Below are positions 1 through 64,000 of a stretch of DNA of 64,000 nucleotides, piece by piece (the stretch's first letter is position 1; the number at the start of each line of letters is the position of its first letter). Both the position numbers and the translations under genes were made by a program. Source of the stretch: Octopus vulgaris (lineage: Eukaryota). The stretch lies in the NCBI GenBank assembly GCA_951406725.2, contig OX597825.1, positions 41,664,001 to 41,728,000 of the forward strand, read 5' to 3'. The notes below the pieces were generated by a model. The model was given only the letters and a program-made list of their open reading frames with translations. It was not told the DNA's origin and did not search any database.

Positions 1-170
1 ATGTGTGCGAACTGCCATACTTCACGGTAGACTTGAAAGAAATGAAGCTAGCATGATCCGCTGGATGTGTAATATCAGTGTGCATGCACGACAGAGTGTA
101 AGCACCCTGAGAGAAATGCTGGATATAAGAAGCATCAGATGTGGTGTGCAAGAGCGACGCTTGCATCGAC
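1..170 (+). mobile_element. RTE-clade LINE, 3' ORF fragment
   Basis: Encodes a degenerate WMCNISVHARQSVSTLREMLDIRSIRCGVQERRL, matching the RTE C-terminal segment at 56509-56742. Confidence 0.8.
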
Positions 171-640
171 ATGAATAAGGATGCATCATTCCAGGTGCAC
201 ATTACCAAGTTGGCAATAAAATGGAGACACCTGGCCAGATAGATCCTTCGAACTTTCAAACCAAGAGAAAAGGAAACAATGATGGTCCTCTGGAGGACTT
301 TTGTTCTCAGCTGTCTGGATTACTGCTCCCTAATATGGTCACCAAACTGTAAAATTAACAACAGAGCTTGAGGCAATCCAATAAAGCTACATACAAAGAA
401 GATTGACACAGTGCAACAAATCAGCAACTGGGAGAGACTGAAAGAGTTAAGACTCTACTCCCTGGAACATAGGTGGAAAAGATATGCAGTAATCCTAGAA
501 AAACTTGGAAAATCTTAGGAAGTCTTATGCTAAATTTTGGCATTAGCATTTACATAAAGAGTATGTCAGGGCACCACTACATAGTGCCAACATTACTATC
601 AGGATACAGAACCAGATACTGCAACAGCTTTGGGTAGTAA
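171..640 (+). mobile_element. CR1/Jockey-group LINE RT C-terminal remnant
   Basis: Reads RTFKPREKETMMVLWRTFVLSCLDYCSLIWSP...WERLKELRLYSLEHR, the LEYC..VWSP and LxSLExRR motifs of CR1-like RT thumbs; contains stops and frameshifts. Confidence 0.7.
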
Positions 641-879
641 TGTTGCTGCAGTTCCAGAAGTATCAGTAGCTAAAGCTATTTTATTTTCTTGATAAGCTTT
701 AGCTAGGAGGAGTTTAATTACAAATGTTTTCCCAGTACCTCCTGAAACATCTAAGATGCTGCCAAGTTTGACCTGAGGCTAAGTGTGGTTTTTGTGCCCT
801 CAGTGAGGAATAGAGTAGACGTCCTGACCAGAGTAAAGAAAACCTGGTTGCAGGTTCCAGAGGATCTGGAGTAAGGAGT

Positions 880-1877
880 GGTTGTGGTGTGCCAACTTAG
901 TGATGCGGAGCTGAGGAGACTGCATACCATGCATCACATGGGGGTGGACAGGATCCCTGTTCCTAGCCAGGAAAGTTGACTCTGACATGACCAGGCAGAG
1001 TGTGCTAAGAGTAGTTGGGAGCTGAGAAAGGTGCCAGTCTATTGACCCTGCTCCAGGTGTGCATGAGGGAGGAAGCATTCCAGTGGAACACAACTGAAAA
1101 AGACTGGCAGTGGACGTGATGCACTACCAGCAGGGGACATACTGCATCGCCACATCCCACAGAAGAGAAGGAGCATACTTTTGTGCAGGTCAGAGAAAAA
1201 GTCTGGGTTAAGCCCCCAAATGTGTGGTGCATATCACAGTAGGAAAAGGGGACAATAACCTCTGTGAATTCAAGGAACAATGTATCCGTAGATGGCATGC
1301 CACAACATGTTTTGGATGTGCACAGGATCATCACTGCGAGAGAGGATGAGGCCAGCAGTAATAGACAAGAGGACGAAACTGGCAGGAACATGCCAAGAAC
1401 TGAGGCCAGTCCTGAAGTCCCATGGCGGTCACAGAGGGAGCGGTGCATTCTTTGCTGGTTGGTTGATTACGAGACAAATTAAGGCTTGTGGTCAGGGTTG
1501 AGAAGCGGGCGTGGGCTGGTTGGTTGAATGATCTTCAGATCAGGGGGCATGTGGTGTTATGAGCCAGGCTGTGTTGTAGGGAAGGATCAGAAGTGAGGGT
1601 GCAGGCATGTCCTGTCGGAAGTGGGGCCTGTGGATCACACTGGAAGTGCCATGGTGGACATGCACATCAGTGAAGCATGAGGGTCAGTCAGGGGCAAACA
1701 GCACATCAGAGCAGACATGTGAGATGGTACAACAATAGATAGTGCATGTGGAGGTGGAATGAACTTTGGAGATCACGACAGCACGTGGATGGTGAAAGTG
1801 ACTCTTTTTCCTGACCAACAGATAAGACTACCGTAATTCTCTCTTCGTTTCCTTCTTTTTTCTTCCTTTACATCACA
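880..1877 (+). mobile_element. Gypsy-like LTR retrotransposon remnant (integrase N- and C-terminal parts plus 3' LTR)
   Basis: HTMHHMGVDR...RCQSIDPAP...KRLAVDVMHY (H2C2 zinc domain into the core start) is joined to VWVKPPN...GTITSVNSRNNVSVDGMPQHVLDV (C-terminal domain). A purine-rich AGGGGGCA precedes the LTR. Confidence 0.7.
1550..1877 (+). repeat. putative LTR
   Basis: TG...CA termini with a short inverted repeat TGTGGTGT / ACATCACA, immediately after the PPT-like tract. Confidence 0.5.
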
Positions 1878-2059
1878 CATGGAACAGTGAACTTCCCCTA
1901 ACATATATGACTTTGAAAAGAAGTGCATCATCTTATTTAATTTTTAAGTGAAAAACCCTTGCTATGAGATAATGTCTATGACATGCTCATTGATCAAGAA
2001 AGAGTTTGTCTTGTATTTCAGGCCATTTTGGGTTAAATGTAAAAGTTATAAATATATCT

Positions 2060-2720
2060 GGTCTACCATATATTCATACACATGTCATGGCATCTTGTGT
2101 TCTTTCATGCATATAGTGGGATCCACCTGTGAAGCTCGATGGAAGGATGCACAAGTGCCCCAGATTATTTCCATACCCATCATTATTTATGCTGTCCCGT
2201 AAGTGAATGTATGAAGCAACCTGAAGCTCTTGTTGTTGTGTTCTTACATAGGTGAGTCTTTCTAATTCAATATTGGCATACATGTCAACAGTAAATTGTT
2301 GAAATAAATCCCTACATTGATGCAATAAATTAAAACTGAAGTGTTTAAGCATAAGATGAAATGCATAAAAATCCATGCATGAAACAGTTTTTCTAAAATT
2401 TTCTCCAGCCTGAAGAATACCAAAGTGATATGGAGAAAGCATTGGGTAATGTAGAGCATCATAGGAGCAATGTGTATCACCCATTGAATGGAACAATCTC
2501 TACACTTTATAATTATATCCCATTTTCCAGTTTGTTCACCTGCTAGAATTATAGCAATCTCATTAGTCTCTGGTGCATTGAAATGCAGTGAATGCTCAGT
2601 TGGGGGCCTCCCATCAGAATTGATCACCAATTGAAAATTTCTGTTTAGTGTAATACTTGAAACTCCTGATATAATTATTAATGTTATGCAGCATTTCTTG
2701 ATTTTACCAATTGGTTTTGC
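2060..2720 (-). pseudogene. Helitron Rep/helicase fragment (Helitron_like_N region)
   Basis: FNAPETNEIAII..., YDALHYPML, LFQQFTVDMYANIELERL and ILPSSFTGGSHYMHERTQDAM are conserved Helitron Rep motifs, split over two frames. Confidence 0.9.
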
Positions 2721-3510
2721 ACATGAGAATAAACCCAGTTCCAGGACTGATTCATCAGAGGGGCTGGCAGGAAGAGCATGATGAAAGCTTAATTCAGATG
2801 GAGGCCAGGAAATGTCGTGTCTGGTTTGTGAGTGTTATGTAAAACCTGAATGAATAAAACAGAAATTAAGTTCAGAGGGAACTTTATTAGAGTTATGCCA
2901 CTTGGATGAGGATCAGACAGTACTACCATGTTGTAAGGGATAAATGCTTGCAGAGAAGTGTTGGGGCTGAGATGTGTAGTGGAAAGTGAGGATAGGGAAC
3001 AGTAGTCAATCTTGAAATGATGTGTGGATATGTACATATATGTGTGTTTGTATGTAATAAGTTGTGGCAAACATATGAACTGTTTATGGTGGAACCCCTG
3101 ATGCTTATATTCATTGTGTGGTCTGCCAGTATCTGTAGGATCAGAAAATACACACATGAACAGGAACGTGTAATTGGATACTGGCAGATTGTACCATAAC
3201 TAAAACTGTTAGAGCTTCCATCATCAGTGCTTCCCATCCTCACAGTCTGAATGTTCAGCACAAGGTTAATCACCTCCAGCTTATACCATACAAGCTTACA
3301 CATAGGCATACACATACATGTCCACAAACCATTGCTTTTTAGGACTGACTACCCTTCTCATCTTCATTTTCCACCACCTGGCACACTCATCTACCCCATC
3401 CCACCCATAACCTAGCCTCATTCCTACTTTCCAGACATTTACTCCTTAGACCATGGTGATGCTGTCTGATCCTCATCCAAGGAAATAATTCTAACGAAGT
3501 TAGAGCTTCT
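2720..3510 (-). mobile_element. degenerate PLE-like 3' region with inverted repeat and HHR-like core
   Basis: 2878-2930 is inverted at about 3452-3501. The minus strand near 2759 reads CTGATGA-ATCAG-TC-CTG-GAAC. Confidence 0.35.
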
Positions 3511-4099
3511 CCTGATGTGTTTTTATCCCATTCTTTTACATTTGAGCTTTACACAATACCAGCAAAGCCAAAAAGACACTTCCTGACTTCTAGAAGCATA
3601 GAGCTATTATCACTGTATACTTACTACCAGCCCTTCTAACAAGTCTCAGGATTGCTTGTATACAAAACTGATGGTTAAAATCACTGGAAATGGATTTGTA
3701 ATACAGTATTGTATCAATGTTAATATACCTACTCTATTCACCAATGTATGAGTGACTATTTTCCCTAACTTGTAGATTCTTAGATGACTATACACACACA
3801 CAAACACATGTGCATACATGCGTGCATGTGTGTGCACACACTCACACACAAATACACTCACATACACACCCCCACATACATATACATATAGATGAATATA
3901 TTATTGAGACATCCTTTTACAGACAGATTCCTTTCCTCTTTCTAATCATTATTTGCTCCTCAAGTGAGTAGGCTCTTATTTCATCTATGAAGGTACAAAG
4001 TGAGTGGACAAATTGTTGATCGGAGAATTAATGACAACAACACTGCACACAGTGACTCTCATACATTGCAAATGCAAACAAACAGATAAGTGCACATTT

Positions 4100-4144
4100 G
4101 CATACACATGTACACACACACACATGTACATAATACATACATAC

Positions 4145-4175
<31 letters not shown>

Positions 4176-4176
4176 T

Positions 4177-4216
<40 letters not shown>

Positions 4217-4300
4217 ACATACATACATACATACATACATACATACATACATACATACATACATACATACATACATACATACATACATACATACATACAT
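4100..4300. repeat. (TACA)n/(CA)n microsatellite
   Basis: Direct reading; explains the spurious ORFs at 3985-4372. Confidence 0.95.
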
Positions 4301-4309
4301 TCATATAAC

Positions 4310-4500
4310 AATCTATATATGATGGATTCGCCAACCGGCAGAAGGCCTCAGGGTAGACCAAGAACAATATAGTTCGATAATATTCATAGTCTCACTTGAT
4401 CGTACTTTGGAGTCCAACTGGAATGTGTAATGATAGTTGCTTTTGAAAGGACACTATCAAGTGGGTGCCTGGATATTCCCAGGAGTATTGGGTGCAGACG
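4310..4500 (+). mobile_element. RTE-like LINE 3' fragment
   Basis: PTGRRPQGRPRT matches the RTE C-terminal GxRxxGRPR motif. Confidence 0.5.
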
Positions 4501-5098
4501 ATGGGTATGTATGTATGTATGTATGTATGTATGCATGTATGTATGTATGTATGTATGTATAAGATCCCAGTAGGATAGAAAGATAAGATGTTTCCAATTT
4601 AGCACTCAGCCTGAGCTTTAGGCTATCTACAATGTTGGATTCTAGACTACTATTGAAAGGTGTAGAAAATCTAGGGTTTCATAACAGTAAAAATGTTATG
4701 TGGGTTTAGCAATACGTAAGATATAATCCAAATAATATGACAAAAAAAAACTTTAATATATCTTCAATGAACAGTTAGAGTTGTTTCTGTACAGGTCTGC
4801 TTTCATTGCCAGTTCATGCAAAAGTTCCAAGTGAAAATTTACATAATATTTGTGGTATTAAACATTTGAATGGCTTTTCCTCAGATCTGCTTCAAAGATG
4901 TGCTCTTAGATTATGTTACAATGTAAAGTATCTTTGATGCAGGTCTGAGGAAAAGCCACACTAATGTTTTAATACAGTGGTTCTCAACCTTTTCACTACC
5001 AAAGATACATTTATTTAAATTCCCTCAGACACCTAGTAATATGTTTCTCCTTATATAGATAGATAGATAAATAGATAGATAGATAGATAGATAGACAC

Positions 5099-5702
5099 AT
5101 AGGTTTAAGAAACAGAATGACATTCAAACAACTCAATCATCATCGAATGACATTATCCACACTATGCACATATAAGACTAAATATTGAAATTATCAAAAT
5201 TAATACCTACAATTCTTATTCCAAGTTATCAAAATTAATACCTTCAATTCTTATTTCAAATCATATACTTTAGTACGTGCGTTTCATGACAACATATTCC
5301 TCGATATTGCTGAAATAGAATGTCTATAAATACAATACCATATTAAAACGATTATATTGCCAATCTTCAGGTCTAGCATATATTAACTTATTTTGCTATT
5401 TACATCCTATATAAAGACTTGACAAACTAAAATTATATAACTAGAAGTTGTTAGAATAATTTTACTTTAGTAAATGATGAACAGAAATGTTGAATAAAAG
5501 TAGGAAGAATAAATGTTAGTAAAAAGAAATGTTAACTTATCTGTATGGTAATTTTCTCTCCATGAATTAAACATGGCTACCAGCAATCGTATAATCCTCC
5601 ATTAAGAGCTATATTTGAGGGGAGATAATTCTTATTAACGTTTAAAAGTTCTTGAAAGATATTTTCTATTTATGATAATAAATCAGGAGAAGCCAGAAGT
5701 GA
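5099..5702 (-). repeat. left arm of 604-bp inverted repeat (PLE pLTR-like, HHR-bearing)
   Basis: Near-identical reverse complement of 7706-8309; contains an HHR-like motif at 5271-5375 (minus). Confidence 0.92.
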
Positions 5703-6001
5703 TAGCATTATAATTATAAAAATAATAAGCAATGAGATTTTTACTGATTTTTACTGACTTTTACTCATTTCAAAATATTTTAAATATTTTAAAATTATAA
5801 GCTGAGTAATTTAGAAATCTTTATTATAGGCATATAGCTTCAATAGAGAGGGGACATAACAACACAAAACATGGGTACATATAACGAAAAATAACGAAAG
5901 ATGATTATGAAATGAAATATTTACAATGAATAGAATGGAATGGCTTATGAGCCCCACCAAAACTCGCAGTTTCATTTTACTGTTTATGAATACAATTAAA
6001 C

Positions 6002-7436
6002 TTATCCGGGGTATTCGTCCACTATGTATTCTAGCAGTTGCTTCTGCTCCATTACACTGGGAAAACTGTCATAACGTACATTGAGACTGATACACACAAT
6101 AGTACTTGGGAATAAATCTGTTAATCTTTCCACTGTTTCATACTCCAACAATACTGCTTTCATTTCATTGTCATGCATTCCAGGGTCTCTTATTAACCCT
6201 TTCCTTATCGCTAGTCTTTTTTTGATTTCTTTGTCTTTTAGGTAATACATCACTGCTCTAAAGTTCCTTCCTAAAGGTCTTCCTCCTTTTTACAAGCTTC
6301 CAGACGTTCCTCCACCCTTTTTATCCACTCTTCAATTTTCTCCTCCATTTGATCTTCAATTGATCTATCTGTTGCTTGTTTCACCTCCTGAGTTCGATTC
6401 TCTGTTGTCTCGGCAGCAGACTTCTTTTTTGCTTTTTTTCCTTTTTAGGTTTTTAGGTGGTGATTCTACCCGTGTTCGTTTTCTATCTTCCTTTTTCTCT
6501 TCCTCTTTTCCTTCCTTTTTCTCTCCTCTTTTTCTTCTTTTCTCTCTTTTTCTTTCTCCTTCTCTAGCTCGTCGTCTCTTGCCATGTTAACCATGGTCAT
6601 GAGCTCTTCTTCCACATTCAACTCTCTCGTCTTCAAGCTTTTTCCTTCATCTTCTTTCTCTTTCTCCGCTCTGACGTCTCTCGTGAATTCCTCTCAGGTC
6701 ATCTCTTCTTCATGTATCTCTCTTAGAGGGCACATTGCCTTCATGTGCCTTCTGTTTTTACACTTATAGCATACTGGAGGTCTCCCCTCCACCACGACTC
6801 TCAGTCGGGTCTCATCGGGGAGCACTAACTCATCTGAGATGTTGTGCAAATCTGGCAGGGTTATGTGTATTAGTGCTTCTACTGCATAACCCCACCAGTT
6901 AATATTGTTAGACTTCTCTACCTTGAGGATATCTACCTCTTCCTTACAATTATATATAATCGCTGCTACCAGTCTTTCTATGTCCATTTCCAGTGATACT
7001 TTACTGATTCGAACTCTCGCCGCTCGCCTACCACAGTGTGTAGGTATGAGTACCCACCTAGTTGTTCTTAATGCTGTTGTTGCATGTCTTCTTGTTTCTT
7101 CTTCGTTTTTGAAGCGTATTCAACTGTGGCGTACTTTCTCCCTCTAGTGTAGAAGGTGCTTCTATCCTTTGTCTTTTCTAGACACTGTTCTATCTCCTCT
7201 ATTTCTGCCACTTCAATTCTTTTTGTGGCTACATTCCTCGTTCTATAGGTTATTATCCTTTTTTCAGCTTTTTGAACTGCATCTTTTGACGGTGTGATTC
7301 TTAGACAGTCTCCCTCTTTTTTAAAGCTGTCAAAATATTTCTTAAGATTTTCTTTTTCAATTTTCACTTCCTTCAACTGTAATGCATCGGCACACAGGCT
7401 TTTGCCTGCTGCTCTCGCATAAGTCTCAGCTTGCAT
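6002..7436 (-). pseudogene. gag/ORF1-like nucleic-acid-binding protein with CCHC zinc knuckle (L1/Tx1 ORF1-like), disrupted
   Basis: ORF pieces 7068-7442, 6694-6987 and 6002-6253 join across frameshifts and stops. RLRVVVEGRPPVCYKCKNRRHMKAMCP is a CX2CX4HX4C knuckle in ORF1 context, followed by a K/E/R-rich tract. ATG at 7436, stop at 6002. Confidence 0.75.
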
Positions 7437-7705
7437 ACCCAACTGTGGGCAGCAGCAAAACAGTTTTCAAAAATTCAACAATCAATACAACGTTAAAAAT
7501 AACAGTTTTCAACAACAAATTTCAACTCACAATCTCATCACTGCACACTCTGAAAAACCAACATTCAACTTCACAGGTGGAAATATCTACAAGTTGAGTA
7601 ATTTAGTTTACCTATTTACTGACCTAGAAATTTATTATTTATCAAAGTTAACATATAAATAAAATAAATTAACCAAGAAAAAATAAAGACTATTCCATCA
7701 TACAC

Positions 7706-8309
7706 TCACTTCTGGCTTCTCCTGATTTATTATCATAAATAGAAAATATCTTTTAAGAACTTTTAAATGTTAATAAGAATTATCTCCCCCCAAAAGTAGC
7801 TCTTAATGGTGGATTATACGATTGCTGGTAGCCATGTTTAATTCATGGAGAGAAAATTACCATACAGATAAGTTAACATTTCTTTTTACTAACATTTATT
7901 CTTCCTACTTTTATTCAACATTTCTGTTCATTATTAACTAAAGTAAAATTATTCTAACAACTTCTAGTTATATAATTTTAGTTTTTCAAGTCTTTATATA
8001 GGATGTAAATAGCAAAATAAGTTAATATATGCTAGACCTGAAGATTGGCAATATAATCGTTTTAATATGGTATTGTATTTATAGACATTCTATTTCAGCA
8101 ATATCGAGGAATATGTTGTCATGAAACGCACGTACTAAAGTATATGATTTGAAATAAGAATTGAAGGTATTAATTTTGATAATTTGGAATAAGAATTGTA
8201 GGTATTAATTTTGATAATTTTAATATTTAGTCCTATATGTGCATAGTGTGGATAATGTCATTCGATGATAATTGAGTTGCTTGAGGGTGATTCGGTCTCT
8301 TAAACCTAT
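7706..8309 (+). repeat. right arm of 604-bp inverted repeat
   Basis: Reverse complement of 5099-5702. Confidence 0.92.
8033..8137 (+). ncRNA. hammerhead ribozyme-like motif (type I, long stem II); second copy at 5271-5375 minus
   Basis: CTGAAGA (8038-8044), stem II TGGCAATATA/TATGTTGTCA, then GAAAC-GCAC-GTA. Stem I is irregular (TAG/CTA, offset by 2 nt). Confidence 0.55.
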
Positions 8310-8402
8310 CTATATATATGTATATAATATAGTGAGTAGTACCACTAAATTGAACTTCTCTCCACTGTGGACTCAGAAATAACTTCTCTAATATTAATAT
8401 TA

Positions 8403-8427
<25 letters not shown>

Positions 8428-8433
<6 letters not shown>

Positions 8434-8600
8434 AAATTTACAGAAAAGCAAAAGATGAAGATAGGTGTATTAGCTTAATGCTCAGGAAGGTGAGAAAGTC
8501 TTTTACGTTTTGAGTCTATGCTCTTCAACAGAAAACAACATGAGGAAATAAACACTGAGAGAATAATAAACTTTTGGAGCTAGCAGTCAACCACATATAT
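8428..8600 (-). mobile_element. short (TA)n-anchored repeat with degenerate HHR core
   Basis: Minus strand CTGTTGA-AGAGC-ATAG-ACTC-AAAACGTA. Related copies at about 8988-9130 and 43255-43453. Confidence 0.5.
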
Positions 8601-10419
8601 GTGAAATTTTGCATCTAGTTCACTTACCCAGTGTACTACCGTTGCAGACCACCGTTGTGGACTGCCAGGCCTCATGGATCACAGGCTGGGAACCAATGTT
8701 TTGATGCCATAAATATTATGTAAATTTCCACGTGGAAATTTGCATGAACTGGCATTAAAAGCAAAGATGGTACAGAAACAATTCAAATTGATCATTTAAA
8801 GATGTGTTAAAGTCTTTCTTTGTGTCTTCCTATTTGAATCATATAGCTGTTTGTGTGTGCATGTGTGTAGAATATGAGAGAAAGAAAATGGAATTCATGG
8901 GACTCATTATTTAGAATCACTATGAATGTTTCAACCCACTATGCACCGAGCAGAGAACAGACCTTATACAGCTTATATATATATATTTAGTTCAAATTTA
9001 CAAAAAATAAAAGTCGAAAATACTCAAGAAGAAAGGAAAAGTCTTTGACATTTCAATCCTAGGATTTTTCGCAGAAAGGATTGAAAGGGGGAAAAAAAAA
9101 CCCAGAAAAATATGTAGAGATTAACAGTTCAACATGATGATGATGTGTTTATGTGTGTGTGTGTTTGTGTGCGTGATATTGGGTTGACGAACTGTATCAA
9201 TCCTTACTCTCATTTCCTTAAATTTGATGAAACTGAAGAGATTCAGTTTAGATCAAAATAAATATATAGGATTGAAATTATATGATCTGTATAAACTACA
9301 AAATAAATATGAAACAGATTAAAGACAATATTACAACTGAATTTTAATGTTATTGCTGCAAAATAATTGAACATGAAATGTATTTTCCTACCACACTAAT
9401 GTAAAATGGATGAACCTATCAAAATAATGATTGTATAGAATACTATTTTCAGAGCTTTTAATAAATTTACTATCTTGCTTTTTAATTCTTTCTCTATTCT
9501 TTAATCTGTTTTAAAATCAATTATTAATATAAGTAAAAACATTAATTATAGTTTTATACGATTGCAATAGTGTAAATGATGAAAAGAATTTAATATAATA
9601 GTGTAAATAATACAAGGAAAATCAATTTAATCATCAGTGTAAAGGTATTCCATTACCTTCTGATTGTATTTATTTGTATTTAAAGAATTCTTACTGCTGC
9701 TACATGAACTATCACTACATAACAGTTTTAAATCAAAGCTATGCTATTTCCTTTTACTTATATATATACTGGGCTGACTTCATTCATTTTATTCTACGTC
9801 CCTTTTTCTATACTTGCACTGATTAGTTGAATACATTGAGACATTATTTTACAGACAGATCCCCTCCCTGTTTCTAATCCTTATTTGTTCAAGTGAGGAG
9901 GCTTTTATTTTCACTCATCTATGAAGATACAAACTGAGTGAACAAATTGTTGATAGAAGTGATGACAACACTGCTCACAACGATTCATAGATTTCACTTG
10001 GCTTGACAGATCTTCTCAAGCACAACATATTGCCAAAGGTCGCAGTCATTTATCATTGTCTCTGTGAGGCAAAAGGTGCTCTTACGTGCCTCTGGCATGG
10101 GTGCTAGTTACATGATACCAGCATCAGCCATGACTATGATTTCACTTAGCTTAATAGGTTTTCTCTAGCACAGCATATTACCAAAGGTTTTGATCACAAA
10201 AGAACCATACTAAATATAAAGTTATGTACCATTCAATATGGCAAAATGCATATGCTCAAAAGTTACTGACACAATTAGACAGGAGAAAAATTGCTAGAAC
10301 TAAATATGCTCCATGTAAAACAGAAATACACCGAAATGTTAGATTATGTCATAACCAAAGTAAAAGAAAAAACGAGATCCCAATCTCTGCCTTATGGGGA
10401 AACACTGTAAGGGTGAAAA

Positions 10420-10990
10420 TAAAAATACAAATTTAGGTATTCTATTTGTAGTCACCCATAATCCTAAGAACCACAATATCCTACATTCAGTCAAGCAATA
10501 CTTCCAATTCTACATCAATCATCAAATCTCTAACAAGTAATTTAAAAAATCACAAATTATCAACAACCAAAGACAACCACTAAATCTCCTCCTAACAAAG
10601 GCAAGATTCACATCAGAGAAAGAAATAATGCAGGTTAAAAACTGTGAAGAGCTTCATTGTGGGACATGTGAAATAACTGAACAAGGAACAACCAAAAGAT
10701 TCAAGAATGGGAAGGACCTGAAAGTGAATGCAAAAATGAATTGCAAAACAAAATATTTCATCTATTGTATCATATGCCCAAAATGCAAAGAGAATTACAT
10801 TGAGGAAACAGGAACAAAACTAACCAGGCATGAAAATGTGCATGAACAGCAAATTATTTTAAAAATGGAAATGGAAAATTTAAAATAGTCCCCTTCTACA
10901 AAATAAACGATGAAAATTATCAGCTACAAAACGCAAAAGAAGAATACTTTAAAAGTATTCTAAATCTAAAACACAACTTGAAATAGCTGA
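10420..10990 (+). pseudogene. PLE GIY-YIG endonuclease fragment (Neptune-like Cys-rich linker)
   Basis: FVVTHNP...CEELHCGTC...MNCKTKYFIYCIICPKCKENYIEETG...H. Confidence 0.8.
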
Positions 10991-11199
10991 TGCCATAATG
11001 GAACCACAACTTTCTCTATACTTATTAGCTCAGAAGAAGTGTATTTGGAATGTTGAACAAGGCAGACTTTTCCCACAAAGGTTAGTAACATTCTATCAGA
11101 TAACTCATGAAGGTACATGCAGAAATAAAATGGTCAAAGCTGGCCTGATAGTATGCATATTCAAACTAGAAAAGAACAAGAACAAATTAAAACAGAAAC

Positions 11200-11368
11200 A
11201 TATTGTGGTGCCATGTAAAGACACTCAGCACACTGTAAAGTGGGTGGAATTAGGAAAGGCATCCAATCGTAGAAACTATGCCAAATCAGACTGGAGCCTG
11301 GTGCAGATCTCTAGCTTGCTAGCTCAGGACAAACAATCCAACCCATGCGAGCATGGAGAACAAGTTAA

Positions 11369-11408
<40 letters not shown>

Positions 11409-11420
11409 GCATCATGATGA
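11200..11420 (+). mobile_element. SINE or RTE 3' tail with (GAT)n end (family B)
   Basis: TTAGGAAAGGCATCCA..GTAGAAAC..GCCAAATCAGACTGGAGCCTGGTGCAG...(GAT)n, shared with the copies at 13575, 24528, 44660 and 55872. Confidence 0.8.
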
Positions 11421-12109
11421 TGATTGTGTATACTGGCACTATATTGTCAGAAGTATTTTAGTGTTGGATAAAATACCTAATGATATTTAGTTACAGCCCT
11501 TGACATTGAGTTCAGACATGACTAAAATCAACATTGAATTACTTCTCTCTGAGACCAATTAAATAACAAACTATTAAGTATTAGGGTTGTGAATATCACA
11601 AACAGCTTGCAATGAATGCGGTGGCTGAAATGGCTTCTTAGTAATAGGTAGAGTAAAAAAAATAAAAAAATATATGGAGCCTCATGGGCACTTGATGCAC
11701 AACATAACCACTCTCATCATCAAAGTGCTTGATAATTCTAAATCAATATTTCATTTGTAAACTTGCCAAAAGTGATGCTGGAACTTTGGCTGAGGATTTA
11801 TTTGTCTATGTTATAAGCCATATTTTACAAAATAATTTCAAAGGGCAAACTTCTAATGTGAGTGCTTCAAAACTGAAATATTTCAGCTTTTCTGGTGAGA
11901 TTATATACCTTTGACTTTCATCTTATTCAACAGTACTACTATCTTTGTGACTTTTAACAGCACACTAATTAAAGCAAAATGAGACAGAATACATACATAT
12001 GTGTGTGTGCATGTCTCTCTCTCCCTTTCTCTCTCCCCTCTTTCTCACCCTCTCTCTAGACAGATATGTGTGTATACATACATGCCCCCCCCTACACACA
12101 CACACACAT

Positions 12110-13792
12110 ATGTTCACATGGATGATGGTTCTCTTGCACTAAATGAGGCTGCAAAGAGAGAGGTTTGGAGATGCCACTATGAAAGGTTGCTCAATAAAGA
12201 AAATGAATGGGAGAAAGAGAGTCTGCTGAATGTCGACCCAAAAGGAGGACCAGGTATTCGAATTGACAGTACCTTGGTAGATAAAGCAATTAAGAGTATG
12301 AAGACAGGGAAAGCCCCCAGCCAATCAGGAATCACTGCAGAGATACTCAAAATATATGGCAATGTCAGCTATGGCCTAGTCATCCGTATAGTTAGCCAGG
12401 TGATACACGAAGGAGTCATACCCAATGACTGGTGTAGCAGTATAATAGTCAACTGCTACAAAGGTAAAGGTGACGCTTTAGATACAAATAATTACACAGG
12501 TATCAAGCTGTTGGATCATGTAAAGAAGGTTACGGAGAGGGTCATAGCCCAACTAATTAGGGAGAGTCAGTTTAGATGAGATGCAGTTTGGGTTTATGCC
12601 AGGGAAAAGCACCACTGATGCTATATTTCTGGTGAGACAGCTACAGGAGAAATACCTAGCCAAAAATAAATCTCTGTACCTGGCTTTCATTGACGTGGAG
12701 AAAGCCTTTGACAGGGTCCCCCGATCCCTTATCTGGTGGTCAATGAGGAAACTAGGGATAGATGAATGGATAGTGAGAGCTGTGCAAGTTATGTACAGGA
12801 AAACTGTCAGTAAGGTGAGGATTGGCAACAAGTACAGTAAAGAATTCAAAGTAGAGGCAAGGGTCCACCAAGGTTCAGTCCTCAGCCCCCTCCTATTTAT
12901 CATAGTCCTCCAGGCAATAAGAGAGGAATTCAAAACAAGATGCTCCCGAGAGCTCCTCTATGCTGATGACCTTGCTCTAATTGCTGAGTCACTAAGAGAA
13001 CTAGAGGAGAAGTTTCAGGTGTGGAAACAAGGATTAGAATCAAAGGGCCTTAGAGTCAACCTAGCTAAAACCAAAGTCCTAATAAGTAGGAAGGCAGACA
13101 AACCACAAATCCCTTCAGGTAGATGGCCCTGCTTGATCTGTAAAAAAGGCGTAGGTAGAAACTCTATATGATATACCCAGTGTAAGTTCTGGACACATAA
13201 GAGGTGCAGCAATATCAAAGGAAGGCTAACTGGGAAGATAGTTTTTGTATGTGGCAGATGCTCAGGAGCAATGAATACTGAAAATGCACAGGGAACAACT
13301 TACGCCGCATTCCAGGGAGAAAAACTAATAGTTGATAGCTTCCATTACTTAGGTGACCAAGTCAGTAGTGGGGGAGGGTGTACTGAAAGTTTAGCTGCTA
13401 AAATAAGAATAGCTTGGGCAAAGTTCAGAGAACTCTTAACTCTGCTGGTGGCAAAGGGCCTCTCGGTCAGAGTAAAAGGTAGACTGCATGTGTACAAGCA
13501 GCCATGCTACATGGCAATGTAACATGGGCCATGATTGCTGATGACATGCATAAGCTCACGAGCAATGAAGTCACATTCAAGTGAGGTTTACGCCAGTGCC
13601 ACTGGACTGGCTCCTGTGCAGGTGGCATGTAAAAAACACCACTTGAGTATGGGAGTGGTTAGCATTAAGAAGGGCATCCAGCTGTAGAAACACTGCCAGA
13701 TCAGACTGGAGCTGGTGCAGCCATCTGGTTCACCAGTCCTCAGTCAAATCATCCAATCCATGCTAGCATAGAATGCGGACATTAAACGATGA
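12110..13792 (+). mobile_element. 5'-truncated RTE LINE (RT with YADD) plus 3' tail
   Basis: ORFs 12001-12579 and 12581-13171 carry QFGFMPGKSTTDAIF, DVEKAFDRVP, QGSVLSPLLF and LLYADD. Frameshifted; family-B tail at 13575-13792. Confidence 0.93.
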
Positions 13793-14074
13793 TATATATA
13801 TATATATATATATTTAGTATAATCTGGATAATAGCCTCATAACATGCATCATTAAGGTTGCATTCATTGTTATTGTTGTGATATTACTTTTGCATTTGTT
13901 TCCATGCCACCAGGAATTTGATGAACTTATTGGCAGAGAGCATTCAACATGGTATGATCGATGAAACTCCAAGCAATCTCACAGCGCTTAGATTGCATTC
14001 CCCCTGAAAAAGCAACTATACACAGCTGTTGCTGAAAAATATTTGTTTGTAAAGTAGTTCTCAAGAATAATCTT

Positions 14075-14450
14075 ATATTCTCTTATTTGTTTCACTCATT
14101 TGACTGCGGTCATACTGGAGCACCACCTTAATCGAACAAATCAACCCTAGGATTTATTCTTTGTAAGCATAGTACCTATTCTATTGGTCTCTTTTGTCGA
14201 ACTGCTAAGTTACTGGGACGTAAACACATTAACATCAGTTGTGAAGCGGTGGTGGGAGACTAACACAGACACACACACACACATATACGACGGTACCTTC
14301 TTTCAGTTTCCATCTACCAAATCCACTCACATAGCTTTGGTCAGCCTGAGACTATAGTAGAAGACTCTTGCTCAGGTTGCCATGCAGTGGAACTGAACCC
14401 GGAACCATGTGGTTGGGAAGTAAGCTTCTTACCACACAGCCATGCCTGCA
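14075..14450 (-). mobile_element. SINE family A
   Basis: Minus strand GGCTGTGTGGTAAGAAGCTT...GGTTCCGGGTTCAGTTCC (A/B-box-like head); body shared with the copies at 14455, 17205, 28273 and 43513. Confidence 0.85.
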
Positions 14451-14454
14451 ATAT

Positions 14455-14825
14455 ATACTCTTTTACTTGTTTCAGTCATTTGACTGTGGACATGCTGGAG
14501 CACCGCCTTTAGTTGAGCAAATCGACCCCAGGACTTATTCTTTGGAAGCTTAGTACTTATTCTATCAGTCTTTTTTGCTGAACCGCTAAGTTGCAGGGAC
14601 ATAAACACACTACCATCGGATGTCAAGTGATGTTGGAGGGACAAACACAGACACGAACTTACACACACATGCATATATACGACAGGCTTCTTTCAGTTTC
14701 CGTCTACCAAATCCACTCACAAGGCTTTGGTCGACCCGAGGTTATAGTAGAAGACATTTGCCCAAAGTGCCACTCACATGGCTTTGGACTGAACCCTGAA
14801 TCATGTGGTTGGTAAACAAGCTGGT
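14455..14825 (-). mobile_element. SINE family A (tandem neighbour)
   Basis: Same family sequence, head slightly truncated. Confidence 0.85.
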
Positions 14826-14937
14826 GATTTATAAAAGTAAACTCAGCAGCATAAAATCTGGTGTCCAGTGCAGAAACAAATGTTGTGATTGCTATTAAAG
14901 CCTGCTGTTTACCATCTTTGTATTATATTAATCTTTT

Positions 14938-14980
<43 letters not shown>

Positions 14981-15579
14981 ACATACTTATATATGTGTGT
15001 GTGTATACATGTATATATATGCATATATATTTATATATATTTATATATGTGTGTATGTGTATATACATGTGCACACACACACACACATGCCTGTGCATGT
15101 AGATAGGCCGTTATGGAAAACACTCATAAAGAAACACACACACACACACATGAACCCAGACCAAAACAACACCAAAAAAATTAATAAGACTACTAGCATT
15201 AAAGATGGCTTTGATCTGGTAAGTACCTAATATGTAAGGGTGTTGTTCAAGCTGAAAATTATCACAGATCAAAGAAGCCAATGTGTTTATAATTTAATCC
15301 TCTTTCTATGATTAATCTTCTAATATAGATGCTTGTTGTATTTGCTTTAATTAAACTGCAGATAACTAAAAGCAATAAATGATTCTAATCTCTTTATCTT
15401 CAGACACCATGTAGCTCCAAAAACATGTGTGTGTGTGTATTTATATATAGATATGTGTGTGTGCATGAGTGTATATGAATATGCATACATCTATTTTTAT
15501 ACCTATCTATGTATCTATATATATATTTATCTGTCTCTTGTTTACACACAGACATACACACACACACAGATATATGTCT

Positions 15580-15625
<46 letters not shown>

Positions 15626-16109
15626 CTGTATGCAGGTGTGTGTGTGTGTGTATATATATACATATATATATATGTATACAGGTAGATAGATAAATATACA
15701 TACATAAATATATATATGCATACATATATGTATGTGTATACCACACAAACACACACACACATAGACACCAAAAATATTTATATCTGCATGCTCATTAACT
15801 ATTTTACTTCTTTAGTTGCTACAATCATTGGGGGCAGTCCTGCTGGTTACTGCTTACAATTGTGGTTAGTTGCTTACATAACTCCAGTATTAAGTGTGGT
15901 ACTTATTTCAGCTATTCTATTTGTCATGTTGTGAAGTTAATAGATGTAAATAGAAGCGGTTTTCTTCAAACTGTATCAATATAAAACAGTCACAGCAACA
16001 GAAGCAGATATGTATGTGTATACACACACATATATACATACATATGCATATCATCATCATCATCATCGTTTAACATCCGTTTTCCACGCTAGCACAGGTT
16101 GGACGGTGA

Positions 16110-16170
<61 letters not shown>

Positions 16171-16189
16171 CATGTGTATATATATATAT

Positions 16190-17200
16190 ATGAAGGTGTG
16201 ATGAAAAATTCCTGACTTTAAGTAAAAGAAAATACAGGCATATCATTTAATTATGATTTTATTCAAAATATTCTCCTCTCAAATTCACACCCATATTGCC
16301 ATGATTCTTCAGTTTTTCTAACCCCTGTAAGAAGAACTCAGAATGATCCAACCAGGCCTTGGTACAAGGAATCACTTCTGAATCGGAGTGAAATTCCTTT
16401 CCCCTGAGATATTTTTTCAGCTGTGGATAGTTGATAGTTGGAAGGACCAAGTAAGAAGTGTAAGGTGGGTAGTCTACCAATTCGAAGCCAAAGTCTTGTA
16501 TTTTCTGCAAAGTTTCATGTGCTGTGTGTCCTGGTGCATTGCCCTGCAAAAACAGAACACTATGGCGCAACTTTCCACAGCATTTCTGTTTCAAAGCTTC
16601 ATGCAGTTCATCCAACAGAGATTTATGGTATTCTGCATTAATGGTGCAATCCTTTGGCATGTATTATATAAGGAGTACTTCGTTTAGGTCCCAGAACATT
16701 AAAGCTAGGATCTTTCCAGTTGACTTCTGGGTGCAAAACGTCTTGGGACACAGTGAACTAGTGTGGCACCACTCTATTGTTCACTGCTTGGTTTGGGAAT
16801 CTTAATGATGAAGCCAAGTTTCATCCGTGGTGACTAAATGAGACATAAAATTAACTTTCCTTACTGCAAACTGGTCCAAAATCCTCTTTGATGTCATTAC
16901 TCTGATATGCTTCTGATCTGCATTGAAACATTTTGGCATCTATCTTGTGAAAAGCTTTCTTGTGTCCAGAATTTTGTGGATTATGTGGTCAACTCTTTCA
17001 TTGGAAATCCCCAGAGTCTCAGCTGAAATCAAGGGGTCCTTGAGAATCATGTGCACAGCGTCGGCTTTGTCCTCAGTCATCACAGAAGTTAGCTGTCCTG
17101 ACTGGGGTTCATCTGCGACCTCAAAATGACCAGTCCAAAACCTTGACATCCAGATTTTCACTGTGGAATAAGATGAGTAGCTGTTTTTCAAGACATTCTT
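16190..17200 (-). pseudogene. mariner-family transposase relic
   Basis: HTH region (FEVADEPQSGQL...), DDD region (INAEYH...LFLQGNAPGHTA...YPPYTSYL) and a terminal TA-TGAAGGTGTGATGAAAAATTCC. The 5' end is cut by a SINE. Confidence 0.85.
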
Positions 17201-17204
17201 TATC

Positions 17205-17579
17205 TTGCCATGGATTGCTGGAGCACCGCCTTTAGTCGAGCAAATCGACCCTGGGACTTATCCTTTCTGAGCCCAGTACTTATCCTATTGGTCTCTTTTG
17301 CCGAACCGCTAAGTGGCGGGGACGTAAACACACCAGCATCGGTTGTCAAGGAATGCTAGGGGGACAAATACAGACACACAAACATATACACACACACTTA
17401 TATATATATACATATATACGACAGGCTTCTTTCAGTTTCCGTCTACCAAATCCACTCACAAGGCATTGGTCGGCCCGGGGCTATAGCAGAAGACACTTGC
17501 CCAAGATGCCACGCAGTGGGACTGAACCCAGAACCATGTGGTTGGTTAGCAAGCTACTTACCACACAGCCACTCCTGCA

Positions 17580-17582
<3 letters not shown>
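17205..17582 (-). mobile_element. SINE family A
   Basis: Well-preserved copy that retains CpGs. Confidence 0.9.
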
Positions 17583-17634
<52 letters not shown>

Positions 17635-17639
<5 letters not shown>

Positions 17640-18085
17640 CAATTTGTATACATTTGTATATATAATGCATACACACACACATATATATATAATGTGTATC
17701 ATCATCATCATCATCATCGTTTAGCGTCCGCTTTCCATGCTAGCATGGGTTGGACGGTTCTACCGGGGTCTGGGATGCCAGAAGGCTGCACCAGGCCCAG
17801 TCTGACATATATATATATATATAGTGTGTGTATGCATTATGTGGTCGGTTGAGCTGAAAATATGCACACCTATGTTAAAAGTGCTGGCAAGTTTGCATGG
17901 CAACTATTTTTTTCCTCAAATGAAAGACGTGACTTCTAGGACAAAATTCCTCATCTTATAAAATGTGCCCAAGTAGACCCGAATGAAATTGGGTACTATT
18001 AACCAAAATGTGAAAAGAGGTCTAAATGGGGCTGGAAGGGGATTACAATTTACAGGAGCGGGTGTTTAGGAATTCTCTGTTACAT
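17635..18085 (+). mobile_element. 5' part of a non-autonomous Helitron-like repeat, with a family-B tail inserted at 17699-17805
   Basis: Reverse complement of about 45530-45885. Confidence 0.65.
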
Positions 18086-19184
18086 CAAGCTAAAAAGGGA
18101 GGATATGTGTCATCATAATCCATCCCCTACCACTAACCACTGACTACATTTCCACACCTGTTCTATTTACTAAATTTATCTCTGTCCCCATCTCTAGCCA
18201 TCCATCACTCTCCTTTAACGCTTTAGTAAACTTCTTGGCTGATCTTACTAGTTCTTTGTTCGTATTTCTCACCTTATCTTGTAAGTGTGATCAGAAACTT
18301 CATCAGCCCTATCGTTGTCTTACTTGCAGTTACTCTCACCAGCCCACATATAAAGTGTTGTAGCCACATAGTTCTTCTGTAGCAAGACACTTGTGCCTGC
18401 CCCTCTATTATACTTTCACCTCTCAACACTTAGCATAAAACCACCTCCCTCCCCATCAAAACCCCACTCAGTCAAGGGATCTCTTTCTTTGTTGCATGAA
18501 TTACTTGATGATCTCATTAGTGCAGGTGTCATGGAAAGAGCACCCAGGGGTCTTTGTAAAGTAGTTAGCATTAGGAAGAGTATGCAACTAGAGAAAGCTT
18601 GCCAAAATAAACAGTGGAGCTTTATGCAGTCCCACATGAAATCTTATTATATGATTCTTATTGCTTTGCTGCTGCAACATGGAAATATCTTAAATCTAAA
18701 TTGTTTATCCATTTAAAATGCTATATTTGATAAATAAAATATATTCAGTTTAAGCACATTGAGATTTTGAAAGGATTAGAGAATTATTAACTTTACCTCC
18801 ATTTTCATTTTCAGTAAAATATGTTATATAAAGTGCTTTTTAATTGAATAAATTATTAAATTTAGGTTATCTTTCTCAGCAAAGGCTTAATAGATCATCC
18901 TTCCAAATTGTTTAGTTCAAAATATTTATTTAAAAAATATTTCATTTCATATTCTGCAAACACAACAGATACAATACATTCCTTTATACAAATGATTTTT
19001 CCATAAGCCATATTCCTAGTTAAAGTTCTTTCCTTATAATTATGATGTTTCTTTCCATCCATTTTGAAGGATACTTGGATCCTTTTTCTTGATGAACAAG
19101 TAACCACATAGAAGTCCATACATTTGCAAATAAAGAATGTGAAAGAGATTTTTTGTCTATATAATAATTTTGCCCACAGTATTA

Positions 19185-19410
19185 AATCTTAAGTATTTAA
19201 ACCAGCCATAACTGGTCTAAATCTTTTACCTGTTTCATGTTCAAACCATTCAGATCTGGCCTTTCATACCTACCATACAATGTCTTTTTAAAATGAAATA
19301 ATCACATTATTGAAATCTCTAAGCTATGAGATAATGCATAATTAATTTAAAACAATGTGAATAAATAATCATCAGATTTGACAGCGTAATCTGAATGCTA
19401 AAGGGTTAGT
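19185..19410. mobile_element. MITE with AACCCTTTAGCATT-type end; inverted copy at about 31535-31745
   Basis: Ends AATGCTAAAGGGTT; the internal sequence matches the reverse complement of the 31.6-kb copy. Confidence 0.6.
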
Positions 19411-22389
19411 TGAGCATTTCATTGGAACTTCTCATGCATAAATAAAGTGGAAATTGATAGATTTTTGCATAATAAGTCATATTGAACATAAACATATTTA
19501 TATTGTTGTATATCAACAAACATTAAAGAGGAAAATAATATGTTTACATGACAAACAGCAGAATTGACAGTTCTTCTGAAATAATTTACCCAACTCAAAA
19601 ATAAGAGGTTTCAAGTGGCAGATATCAAAATATTGTTTTATAGGAGAATTAACTGTTTCATTGACCGAAGCTTTTTGTCAATCTGTCACTGTTTTATTAC
19701 CTTCCTCTTTCCCTCTTTCTTCTTCCAGTTTCCCTGTTTTTATCCCTTTCTTGTCATCACAAAAGATTATTATTTTATTTAAGACTGAAATTGTCATGCC
19801 ATATTTTACAGAAGTGTGCAATGGAAAAATAACTGACTGAAAATAAAACACATGTAGACAATGTTACATTGGATCTATGGTTAAACCAGTGGAACAATGT
19901 ATTTCTATGCACAAGTTTTCCTCCATCTTGCTAGTGGAATATATCAACAAAATTAGACAATAACAGAATTAGCTATAAAGTGAATTTGTTGGTATTGGAG
20001 AATATACCATAGTGGGGAGATAGATGGCAGTGTTGGTATATACAAGGGAAGGGTTGGATTTTATTTTAGCTAACAGTAAACCTCTTTTAAACATATGTAG
20101 TGAAATAGTGATTTTCTACACACACTGAAAGAGTAAAAAATGTTCCTGAATGAGGAAATATGTGAACCACAGAGAGATAAGATTGTACACTTCTACCTCT
20201 ACTATTAACATGTAGACTTGTTCATGTGAATCTCACAGTTACCAAACACTTAATAAAATATCCTGAGATCCTCAACCTGTATACCAGGGCTTGCCAAACA
20301 TTTTTGACCATTGACCCACTTTAGCCACTTCTCCTTCTGCATTGACCATCTTCCTCATTTAAAATATCTTAATACCCTAAACTCATAATTTTCTTGTTGT
20401 TGCAACTTAGCATGTTGTGTTCCATAAGGCTAACTTTGCTCAGTTATGCTATTTTATATACATGCTATTTGTTGTTCAAGTTATGTTTCTATTCTTCATT
20501 AGTTTGTGTACAATTATTGCATTTTGTATTAGTCTCTGCCATACAATGGATGAAAAGAAATCAGTTTCTTAATTGTATTCACAGGAAAATAATTTTAAAA
20601 AAGACAAATTAAAATGGATTAAAGAAAAAGTTTTGTAAAGATTCATGAAATCTAATGAAAGTCTAAGATCTGCTCTGAGATCTAGTATTATGTTGAAACA
20701 TACTTGCAGCACATTGTCAATGAAATAAAATCAAATGAACATTTTTCTTTTCTTCAGGAAGATCTAAGGAAAGATGTTAGTGAGAAAACCCATAGTAAGA
20801 AGAGAGTGAAAGCTTTCAAAAGCTACATTTTCTAAATATTGATTGTATTTTGTGTAAGCTGGTAAAGGAAATCATAGGCTAGCACTGGAATATCGTTAAG
20901 CTGGGATTAGTTTCACATGTGACAAATATATCCATTACAGCATCTAATTTTATTGCTTATGAATGTCAGTTGTTTTAAATCATTGCAGTGAATTTAATGG
21001 AGGTTTACTTCTAGCTGAGGATTGTAAAAGGAAAGCTATATTTAATAGTACTACATTGTTAGAGCTATGAACCCAAAGGATTTATATTCTGGCTGGATAT
21101 CTAAAATAAAACACAACAGTTTCATTTTACAGATTTTATTCTTGTTAGATTTCAACTGGGGAAGGTTGATGATATTTGTATTAATTAACGTTAATATATT
21201 CAGGAAATATAACTGTAGCCAATAAAATATCTTAGATATACATTTTAACTCTAACATTAAGATGGTGTTGAGCCTCACAGTGCCTCATCAACTATGTAAT
21301 CTTGTAAAAACAGCCTAAAGTAGACACGGAGGTCGTAATAAAATATTCCTTTGAGTATTGCTGCATTAAATAGCTGTGCATATAGTAGCAGGAATCTAAG
21401 TAATAAGTTGTAATAAATGAACTTGATTTGCCTGACAATTCAAGCATTTTATACATATTAATGATGCTATTCAGCTGATGTTTCAGTCTTTGCAAACATT
21501 CATGTCTCTAATACATCCACCTAACTGATTATAAAATCTCTGCTCATTCAGTAATTGATGAGTTTACTAATGGTTTAAATTTTAATATGTGAATTTCCAA
21601 CAACTTTGACATTGATGTTAGGGTTCTTGGAGAAATTGGCACCTAACATAAGATTAAATACATATTTCACATTATAGCCCCTTACCACCTATCATCAATA
21701 AAGTTTAACTTCAGGTTCCTTTGTTTCATTTCATTTCAAGTTAACTATTATTTCCCTGCTGATACACTTTTAGCCTTAGTATGACAGTATTTACCTGACA
21801 CTTATACTATAATATACTTGTTCAAGCTGAATGAATGGATTTCTATTAATATTCATAATCTAGTGCTTTAATAACTTCCTTAAGTTTGATTTAATTGGAA
21901 TATCATTGTCATATTTCCATGCTCTCATTAATACTTTTCTATTATCATCATTGGCAGCAACAGTATTGTTGCCACCATCATTGATATCATTTTCATTGCA
22001 TAATAATAATAATGGTTTCAAATTTTGGAATAAGGCAAACAGTTTCAGTGAGGAAGGGCTTAGATGATTACACTGACCCCAAAGCTTCTCTGGTACTTTA
22101 TTTTATTGAGCCTGAAAGGATGGAATGTAAAGTTAACAAACTTTGAACTCAGAATGTAAAAAACTGAAAAAGATGATGTTAAGCATTTTTCCCTGGTGCT
22201 AATGATTCTAAGAGCTCGATGCCAAAAGAATCATATTAAGAGTTTAGCAATTATATTCACTCACACTGCTGCATGTAGACAGAAAATAGAAGCAAGAGAT
22301 ACCTTGATGTCTCCAGTGGTTTCACCAGGAATACAATCTGCCACTATTCTTATATAAAGGACAGTCAGCTACAATAAGCCTAGCATTCA

Positions 22390-23100
22390 GTGAAAAGATC
22401 GCTGATGGTTGGTTGACCTAGACTTTGCTGATTATATGGTACTGTTGGCAGAATTCTCAGATGATATTTAAGAGCTGACTACAACTAGTGTGAAATGGAA
22501 AAAAATGAGACTGAGAATGAATGCATAGAAGTAGGACTCTTAGTCAGCCAAGAAGCATGTGAGTTTGGTGTGAGGACTGAAGACCAGATTGTAGAAGATG
22601 TGATCCTATTTACGTAATTTGGCAGTGTTTCACACAGATGAAGAAAATGCTGAAACCTATGTCAAATGCAGAATTGGGAAGATGACAACAGTATTTCAGC
22701 AAAAATGCATAATCAATTCCATGAGCACACTGGACAAAACATCAACATCTATCTGTACTATACTGTCATACTAAAAACGAGAGTATGTACTTGTAAAACC
22801 TGAAAACAAATTGTTAGAATCACAAAAAGTTTGTGGTCAAATGACTGGGTCTGAACTAAAGAAGTTGTAAGAGAAGCATTGTCACAAAGACTTCAAGACA
22901 GTAATAGGAAAGAGAATGCATCTAACTGGTTATATTTTGCCAACGCCAGATGATTGGTTTGTAAAACCTGAGATGGATGCCAACTGCAGAAAGAAAAAAA
23001 ATGAGAAAAACTAGGGATCATATAGTGTTAATACTTTTGTTAGACTTGAAGACTGCCAACACAGACACCAGGAAAAAGAAAAAGAATGATTGGAAACGCT
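22390..23100 (+). mobile_element. highly degenerate RTE-like RT remnant
   Basis: LVDLDFADYMVLLAE resembles the DLDFADD motif; downstream FTYxGS-like residues are present. Confidence 0.45.
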
Positions 23101-24006
23101 GGAAGACTTTTTTAATCCTGAATCTCTTTAGCTGGAAAAAAACAAAACATGAAGCATGAAAAGGATTATGCTCTATAAATTAGGTTGTTATTTTTATACT
23201 GTTTGTTTTATATTGAGCCCTATAAGTGAATGCATATATCATAATATTACTGCTGATATATTTTGTGTGAAAAATATCTCCTGGTATTGTTAGAGATACT
23301 AGTAGGGTGTTTTGAATATAAATTTAAATATGATAGTATTTTCAATCTCCTGTGGTATATGAAACTAAAAACAAACATTGCAAAGATATTATTTTCAAAT
23401 GAGAAATTTTAATAACGACAGCATTCCAGCCAAAATGACTCCTTCATTTTTAAGGAATTGTTTTATTATATTCTATATCACATTTTCTATCTTATAGATT
23501 CTGTATAAAAATATTAAAATTCTACTATTTGAGATACAGGATTGGATTTGCTTACATTTCTAAAATATCCATTCAGTACACTCTAAGGATCATACTATTA
23601 GAAAACTAGCACATTTAGAAAATCTCTGTAAGAGATGAAAGCAGTATTTATACTGAGATGTAACGTTTACCCTACCTAGATGTGGGTGTTCTATAAGAAC
23701 AGGCAATACTGATATTTAAACCCCAGGAAGACAATTCCTTCTTCTGGTTATTCAGTGTGCTTTGCACTTAATATATATATTGCAAGTGGGGAGAAAATTC
23801 CCAACTATCCTAGCTCAGGGAACACCATGTCATGTGATTTCAATCTTATTTGATCATCATTGGTGTTGAATACTAATCTAGTAGACATAGCAATAATTTT
23901 TCTCCAGCTCATAATATATAGAAAAACGGTGTCACACTATAACACTAGCTCGTTAATAAAATCTCTGTATAGATGAAAGGGATGTGTGTGTGTGCACGTG
24001 CATGCA

Positions 24007-24095
<89 letters not shown>

Positions 24096-24527
24096 CAAAT
24101 CTATTTGGCAGCCCCTAACACTAAGTCACTGCCTAGAAATCAAACCAAGAACATTGTGTCCAATGCAAAAGCAACTAAACAACATGACTGCAATTAAGTC
24201 ATCAATTGATAACATCACTAAGGAACTGACTGACCACTCAGATATCAGGTAAAACAGGATATTATTAACAATTCTATATTTTGGCATTGTTTTCTCTTTG
24301 AAAGTAATAACTATAAATAGAATTCTCTTTCCAATAGCAGCCTAAGTATGTCCGCAAGCCAGCCAGTAACAGTGCAGCAGTTTTTATGGCACCACGACAA
24401 AAATGACAGAAGTATGGCTGTAGTATCAAGACCAATGGTCGATAACAACACAGCTGAACCAGCTAGCTACTAAACTCACATGATCACAGTTACTTTCATT
24501 TGTGACCACAACATTTTATACAAATTT

Positions 24528-24870
24528 CATCATCATCATCATCATCGTTTAACGTCCGTTTTCCATGCTAGCATGGGTTGGACGGTTCGACCGGGGTCTG
24601 GGAAGCCAGGAGGCTGCACCAGGCTCCAGTCAGATCTGGTAGTGTTTCTACAGCTGGATGCCCTTCCTAACTCCAACCACTGCGAGTGTAGTGGGTGCTT
24701 TTTACGTGCCACCAGCATGGGCCAGGGGAGGCTGGCAAACTGCCACGATCAGTTGGTACCTTTACATGTCACCGACACGAACACCAGTCAGGTGGTGCTG
24801 GCATCTGCCACGTTCAGATGGTGCTTTTTACCAGTCACCGGCACGGGTATCTTAACTACAATTTCCATTT
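24528..24870 (-). mobile_element. family-B SINE/RTE tail
   Basis: (CAT)n-CGTTTAACGTCCG...GTAGTGTTTCTACAGCTGGATGCCCTTCCTAA. Confidence 0.85.
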
Positions 24871-25573
24871 GACTTTTATTATTTAATTTAGTTTGAACAT
24901 TTTTTCTTTGTTGTTGGTTATCATGACAATATTTAGTTTGTTAATAATAAAAATATTTTTGTATTTAAGATTTCAACAGAAGTTATGTTCTAGCATTCAT
25001 CGACATACACTCAATTAAGCAAATCTTTCACTGGTTACAATTTAAAAAGAAATATTTTATCATTATACACACCCACTTACACACACATACACATACACAC
25101 ACACGTACAAAGTCACGTGATATTATATAAGTCTGTGAGTACATGTATATATGCACACACACAGCGGAAGAGATATAGAGAAAGATTTATAAGATGTATG
25201 CATATGTGTGCATGTATAACCTGCCAAAACTGGTACATTCATAAGAATTATTAAGTTTGCTCAAAGTAATCGTGGATCAAAATGTGAAATGAAGCTATTT
25301 TGACAGTTAATTTGATATAGTACTGCACACTCCATGAGTATTTATATGATCATATATACATGGCAGTATTGGTGGTGTTAAATAATTAATTATTGATGTT
25401 AAATAATAGTGTTAAATAATTTAATTATTGAGGAATAACAACATTTTGTTTTGTTCCTAAGGAGCACACTAATACTAGTATGAATTCTCATACACTGATA
25501 TTAAGCTGGAATATTTACATTTACATATATACAACAGTTGTATGAATAAAAACTATTCAATACATGTCAAATG

Positions 25574-25947
25574 AAACAAGAGCTCTCAGAGAGAACAAAC
25601 CTCCACCAAGGCAACACCAATGTCCACTCAATGATTAGAAGAGTTGATTTTTAAAATGAGAATATCTGAAATAAAGTCAACTGCTCTTACAAATGAGAAT
25701 ACTAAAAATGAACCTGACCGCTCTCAAATATTTGGTAAAAAAAAATAAGAAAAGCAATCCAGAATCCTTGTCCGGTATTGGATTGATCTCAAAATCTAAT
25801 CAGTTTATGCCAGTCACAAGGCCAAACATCTCTGAAAGTTTCATCTGAATCCATCTTGCAGTTCTTGTGATATCTTGTCCATGGACAAACAAATAAACAA
25901 ACGTGACTGAAAACAATACCTCCGCCTTCACGAAGGCAGAGGTAATA
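25574..25947 (-). mobile_element. Helentron/HINE-like non-autonomous element
   Basis: Terminal palindrome CCTCCGCCTTC-ACG-AAGGCAGAGG, internal CCTCCACCAAGG subterminal repeat, (CAAA)n tract. Confidence 0.55.
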
Positions 25948-28272
25948 AGTACAAGTTTTCATAGCATAATATGCTACATAGTGTCATGTTTTTCGGTTTG
26001 GTTGGTGCTATGTGGATATATTTCGTTGGTTGCATGAATAATAACAGAAGCAACACCTGCAAACATTTAACTGAAATATTTATTATGGGATACAATGATA
26101 TATGTTGTTGGCCATTTACAATTACTAACATTAATAATTACATACTGGGACAGAAACAACTGCTCTGGAATTACAGAGAGCTATCTGTGTGACAACATGC
26201 AGTTGGCTCAAAATATACAAAATCCACTCTGAAAATCACCAGGGTTCCAGAGCTCCTTGGTTGTCTGTCCTTGGTTGTCTGTCCTTGGTCATCTGCTATC
26301 TGGAACCATCTGATGGCAAGAGTACATGGTGCATATTGCTCGGCTGCCTTTCAATACTCTGCAATCAAAAAAACACCAAAGTGGATTTTTTATAAGGTAC
26401 AAGAACATTCTAGTAAGCCAAATCATGCCACAACTTCACATTGATTGGTGTTCAATAGACTGATCATGTGAAACTGTCATGGATCGCTTATAGCGTGTGA
26501 CCATGTGATCAGTTATTTATTGATTGAAGTTTTAAAATCACTGCTACAATAATACTATGAAAGTGATTGTAATGATCTGAGAACAAATTAAGTGAAAACA
26601 ATGAAAGTGCCTTATCAGAAAGTTAACTGACATAGCTTCAGTAGTTCTGTCTGGGAGTACAAGTTCAGGTAGTTCTGTCTGAGAGTATGAGAGGCCAACA
26701 GGGCTTCTAGAATGTTAGACCAAGCCATCTAAGGAGAAGATTCAAGCTCACTTAGTTACACATCATCCAATCTGACTGGTTGCACCATGTTTACATTGGT
26801 GTAACTGCATTTTATGGTGACATAGTTATTTTTTTATAACTGCTGTTACCTTTTATGGCGGTATGATAGGCAGTTGTCCTGAGCTAGAAAACGTGAGCAC
26901 AATAATTCAAAACTAACCAGGTGCCTTGTTACACTAAAACAATAGAAGACTGACAAATATAATGGTTGGAGGTGAACAACATTACTCAGTACAATTCTAT
27001 TTAGTATTCACTTTTACACTTCTCCTGAAGAAATAATCTCCTTTTGTTTTCTAGAACTGCACTCTTGCCCTTAACTAACTAGCTTGTTAATTAGGTAACA
27101 GGATTCATTTTTGCCTTTCTGTTGCATATGTTTCATTATCCTGTATTCACTAACAAAGAGTCCTCTACAAAACACTGCACTTTCACAGTGTGAGGTTCTT
27201 TGCATCAACTTACAAAGTTAACTCAAGCTAATTTCTGTATAATAATTCTAGTGTTGAAGTATCATGCTACCACTTGGCTGTCAATTTACTCATTTGTCTT
27301 CAAATCCAAAGATACACACTTAAAATTAAATCAACTAAAATTAACTTCTGTATGATGCAGAGACAAAATGCAATTTGAGTCTGGAGATTTTCATCATATG
27401 CTTTAGATGACATATGAAATAGATGTCATAGAAGATGACATTAGAACCTAGCTATAATAAGAGAATGTGGCCCTGGATATCAAGTGTTAAGAGAAAGAGT
27501 TAAAATAGTAAATAATGTTCATGCTGGTGACAGCAGTGATAGGAAGTATAATAGAAATGGAGAATGCTAAACACACCCAAACTCTCTGTTATGCAAGAGT
27601 TTTATTACATCATTTGCATACTGACTTGTCAACAGAAACATTTTGCTTGTAGTATTGTCAATATATTCTATTAGAAGAACAATTATCCAGAGTAACCAAA
27701 AGTCAAGACATATTTCAAGACAATTTGTCTCAACTCCTCTGCAGCTCTTACATATACTGATGACACTGATTATGCACCTGCTGCTGATTCATTCTCTTTT
27801 CAGTAACCTGAGTTTCTAAGAGTGAGAAACAAGGTTCTGTTAACTCATGTTCCTGTCTAGCAAAGCTACTTAGAAGGCTTTGGTCATTCCAAGGCTATAG
27901 TAGAAGACACTTGCCCAAGGTCCCATCCAGTGGAACTGAAACTGGAACCATGTCATAAAGAAGCAAGCTTCTTACCACACAGCCATACTTCTTACACACA
28001 CACACACATACATATTAAAGGAAAAGGAAAACAAAACCAATGCAGTACAAGTATCTCAGGTCATTTAGAAAATTTAATTAGAGTAAGGTGAATCAAAAAT
28101 GCAGAAATAGAATTAATGTTCAGTATAACTATGGGCTTTTCTGACCTCCTCCAAATGAAGCTCATTTGATCTCCAACATATAAATAGAATATACAATTCT
28201 TCCATATACCACCCATACCAGCATAGAAGGTAGATGTTAAAGAATGATGATGATGATGATAATTATAATGCT

Positions 28273-28435
28273 AGGCACAGGTATGGCTGTATGGCAAGAC
28301 ACTTGCTTTTCAACCACTTAGTTCTGGGTTCAGTCCCACTGTGTAGCACCTTGGGTGTGAGTTCTCTACAATGGCTTCAGGCCGACAAAAGCTTTATGAG
28401 TGGATTTGGTAGACAGAAACTGAAAGAAACCCATC

Positions 28436-28514
<79 letters not shown>

Positions 28515-28743
28515 TGTTTGTGTGTATGTTTTTCTGTGTCTGTGTTTGTCCCCGACCACTGCTTGACAACCGGTGCTAGTGTGTTTACATCCCCATAACT
28601 TAACAGTTTGGCACAAGAGACCAATAGAGTAAGTACCAGGCTCTAAAAAAATAAGTACTGGGTTTGATATATTCAACTAAAATTTCGAGGTGGCGCCCCA
28701 ACATGGCCACAGTCAAATGACTGAAACAAGTAAAAGATAAAAG
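28273..28743 (+). mobile_element. SINE family A with internal (TG)n
   Basis: Family head and tail flank the microsatellite. Confidence 0.85.
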
Positions 28744-30049
28744 ATATAGTCAGCTGATGTTTACAAAAGTTTCTGTCATTTTGATTTTTGTGAGGGGGTG
28801 GGGCCTTTCCTTCTACAACTACACCTCTTTGTTCATCAAACCCTTTATTATTTTTCAATTCCACCCCCACCTCATCTTTTCCTTTCATCTCACTCTCAAC
28901 TTCATATGCTTCTCTTCCTTATTCTATTCCTTTTTCCTTCTGCCACCCTCAGCCTGTTTCTCTCTCCTATCACTTCTTGTTTGCCATGAAGCCTCCATGA
29001 TCCTGTTTCTTATCAGTTGCAGGTAGTTTTTCTAACTTAGTGAATGTGAAACTCTGCTGTCCCACATTAATTTATTTTCTGTCAACTTTACCCTGAAGAA
29101 AGACTTTGTCTGAAATATTGGATTTTCCATTCCCCATGGCAAGTTGACTGTACTGTTTTTACTGTAATTCATTTTACTAAATAATACATGTCTTGCTGAC
29201 ACAGACCATCACTCAATCCTTAAAACACACATGTTTAGCAGGTTCTCCCAACAAATTAAATTCATAGCAAACACTAGGCTTAAAAAACACATGTATAAAC
29301 TCAGTCCTGGAGAGGGAGCCATGCTCCACCACTGGACACAAACACTCCCACTATAGATAGATGCACTAAACCCCCTCTAGAAACTTAAAAGAACCTCAAG
29401 CTCTTACTCACCCTGCACTCACCCATATAACACTCAATCAAGACTCAAACTGATAAACAGTGCTGAGTCCCCGGGTTCTCCTCTAACAGATGATATAGAT
29501 TATACTTCCCCTATATCGCCTTACAAAAGTGGAGGAAGATTGATTCTCTGGTTTACTCCCCCATTCGCTTTAAATGTTAAGGGCTTAGCCAAAACCTTTT
29601 TTTACAATTGTAGGCTATAACCTCCTTTGTCACTATAAATACCATTCAATCTTCAACAGATCTACTTTGAAATTATCCTACTCCTCTCCACTCAGTATAG
29701 AATCTAGTGTTGCCTTAACTAATAAGCATAAACTTAATACACACTTCCTAAATAACGCCTACGGGTAGAGGAGTCAAAATATATATAATAATAACAATAC
29801 TAACACCGACCATGATAACATACACCACACCTGGAACACTAGCACTATAACCAGCATAAACAAGGATATGGATATCCGCACTTCCAAGGATGGTCAAAGT
29901 ACAGCTGAAATGAATGTTGATAATAATAGTACTAATACTACTATTACTACTACCATCACCAGCACCACTACCACCACAACCACAACCATTACTACTGCTG
30001 CTGCTACTACTACTTCTACTACTAATAATGATAATGACAATGATAATAG

Positions 30050-30346
30050 TAATAATAATAGAAGAAAATACTTGTAGGATAATACATGTAAATGTTTCCA
30101 CTGATAAAAATATATCTATAAAGGAATTTGACAAATTAAGTATATAAGGACCCGGACATTGAAATACAAAATATGTGGCAACTTAAAGCAAGAACTGTTC
30201 CTGTTAATATGGGTGTCCTAGGTATGATAAGTAAGTGATGTCAGAAACATCTAGATAATATCCCAGGAGAACCAAACCTTAGAGAAGTCCAAAAGATTGT
30301 GCTGACGAGTACTGCCAACATCCTTAGAAAAACCCTATCACTTTAA
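30050..30346 (+). pseudogene. restriction-like endonuclease C-terminus of an R4/Dong-like non-LTR retrotransposon
   Basis: ENTCRIIHVNVSTDKNISIKEFDKLS...TVPVNMGVLG...VQKIVLTSTANILRKTL*, starting in an (AAT)-rich tract. Confidence 0.75.
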
Positions 30347-30362
30347 ATGTTTGTGTTGTATT

Positions 30363-30704
30363 AAACACTTCACCGGGTATTTCCGAGTAAGCAAATGAGA
30401 ATTCGATTCTGTTTTCTGCTTGGAAAGTTGTTGATTTTACATACACATATGAAACAGGTAAGAACAGTTATGCAAGGCTTTTTTTCTTCAAGTTTAAAAT
30501 GAGACATTGCTGGCATAATTCCGTGATATCTATATTCCATAATCCACGGAATTGCCCTAAGTGAAATGTCTCGACCATGTCGAGTTATATTGAAAGAATG
30601 GCAGATGACATCTTTCGGTATAACTCAACAAAATCAAAACACTTCACCGGGTATTTTCGACGAAGCAAATGACAATTCGATTCTGTTTTCTGCTTGGAAA
30701 TTTG
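30363..30704. repeat. about 68-bp direct repeats 274 bp apart enclosing hairpins
   Basis: AAACACTTCACCGGGTATTT...CTGCTTGGAAA at about 30363 and 30637. Confidence 0.85.
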
Positions 30705-33700
30705 CGGAATTAGAGGAATGATGCTGCATTATATATGGGCAAGTCAAAGTCTAGGGTAGTATTTGGGGGTTGGCTCCTGTTATCATTATTATTAATACTA
30801 TTACTATTCATCATCATCATCCTCATCATCGTCATTTAATGTCCATTATAGATTGGACGGGTTGACCAGAGCTGGCAAGCTGTAAGGCTGCACCAGACTC
30901 CAGTCTGATTTGGAATGGTTTCCACAGATATTGTTATTATTAGTTTACTTTTAATCTGCATGTTTGTTACAATCAATTGCCTAAACACATTAAACAATTA
31001 AACAACAAATAGCTTACAAACTACAGAATTTTCTCAAGAAAGCCAAGAGAAAGAGATGTTTTATGTAACACACTACCAGTATACAAAGTTTAAAAGGGCT
31101 TAGTTACAAAGAAATTATTTTTAAAATCTGCCAGTCAAAGCGAAAAGATCCACCAAATGCAGAATAGAGCATGTATAATCAGTTATTAGCTTAGAAAATT
31201 CTATGAGTTACTCAAGGCCCTATACTGGAGTTACTCCTGCAGGAATAGCTTTAATATTCTCACATATATGTCATCATTATCATCATTTTATAATTGCTTT
31301 CTCTTGTTTGGAAAGGTCATTATGGGCAAAGTCATTTTTTACATGTAGTTACTGACCTCCAACAGGTATCAGGTGCCAGGTGCCAAATATGGCTCATATG
31401 CATATATAAAACAAAGTAGCAGGCTTTAATAACAAATCCCACCTGTGCCTGCTCTGGACACCAGCTTTAAGTTGCTAAGCTTACTTTTCTATATCATTAT
31501 ATAAGATTATTCTTTAGAATTACTATACTATTACTATAGTAATCTTAATGCTAATGGGTTAACTCTTTATGCTTATTTATTCCTATTGCTCTTAATTAAT
31601 CATGCATTGAGATTTTGATGATGTGATTGTTTAATTTTGGAATGACACTGTATGGTTGGGAAAGGAGCAAGGTCTGGCCTGTTTGAACATAAAACAAGTA
31701 GAATATTTTGGCTGAATATGACAAGTTTAAATGCTAAAAGGTTAAATTTTTTCAGCAATCAGCTGTGTGCATGTACTTCCTCAAGTTGAATGCAGTCAAG
31801 CACTGTTGGATTTCTTGGAGTTTTCTCAGATATACCACGTATATTACTCTCCACCAGTCAGATCATTAGAATCCAGAATCTAGTACTATTTTCCATCTTC
31901 GTGTTACATCATTCTTTTATTAATCCTATACAATAGTGGAGTTCCACATATTTATCCGGCCTTGATGAATATCCTACTGTAGTGTGGCATGTGTTAGCCA
32001 ATAATGGTACAGGGGCTTTTAAATGCATGTTATGAGGTTATTTCCCAGATTATGCTAAATATATATATTTATATATATATACACACACATATATATGCCT
32101 ATATGCAGGTATATGTGTGTATATATTTATATATATATATAAATATATAGAAAGCATTATATTGTCAAGATATAGATATATACACTTATATATCAAAAGA
32201 TATATATACATATATGTAATATATAAGTATGCATATACATATATGTGTCTATATGTGTATATATACATCTATGCATTTGCATACATACAAATATATATAT
32301 ATACATACATACACACATTCATATATTCATATAATACACAAATTTATATGCTTATAACATACATGAACCTATATCTATATACAATACATATGCTTATGAT
32401 TATACGGCACACACTCGCATTTAAATAGATGTTTACACACACATCCAAGAATAACCATGCAGGGTTACAAAACGAAATATTTCGAATGTTATTATTTTTT
32501 TTTCACTGTCGGAGTAATTTGCTAAAATCTGCAGTGACTACATATACATCAATTGTAAAATGACATGAAATTCTATATAACTCATTCCACACATTTCAAA
32601 AGAGAAAGCAAAAATAAATATTCACCAAGCAGTCTATCCTATTATTTTTGTTATTTTGTTATTGTTATTGTTATTGTTGTTTCCTTTCATTTTGTTCTCA
32701 ATATTGTAACATACCAAACTGTTTTTATTTTTTTACTACTGTTTTTATTATGTCTCATCATTTTTGTCTTTTTAGTGTTTTTTAATTGACCATTTTTATT
32801 TTTTTCTCAAATTCTCTCCTAATAGGATTTCTTTGTCAAGCTTGATAAATCACCTGGGATGAATGTTTAATGTAGAATATAAAAAAAAAGGAGAGAAAAA
32901 AAGAAATAAATAGAGAATAAAATGAAATGAAACAGAAATATAGAAGATGGAGGGGAAATAATAATAAAAATAATGAACAAATCAGGAGAAAGGGAGAAGG
33001 AGAGAGGTGGGTAGTGAGAATGAGAAATAATGTTTGATGAATTGCAGTATATGAGAGTGTAGAGTGAAAACTTTGTGTTTACAAGACTAATGCTCTGCCT
33101 ACTGTGTAACTGCAGCCTCAAGCTATATAGCTGAGTATCAACCATGTATTATCGTATGACACATTTAGGCTATAGACAAATAAAATTAGTCCCTGATAGC
33201 AATAATTTCAACTCTCATGATTAGAAAAATAATCATCTTAGATTAGAATCATCTAGAATTGAAGAGAAACCCATTTTTCTTTTGTTTATATTCAATTTTG
33301 TTTCACATGTAGAAATATGTGTATTACATACACACTCTCTTCCTCTTACCAATCTATCTATCTGTTTGTGTGTCTTACTGTTTTCATTCTAAGTTTTGAT
33401 GCATATACGTGTATGTATGTGTGTATATATATATATGTATTTACTGTGAAGTATTTGTTTGTACACTAATGTATTATAATATAAAAAAAGTAATGATAAA
33501 AGACACTCAGTACATTGTAGAAATGGTTGGAGTAATGTAGCTAGAAGAGCAAGGGCAGTAACCCCTTGCTCTGAGTACACTTTCCAAAAGCGACATCTTT
33601 TCATCTTATTTTTTTTTTTTTACTGCAGCTCATTAGTTCACTTGTGTGATAAAAGTTGTCTCATTATTTTTATTGCTTTTTTACTGCTTGACCTAAGACT

Positions 33701-34109
33701 TAGAAGAACTTTTTGAACTCATTACTATATTATTTCCTCAACTCCTCTCTGTTTTGAACAGTCTGTCTCCTGTGATGCATTGTTGACTGCTGACATATGG
33801 AAGAGTGAAATAAACCATGTGTGATGTGGTAACTTCCCTTCTGGTTCTAGACAATCTTGTGAAATTTCATGTCACAAGTCAAAACCTTAGTAATTGCCAT
33901 TTTTTAACATAATGGCACTATAACTGAAACATGAACTTAGTGAATACAGAATACACTTGTGTTATATACAGCGGTAAGCCTAGCAGAAAATGGAACCTTA
34001 CTCTTACTGTTTTAGTGTTTTCAAGCATTTTATTTTACATGCTTTTTCTATGACTGTTTACTTCATGTTTCAACTAGCAATAACCACGCCTCGGATTTAC
34101 CTCATTGGC

Positions 34110-34442
34110 CATGGTACCGCCTCGAGCTTACGATCATTAGGTTGTGAGCTCGAATCCCGGACTGGGCTGCGTGTTGTGTTCTTGAGCAAGGCACTTTATT
34201 TCACGTTGCTCCAGTTCACTCAGCTGTAGAAATGAGTTGCGACGTCACTGGTGCCAAGCTGTATCGACCTTTGTCTTTCCCTTGGATAACACTGGTGGCG
34301 TGGAGAGGGGAGGCTGGTATGCATGGGCGACTGCTGGCCTTCCATAAACAACCTTGCCCGGACTTGTGTCTAGGAGGGTAACTTTCTAGGTGCAATCCCA
34401 TGGTCATTCATGACCGAAGGGGGTCTTTACCCTTTACCCTTA
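34110..34442 (+). mobile_element. tRNA-derived SINE (CORE/V-SINE-like)
   Basis: GAGCTCGAATCCC B-box-like head, then GTGTTCTTGAGCAAGGCACTT...CACTCAGCTGTAGAAATGAGT and a (TTTACCC) tail. Confidence 0.65.
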
Positions 34443-35051
34443 CTTCATGTTCTGGGCATGATCATCTTCCAACACACTAGTCTGGATTACTGGCCATTAA
34501 GCAACTGGAAATTATAAGCTCAAAGCATTTTCATTATTCCACTACATTATGAATAGACATCAAAACTGACTTTAAAGCTCAGTTTGTTCTCAAACCATGT
34601 TGTCATTATCGGCCAGCCACAAATATATTCCTTTCATCTGTGGTCACTTCGACCACACATTGAGATAATTTTTCAGTCTTCAACAGAAATTTCTCATAAG
34701 AAATCAAGAAATAAACAGATTCTGCATTTGTTAACACAGAGATTCTTTAATCAGTAAGATAATGCTAACATCATGTTAGCAGTGAACTTCAGCAATATAC
34801 TGTTCAATATATACACAAGCTTTCATTACTATTTCTAGTATTAATATCACCTTAAAACCTTCCAGTTATCTCCAGATATCCTTGAAATGTTCATATAATG
34901 TATAACCCTATGTAATATGACTGCTGGTTTTAAATGCGTTTTATTGCTAATACTTTGTAAGATATTCCTCTGTATTCAATATTATCTTGCCTTGTTTTGC
35001 AACTTATATATATCTTTGTCCTATTCTTTATCCTCAATATTCACAACCATT

Positions 35052-35510
35052 AAGGCAGCAAACTAGCAGAATCGTTAGACCACCAGACAAAATGCTTCGT
35101 GGTATTTCGTCCATCTAAGGTGGAAGGCAGCGAGCTGGCAGTAACGTTAGCATGCCGGATGAAATGCTTAACAGTATTTCGTCTACCACTACGTTCTGAG
35201 TTCAAATCCGCCGAGGTCGACTTTGCCTTTCATCCTCTTGGGCTCGATTAAATAAATACCAGTTACGCTCTGGGATCGATATAATCGACTTAATCCGTTT
35301 GTCTGTCCTTGTTCATCCCCTCTGTGTTTAGCCCCTTGTGGGTAGTAAAGAAATAGGTATTTCATCCATCTTTACATCCTGAGTTCAACTTCACCTTTTA
35401 TCCTTTCAGAATCGATAAAATAAATACCAGTTCAGCACTGGAGTCGATGTAATCAGTTTAGCCTTTCCCCACCCAAAATTGCTAGCTTTATGCCAGAATT
35501 TGAAACCAAT
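35052..35510 (+). mobile_element. nested pair of SINE family C copies
   Basis: GGCAGCGAGCTGGCAG...GAAATGCTTA..GTATTTCGTC..CTGAGTTCAAAT..GAGGTCGACTTTGCCTTTCATCC. The inner copy (about 35116-35360) interrupts the outer; GGTATTTC.TCCATC recurs at the junctions. Confidence 0.8.
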
Positions 35511-36269
35511 ATTCACGACTGTTACTGTCTTTGTCCAGCTTCAAATTCACACAGATATATAGGTAAACACTAGCATGCATAACCTAATGCTTTGCTCTAT
35601 CCATCTTCACATATTTATAGACAGTTTGATAAAAACAGCATTACTTCTATATGTATTTCTCACTTGCACAGATTATAACATCAATTTAATAACCTAGTGA
35701 ATATATTATTATAAATATATTATAGTTAGTGAAATATTTTGCTTGCTGTATGAGGTATTTCGTATGCTGTAAGAGGTAATTCATTCACCGCTTGTGGAAA
35801 ATCAATGTTGAACTAAGGATTATTGCACAAAATCTAATTGCTATAATATATTCTTGTCATACACTGATATTATCACAGAATTTTCTTTTTCTGATAAGGA
35901 ATCCCAGGAAGAAAAACACTGAAAAGAAGAAACTATACGAAACAGAACGATGAAAATAAATTATAGCTTGAATAAGAATTGTCAGAATGTCAGGGATTGG
36001 ACACTTACTTTGCAAAAGGTTAGCACTCAACATCTACTGAGCCAGAGGTAGAACCTTATGAAAATTTGCTCCCTACCTTCAGTTCAGGATCTTCTGATTT
36101 CTCCTGAAGTGGAACCCTCGAATAACTTCCTGGTACCTACTTTATGCTTAGGGGATGATAACAGCACCCTAGCCACTGCTGCTTTACAGCTGATAGTGGT
36201 GGAACCCTTAGAAGATGTTACACTTCAGTTGATTATAACTTGGAGGATGAATATGATAAAATAAGACCA

Positions 36270-36930
36270 TGTGTGATTATAGAGTGACTAAAACATTATA
36301 CAGTACCTAAAATATAGAGCAAAGAATATAAGTAGCAATTGTGATACACACTACAAAGAAATGATCAAGCTCAGTAATGATCTATTAAGCAACAACTACC
36401 CAAAAAACATACTATCCACTCCATTTATGAAGAAAAGAGAGGATGAAACCAATGAACTATTCACAGTATGTGAAAGGCCTTTCCAAAAAGATACAAAAGA
36501 TATGTGGTCCATATGACATTAGGACAGTATTCAAGAGTAATACAACACTTTGCAAATATCTCGTTTGAGTAAAACCACCAATAGAAAAGAATATGACCAA
36601 AAACTGCATGTACTCTGTCCCATGCAGCTGTGATAGGTTATACGAAGGCGAAACATGCCACCCCCTCAAAATAAGGGTAGAGGAACATCGCAAAGCTGTG
36701 ACATGAGGAGATATTGATAAATTAGATATAGTTGATCATGTATGGAAAAATGGAGACCACCTCCCCTGTGGGATGAAGTTTAAATAATAGACAGAAAACA
36801 CCACTGGAAAATACGAAAACTGAAGGAAGCAGCCCATATACTGGGACCAACAACCTAAGCAGACTGAGTGCTGATATGAACAGATATAAACAGATATGGG
36901 AACTGGTATTAAGGAAGGATAGGAAAATAT
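36270..36930 (+). pseudogene. PLE (Penelope/Poseidon-like) RT thumb plus GIY-YIG fragment
   Basis: LLSNNYP...QYVKGLSKKIQKICGPYDIRTVFKS...NCMYSVPCSCDRLYEGETCHPLKIRVEEH...RKLKEAAHI. Confidence 0.85.
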
Positions 36931-37200
36931 GTCTAAAGAATTAACACAACTAAGATTCCTGTCAACTGTAATTATTAAGGCCATCCTCTTGAAGAATTCA
37001 ATAACATTCTTCTTAAGGCCATCAAGTTCATGCCTGCACGAATGATTATAGGGCATCATCCATGTATAGAACTGCATCTAAATATGAAAATGCTATATGT
37101 AAATGATACAAACTACACAGACCTATGAGCATACATAATTCTCCTCCATCATATGTGCACATCAGCACATTGAACAATGTATTTCCCTTCTTCTTGATCA
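36930..37200 (-). pseudogene. PLE RT fragment
   Basis: FNVLMCTYDGGELCMLIGL...LYMDDAL...IITVDRNLSCVNSLDI is homologous to the RT at 47130-48780. Confidence 0.75.
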
Positions 37201-37297
37201 AGTAGAAATATTGGAAATAGCAAAGACTTCCTGGTGTGCAGGATGATGTCAATGTCAAAAGTGTTGATGAGTACTCACTCCTTAGGCTGAAGAGGCC

Positions 37298-37457
37298 ATG
37301 CTATAGATGGCTAGATTCAACTATTATTTATATAATTTTCCCGTCACAGTTAATCCCCCTTTTATCCTTCTATACACAGTTATTTTAAAAGTAGCTGTCC
37401 AATCAGCTTTAAATGCTTATTCATTGAATAATAGTTGAATCTAGCCATCTCTAGCAT
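37298..37457. repeat. 31-bp inverted repeat (30/31 match)
   Basis: ATGCTATAGATGGCTAGATTCAACTATTATT (37298-37328) versus 37427-37457. Confidence 0.9.
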
Positions 37458-37848
37458 AACCTGAAATAATTTTGCACCGTTGTCATCATTGTGTGACTGA
37501 ACAGCTCGAGCTTGTTGCCTACCTAGCTATGCTTAAATAACAAGGTATATAAACTTCTCACCATACCTTCATTTCAAGATATTTAAAACTGAAGTGTCTA
37601 GTAGAATTCCTGTATCTACAATTTGGAAATGCAAGCTAACTAAATCTACAAATCATTGCTGCTTAACATTAAACTCAACACATAAAATCAAATTGAAACT
37701 CTATTAATATGTCAAGGGCTATCAGTCTTCTGTGATAGGAAAAACAAAGGAACTCATGTGGATTATTTCATCATCAATAGAAAAGAACTCATAGAAAAAT
37801 CTAGGCTGAGTTTCAACTGTTGGCTAAGAATTTAAGAAGTTATTTGAT

Positions 37849-37879
<31 letters not shown>

Positions 37880-38099
37880 CACATATGCATATATACATAC
37901 ACATACAAAGGAGATTAAAAAGCTAGGTACCTTTTGACAAGTCACCTAATGAGACACATTTGCACCCAATGATGTACCACATTTTGTACAGCTTCTTGCC
38001 TGTGAGGGATTGATGCACAAAGGATCAAAACGATCGTATAAATTAATAAAGAATCTCATGAATTCTATTTTCTTTCTCTTTCTCTCATATTATGTGTAT

Positions 38100-39130
38100 G
38101 TATGTCATTGTTCAGTTTTATTTTAAGATTTCTTGCCAAATAGAGGAAGAGCCAGTTTCTAACCTAGACTCAAGGCTCCTTCATTGGAATTTCATCATTA
38201 GTAACAGGGTATTTTGGTTTGTATGTTTGTATGTATATGTGAAGATTTGTATGTTTTGATTTATGTATGTATTCTCATGCATATAGTTGCATATCTAAAC
38301 ACGTTCATATATACTTAAATGATAAACTTCTGGAAAGTTTTACAGATTTTTACAATTTCAGTGATAGATTGGATCTATAGTCTTCAAATGAGCTTTTTCC
38401 TTTCTGTTTTTGAGAAGACTAATTTCTCAAGATTGGTATTTAAGCAGTGTGTTACATATCCTAGAGTCCCAATAATTACAGGTATAAACTTAAACTTGTA
38501 ATCTGAATAGAGTAACTGCAGATTTCTCAACAGTTCAGCATAGGTGTTCTCTTGTTCACTGATCTTTAGCATTATGCTAACATCTACTGTGCAGCTTATT
38601 TCCACAACTGTGCACAGTTTCTCTTCTCTATCCCAAATAATTATATCAGGTCTGTTGTGCTTACATTTTATTGAGGTCTTTACCGAGAGATTCCACCAGT
38701 ACTCCTTTTTATTATGAGTGACAATGGCTTCTACCATATTGTGGGTTTTTATTTCTTTGTCCTTGGGGTTATCCATCTGATAAATTTCATTATAGAGTGT
38801 CCTAGCCACTACATCATGTCTCATTGCTAGATAATATTGTGAAGACGTTCTTGGACAACTGCTTATGATGTGGTGTTAACTCCACAGAGTCTGCAACGGT
38901 TGTTGCACTGCTTTTCCTGCATCTTTATTCCTTTTTTGCATCAGGTACTTGGTTGATATTTTCTGTTCCCAGATTGCAAGTGCATACTCTTCAAAATAGG
39001 AGATAGTATTCCAGCTATCGGTCTATGATAGACTGCTTTGTGTATTAATGTTACTATCATCTCAGAGCATTCTATTAACATATTCATGCATAATCTTCTG
39101 CTCATATAGGGTCATCCTTTCATCTGATGT
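38100..39130 (-). mobile_element. RLE-type (R4/Dong-like) non-LTR retrotransposon 3' portion
   Basis: HIISSCPRTSSQYYLAMRHDVVAR...NRPDIIIWDREEKLCTVVEISC...FIPVIIGTLG: CCHC remnant, RHD and PD..(D/E) motifs. 38100-38380 is the probable 3' UTR. Confidence 0.85.
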
Positions 39131-39148
39131 ATGTAAATATGCATGCAT

Positions 39149-39690
<542 letters not shown>

Positions 39691-40524
39691 TATATGTATA
39701 AGTCATGAAGACAATGAAAAGGTTCATCCTTTCATCTGATGTATGTATGTATGTTCGTATGTATGTATGTATATAAGTATGTATGCATGTATCTATCTAT
39801 CTAGCTAGCTAGCTATATCCCAATCTATCTATCTATCTGTCTGTCTGTCTATCTATATGTGTGTGTATAAGTCTAACGACAATGAAAATCCCTAACTGCA
39901 TAAACTATGGCTAATACGTGCTAGTGCTATGCTCAATAGGAGATGGTTAGTTTGAAATATCGGGCCATGTGTGAGGACTCCTTGTTCATCATCAAATGAT
40001 CACACAAAGTCTCTCTCTCCCTCATTTTCCCCCTCTCTCTCTATCTTGCAGATTCAGTTAACAGTTAATCAACAATTTGCTTGGGCACACAATTCAGTGC
40101 TGTCACCACAGCACTTGATGTTGAAAGGTAAATCTGGCAAGAATGTAAAGACAAAATTATGACAAAATAATGTATCAGTAATGCTTTTTGTTGGACTCAA
40201 TCATATATATTTTCACAAGCTTATGTTATTTTGATAGTAAAAATGCTTTAAAACAATCTCTTATTTATATGGATAGCAGCAAGCAAACTTTACTTTTGTT
40301 ACTGATAAAATCAAAATTTACAAATTTTTCTTGCAATAGTTTTCTTCTATATTCAAAGAGACCTGTACAATAATTGAAACGCACACAGAAAACATAAACA
40401 TTGTACACAAATCTCTTTTGGATTTGCAGTTAAATTTCTTTTACCACAAAGAATAAAAAAACAAACAACTAATTGCAAAAGTGTTTTTAAGCTAATTCTA
40501 TTTAACATTCAAAAGGAGAAATTA

Positions 40525-42580
40525 CACTGGTCAACACAATTTTTTGTGCCAAGAAACAAAACCCATTTTTTTGCTAATTTGATGGTGCTTATTCCAAAAA
40601 TGACCTTAGTTTTTCATGGATAGCTATCGTTTTTTCTGTACTGAAATTGCTCATTTTTGAAAAAAAAATCAATTTATGATCTTGGCTGATTGCAAAATTT
40701 AGTTTAAAAAGGTAGTAGAAACCCATGAATTTTCAGGTAGGCTGAGCAATTTATGTCAGCCACATGAAATAAACTATTTTTATAATAAAAAATTATTTTT
40801 GAGTCAAAACTTTTAAAATAGAAGTACTGAATTTTTCTAATTTATTGTCAAAATTAAAATTAACTGATAAACTCTATAAGTAATACACTTTAGTAAACCT
40901 GATAATCAAGGTGATAGGAAAAAAAGGAAACTCTAAAATCTTCTGTTTGATATTTATAAATTTATCCCATCCCTTTTATCCCTTCAATATGGAAGGAAAC
41001 CAAGCACATTAAGAGGTTTTGTTTCCACAATTGGAAAAAAACTCTAACTAAAGACATTCCAATTGAATGCGCCTATTCCATTGTACATAATGAACATCAT
41101 GAAAATGGTTTCACCATAACATCTGCCCTCCACGTGGGATTACGAAGATACAAAGTAAAATCAGTGTAACGACTCTTTTTTCTGTCTTTTGTTATTGACA
41201 GTTTTATGAGTCTTTCTGTAGGATATTAGGAAAGATCAAATTACCTAAATGTGAACACGCAAAGTGTGATGTAAATGCGCAACCAACTCTTGTTCTTTTT
41301 TAATCATAGATATAGATATCAAATGACATGGCTTCAACGAGAGGATGCAAAAATGATCCCAACTTATTTTGCTATACATACGGCAAGTTCACACTGAAAG
41401 CCAACAGGAAACCGATATCTGACTTTTACAAGAAAGCCTATTGTGCTTACTCTCACATCAAGCTTGCTGATCAGGACAAACCATGGGCCCCTCACATTGC
41501 AAGACATGTTTAGAACACATGAGTCAGTGGACTTCAGATACCTGAAAATCGCTGAGATTCGCTATTCCTATGATCTGACGTGAGCCAAAGAACCACTCTG
41601 ATGAATGTTGCTTCTACTCAGACAGTGTTGCAAGAATGAACAAAAAGAAAAGCAGATCTATCGACTATCCCAGTCTTCATTCTGCTATTCGACCAGTGCT
41701 GCATTCAGATGATTTGCCAATCCCAGTTTTTCATGAAAATTTGTTAAAACTTGTTGAAAGCGACATGTCTGATACTGATGTAAATGAGAGACACAGTAAA
41801 AATGATCCTACCTATGTTCCTAAAACCATGCCAGAGCTGTTTAACCGAATTGAGCTGAATGATTTGGTTCGAGACTTAAATCTAAGCAAAGAATCAGCAG
41901 AAATTATGGCCTCTAAGCACAACTAAAAACACCTGTTAGTAAAAGGCACAAAGTAACATTCTATCGAAATAGGGATGCGGAATATGTACTACTGTTTAAT
42001 GAGAACACGGATCTTGTTCATTGCAATGATGTTGAGAGCTTTCTTCTTTGACTAGGCATCCACAAGTACAATCCTGATGAATGAAGATTGTTCATTGATA
42101 GTTCAAAATGTAGTTTTAAATGTGTTTTTCTCCATAATACCAACATGTATGCACCAATACCTTTAGGTCATTCAACAACACTAAAAGAAAAATATGATGC
42201 CATCATGATGCATAGGTTATGGAACACATTGACTACACCAAACATAAATGGGTGTTATGTGTCGATTTGAAAATGATAAATTTCCTGCTTGGTCAACAAA
42301 GTGGCTACATGAAATTCCCATGTTTTTTGTGTATGTGGGACAGTAGAGCAAAAGAGAAGCACTGGAAAAGGAAAGATTGGCCACTCCGAGAGTTGAGGGT
42401 CAGTGAAAAGAACATAATTAGTACAGCGCTAGTTCTGAAATAAAAAATTATCTTCCCTCCCTTGCATATCAAACCAGGATTAATGAAACAGTATGTAAAA
42501 TCACTCAACAAACTAAATGTTTTGAGTATATATGTAAATTGTTTCCAAGACTAAGCACCGAAAAACTCAAAGCAGGAATG
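40525..42580 (+). mobile_element. Chapaev3-like (CMC) DNA transposon, pseudogenised and 3'-truncated
   Basis: Left end TTA|CACTGG. Transposase from 41328: CKNDPNLFCY..GK, DQDKPWAPH, REPKNH, ELNDLVRDLNLSKESAE, FIDSSK, CVDLKMINFLLGQQSGYMKFPCFLCMWDSRA, PPLHIK. Confidence 0.8.
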
Positions 42581-43206
42581 TGTGTGTGCGTGTGCATGTG
42601 TGCATGTGCACCTGTGTGTGTGCATACACACACATACATACACACACTATATATATGTACATAAATATTTTTGCAATGTGCCATTAAGCAGGAGCTGCTA
42701 TGCCAATACTATTGAATGCAACTCCACCACAGATACCATAATGCTAGCAACAGTTGAAGGAAAGTTCCATGGTTTACATACACATATCCATACATAATAC
42801 ATATGTATATACATTATGAAATTGCAATGGAACACACCAAAACAGCAACTAAGAAGACTAAAACTATGAAAACATAATAATGGGTGGGAAATTTTGGTGT
42901 AATACAATAAATTTTTACTAACGAAATTTTTAAAGATGTTAAGGAAGATTTTTTCATGTTGAAATCACCAATAGCTTGTTCAATTATTGTAAAATTTAAA
43001 TTGAATATCTGTGACTGTTACGGAAAAAGATGATTAAGTTTAATGATAGTTCAATGAGTTCTTAGCCATAAAGAAATTACTTTTTTTAAATAAATGAAAA
43101 AATAAATGAGATATCAAACAGATAAATATTCTCTTGCTTTAACTCTATCACACACACATACATAAACATGCGCATATAGACAAATGTTTTGAGGCCAGCA
43201 TCTATG

Positions 43207-43251
<45 letters not shown>

Positions 43252-43254
43252 GTG

Positions 43255-43453
43255 ACCGTATGTGTATCGTTGGCAATTTTCTTTCTCCTTCTTCCCTTCC
43301 TTAGCCTTTCCTTTTTCTATGTTTCTGATGAAGAGCTCTGCTCAAAAAATTAAATCCTCCTTCTTTCTTTCCTTTCCTGAGCGTCCAATGACACTATATT
43401 TGTTCCAAATCCTCACGTTTTTGTGTTTTCTCTTTGTTCATGTTTGGATTAAC
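43255..43453 (+). mobile_element. short (TA)n-flanked repeat with HHR-like core
   Basis: CTGATGA-AGAGC-TCT-GCTC-AAAA at 43325-43347 (G of GAAA changed); microsatellite on both sides. Confidence 0.55.
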
Positions 43454-43459
43454 TATATA

Positions 43460-43512
<53 letters not shown>

Positions 43513-43513
<1 letters not shown>

Positions 43514-43885
43514 GGCACAGGAGTGGCTAAGTGGTAAGTAGCTTGCTTACCAACCACATGGTTCTGGGTTCAGTCCTACTGAGTGGCACCTTGGACAAGT
43601 GTCTTCTACTGTAGCCTCGGACCAACCAAAGCCTTGTGAGTGGATTTTGTAGACGGAAACTGAAAGAAGCCCATCGTATATAAATACGTATGTTTGTGTG
43701 TCTGTGTTTGTTCCCCCCCCCCCAACATCACATGACAACTGATGTTGGTGTGTTTACGTCCACGTAACTTAGTGGTTTGGCAAAAGAGGCCAAGAGAAAG
43801 AACTAGGCTTAAAATGATTAAGTCCAGGGGTTGATTTCTTCCAGCATGGCTGTAGTCAAATGACTGGAACAAATAAAAGAAAAAA
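43513..43885 (+). mobile_element. SINE family A
   Basis: Family head GGCACAGGAGTGGCTAAGTGGTAAGTAGCTTGC. Confidence 0.85.
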
Positions 43886-43909
43886 GAATATAAATACATA
43901 TATATAAAC

Positions 43910-44070
43910 ATAAATTTGAAATTAGCGCTAAGCAAAAGGACACATCTAACCTGTTTAGAAATAGGAGTCAAAACCCTCTGTAATATCATCATCGAGGTTT
44001 TGACTCCTATTTCTAAACAGATTAGATGCCCAGTGTATCCTTTTGATTAGTACTACTTTTAAATTTATAG
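43910..44070. repeat. foldback palindrome
   Basis: CATCTAACCTGTTTAGAAATAGGAGTCAAAACC / GGTTTTGACTCCTATTTCTAAACAGATTAGATG, with weaker outer pairing. Confidence 0.85.
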
Positions 44071-44190
44071 CTATTTAATGTTATTTAATACCTGTAGCCA
44101 ACTATATTATTGTTGTTATTATTATCAATATATTATATTTAATGCAGACAATATTAACAATAATAATATTTTTATGAATATTCACATCTG

Positions 44191-44258
<68 letters not shown>

Positions 44259-44574
44259 TATTGTTTTGCACCAATTTATTCCTTCTGGAATAATACCAAT
44301 GTTTTCTTTCAAAACATGTTGGAAGTAAAAAGATTTAAATAACATCTGTGTTTAACTCCATTTATTTATTTATCTATATTATTCAAAATCCTTTCGCCTA
44401 AACCTGGAGTTTCTACCATTATAATTAGGCTGTTACACCCTTGGTACTTGTGTGAATTTTTGCTACCTTGGTAACTATTTATTTCTTTTTTCCATGTTAT
44501 TTGTAAACATTGTAAAAACTCAGACATTTATATACATATATATATACATACATATATATATATATATACATATA

Positions 44575-44606
<32 letters not shown>

Positions 44607-45793
44607 CTAGCTTAAGGTGACCCGCTCTACGTGCGGGTAAGAGTGTGGTTGTTACTCTCTGTTGCTTCCTTTCAGCACGTAAAAAGTACCATTCGAACGT
44701 GGCCGATGACAGCGCCACCTTGACTGGCTTCTGTGCCGGTGACATGTAAAAAGCACCAACCGATCGTGGCCGCTGCCAGCCCCCCTGGCACCTGTGCCGG
44801 CGGCACAAAAAAAAAGCACCCACTACACTCACAGAGTGGTTGGCATTAGGAACGGCATCCAGCTGTAGAAACACTGCCAGATCAGACTGGAGCCTGGTGC
44901 AGCCTCCTGGCTTCCCAGACCCCGGTCAAGCTGTCCAACCCGTGCTAGCACTTAAAACGGACGTTAAACAATGATGATGATGATTCTCCCTCTTTGTTTC
45001 TCTCTCCTTTCTCTCTCTCACTTTCCCACTCTCTTACTTTTCTTTTCTCCCGGACTCTCCCTCGCTTTCTCTTACTCTCTATCTTTATCTATCTCTCTCC
45101 TATTTATAAACAACAAAAGATCTTGAGTAAGTTGAGAAAGTAAAATATTTTGAAAGATCAATCATAAATATCAGGCAGTGACAACGGAAAGGTCTGCTTC
45201 AAGGCAGACAGCAAAACACTAACATTTAAAAGGGACAGACGAACTTGCGAGCTGAATAAAAATAATAAAACATTGGAAACCAAAGTTTGAAGGAATAGAA
45301 TCTGAGGATAGTAGAGTCACCATGGCTGGCATTTCTTAAGGACGGACAGCAACGTAGTGGCAGTTTAACAGCTGGCATAAAATTTTGAACTTGATGTAAA
45401 AGAAAATTCCTAAACACCAAGTTTTGAAGTGATTCTTTCTCACGACAGTAGACTCACCATGGCAAGCATTCAAAACTTCTTCATCATGGACGACAACACA
45501 TTGACGATTAAAAGGCTGGCGCAAATTTTTTAGTTTGATGTAACAGAGAATTCCTAAACACCCGCTCCTGTAAATTTTAATCCCCTGCCAGCCCCATTTA
45601 GACCCCTTTTCACATTTTGGTTAATATAACCCGATTTCATTCGGGTCTACTGGGGCCACATTTTATAAGATGAGGAATTTTGTCCTAGAGGTCACGCCTT
45701 TCATTTGAGGAAAAAAATAGTTATGCAAACTCGCCAGCACTTTTAACATAGGTATGCATATTTTCAGCTCAACCGACCACAAAATGCACACAT

Positions 45794-45849
<56 letters not shown>

Positions 45850-45885
45850 AGTGCACGCATTATATATACAAATGTATACAAATTA
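44607..45885 (-). mobile_element. non-autonomous Helitron (family-B SINE inserted at 44660-44985)
   Basis: Minus-strand 3' end has the ACCCGC-ACGTAGA-GCGGGT hairpin followed by CTAG-T; internal tandem repeats of about 137 bp at 45310-45560. Confidence 0.65.
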
Positions 45886-46872
45886 TATATTGATTGATTG
45901 ATTCTAGTTTCAGCTCATGAGCTGTGGCCATGCTAGGGCACCGCCATTTATATATAAATTAAATTAGAGATAAAACAACTAATAGGCAAATCAAACAGTG
46001 AAAAACATTAACCAAAACATAAAAATAAAAATATAATATACAAAATATATAAAATATATAATTGAAAAATTTAAATTAAAAATTATTAATTTATATTTAT
46101 AATTTAAAAAGAAATATATATATAACTATCAAAAAGCATTAAAAAGTATAATATACATAAATACAGATATATATACACTTTGTATATATACATTATATAT
46201 ACATATTTATATATAGAACACACACACACACACATATAAATTAACCCAATAAATATCTGATTCATAATATTTGTTCTCATGATTGTGTGGTGCTGGTGAC
46301 GATGATAATTCTCTCTATGAATGCAGACAGACGTAGAGAGAGAGAGAGAGAGAGAGTGTGTGTGTGTGTGTGTGTGTGAAAGCGCTATCGAAAGCGGGGA
46401 GGGGGATATATAGAACGCTGTGAAACGACGTTATAAAGAGAAAGTGAAGGGGAGTTAGATGCTGTGAAACGACGTTATATATAGAAAGTAATGGGAAGGG
46501 AGGAAAGAGAGTGAGTGACGGAGGAAGACAGATACATAAAAGAATGAGAGTAGACTTGTCAAAGTGCGTTTTTGGTCCTAGCAACGACACCTTTTAAGAT
46601 AGGGATTTCTAACCTAGCCCACTTGCATCCTCACCTCATCTTACATGTTCCTGTAAATTTTGGAGTCAATCCAACGGGATCTAGTGGCCTTTAACCCGTT
46701 CTCAATGCCAAAACCAGAAAAACAAACAAACTTTTCGCATTTCAGATTTATATTATATATATATATATATATATTGATAAAACGGTAAGATAACAAAAGA
46801 AAGAAAGAGACCTCAATATTATGTAAATAGAGGAAATTTATCTATACAATATGTTACATTACTCGGTAGTCA

Positions 46873-46935
46873 AGATAAAACTCTGAGTTTCAGATGCCGA
46901 AGTGGAAATCCACAACACCATCTCTTCGGTTATCT
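46873..46935 (-). ncRNA. hammerhead ribozyme (type I, CCGAAGA core variant)
   Basis: Stem I AGATAA/TTATCT; core CCGAAGA; stem II GATG.../...CATC; GAAAC-TCAGA-GTT with near-palindromic stem III. Confidence 0.7.
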
Positions 46936-47129
46936 GGCTATTTGAAAACGTTATGAAAAAATACCGTTAAAAATGAAGGGAAATTACTCTGTTATAACTC
47001 TGCTTTGCCTGCGTACTTATACATCGCTCGCATTTTTCGTCATAAAAATTATATAAAAATACATAAAAATATATAAAAATATATAAAAATATATAAAATC
47101 TTCTTGGGACATAACACAGAAAGCATGTT

Positions 47130-48779
47130 CTATCCGTTTTCTTTAGGGGACCAAAAACGTAACAGAAATTTAGTCACATGTGGGCATGATCCGAAAAGCT
47201 CTGTCCTTGTATTTAGACATGTGGTAGGGTCTAAGCTGCTTTTCCAGATAAGCCATCTCTCCATGTCGCATAAACCGCACCTTCCGCTGCCGTTAGTATA
47301 GGGCTTACATCTGGCCAAAATCTTCCATTGTATGTTATAATCGACACCTTTATCTCTTAAAGACCAAATATGATTGGATAATTGTGTCGCTTTTCTTTTG
47401 TTCCAGTGCCTAAAGCTCAAAGTGTGGTTATTGAACCTGGCCTTGAAATTACCCTCTGTCAGGCCCACGTATTTCTTCGTCGAAACGGTGTCTTTAGTGG
47501 TTATAGAGTTTACGGTAGCTTCATATATGATGGTCTTGGACATGCAAGCTCCATTTAGCGGGCACAATTCTTTATTCCTGCATGAACAGCTGTTTTCTTC
47601 TTGTGTTTTTTGTATGTTATGATTGATTATGTTTTTAAAATTGGTAGTTGAACTAAAACTAATTTTTAAATTGTGTCTATTGAAGAGTTTCCTATAAGCA
47701 TGGTTAACTGGAAAATGTCTATCTATCAGTGCTAGGAAATATTTACCTATATTGAAGGCCACCTCGGGTGAGTAAGGGGGCGTAAACCAGATGACCTTCC
47801 TATTTCTATTATTCCTTTTCCTTATTGTTGGGCTGGTGATAGGTGTATATTTTATTTTTTCGCTAAAACCACTATCTTTTAAAGCTTTATTATAAACTGG
47901 GGCAACGCTATTGAAGATGTCCTCATTAGATGAGAGGCTAGAAATCCTCTTACTAATATTTTTAACTAAATTTTTGAATACTATAGGGGGATGGCATGAA
48001 CCTACATTAATATAACTTAGTCTATCATTGGGCTTCCTATAAGGCTTATAAATATTATTATTAAGATCTAAGGAAACGTCTAAGAAATTGACAACCGTCA
48101 GGTTAGTGTCTATAGTTATACTAAGTCCGAAGTGTTTCATTAACTGGATAATATCCTTCCTAAAACGATCTTGTGCTGGTCCATTTGTATTAGCTGTTAA
48201 GGCGAGGGCATCATCTTTGTAGATGGCGAAATGTACGTTAGGGAATGTCTTACTGAAGGTATCTAGGAGAAAGAGTCCAATTAGATCACAGATGCCTGCC
48301 CCATCATATGAACCCATGCTCACATCGAAAGCGCCCTCCGTGTCGGTGTTTTTTACCCACTTTGCATTCTCACTGAAAAGTAATGTCTTTCTAGCATGGA
48401 AGATTATATCCTTATCATTGGTACTAATTTCTATGAAGTCACTAGCGAAGATTAGGGCTTTATCTAGCAGTTCTTTAGAGATAGAGGCATAAAAATCAAC
48501 AATATCGAATTGTGTAAACCTCGCTTTTTTCTTATTCTTAATAGCTTTAAACCAGTCTACGACTTCTATACTATTGGACCATTGCACTAGCCTAGTATCG
48601 GTCTTAATTTTCGTATTTATTTTATCTAAAATTTCTTTGCTAATAATCCCTAGTTCTGACTTGGCTGGGTTGATAAGCCTACATTTAGGATTGGAAAGGA
48701 AGTTTTCTTTCTGGTCTTTAATAGTAATAAAGGCCTCTTTTTGGGGGAGGGTTTCTATTTTTTTATCTAATTTAAAAGT

Positions 48780-48780
<1 letters not shown>
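47130..48780 (-). CDS. PLE reverse transcriptase plus GIY-YIG endonuclease (N-terminally truncated)
   Basis: About 550 uninterrupted codons: CRLINP, FDIVDFY, MGSYDGA, YKDD, NFLDV, YRKP, Cys linker CSCRNKELCPLNGAC, IIYEA...KYVGLTE..FKARFNNH. The listed MKWQIYVTIYIY start is microsatellite read-through. Confidence 0.93.
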
Positions 48781-48806
<26 letters not shown>

Positions 48807-48811
<5 letters not shown>

Positions 48812-49083
48812 CGTATATTTGCCATTTCAATATGGCTATCCCTAAGGGTGGATGCTACTGTAGTTTTTAGCCCCAGGAGGACACACTCCTCCAGCTGGCC
48901 ATAGACACACTTTCTGTGTCCTGTCAGTATTTGCAAAGGGAAGTCATCCTTCCCGTCTTCAACTTATGATACACACGGACTCGAGTTTCGAGGTATTGAC
49001 CTCTCGTCAGCGTGTGACAATCATAGTTGTCACCGAGAATTAGATTTCCTTCACAAATACTTATACCTTTTCCAGCGTCCACT
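48807..49083 (-). mobile_element. 277-bp non-coding (TA)n-flanked unit carrying an HHR (solo pLTR or retrozyme-like)
   Basis: TA runs on both sides, no ORF, perfect HHR inside. Confidence 0.65.
48972..49016 (-). ncRNA. minimal type I hammerhead ribozyme
   Basis: Minus strand CACACG-CTGACGA-GAGGT-CAAT-ACCTC-GAAAC-TCGA-GTC|CGTGTG: all core residues, 6-bp stem I, 5-bp stem II, palindromic stem III, GUC cleavage site. Confidence 0.92.
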
Positions 49084-49098
49084 ATATATATATATATA

Positions 49099-49417
49099 GT
49101 GGATGTTCGATTAATATAAAAAACGTCTGTACAATCACTTTTCCTCTTTTAGACTTAAAATTAAGGCTAATTGTACGTCATTATCTAGTAAGATTTGGGA
49201 ACTGAAGGAAAGCAGAATTGAGTTTGACCTTATATGGGAAATAATAAGAAAAGCGCAGCCTTATAGAAATAGTAGATATGGGTCTGAGCTGTGCCCTATG
49301 GAAACAAATGGGATTTTGAAGCATAAAGACATGAGCAACCTGATTAACAATAGATTGGACCTTAGAGTATCATGCATACATATTGTCACTCGTACATTTA
49401 AATATTTTCGAAATTAG
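49099..49417 (+). pseudogene. PLE GIY-YIG C-terminal fragment
   Basis: KRLYNHFSSFRLKIKANCTSLSSKIWELKE...LIWEIIRKAQPY...ELCPME...LINNRLDL..SCIH aligns by eye to the end of the 47130 ORF; starts at (TA)n. Confidence 0.8.
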
Positions 49418-49844
49418 CGCTTTATATGTGTTGTGCTTGAACTGAATGAATGGAAACTTACTTTTAATATTTAAGTGGTAGATCTGAATATTCTTACCCT
49501 CTGATTCTAAATATATAAATAAAATAAATTTAGGTGATATTCAGTTACATGAGGAAATAAAGTGCATTGCATATAATATAAGCTATATAGTATTGTAAGT
49601 TAGAGAGCGACATTTAGTTAGTATACTATCCTATGAATATTCCTGCCTAGATAGTCTAACTTCATCATGGTATAAGTAATTAATCTAGTTATCCCTTTCT
49701 ATAGTGTTCCACCATCCTGATCATATTATTTATTGTTATAAAAGCCTTTATTTAAGTAGCCCTCCTAATTAAGGACCCCAAATGAAACTACATTATCATG
49801 TATGGATTAACATTGGTAACTTTTAAAACTTATATTATACCTCT

Positions 49845-52800
49845 TATTGTTATATTTCGGAATGGTCATTTTGCCAGTTTAGCCAATAAAAACACACGCA
49901 CTATATATTTGGTGTTACTTTGCTTCATTGTTATTTATTTTTTACATTAATCTTAATCTTATTTCGGCTAGAGTTCTTTCGTCACACTCCTGTGACCGCA
50001 TCAGTGGTCATTTGTTTTCTTCTTTCTTATTTGTGTCTCTCCTTACTAACCGTCAGCCATTTTGTATTTCTATTGTATGTGTCTTCATTTGCGCATGCTT
50101 ATATCTCTATGTGCGTCTATGTTTATTTAGTGTGTGTGTGGGGGGATGCCTGTAATATTTGTATCTTCTGTTTATATACGTTCATGTAATTTGTTTTTGT
50201 TGTTGTTGATTTTGTTTATTCTTATTTTGTTCATGTGCTTACATCCACTTATTATTATCATTACATATGGTTGTATGTATGTATAACAACAATACTAGTA
50301 ATAATAATATTAAATCGAAAAAAAAAATCGAAAAAATAAATAAATAAAAAAACTCGAAAAAAAACAATATAGTTATTTATTTCTATTTGTTTATTTATCC
50401 GTGTATTTATTATGTTTTCGTGATCCTTTACCGTCATATGTTTTGGTGTGTGCTAGTGTTCCATTCTAGTTTCCTATTCAGGCTAGGTTTATTTTCTATT
50501 ATGTGTGTAGCTTCTGTAATTTGTCTGATTGTTGCATCTGTTCTATGTGTGGACAATATTTTAATTTCTATGTTGTTGATTGATCCCCCGTGTTCCTGTT
50601 CGGCGTGTTGGTACAGAATCGATGAGCTTTTACCTTCTTTGAGTTGTCTCCAATGTCCATTTACCCGCTCTCCTATGCTTCTTCTTGTTTCCCCTACGTG
50701 TGTCGTTGTCTTGTTACTGCATCATTCCTCTATACATCTCATACTATAGACTACATTTCTGGCTTTACAGTTTGTTTGTGGGCTAAATCTACATACAGTA
50801 CAGTACTTATCCGTACAGGGGGTTCTACTAAAAGGATAGGTTCTACCAATTATAGATTTGATAGGGTTACCTGGCTTTTCAACAACCTTAATCCTTAGCT
50901 TAAGTTTGTCTAGGGTCCTTCTAAAGCGGTACGCCAGTTCACCTCCAGGGGTGGTGTCAACGAACATGACACTCTGGTATTTATGGCTATCATGCCAAGA
51001 GTTGGCCTTCCCTATTTTCTTTTTTGTCCTTTCTATAGTGTTCCATGACTTGTTCCTATAGAGTGGGCAAATCCCATTCCTATCATTACATAATATATTA
51101 TCAAATTTCTTCATGGCTCCTTTGTATACTCTGATACTTTCTTTATGGCTGTGACCTGAGAACTGCGTGCGGTGAATGAAATATTGTATGTGTCTCTTTA
51201 ACTCTGTAGGCTCGCACATGCGTGACACATTTCTCATTATTCTGACGAAGTCTGCCATCAAAATATTGAATTTGGCATTGTCCACAATGGCTGAGTTCCA
51301 GTGGATCAAGTATTTTGAGGCCATAGGTTTGGCATAGTATGAATGAAGGATTTGGGTTTCATTATTCACAATTTCTAGCCAGAGTTCAGTGTCTAGTACT
51401 GGTAGTCTATGGTTGGGGTGTTTAGTGGGGTAGTCTATTGTGACCTTAATACTCTGGTGGATGGAGTTAGCTATTTGCTGGATGCTCTCCATAGTATTAG
51501 TTTCTATTACTATATCAACATTACTCTCTTGTGGGGGTGCCTTTACTACTATGTTGATATCATCAACATAGCGAGAGTACATGTTTACAAGTATGGAGTT
51601 CTGTGTTAGGCGTTCTTTAAGCCTTCTGTCCCACCATACCATGAAAAGGTTGGCCACATCACCAGCGATACTAACGCCGATGGCTGCCCCCTCGTCCTGG
51701 GCATATATTTTATTGTTACACTTAAACGTGTGGCCTTTTAGGGTAACTCTTATACTAGCTCCTAGTGCATGTGCGGTCATTTTCTTTACCTGATGGACAT
51801 TTGCGGGGCTCCGTATGGCTCTGGTTCATCCGCGCTATCTTTCTATATGTGTCTTCCTAGCCATAGAAGTAATTGTGGGCGGTCTACCTCTTGAACATCT
51901 ACTGGGGCAGAAACTACTAAGATTATGTTTATCTAGGTATTCATTGTTACATGTCAGTCTAAGTAGGAGGCCCAGTTCCTCTGTGTTGACATTACAGAAC
52001 TCCACCTGGCTCTCGTTGATCATCTCCACGCACTTCTCCACCGCAAAATCTACGTCGATCGATGGGTATAGGGATACCACATCCATGCTACCCACCATAC
52101 ATCCTGTCAGGTCACAAGTGTTGTTACAGTCAATGATCCTGCTGAGGAGATCTTCCGTGCTGTCACAAACATCAGGTGACATCCGGATTATAGGGCGTAT
52201 GATCATTGAGAGGAAGTAGGAGATTCTGTAATTGCTAGCGATATTCGCTCCACAGACTGGTCCTGCTATGGGGTCAGTGGTTACTTTATGGTCCTTGCGA
52301 AGTCCATACAGTGCCGGGATATCATTGTTCCAGGCTTGGAAATTATTTGCTTGTACGTTTCTGGGGTCCCAGAACAATTGTCTACATCATCATGTGGGCG
52401 TTGAGGACCTTTTCTCTCTCCTCATGCGCCAGTAAAGTTGTTATTTTTGTATTGGCGATATGAGGTTGCACTGCCTGGATGTAGTTCGGTAAGCTGTCTA
52501 TTGACATCCTGCCGGACTTATCTGTGGCAAGGCATACCACTTCTCCGTTCCTCGTGCGCTGAATGAGCTTACGTAGGCCACATGCAGGTTTAATCCCGAG
52601 TTGTTGGGCCTCTGTCTTATTCTGTCTCTTAGTGTGTAATCCTAAAATCTGTCTAAGTTTGGTCCTATAGTGAACTGTGCTTCCATATTGTCATTAGTAT
52701 GTCTTGGGATGTAGACTCTTTTGTTGAAGGGTAATGTCGTTGGATAAATCCGGCTCATGCAGTAAGATTTGTCACATACGTTGAAGAATTGAGTGTCAAA

Positions 52801-53343
52801 GGGGTGGGTATACATGTTAATGGCCTTTCTAGGGTTATCTTCATTACTGTTACTACTATTTCTGTCGTTACTGTTTCCATCATCAGCCTCCCTATTATTA
52901 TTGCCACCATTACCACTATCATTATTACCACTACTACTATTATTACTATTACCACCACAACTATCACTACTACCATCATTACTACTTCTACTGTTACCAC
53001 CACCACTACTACTACCACTATTATTGTTATTACCGTTATTCCTACCATTGCCATTATTGCTATCCTTCTGATTATCGCTAGTGATATTTTCATTGTTCCT
53101 GTTTCTGGTGTATGTGTTGTTCATATTAGTGTTGGAGGAAAGCACCATTGAAAAGTGTCTTGGTGCGACTATGAAAGATATCTAACAAAGGACCACAGGA
53201 GTGTGACGAAAGAACTCTGACCGAAATAAGATTAAGATTAATGTAAAAAATAAATAACACTGAAGCAAAGTAACACCAAATATATAGTGCGTGTGTTTTT
53301 ATTGGTTAAACTGGCAAAATGACCATTCCGAAATATAACAATA
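49845..53343 (-). mobile_element. near full-length PLE with inverted pLTRs
   Basis: 150-bp inverted repeats at 49845-49994 and 53194-53343. HHR-like CTGATGC-G-GTCACA-GGAG-TGTGAC-GAAA on minus at 49977-50004. Confidence 0.88.
50434..53148 (-). pseudogene. PLE RT plus GIY-YIG polyprotein, disrupted
   Basis: TDKSG, LYGLRKDHK, SMDVVSLYPSI, YAQDEGAAIG, RYVDD, PVLD, YAKP, NCKARNVVY...HVGET...H. Several frameshifts and an in-frame TGA at 50722. Confidence 0.9.
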
Positions 53344-53577
53344 TCTGTTTCAACACACGACTTCACATAAAAAATCTTGCACAACAAATATATAAATGTA
53401 TTATACCTTTTAGTTTATAATTAATATATAGTTTGCATGTTCTATAACCTCAATATTCATCTAGTTAATACCAGGTACCAGTCTTTATAGATACCACCTA
53501 ATAAATAAATAATTAAGTTTAAACGATTGAATTATTAAACAATTTCTACATAATCTTCTCTTTTCTATTGATGGTAA

Positions 53578-54779
53578 TCTCTATATATATAAAACTGAGA
53601 ATGTGTGTCTGTCTGTCTGTGTGTTTCCATAAAACTTGTGAACTACACAACCAATTTCATTCAAATTTTATACATGCCTTACTTAGGGTCCATGTAGTTT
53701 CATGGGGAAAAAAATGTTCAACTTCTTGCCTAGGGCGAGCCCATAGCAATATCATATCTTCTCCACTATTTCAGTATTACGTGTTAAAAGTGAAACAAAA
53801 ACATTTCTCTATTTTATGTCAGATACTTTCACTTTAACAATAAAGATTAGAGATAATAATAACAATTGAATTATATGTAGTAAATGATAATTAAAATCAA
53901 ACTAAAGTATAATATAATCGTAACATAACAAAAGTAAAAATAGCAATTGGTATAAAATTGCATCAATGACTTGAACTTGAATAAGTGGTTTCACATGAAT
54001 GGGAATAAATTAAAATAAATAAAATTAGCGTGCAGAAATGGAATGGTCCAAATGGAGCTGTGCACATACCGTTTACCACAGCTTTTACATTAGATTATCT
54101 GCTAATTAGCTAGCATTAAGTATCTATATGAAGTTTGGCTGTATGTAATGTCTGTTTTCTCGAACAGCCACTTCTACTGAGTACTGCTGTTGGTTTATTT
54201 CTTATACATAAAGGACTATAGCTTCAACTGCATACTGCTTTTTGATTCACCATAAGGTTTGTTGTTATTATTATTACTGTTTAACTATTGTTATCACGTT
54301 TGTTGGTTCCTCGTAAGGGAAGCGTTGTTGTGTTACATTTGTTAAATAATTGTAAACCGTAACCCTCCCCCTTTGGGATAATGAGCTTTGGTTATTGTTT
54401 AAAAATTGAATTGTGTCCCTGTTTGGGGAAATTGACAATATTTTCACCGTTTACACGGAAGTATTTTTGTTAAAATGTCTTCGATAGAAGAAAGTCCAAA
54501 AATGAATTTCGCTGCAGCCGTCGGATTGTAGCCACACTTCTATACAAGAGGGAGGACAAGATACAATTGATCAAAATTACAAGAGACGGGCTAACAATTC
54601 CAGTCTGTTATATATTTTGAGTATTGTTATCACTAGCGATATCAAGATATAACATTGTATTTTGTATTTTATGTGTAAATGTATATATATAGATGTACAT
54701 GTAATATGTACACACATATATATACACATATATACATGCACTAGCACTATGACCCGCCAACGACGGGTCATAATGCTAG
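53578..54779 (+). mobile_element. non-autonomous Helitron
   Basis: A|TC-TCTATATATATAAAA start; TGACCCG-CCAACGA-CGGGTCA hairpin then CTAG|T end; inserted at an AT site with no TSD. Confidence 0.85.
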
Positions 54780-55747
54780 TAAGGTATATATGCTTCATCA
54801 TGGTTTTAGTGATTAAGCTATTTATTCCCTTCTATGGTGTTTTACCCTACCTGATTTTATCATTATTTTTATAACAGCCTTTATGAAATTAAACCTAATT
54901 TTTGTACCCCTAAATATTTACATTAGCTAATATATAACAGCACCAGTAGCTTTACAACTTATAATATGCCTCTTAGATTATAATTAATATATAGTTTGCT
55001 TGTTCTCCTTTATTAAATGTACTCCTTTATTAAATGCCAGTAAATACCAGTGATCAATCTTCATAGATACCATCTAATAAGGAAATATTTAAGTATATGA
55101 ATAAATATTAAACTAATTCTATGTAATTTCTTTTCTCGTCCTATTGTTGTAAAGTTTGGTATATACTGAAAAGTATTCATAAATTTATCCTTTTGGTTAT
55201 AATATTCTTCTTAATATTTCTCTTGATAACCCTAAATTTTATCTTTATACAATATAACAATATTTTTAAAATCATTCAACTATAGTACCCCAAGATAAAA
55301 TTACCCCTGTATTAGCATCATTGGTTTTATTAGTCTTGCCCCTTTAACTGGTAACTAACATTTTGATTTAAGATCTTCCTTTACCAAACCTCATTATAGA
55401 CAGTTACGTTATACTACTTCAAATTAATCTTGATAAGTTTTATAACTATACCCACTATGATTCTGTCAACACCCTTGGGCCCTTTCCTAACAGACACGGC
55501 TCTTTGGTCTTAGATTTTGACATACAAAGATTTGATAAACAAGACTGTAAATTAAAACTGACCCAAAAATCAGTGACAAGCTAGATCTCTAATAAGTTTT
55601 TTCTTAGTAGCCTTTGTCTTAGTAACTTTTAAGCCGAAGTGATTACAGCATGGACTTTGTCTGTTTTCTTACTCTTTTAGAAGATTTTGGTGAAATTATA
55701 CAAATGTGTCCGATTGATTAAATTAATTCTATTTATTTATTAATTTG

Positions 55748-55833
55748 TGCAGCTGAGGATAGCTCTGCATTTAAATTGATGTAATGATTGCATTGTTCAA
55801 TTAAATGAACTCGTTTGAAACAATTGTACTGCA
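55748..55833 (+). ncRNA. type I hammerhead ribozyme with extended stem II
   Basis: TGCAG-CTGAGGA-[57 nt containing CATTTAAATTGA/TCAATTAAATG pairing]-GAAAC-AATT-GTA|CTGCA. Confidence 0.75.
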
Positions 55834-55870
55834 TCACCTTTGGATATCCTATTGCTTATTTTGATTTTAT

Positions 55871-55871
<1 letters not shown>

Positions 55872-55903
<32 letters not shown>

Positions 55904-57394
55904 GTTTAACGTCCGCTTTCCATGCTAGCATGGGTTGGATGGTTCAACTGGGGTCTGGGAAGCCAGAAGGCTGCACAGGCCCCGTATGATCTGGCAGTGT
56001 TTCTACAGCTGGATGCTCTTCCTAATGCCAACCACTCTATGATTGATGTGGTTGCTTTTTACGTGCCACCGGCACAGGTGCCAGATGAGGCCGGCAAACA
56101 GCCACGATCGGATGGTGGTTTTTATGTGCCACTGGCACGGAGGCCAGACAAAGCTGGCAATGGCCACGATCGGATGGTGCTTTTTACGTGCTACCGGCAC
56201 GGAGGCCAGTCAGGGTCGCACTGGCTATGTCCACATTCGGATGGTTCTCTTACGTGCCACCGGCACTTGTATCACAGCTACAAATTCCATTGATGTTGAT
56301 CGATTTCGATTTTGATTTTCACTTACCTCAACAGGTCTTCACAAGTAGAGTTTTGTGTCCCAAGAAGGAAAGGTATGCATAAGTGGACTGGCTACATCTC
56401 AGGTAGAGGCCACGGGGTATGGCCTCTCTTGTCCTGCCAGGTCTTCTTATGCACAGCATACTTCCAAGGATCTCCGTTTCTAGTCATTTCCTCGGTGAGA
56501 CCAAAAGTTCAAAGGTCGTGCTTCACCACCTCGTCCCAGGTTTTCCTGGGTCTACCTCTTCCACAGGTTCCCTCAACTGCTAGGGTGTGGCACTTTTTCA
56601 CACAACTATCTTCATCCGTTCTCACCACATGACCATACCAGCGCAAACGTCTCTCTTGCACACCACAACTGATGCTTCTTAGGTTCAACTTTTCTTTCAA
56701 GGTACTTACACTCTGTCGAGTATGAACACTGACATTACACATCCATCAGAGCATACTGGCTTCATTTGTTGCGAGCTTACGCATATCCTCAACAGTCACG
56801 GCCCATGTTTCACTGCCATGTAGCATGGCTGTTCGTACACATGCGTCATACAGTCTGCCTTTTACTCTGACTGAGTTTTTGACTCTCTCCCTAATCAATT
56901 GGGCAATGACCCTCTCCGTAACCTTCATTACATGATCCAACAGCTTGATACCTCTGTAATTATTTGTATCTAGGGCGTCACCTTTACCTTTGTAGCAGTT
57001 GACTATTATGCTGCTACACCAGTCATTGGGCATGACTCCTTCGTGTATCCCCTGGTTAACTATATGTGTGACCAGGCTATAGCCGAAGATGCCAGATATT
57101 TTGAGCATCCCTGGTGGGCCTGGAGCTTTCCCTGTCTTCATGCTTCTAATTGCCTTAACTACCACAGAACTGTCAATTCGGATAGCTTGTCCCTTTGTTG
57201 GGTCGGCATTCGGCAGACTCTCTTTATCCCATTCATTTTCTTTATTCAGCAAACTTTCATAGTGGTTTCTCCAAACCTCTCTCTTTGCATCCTCATTTAG
57301 CGCAAGTGAACCATCATCCATGTGAACACATTTCTCTCCTACCACATCACGATTCTCTCTCACACAGTCTTGCAACACGGACGAAATACCTCAA

Positions 57395-57395
<1 letters not shown>
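55872..57395 (-). mobile_element. RTE LINE, 5'-truncated and internally deleted, with (GAT)n tail
   Basis: ORFs 56746-57378 and 56509-56742 are homologous to 12110-13560; the RT core is absent. Confidence 0.92.
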
Positions 57396-57445
<50 letters not shown>

Positions 57446-57969
57446 AATAAACATAAATATATATATATATATATATACATATAAACATATATATATATAT
57501 ATATAAACATAAATATATACATATAAATATAAACACAAAGGCAAAATTAAAACAGTTAAATTAACTCCAAAGCCACTAAAGCACTATACTTAATGACTTA
57601 AAAAGAAGGCAAGTCCCTAAGGTTAAACTTACCTTCCTTTGTCAATCTTATAAGAAAGCCCATTGAAATCATATGCTGATTTTCAAAATGGTAAACGTGT
57701 AAGCAACGGTTTACCTAAAGCAAAATTAACAGATGTCACAAAAGTGATGGAGGGGTCTGACTAGAACTGCATATGCTAAAGTAAGAGTTAAATAAATGCC
57801 AAAGCCACTAAAGCACTATATTTAATGACTTACAAAGGGAGGCATGTCCCTAGCATATATAGCCTTGTCGCGATTTTGAATTTTGGTGTAGAGTACCTTA
57901 ATTCTCATCAGCAGCTCTTAACATCTAGGGTTAAACTCGACATCCTTTGTCAAACTTATAAGAGAAATC

Positions 57970-59720
57970 ATTATCACCATGCTGGCATGGGTTGGATGGT
58001 TTGACCAGGAAGGCAGGCTGGAAGGCTTCACAAGATTCCAGTCTAATTTGGCATGATTTTCTACAGCTGGATGCCCTTCCTAATGCTAACTACTGTGAGA
58101 GTGTAATGAATGCTTTTACGTGCTACTTGCACAGGTGCCATTTGCATGACACCAGGTGCTTTTATGTGCTACCAGTATGGGTACCAATTTGCATGACACC
58201 AGTATGTGTCATGGCTGTGATTTTGCTCTGTTTCATGGGTCTTCTTCTCAAGCACGACATAATGCCAACGGTCTTGTTCATTGCCTCCATGAGGCCCTCC
58301 TCCGAAAGGTGTTATTTATGTGCCACCAGTAAGGTTAAACTTGGCTTGATATGTCCTGTCAAGCACATCTCCAAAGGTCTTAGTCACTAGTCATTGCCTC
58401 TGTGAGGCTCAAAGGTTATGTGTCATCACTTTGTGTTATGTCTCTACCACAGGTCCTCTCCACAGTTAATGATCAGCACTTCTTTATACAGCTGTCCTCA
58501 TCCATACACATTATATGACCATACCAGTACAGTCGTCTCTCTTGCACACCACATTTGATGCCTCTTATGCCTAACTTTTTTCTCAAGATGCTTACACTCT
58601 GACGCACATGCACACTGGCACTGCATATTCAACAAAGTATACTGGTTTCATTTCTCTCAAGCATACGCATGTCCTCGCTTGTTATAGCCCATGTTTCACT
58701 AATGTACAGCATAGCAGTTCATTTTTGGACATCAAACTATCTACCTTTCACTCTGAGAGGGAGGCCCTCTGTTGCAAGCAGGGATAGGAGCTCTCTGAAA
58801 TTTGCCAAGCCTAATCTTATTCTCCCAGCCATGCTCTCAGAGATACCACCTCTACTACTAACTTGGTTGCCTAGATAACAGAAACTATCTACTACCTCTA
58901 GCTGCCCCCCACCCCCCACCCCCCGGAAGGGATTTGTGATTTGTCTGCCTTCCTACTTACTAAGATTTTGGAATTTGCTTGATTTACTCTAACACCCTTT
59001 GATTCTAGACTGTGTTTCCATACCTGTAACTTCTATAGTTCAGGCAGTGATTCAGCTATAACAAGGTCATCAGGATAGAAGTGCTCCCAGAGGCAGCTGT
59101 CTTGAATTCCTCTGTTATTGCTTGGAGGACTATGATGAACAAGAGGGGGCTAAATACCGATCCTTGGTCAATCCCTACTTCTACCCTGAATTCTTCACTG
59201 TACTCATTACCAATCCTCACCTTACGGGTTGCATCCCTATATATAGCTTGTGCAGCTTTCACCAACCACTCCTCTATTCCTAGTTTCCATATTGACTACT
59301 AGATAAGGGATCGGGTCACCCTATCATAGGCTTTCTCCAAGTCAACAAAGACCAAGTACAAAGTTCATCTTTGGCTATGTATTCCTCCTGCAGCTGCCTT
59401 ACCAGACATAGCACCAGTGATGCTTCTCCCTGGCGCAAAACAAACTGCATCTCATCTAGGCTAACTCTCTCCCTAATTAATTGGGCTATGATTCACTCTG
59501 TAACTTTCATCACCTGGTCCAGCAATTTAATATCTCTGTAATTATTTTTATCTAAGGCATCACCTTTACCTTTGTAGCAGTTGACCAAGGCACTGCTACA
59601 CCAGTCATTGGGTTTGACTTCTTTATGAACCACTTGATTTACAATACGGGTGACTAGACATCCAGATATTTTATGCATCTCAGCAGTGATTCCTGATGGG
59701 CCAGGGGATTTTCATGTCTT
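57970..59720 (-). mobile_element. older degenerate RTE LINE copy
   Basis: ORF pieces PNDWCSSALVNCYKGKGDAL, QGSVFSPLLF and DSFCYLG, plus a family-B tail. Confidence 0.88.
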
Positions 59721-60559
59721 TAATCCGTAATGCACTTCAGCCGTAATGCTCTGTGTCCAGAATGTTATTTCATCTTGTCTTCTACCCTACTAACCTGCCC
59801 TTAACAATGCACCATCTTCCACTGCCTTCAATCTGATCTTGCCATCTTCCATCCATTCCTTCCTACAAGTATGCCTGCATCCTTCATCACCTTTCCCCTA
59901 ATTACATGCATACACTCACCTATAAACACACAACCGCACATGAATGCATTGTAGTTACACACGCACACACACGTTTTCTCACTCACATAACATTTTTATC
60001 CTGCCACTCCCACTTTATTTAACAACTGTATTTAATCTTTCTGCTTTGCTTGTCTGTATTTAGCACTTGCCACCGATTTTATAGCTCCCTTCACACACAC
60101 TCTTCTCATTATATTACCTCTGCTTTGCTTCGCCCTCCAATCAAAAAAGTTCCTGTTGCAATTTTACTCTTTTTTAGTTGTTTTGCTTTGCATAATTTAC
60201 CACTAGATTTTACCAATTTACCATCCTCTGGCCCCTATCATGTAAAAGTATTTTTAAAATACTCTCTTCCTTTTAACTCCTCTACACTTGCTTACAACTT
60301 AACTTACTTTTTCACTAGTTATGTGACCCTCAGTTTTTTTCACCAGTTCTATATATATATTTCATCAAAATATATCCCATCATATTCTATTGTCTCTTGT
60401 CATCATAACACTAGAAACCCAACTCCACGCTTTGACTATTTGGCAGATCTAGAGGCAAAAAAACACTCTGCACCTGTTTTGCCTGTGCATGTATGTATGT
60501 ACCCACATGTGCCTACATGTAGAAATACACCATGATCTATACACACGCAGACAAGGGTC

Positions 60560-61500
60560 GTTTCATATGAAAAAGAAAGTAGCCAATTGAAGAAAGTGAC
60601 CACTTGCTTGTCGGAAACTTTATAGAAATTTTGCCCATGCAGGAAATAGCCTTGGCTTGGAAAAGGTAGTAATCTGGAGGTGCAATATCTGGATTGAAGG
60701 GAACACTTCCAGCCCCAGAAGTTCCTCAACTTTGCATTTGGTCACATTGGCAGTGTATGCTGGGGCATTGTTATGGTGTCAGAGTGTGTGTGTGTTTCGA
60801 TTGACTAATGCCGGATAACAGGCTTTCAAAGCATGATTTACTCGCTGCAGTTGTTGATCATAAAGATTAGTATTCCCATCACGACCATCTGGGACAGCTC
60901 AAAGTGCAACACTCCCTTCAATTTCCACCAAATGCACAACAGGACATTTTGTTCAAACCATCTTACTTTGTCAACAGGTTCTAAAGCCAACCCAGAATGA
61001 AGCCACTGATTTCTCTTATTTAGATTACGAAAATAGATCCATTTTTCCTCCCCATTTTCGATTCAACACCAGAAACAAGCAACTTGAGGATTTGCCAGCA
61101 GTTATTTGCAAATCCTCTCACGTCATTGAGTCTGGTCATTGGTCAGTTCAAGAGGAACTTCTTGACAATGCCTGGTCACATGGTACAGCTTATAGGGGTG
61201 TTGATTGATGGTGCTTTGTGAAGGACCAAGTTCTGTCGACCATGTATGAGTGCTAGTACTCGTATCTTGTTCAACCATTTGAAGCAAGACCTCATCTTCT
61301 GCAACAGAAAGTCTCCCTGACCTTGGTTCGTTTTCCGGACTGGTGTCACCTTCCTTGAAATGTCTGAACCCATTCTGTGTCATGCTTTCATTGACAGGTT
61401 CTGGGCCTTCGACATCATAAATTTCTTTTGCTGCTCCCCTTGCACTTAGAGCCGAGTGTAAAGGTAGCAGCAAGAGAAATTACCTTTAAACAACATTACC
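60560..61500 (-). pseudogene. mariner transposase relic
   Basis: AAKEIYDVEG...FRHFKEGDTSPENEPRSGR...ELGPSQSTINQH (HTH) and HNNAPAYTA (HDNARPH-like). Confidence 0.82.
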
Positions 61501-62598
61501 AACATCTTACCAGTTGGTAATGAACTCCAAATTTGGGAAAGATATTAACATGAACTGTTACCTGTCTTGGACTTGTGATCTTTAATTCATATCACATCTT
61601 GAACAGTAAGCTTTTGCTATCCAAGAGTAGATGCAATACATTCAATGAACAACAAGAAAATGGAGCTCTTAAACTCTCAAGATTCAACCATAAATGTCAA
61701 CTATGTCAGGTTTTTGTGGAAGACATAAAAAAGACTGTCCTGGGATGAATATAAACATCCTTATTGTTCTATATATGCATTCATATTAGCCCAATGAATA
61801 TTAGTGGAACTTCTACTGAGTGCAAAGACAACATGACTGATCTAGTTACTTAGGAGAGAAAGGGGAAAAAAAGTTATGCCTAATTGTGCAGTTGTGAATA
61901 ACTTTTCCAATCCCAGTGTGAAGGAAGATACTTGTGGAGAACTGCTCCAAAACCTATGCTGTCCATAAATTGATATTTATCCCAATAGTTTATTGGTATA
62001 CTTGGTTAGTAAATGTCTAAGTGACAATCTGGGAAATCTGACAAAAAAGAGACCTGGTCACATGTACATTAAATTACAATTTGTAAGAACTGCAAAAATA
62101 TGCAAGAATTTTCTAAATTTGAATATGTAACATTTATCATATTCTAACTTCCAACGACAGCACTTCTGTTCAGTGTGTGTGTGTGTGTGTGTGTAAGTGT
62201 GTGTGTGTGTGTTCATGTGTTTCCAAGATGATAAAAAAACAAGCCTAATTCATCGAGCATAATATTTGAGTATTTTACAAATTTTAACAATCTTAGATGT
62301 GAAAAAAACTAAATAGATTACTTTCTATCTTCCATGATATTTTAAACTACTACATATCAAACTTATCAAACGTGTGATTTTTAAATACACTCAGCGTTCT
62401 GATCTATACTGTGTGAAATGAGTGAAAAAGTATGTATGAGAGAGAGTGGGGAGAGAGATAATGAAGAGAGAAAGAAAAAATGAAGAGAAAGGATGAAAGA
62501 AAAAGAAAATTAGAGTGAAACAGAGAGAGAGGGGGAACACTTAAGAGACTGAGCAAAATTAATGAGAAATTAAAGGAACAAAGAAATTCATTTGATAC

Positions 62599-62724
62599 CG
62601 TAAACTGATCTTGTTTCCGTAAGTCACTCGTTCTGTTACCTTTTGATCTTCTTTGCTTCAGCCCTTTTATATTAAGGAGAACTTGGTCAAGAGTTTTTTT
62701 TCCCTCATGGATTTTTGTGAAAAT
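62599..62724 (-). CDS. candidate host coding exon, unidentified
   Basis: TTGTTCCAG acceptor, 126 nt open in phase 0 (IFTKIHEGKKTLDQVLLNIKGLKQRRSKGNRTSDLRKQDQFT), G|GTATC donor; lies in non-repetitive sequence. Confidence 0.3.
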
Positions 62725-63515
62725 CTGGAACAATAATTCATTGATAAACATCCAATTTGCTTCAAGACAAGCAGACAACAATTGATGCAACGATATATAT
62801 ATATATATATATATAAATCAAACATTACTACTGTCACATTCTTTTGTCTAGCACATGGGTAGAATAACTGCTAAACTTTATTTCTTTTGTGTCGTTTATA
62901 TAATCATAATTCAGAACAAATATTATACAAGATGTCTTTCTCCTGTAATGCTCCTCAACATCATTCTCTATATATCTACCAAACGATTACCCCACTTTTA
63001 ATTAAACAAAAATATTGTTTTTCTTTTTTTATTTTATTTATTGACTTTGACTTATGAATTAACATTGCCATAACCATAAATCTTTTCTTCGAAACCGATA
63101 TTATCACAAAGCAATTTCCTTTATCAAAACAACCTATATAAAACATTGTCATTAAACACTAACAAGATATATACTTCCACATTCTTTTCTTTACACAGGA
63201 ATGTTTTCTTTATTTTTCCTTTTTAACAATGTTATTTTAACTTCTTTTACAAGTCCAGTTCTTGTGGGTTAATTACAAATCTTCTACATCTCATTCTGAA
63301 AATGTACTACTGAATAATTGTTTGTGGTTTTGGAGACAATACATAAATGTCTGTCTATTTCTATGAGGCATAGATATATATAAAATCTCCACCAAGGTTG
63401 ACTTCGCTTTTTATCCAATTGGGGTCAATAAAATAAGTACCTGTTGAATGATGGGTTGGTATAATAGATTAGTCCCTTCCCCAAAAATTTCAGGCCTTGT
63501 GCTTTTATAGAAAGG

Positions 63516-63516
<1 letters not shown>

Positions 63517-63592
<76 letters not shown>

Positions 63593-63633
63593 CATTATTA
63601 TTATTATCATTATTATTATCATCATTATTATTA

Positions 63634-63683
<50 letters not shown>

Positions 63684-64000
63684 GAGTGAGAGAGCAGTGC
63701 ATGCCATCTAAGTAATACTATACGAAGCCCAATACACCCATCATGACTAACCACAACCATATGTGCATGACACTGGTGATCTTATATCATGATAAACAGT
63801 GCCTGACCCAGTTAGAATTTTATTCAGGCTGAGTTGCTCATCCTACTCAAAAGGTCCTTGAATAAGGTTTATTTAAGGATGATGAAGGAAACTCATGTTT
63901 CCCGAGGTGAATTCTTCAAACTCCAAAGAAGTCCTCTCAACACATGGCTATGATACTCCTCCACTACTTCTGTTCGCGATCAGAGATGCACATGTCATCA
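63517..64000 (-). mobile_element. LINE-like 3' end with (AAT)n tail
   Basis: (ATT)n at 63517-63683 abuts a unique tail whose minus strand reads DRE.K.WRSII (DRxxWR-like RTE C-terminus). Confidence 0.45.

Follow-up and report, generated by a model that had tools for sequence, protein, structure and literature searches.

A dead ORF1-only LINE nested in a Penelope-like element of Octopus vulgaris, from a family that probably inserts at transcription start sites

Main

The reading that we favour, and hold to be probable, is that a 64,000-nucleotide stretch of the Octopus vulgaris genome (hereafter the window) carries a dead, ORF1-only LINE that entered the 3′ end of a Penelope-like element (PLE) unrelated to it and is flanked by a 16-bp target-site duplication (TSD); that the family of this LINE is probably mobilized in trans by an APE-RT LINE whose 3′ end it shares; and that transcription start sites are the likely target of both. 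Taken alone, the window copy is ordinary as well as dead. The wider pattern is recurrent siting of the family and its partner at the opening bases of small-RNA genes and at other likely promoters, which suggests that they aim at transcription starts and borrow the promoter.

Two nested elements in the window

A preliminary description of this locus had tentatively read an ORF1-like gene and the near-identical inverted repeats around it as one unit carried by PLE signals. The repeats were confirmed, extending over 629 nt at 95% identity (5083–5711 and 7697–8325), with 19 mismatches in 604 nt between 5099–5702 and 7706–8309, and there was indeed no RT or endonuclease frame between the arms. Their assignment to the Penelope type was also borne out: in loci L004 and L009 the repeat is preceded by GIY-YIG coding sequence (in L009 with E=0.0011 and 19.6 bits, below the cut-off of 22.6), and a related 852-aa ORF, 59% identical over the GIY-YIG region, has RT-like motifs by eye and no Pfam RT match. 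The host repeat has the Penelope-type inverted 5′-truncated copy and microsatellite flanks, inverted 5′-truncated copies being a described PLE insertion structure (PMC8557442). Judged by sequence, the arms are the 3′ part of a PLE. A DIRS or DNA-transposon reading of the inverted repeats was dropped in view of the GIY-YIG sequence and the variable inversion points.

The single unit did not survive. None of 19 other ORF loci carried the repeat and none of 8 other repeat loci carried the ORF; six of those eight are empty sites, with the repeat and without the ORF element, and the ORF element in the window has its own 16-bp target duplication and its own 3′ end. This locus therefore consists of two nested elements (Table 1). 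The ‘5′ leader’ and ‘300 bp of 3′ sequence’ earlier taken as parts of one unit are each split between the two, with 7437–7590 and 5815–6001 belonging to the ORF element and 7607–7705 and 5707–5798 to the PLE. Either the LINE insertion or the arm duplication may have come first: the arms differ at 19 of 604 positions, and the ORF copy has 20 private changes in 740 columns.

Table 1 Features of the nested elements and of a retrozyme unit elsewhere in the window.
Feature	Position	Strand	Description
Left arm	5099..5702	(-)	Inverted 5′-truncated copy of the Penelope-like 3′ region; abuts a (TAGA)n run
Penelope-like 3′ UTR, upstream half of interrupted site	5707..5798	(+)	Joins 7588-onward sequence directly in L004, L006–L010
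Target-site duplication, 3′ copy	5799..5814	(+)	16 bp, 1 mismatch versus the other copy; single copy at the L004 empty site
ORF1-only non-autonomous LINE	5815..7590	(-)	1,776 bp; boundaries recur in other copies
Broken ORF1	6002..7436	(-)	ATG 7436, TAA 6002; intact relatives 431–463 aa
CCHC zinc knuckle	6727..6774	(-)	Pfam zf-CCHC
Target-site duplication, 5′ copy	7591..7606	(+)	From sequence
Penelope-like 3′ UTR, continued	7607..8400	(+)	Right arm 7706–8309, then ~90 nt common to L003, L005 and L010; ends at (TA)n
Hammerhead of empty retrozyme unit	48959..49024	(-)	49.6 bits, E=1.2e-12, model R1; outside the 5099–8309 unit

The window LINE consists of a 154-nt 5′ UTR, ORF1 and a 187-nt 3′ UTR that terminates in AATAAAGATTT, without poly(A). 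Its ORF, placed correctly in the preliminary description, runs through three frames with in-frame stops and is thus dead: frameshifts lie near 7119, near 6289 and in the linker, and the middle frame has three in-frame stops. The zinc knuckle matched Pfam zf-CCHC with E=0.064 for the window fragment and E=0.0009 for an intact relative. Structure models predict the order RRM–RRM, CCHC knuckle, acidic/basic linker and a family-specific C-terminal alpha/beta domain, and these models and the domain matches support its earlier identification as an L1/Tx1-type ORF1.

A hammerhead-like motif, previously noted in each repeat, was not detected by pattern, Rfam or our own covariance model. Scanning for CTGANGA..GAAA gave no match inside the arms. 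Rfam listed no hammerhead family for them, and is insensitive here because it also missed the real retrozyme hammerheads. The covariance model, trained on 36 hammerheads from this genome and biased towards their family, found nothing in the arms at E≤10; as a control, it scored the real hammerhead listed in Table 1. What remains of the motif is a stem-III-like fragment, GAAACGCACGTA at 8123–8134, which resembles a minimal stem III and has no accompanying CUGAUGA core or stem I. No hammerhead was found in four PLE loci.

An ORF1-only family and its partner LINE

The window ORF belongs to a large ORF1-only (HAL1-like) mobile family that is not a deletion product. Intact copies and head-to-tail arrays are present, and the family 3′ end lies 1.2–2.6 kb downstream (median 1,564 nt) of 107 of the 125 detected ORF starts. 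Searching 146 loci for ORF2 gave seven matches, with sense ORF2 sequence behind the ORF only at L122; we rejected L122 as the missing ORF1–ORF2 parent, as it is a one-off whose junction is common to 0 of 39 other matches. Signs of LINE-type copying include 5′-truncated copies and TSDs, the latter called at 70 of 150 ends, most often with a length of 18 bp, and not at the other 80. Poly(A) tails are absent, most sub-lineages ending in AATAAAGATTT or similar.

Nineteen intact ORFs gave dN/dS of 0.14–0.27 over residues 1–240, with dN<dS in all 110 usable pairs (171 pairs in total), and so answered the earlier call for a dN/dS check with purifying selection; 150 of 10,106 protein candidates were scored. 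The preliminary description had also allowed that other copies might be followed by a normal APE-RT ORF2, a refutation that does not apply because the family is a mobile, ORF1-only one under purifying selection. With intact ORF1 as query, a word-indexed protein search gave no match and an HMMER profile search returned homologs, the named ones being from Octopus and Argonauta; a PDB sequence search matched the zinc knuckle alone. The C-terminal domain has a confident predicted fold (pLDDT 87), for which structural searches gave no clear match (best Z 5.3, rmsd 3.0 over 67 residues; Foldseek E>0.01).

A candidate source of the missing activities is a partner LINE with a CCHC ORF1 and a 1,140-aa ORF2 (Exo_endo_phos, RVT_1, zf-RVT). 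It has a 3′ terminus similar to that of the ORF1-only family and the same target duplications, and its copies are interleaved with ORF1-only copies at five loci (L064, L142, L143, L151 and L154). Its domain set matches that of the Tx1 clade (CCHC ORF1; ORF2 with APE, RT and a C-terminal zinc motif), of which it is a candidate member; the RT homologs returned carried no clade names. The ORF1 of the family is 27–29% identical to the partner's and falls in a clade of its own; the family therefore does not descend recently from the partner.

Insertion sites of the family and its partner

Hammerhead-like cores were found 20–40 nt after 68 of 165 distinct family 3′ ends, compared with 161 of 5,000 random windows. 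These cores lie in retrozymes, whose hammerhead stems covary (two-sided changes at 9/11 pairs; 93% of cells paired, compared with 20–54% in slid controls).

A second kind of target was the small nuclear RNA gene. At L156, the 3′ end of the partner joins position 1 of the Rfam U1 model; at L149, the partner has a U2 promoter and a duplicated U2 +1..+14 on one side and a complete U2 gene on the other; and L150 has the same U2 promoter and tag. It is the partner LINE, rather than an ORF1-only copy, that forms these snRNA-gene junctions. One ORF1-only copy (L022) starts with the first ~20 nt of U1. The partner thus lies at a fixed distance from known start sites, U1 +1 and U2 +1, in events that are few and possibly non-independent: the three U2 junctions (of 30 loci) form one cluster, and the single U1 junction is without an upstream duplicate. 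None of 39 other U1 copies had an insertion at +1; because the queries were whole U1 and U2 genes, any copy with an internal interruption would have come low in the ranking.

Promoter-like motifs were similarly spaced at the different targets. An ATCAGT[GC]-like motif lies at −56..−59 in 36 of 38 U1 copies and at −57..−61 in 27 of 30 U2 copies; at retrozyme-type sites, counted from the TSD start, it lies at −53..−60 in 24 of 38 and at −65..−69 in 3 of 38. For full-length copies, 14 of 17 target groups had a TATA-like 7-mer at −36..−21 (9/12 for non-retrozyme groups), compared with a background of 17.8% and 2–3 of 17 in neighbouring windows. This window of positions and the strict motif list were picked after the sequences had been seen, six mis-called TSDs and two tandem sites were removed before counting, and related retrozymes make up 5 of the 17 groups. 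Such promoter-motif spacing suggests that transcription may truly start at the retrozyme and TATA sites. Dispersed 5′-truncated copies, mostly of the window's sub-lineage, had no clear TATA signal (4/9 loose, 1/9 strict), and at the window insertion site, in AT-rich DNA, the match is no more than loose; this copy probably represents an off-target or weakly targeted insertion of the family.

The best-placed alternative, which we nonetheless consider unlikely, is an ordinary HAL1-like element with several sequence-specific sub-lineages (retrozyme, LTR and self). Its association with start sites would then follow secondarily from the targeting of short repeats that contain promoters, or from full-length copies surviving or being sampled there. 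Such a view fits with Tx1-clade elements, which prefer particular repeats and snRNA genes (PMC4494074), with the majority of targeted copies lying in related retrozymes and with the apparently untargeted dispersed truncated copies. Against it, junction sequences vary widely while the distance to TATA- or PSE-like motifs is fixed, and one partner lineage occurs both in retrozymes and at U2 +1, with a leftover retrozyme-like tag. Quite improbable, in our judgement, are junctions made at the RNA level, with the RT running off the capped 5′ end of U1, U2 or retrozyme RNA and jumping to the 3′ end of the element RNA. Template jumping has been offered for the U1/U2 heads of crocodilian SINEU and Tx1 (PMC4494074), and would suit the U1 case, which has no upstream duplicate or promoter; yet in L149, L150, L062 and many retrozyme sites, an untranscribed promoter and a duplicate of the first bases stand upstream of the element, which requires insertion into DNA at that site. 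Least credible is that PLE machinery moves an ORF1 gene and Penelope inverted repeats as one non-autonomous unit, given the separate occurrence of the two, the LINE's own TSD and 3′ end and the lack of a detected hammerhead in the arms, even though both window arms share 18 substitutions versus other copies, so that a single passenger copying of the locus may have happened, and four loci show a PLE signature. In those loci (4/161 oriented loci), an inverted upstream duplicate comprises the element 3′ end and retrozyme and ends in (TA)n; ORF1 travel on hammerhead-bearing PLE-type signals, as first proposed, thus fails at the window locus and occurs as a side route at these four.

Discussion

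Returning to insertion at start sites, we infer trans-mobilization, promoter borrowing and ORF1 tethering, and propose the following steps. Element RNA would be coated by its own ORF1 protein, and ORF1-only RNA would recruit the partner's ORF2 through a shared 3′ motif (TGTCC..AATGTCCC, a hairpin, then ATAATAAAGA). The first nick would fall at about −5 to +1 of the promoter, or at about +7 to +10 for one sub-lineage, with the second some 14–21 nt beyond it. With nicks so placed, the element would come to lie behind the host promoter and would take the initial bases of the host transcript as its 5′ tag; each insertion would recreate the start site, so later copies could stack head-to-tail. That the initiation complex tethers ORF1 is a conjecture modelled on TRE5-A. 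More generally, we lean slightly towards the view that an octopod LINE lineage lands no more than a few bases from +1 at snRNA-type and TATA promoters of unrelated sequence and parasitizes them, and that its long-lived ORF1-only satellites retain ORF1 because it serves as a targeting or packaging factor.

ORF1-only LINEs and target-specific Tx1 elements are already known. HAL1 proper is a poly(A)-tailed derivative of mammalian L1, which the octopus family, ending in AATAAAGATTT or similar and with a CCHC-type ORF1, is not. HAL1 (half-L1) of mammals is a non-autonomous L1 derivative that encodes ORF1p only and arose several times (PMC5753468). The octopus family is likewise non-autonomous and ORF1-only, but differs in its octopod-like genome, several old ORF1-only lineages, tandem arrays and strong target preference. 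In Dictyostelium, TRE5-A.2, relative to TRE5-A.1, has kept ORF1, lost ORF2 by deletion and is mobilized in trans, insertion near the start site being ascribed to ORF1–TFIIIB binding (PMC3159450). The sites used by TRE5-A lie ~50 bp upstream of tRNA genes, transcribed by Pol III, whereas the octopus family would insert at ~+1, downstream of snRNA-type or TATA promoters; and TRE5-A.2 is a deletion copy of its partner, in contrast to the distant ORF1 pair described here.

Tx1-clade elements (Keno, Kibi, Koshi and Tx1-Mar) are APE-RT LINEs that prefer repeats and snRNA genes and insert in tandem; Tx1-Mar and SINEU have U1- or U2-derived heads, with two dissimilar hot spots in one transposon (PMC4494074). 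Their targets are described there as set by sequence, and no start-site rule was found in that account (PMC4494074), whereas our reading is of position. The non-autonomous partner in the Tx1 system is a SINE and in the octopus an ORF1 gene. Keno inserts inside U2. HeT-A of Drosophila is Gag/ORF1-only, with head-to-tail arrays, a promoter outside the copy and 5′ tags; it is telomeric and is not known to make a TSD, whereas the octopus family is interstitial, with 13–22-bp TSDs. Yeast Ty3 also inserts at transcription start sites (PMC6673722), but is an LTR retrotransposon with an integrase that targets Pol III genes. A position rule for Pol II/snRNA-type start sites was not found in the literature searched, which lay outside Repbase and most subscription journals.

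If our reading is true, it offers a testable reason for ORF1 retention in non-autonomous LINEs and a DNA-level origin of snRNA-headed elements, which would account for the U1/U2 heads of Tx1-Mar and SINEU and for the dissimilar hot spots. It would be a natural case of promoter-directed integration, in which the host gene stays intact downstream and is severed from its promoter. Insertion sites would also map promoters, including a snRNA-like one in animal retrozymes, which would give a first handle on the transcription of these elements; the literature searched yielded no retrozyme with a motif of this kind. PLEs and non-LTR retrozymes are described with inverted 5′-truncated copies at (TA)n and, in retrozymes, type I hammerheads (PMC8557442, PMC7229834, bioRxiv 10.64898/2026.07.22.740005). 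The host repeat and the target repeats of the octopus share these features; here they are landing sites of the octopus family, not its carrier. The retrozyme unit whose hammerhead lies at 48959–49024 of the window is an unoccupied example of the kind of target that the family uses elsewhere.

Two nested elements in the window

The inverted repeats reported in a preliminary description of this locus are present, with 95% complementarity and 19 differences over the 604 bp first delimited, as are the minus-strand frame between them, in which frameshifts and three internal stops interrupt the reading, and its CCHC zinc knuckle. Hammerhead-like motifs had also been assigned to both repeats, but no hammerhead was found in the arms by pattern scan, by Rfam (an insensitive scan, which missed true retrozyme hammerheads too) or with a model trained on 36 O. 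vulgaris hammerheads, which did match one elsewhere in the window.

Genome searches returned 48 matches for an arm (40 candidates scored of 455) and 40 for the ORF (40 scored of 219). The ORF was absent from all eight other repeat loci fetched, and the repeat from all 19 other ORF loci. Six of the eight repeat loci show an empty site, in which window 5707–5814 is joined directly to the sequence that starts at ~7588; the remaining two, being truncated, do not reach the insertion point. In the window, the ORF element is flanked by a 16-bp duplication. The single unit envisaged earlier, a Gag ORF borne by a Penelope-like element (PLE), is not there, and we are highly confident that an ORF1-only element is instead nested in a separate repeat.

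The Penelope-like nature of the repeat itself was borne out. The end of a GIY-YIG endonuclease is encoded upstream of it in two loci (L004 and L009), related frames of 830–860 aa exist, one with RT-like motifs judged by eye (and no match to the Pfam RT domain), and the inverted, 5′-truncated copy at microsatellites is an insertion structure described for PLEs (PMC8557442). It follows that the arms are an ordinary PLE remnant.

Features of the window and of loci fetched from the same genome
Feature	Position	Strand	Remark
Inverted repeat arms	5083–5711 / 7697–8325		PLE remnant
ORF element	5815–7590	−	ORF1-only family 1
Broken frame	ATG 7436 to TAA 6002	−	
Target-site duplication	5799–5814 / 7591–7606		
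U4 snRNA match	34005–34134	−	53 bits; probable pseudogene with a degenerate 3′ half
Type I hammerhead	48959–49024	−	intact-looking; its retrozyme unit is empty and flanked by (TA)n runs
Inverted repeat pair, 150 nt	49845–49994 / 53194–53343		97% complementary, 3.2 kb apart
Further ORF1-only families	L074:92–1504	−	~31–40% identical to family 1 (N-terminal half), stacked in same arrays
	L159:466–1791	−	as above
	L073		as above

An ORF1-only LINE family under selection

In a protein search (150 candidates scored of 10,106), many scored candidates had open frames of 430–490 codons and some formed arrays with a 1.8-kb period. In the fetched loci 125 ORF starts were identified, and 107 of them have the family 3′ end 1.2–2.6 kb downstream; the other 18 are at a locus edge, interrupted or without a called end, two of them being spurious matches in loci of the partner LINE described below. 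An ORF2 search of 146 loci gave seven matches, with sense ORF2 sequence behind the ORF only in L122. The absence of ORF2 noted at the outset thus reflects a true ORF1-only family, like HAL1, the known ORF1-only LINE derivative (PMC5753468, in part). L122 was rejected as an ORF with a genuine ORF2 because the junction is unique to it; L122:2097–3290 comes from a different L1/Tx1-type LINE, also abundant (39 other matches at 92–93%) and alike at its 3′ terminus, of which it is a 5′-truncated copy.

Copies terminate a few bases past AATAAA and are often 5′-truncated, and target-site duplications (TSDs), with a mode of 18 bp, were called at 70 of 150 ends, which together indicate LINE-type copying. 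Among 19 ORFs, selected as intact and compared in non-independent pairs, dN/dS was 0.14–0.27 at residues 1–240 and 0.35–0.66 in the C-terminal domain, sequence evidence that the ORF is under selection. AlphaFold predicts two RRM-like domains, the knuckle, a disordered linker and a compact C-terminal domain, for which structural comparison gave no clear match. Those homologs that are named belong to Octopus and Argonauta. The arrays of the family also hold at least two more ORF1-only families.

A partner LINE and two known start sites

In the array of L064, an ORF1 homolog has the beginning of an APE domain behind it. Full copies of this partner (~5.4 kb) encode ORF1 and a 1,140-aa ORF2 and finish with a hairpin resembling that of the family, followed by ATAATAAAGA; we label it Tx1 by domain content and target preference rather than by a tree. 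Partner and ORF1-only copies are interleaved and share the same target duplications, and their ORF1 proteins, 27–29% identical, form separate clades.

U1 and U2 provide two known start sites that anchor a start-site reading of the targets. One partner 3′ end is joined to U1 position 1, without an upstream duplicate, a junction absent from 39 other U1 copies. At U2, partner copies lie between the promoter with a duplicate of the first 14 nt of U2 and an intact U2 gene (30 U2 loci yielded three such junctions, which share a single cluster). A motif resembling ATCAGT[GC], which we take to be the PSE of snRNA promoters, lies 56–61 nt before +1 in 36 of 38 U1 and 27 of 30 U2 copies. The start of one ORF1-only copy consists of the first bases of U1, which is what one would expect in the progeny of a copy driven by a U1 promoter. 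Separately, in L197–L203 and L206 a 1.75-kb tandem array has U2 promoters of a second type that also contain the ATCAGTC motif, and L158 (C18:49.00 Mb, within the U1 cluster) holds stacked, decayed partner pieces whose junctions bear U1-like tags of 13 nt.

Retrozyme targets at constant spacing to promoter motifs

A hammerhead-like core occurs 20–40 nt past 68 of 165 distinct family 3′ ends, against 3.2% of random windows. These hammerheads have covarying stems and are housed in short units at (TA)n that are arranged in tandem or inverted; such units are retrozymes, as characterized in bioRxiv 10.64898/2026.07.22.740005 and PMC7229834. Many other 3′ ends adjoin the next family member’s 5′ end or an LTR-like promoter.

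Junction sequences vary among sites whereas promoter-motif spacing is constant. Of 38 retrozyme-type sites, 24 have the ATCAGT[GC]-like motif 53–60 nt ahead of the TSD and three more have it 65–69 nt ahead. After removal of six mis-called TSDs and two tandem sites, 62 sites in 26 groups were analysed for TATA-like 7-mers. Among groups of full-length copies, such a 7-mer starts at −36 to −21 in 14 of 17, compared with 2–3 of 17 for neighbouring windows and a background of 17.8%, but it does so in only four of nine dispersed truncated copies. Retrozyme units themselves (for example L079, L064 and L143–L148) have ATCAGTG at U1/U2-promoter spacing and a TATA-like box, a sequence pattern that suggests snRNA-type promoters in animal retrozymes. 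At L069:3839 and L164:2842 (oriented), the stretch duplicated with the element is ~30 nt and takes in the TATA-like box, which exceeds the usual length of a tag or duplication.

Proposed mechanism and relation to known elements

Target-specific Tx1 elements, their U1/U2 heads and dissimilar hot spots have already been described, with template jumping as the explanation offered (PMC4494074, in part). The locus leads to an apparently new ORF1-only LINE variant with a likely position-based targeting rule. Among papers listed in literature searches, none deals with the family or with LINE start-site targeting at such promoters. The consulted portions of a recent O. vulgaris repeat annotation give L1-Tx1 and Penelope families without these features (PMC13282606), and those of a gastropod LINE survey add nothing (PMC11203168).

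From the common 3′ end and targets, we infer trans-mobilisation, in which partner machinery would copy ORF1-only RNA. Targets beyond U1 and U2 would be true start sites, where an inserted element would borrow the host promoter and gain target-derived 5′ tags; arrays would grow by repeated insertion at the recreated start site. Tethering through ORF1 is our guess by analogy with TRE5-A, for which it has been proposed; the TRE5-A ORF1 binds TFIIIB, and a form deleted for ORF2 is trans-mobilised (PMC3159450, in part). We consider the whole explanation, an ORF1-only LINE nested in a PLE and probably following a position-based targeting rule, reasonably probable. Many copies in the sub-lineage that includes the window copy are dispersed and seemingly untargeted, and the insertion site in the window makes a weak case for targeting.

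The idea of an ORF1 carried on PLE signals fails for the window unit and finds a near likeness only as a likely side route: in four of 161 loci (L026, L058, L095 and L096), the element 3′ end and retrozyme lie in an inverted duplicate ending in (TA)n, so that PLE machinery likely sometimes carries the composite.
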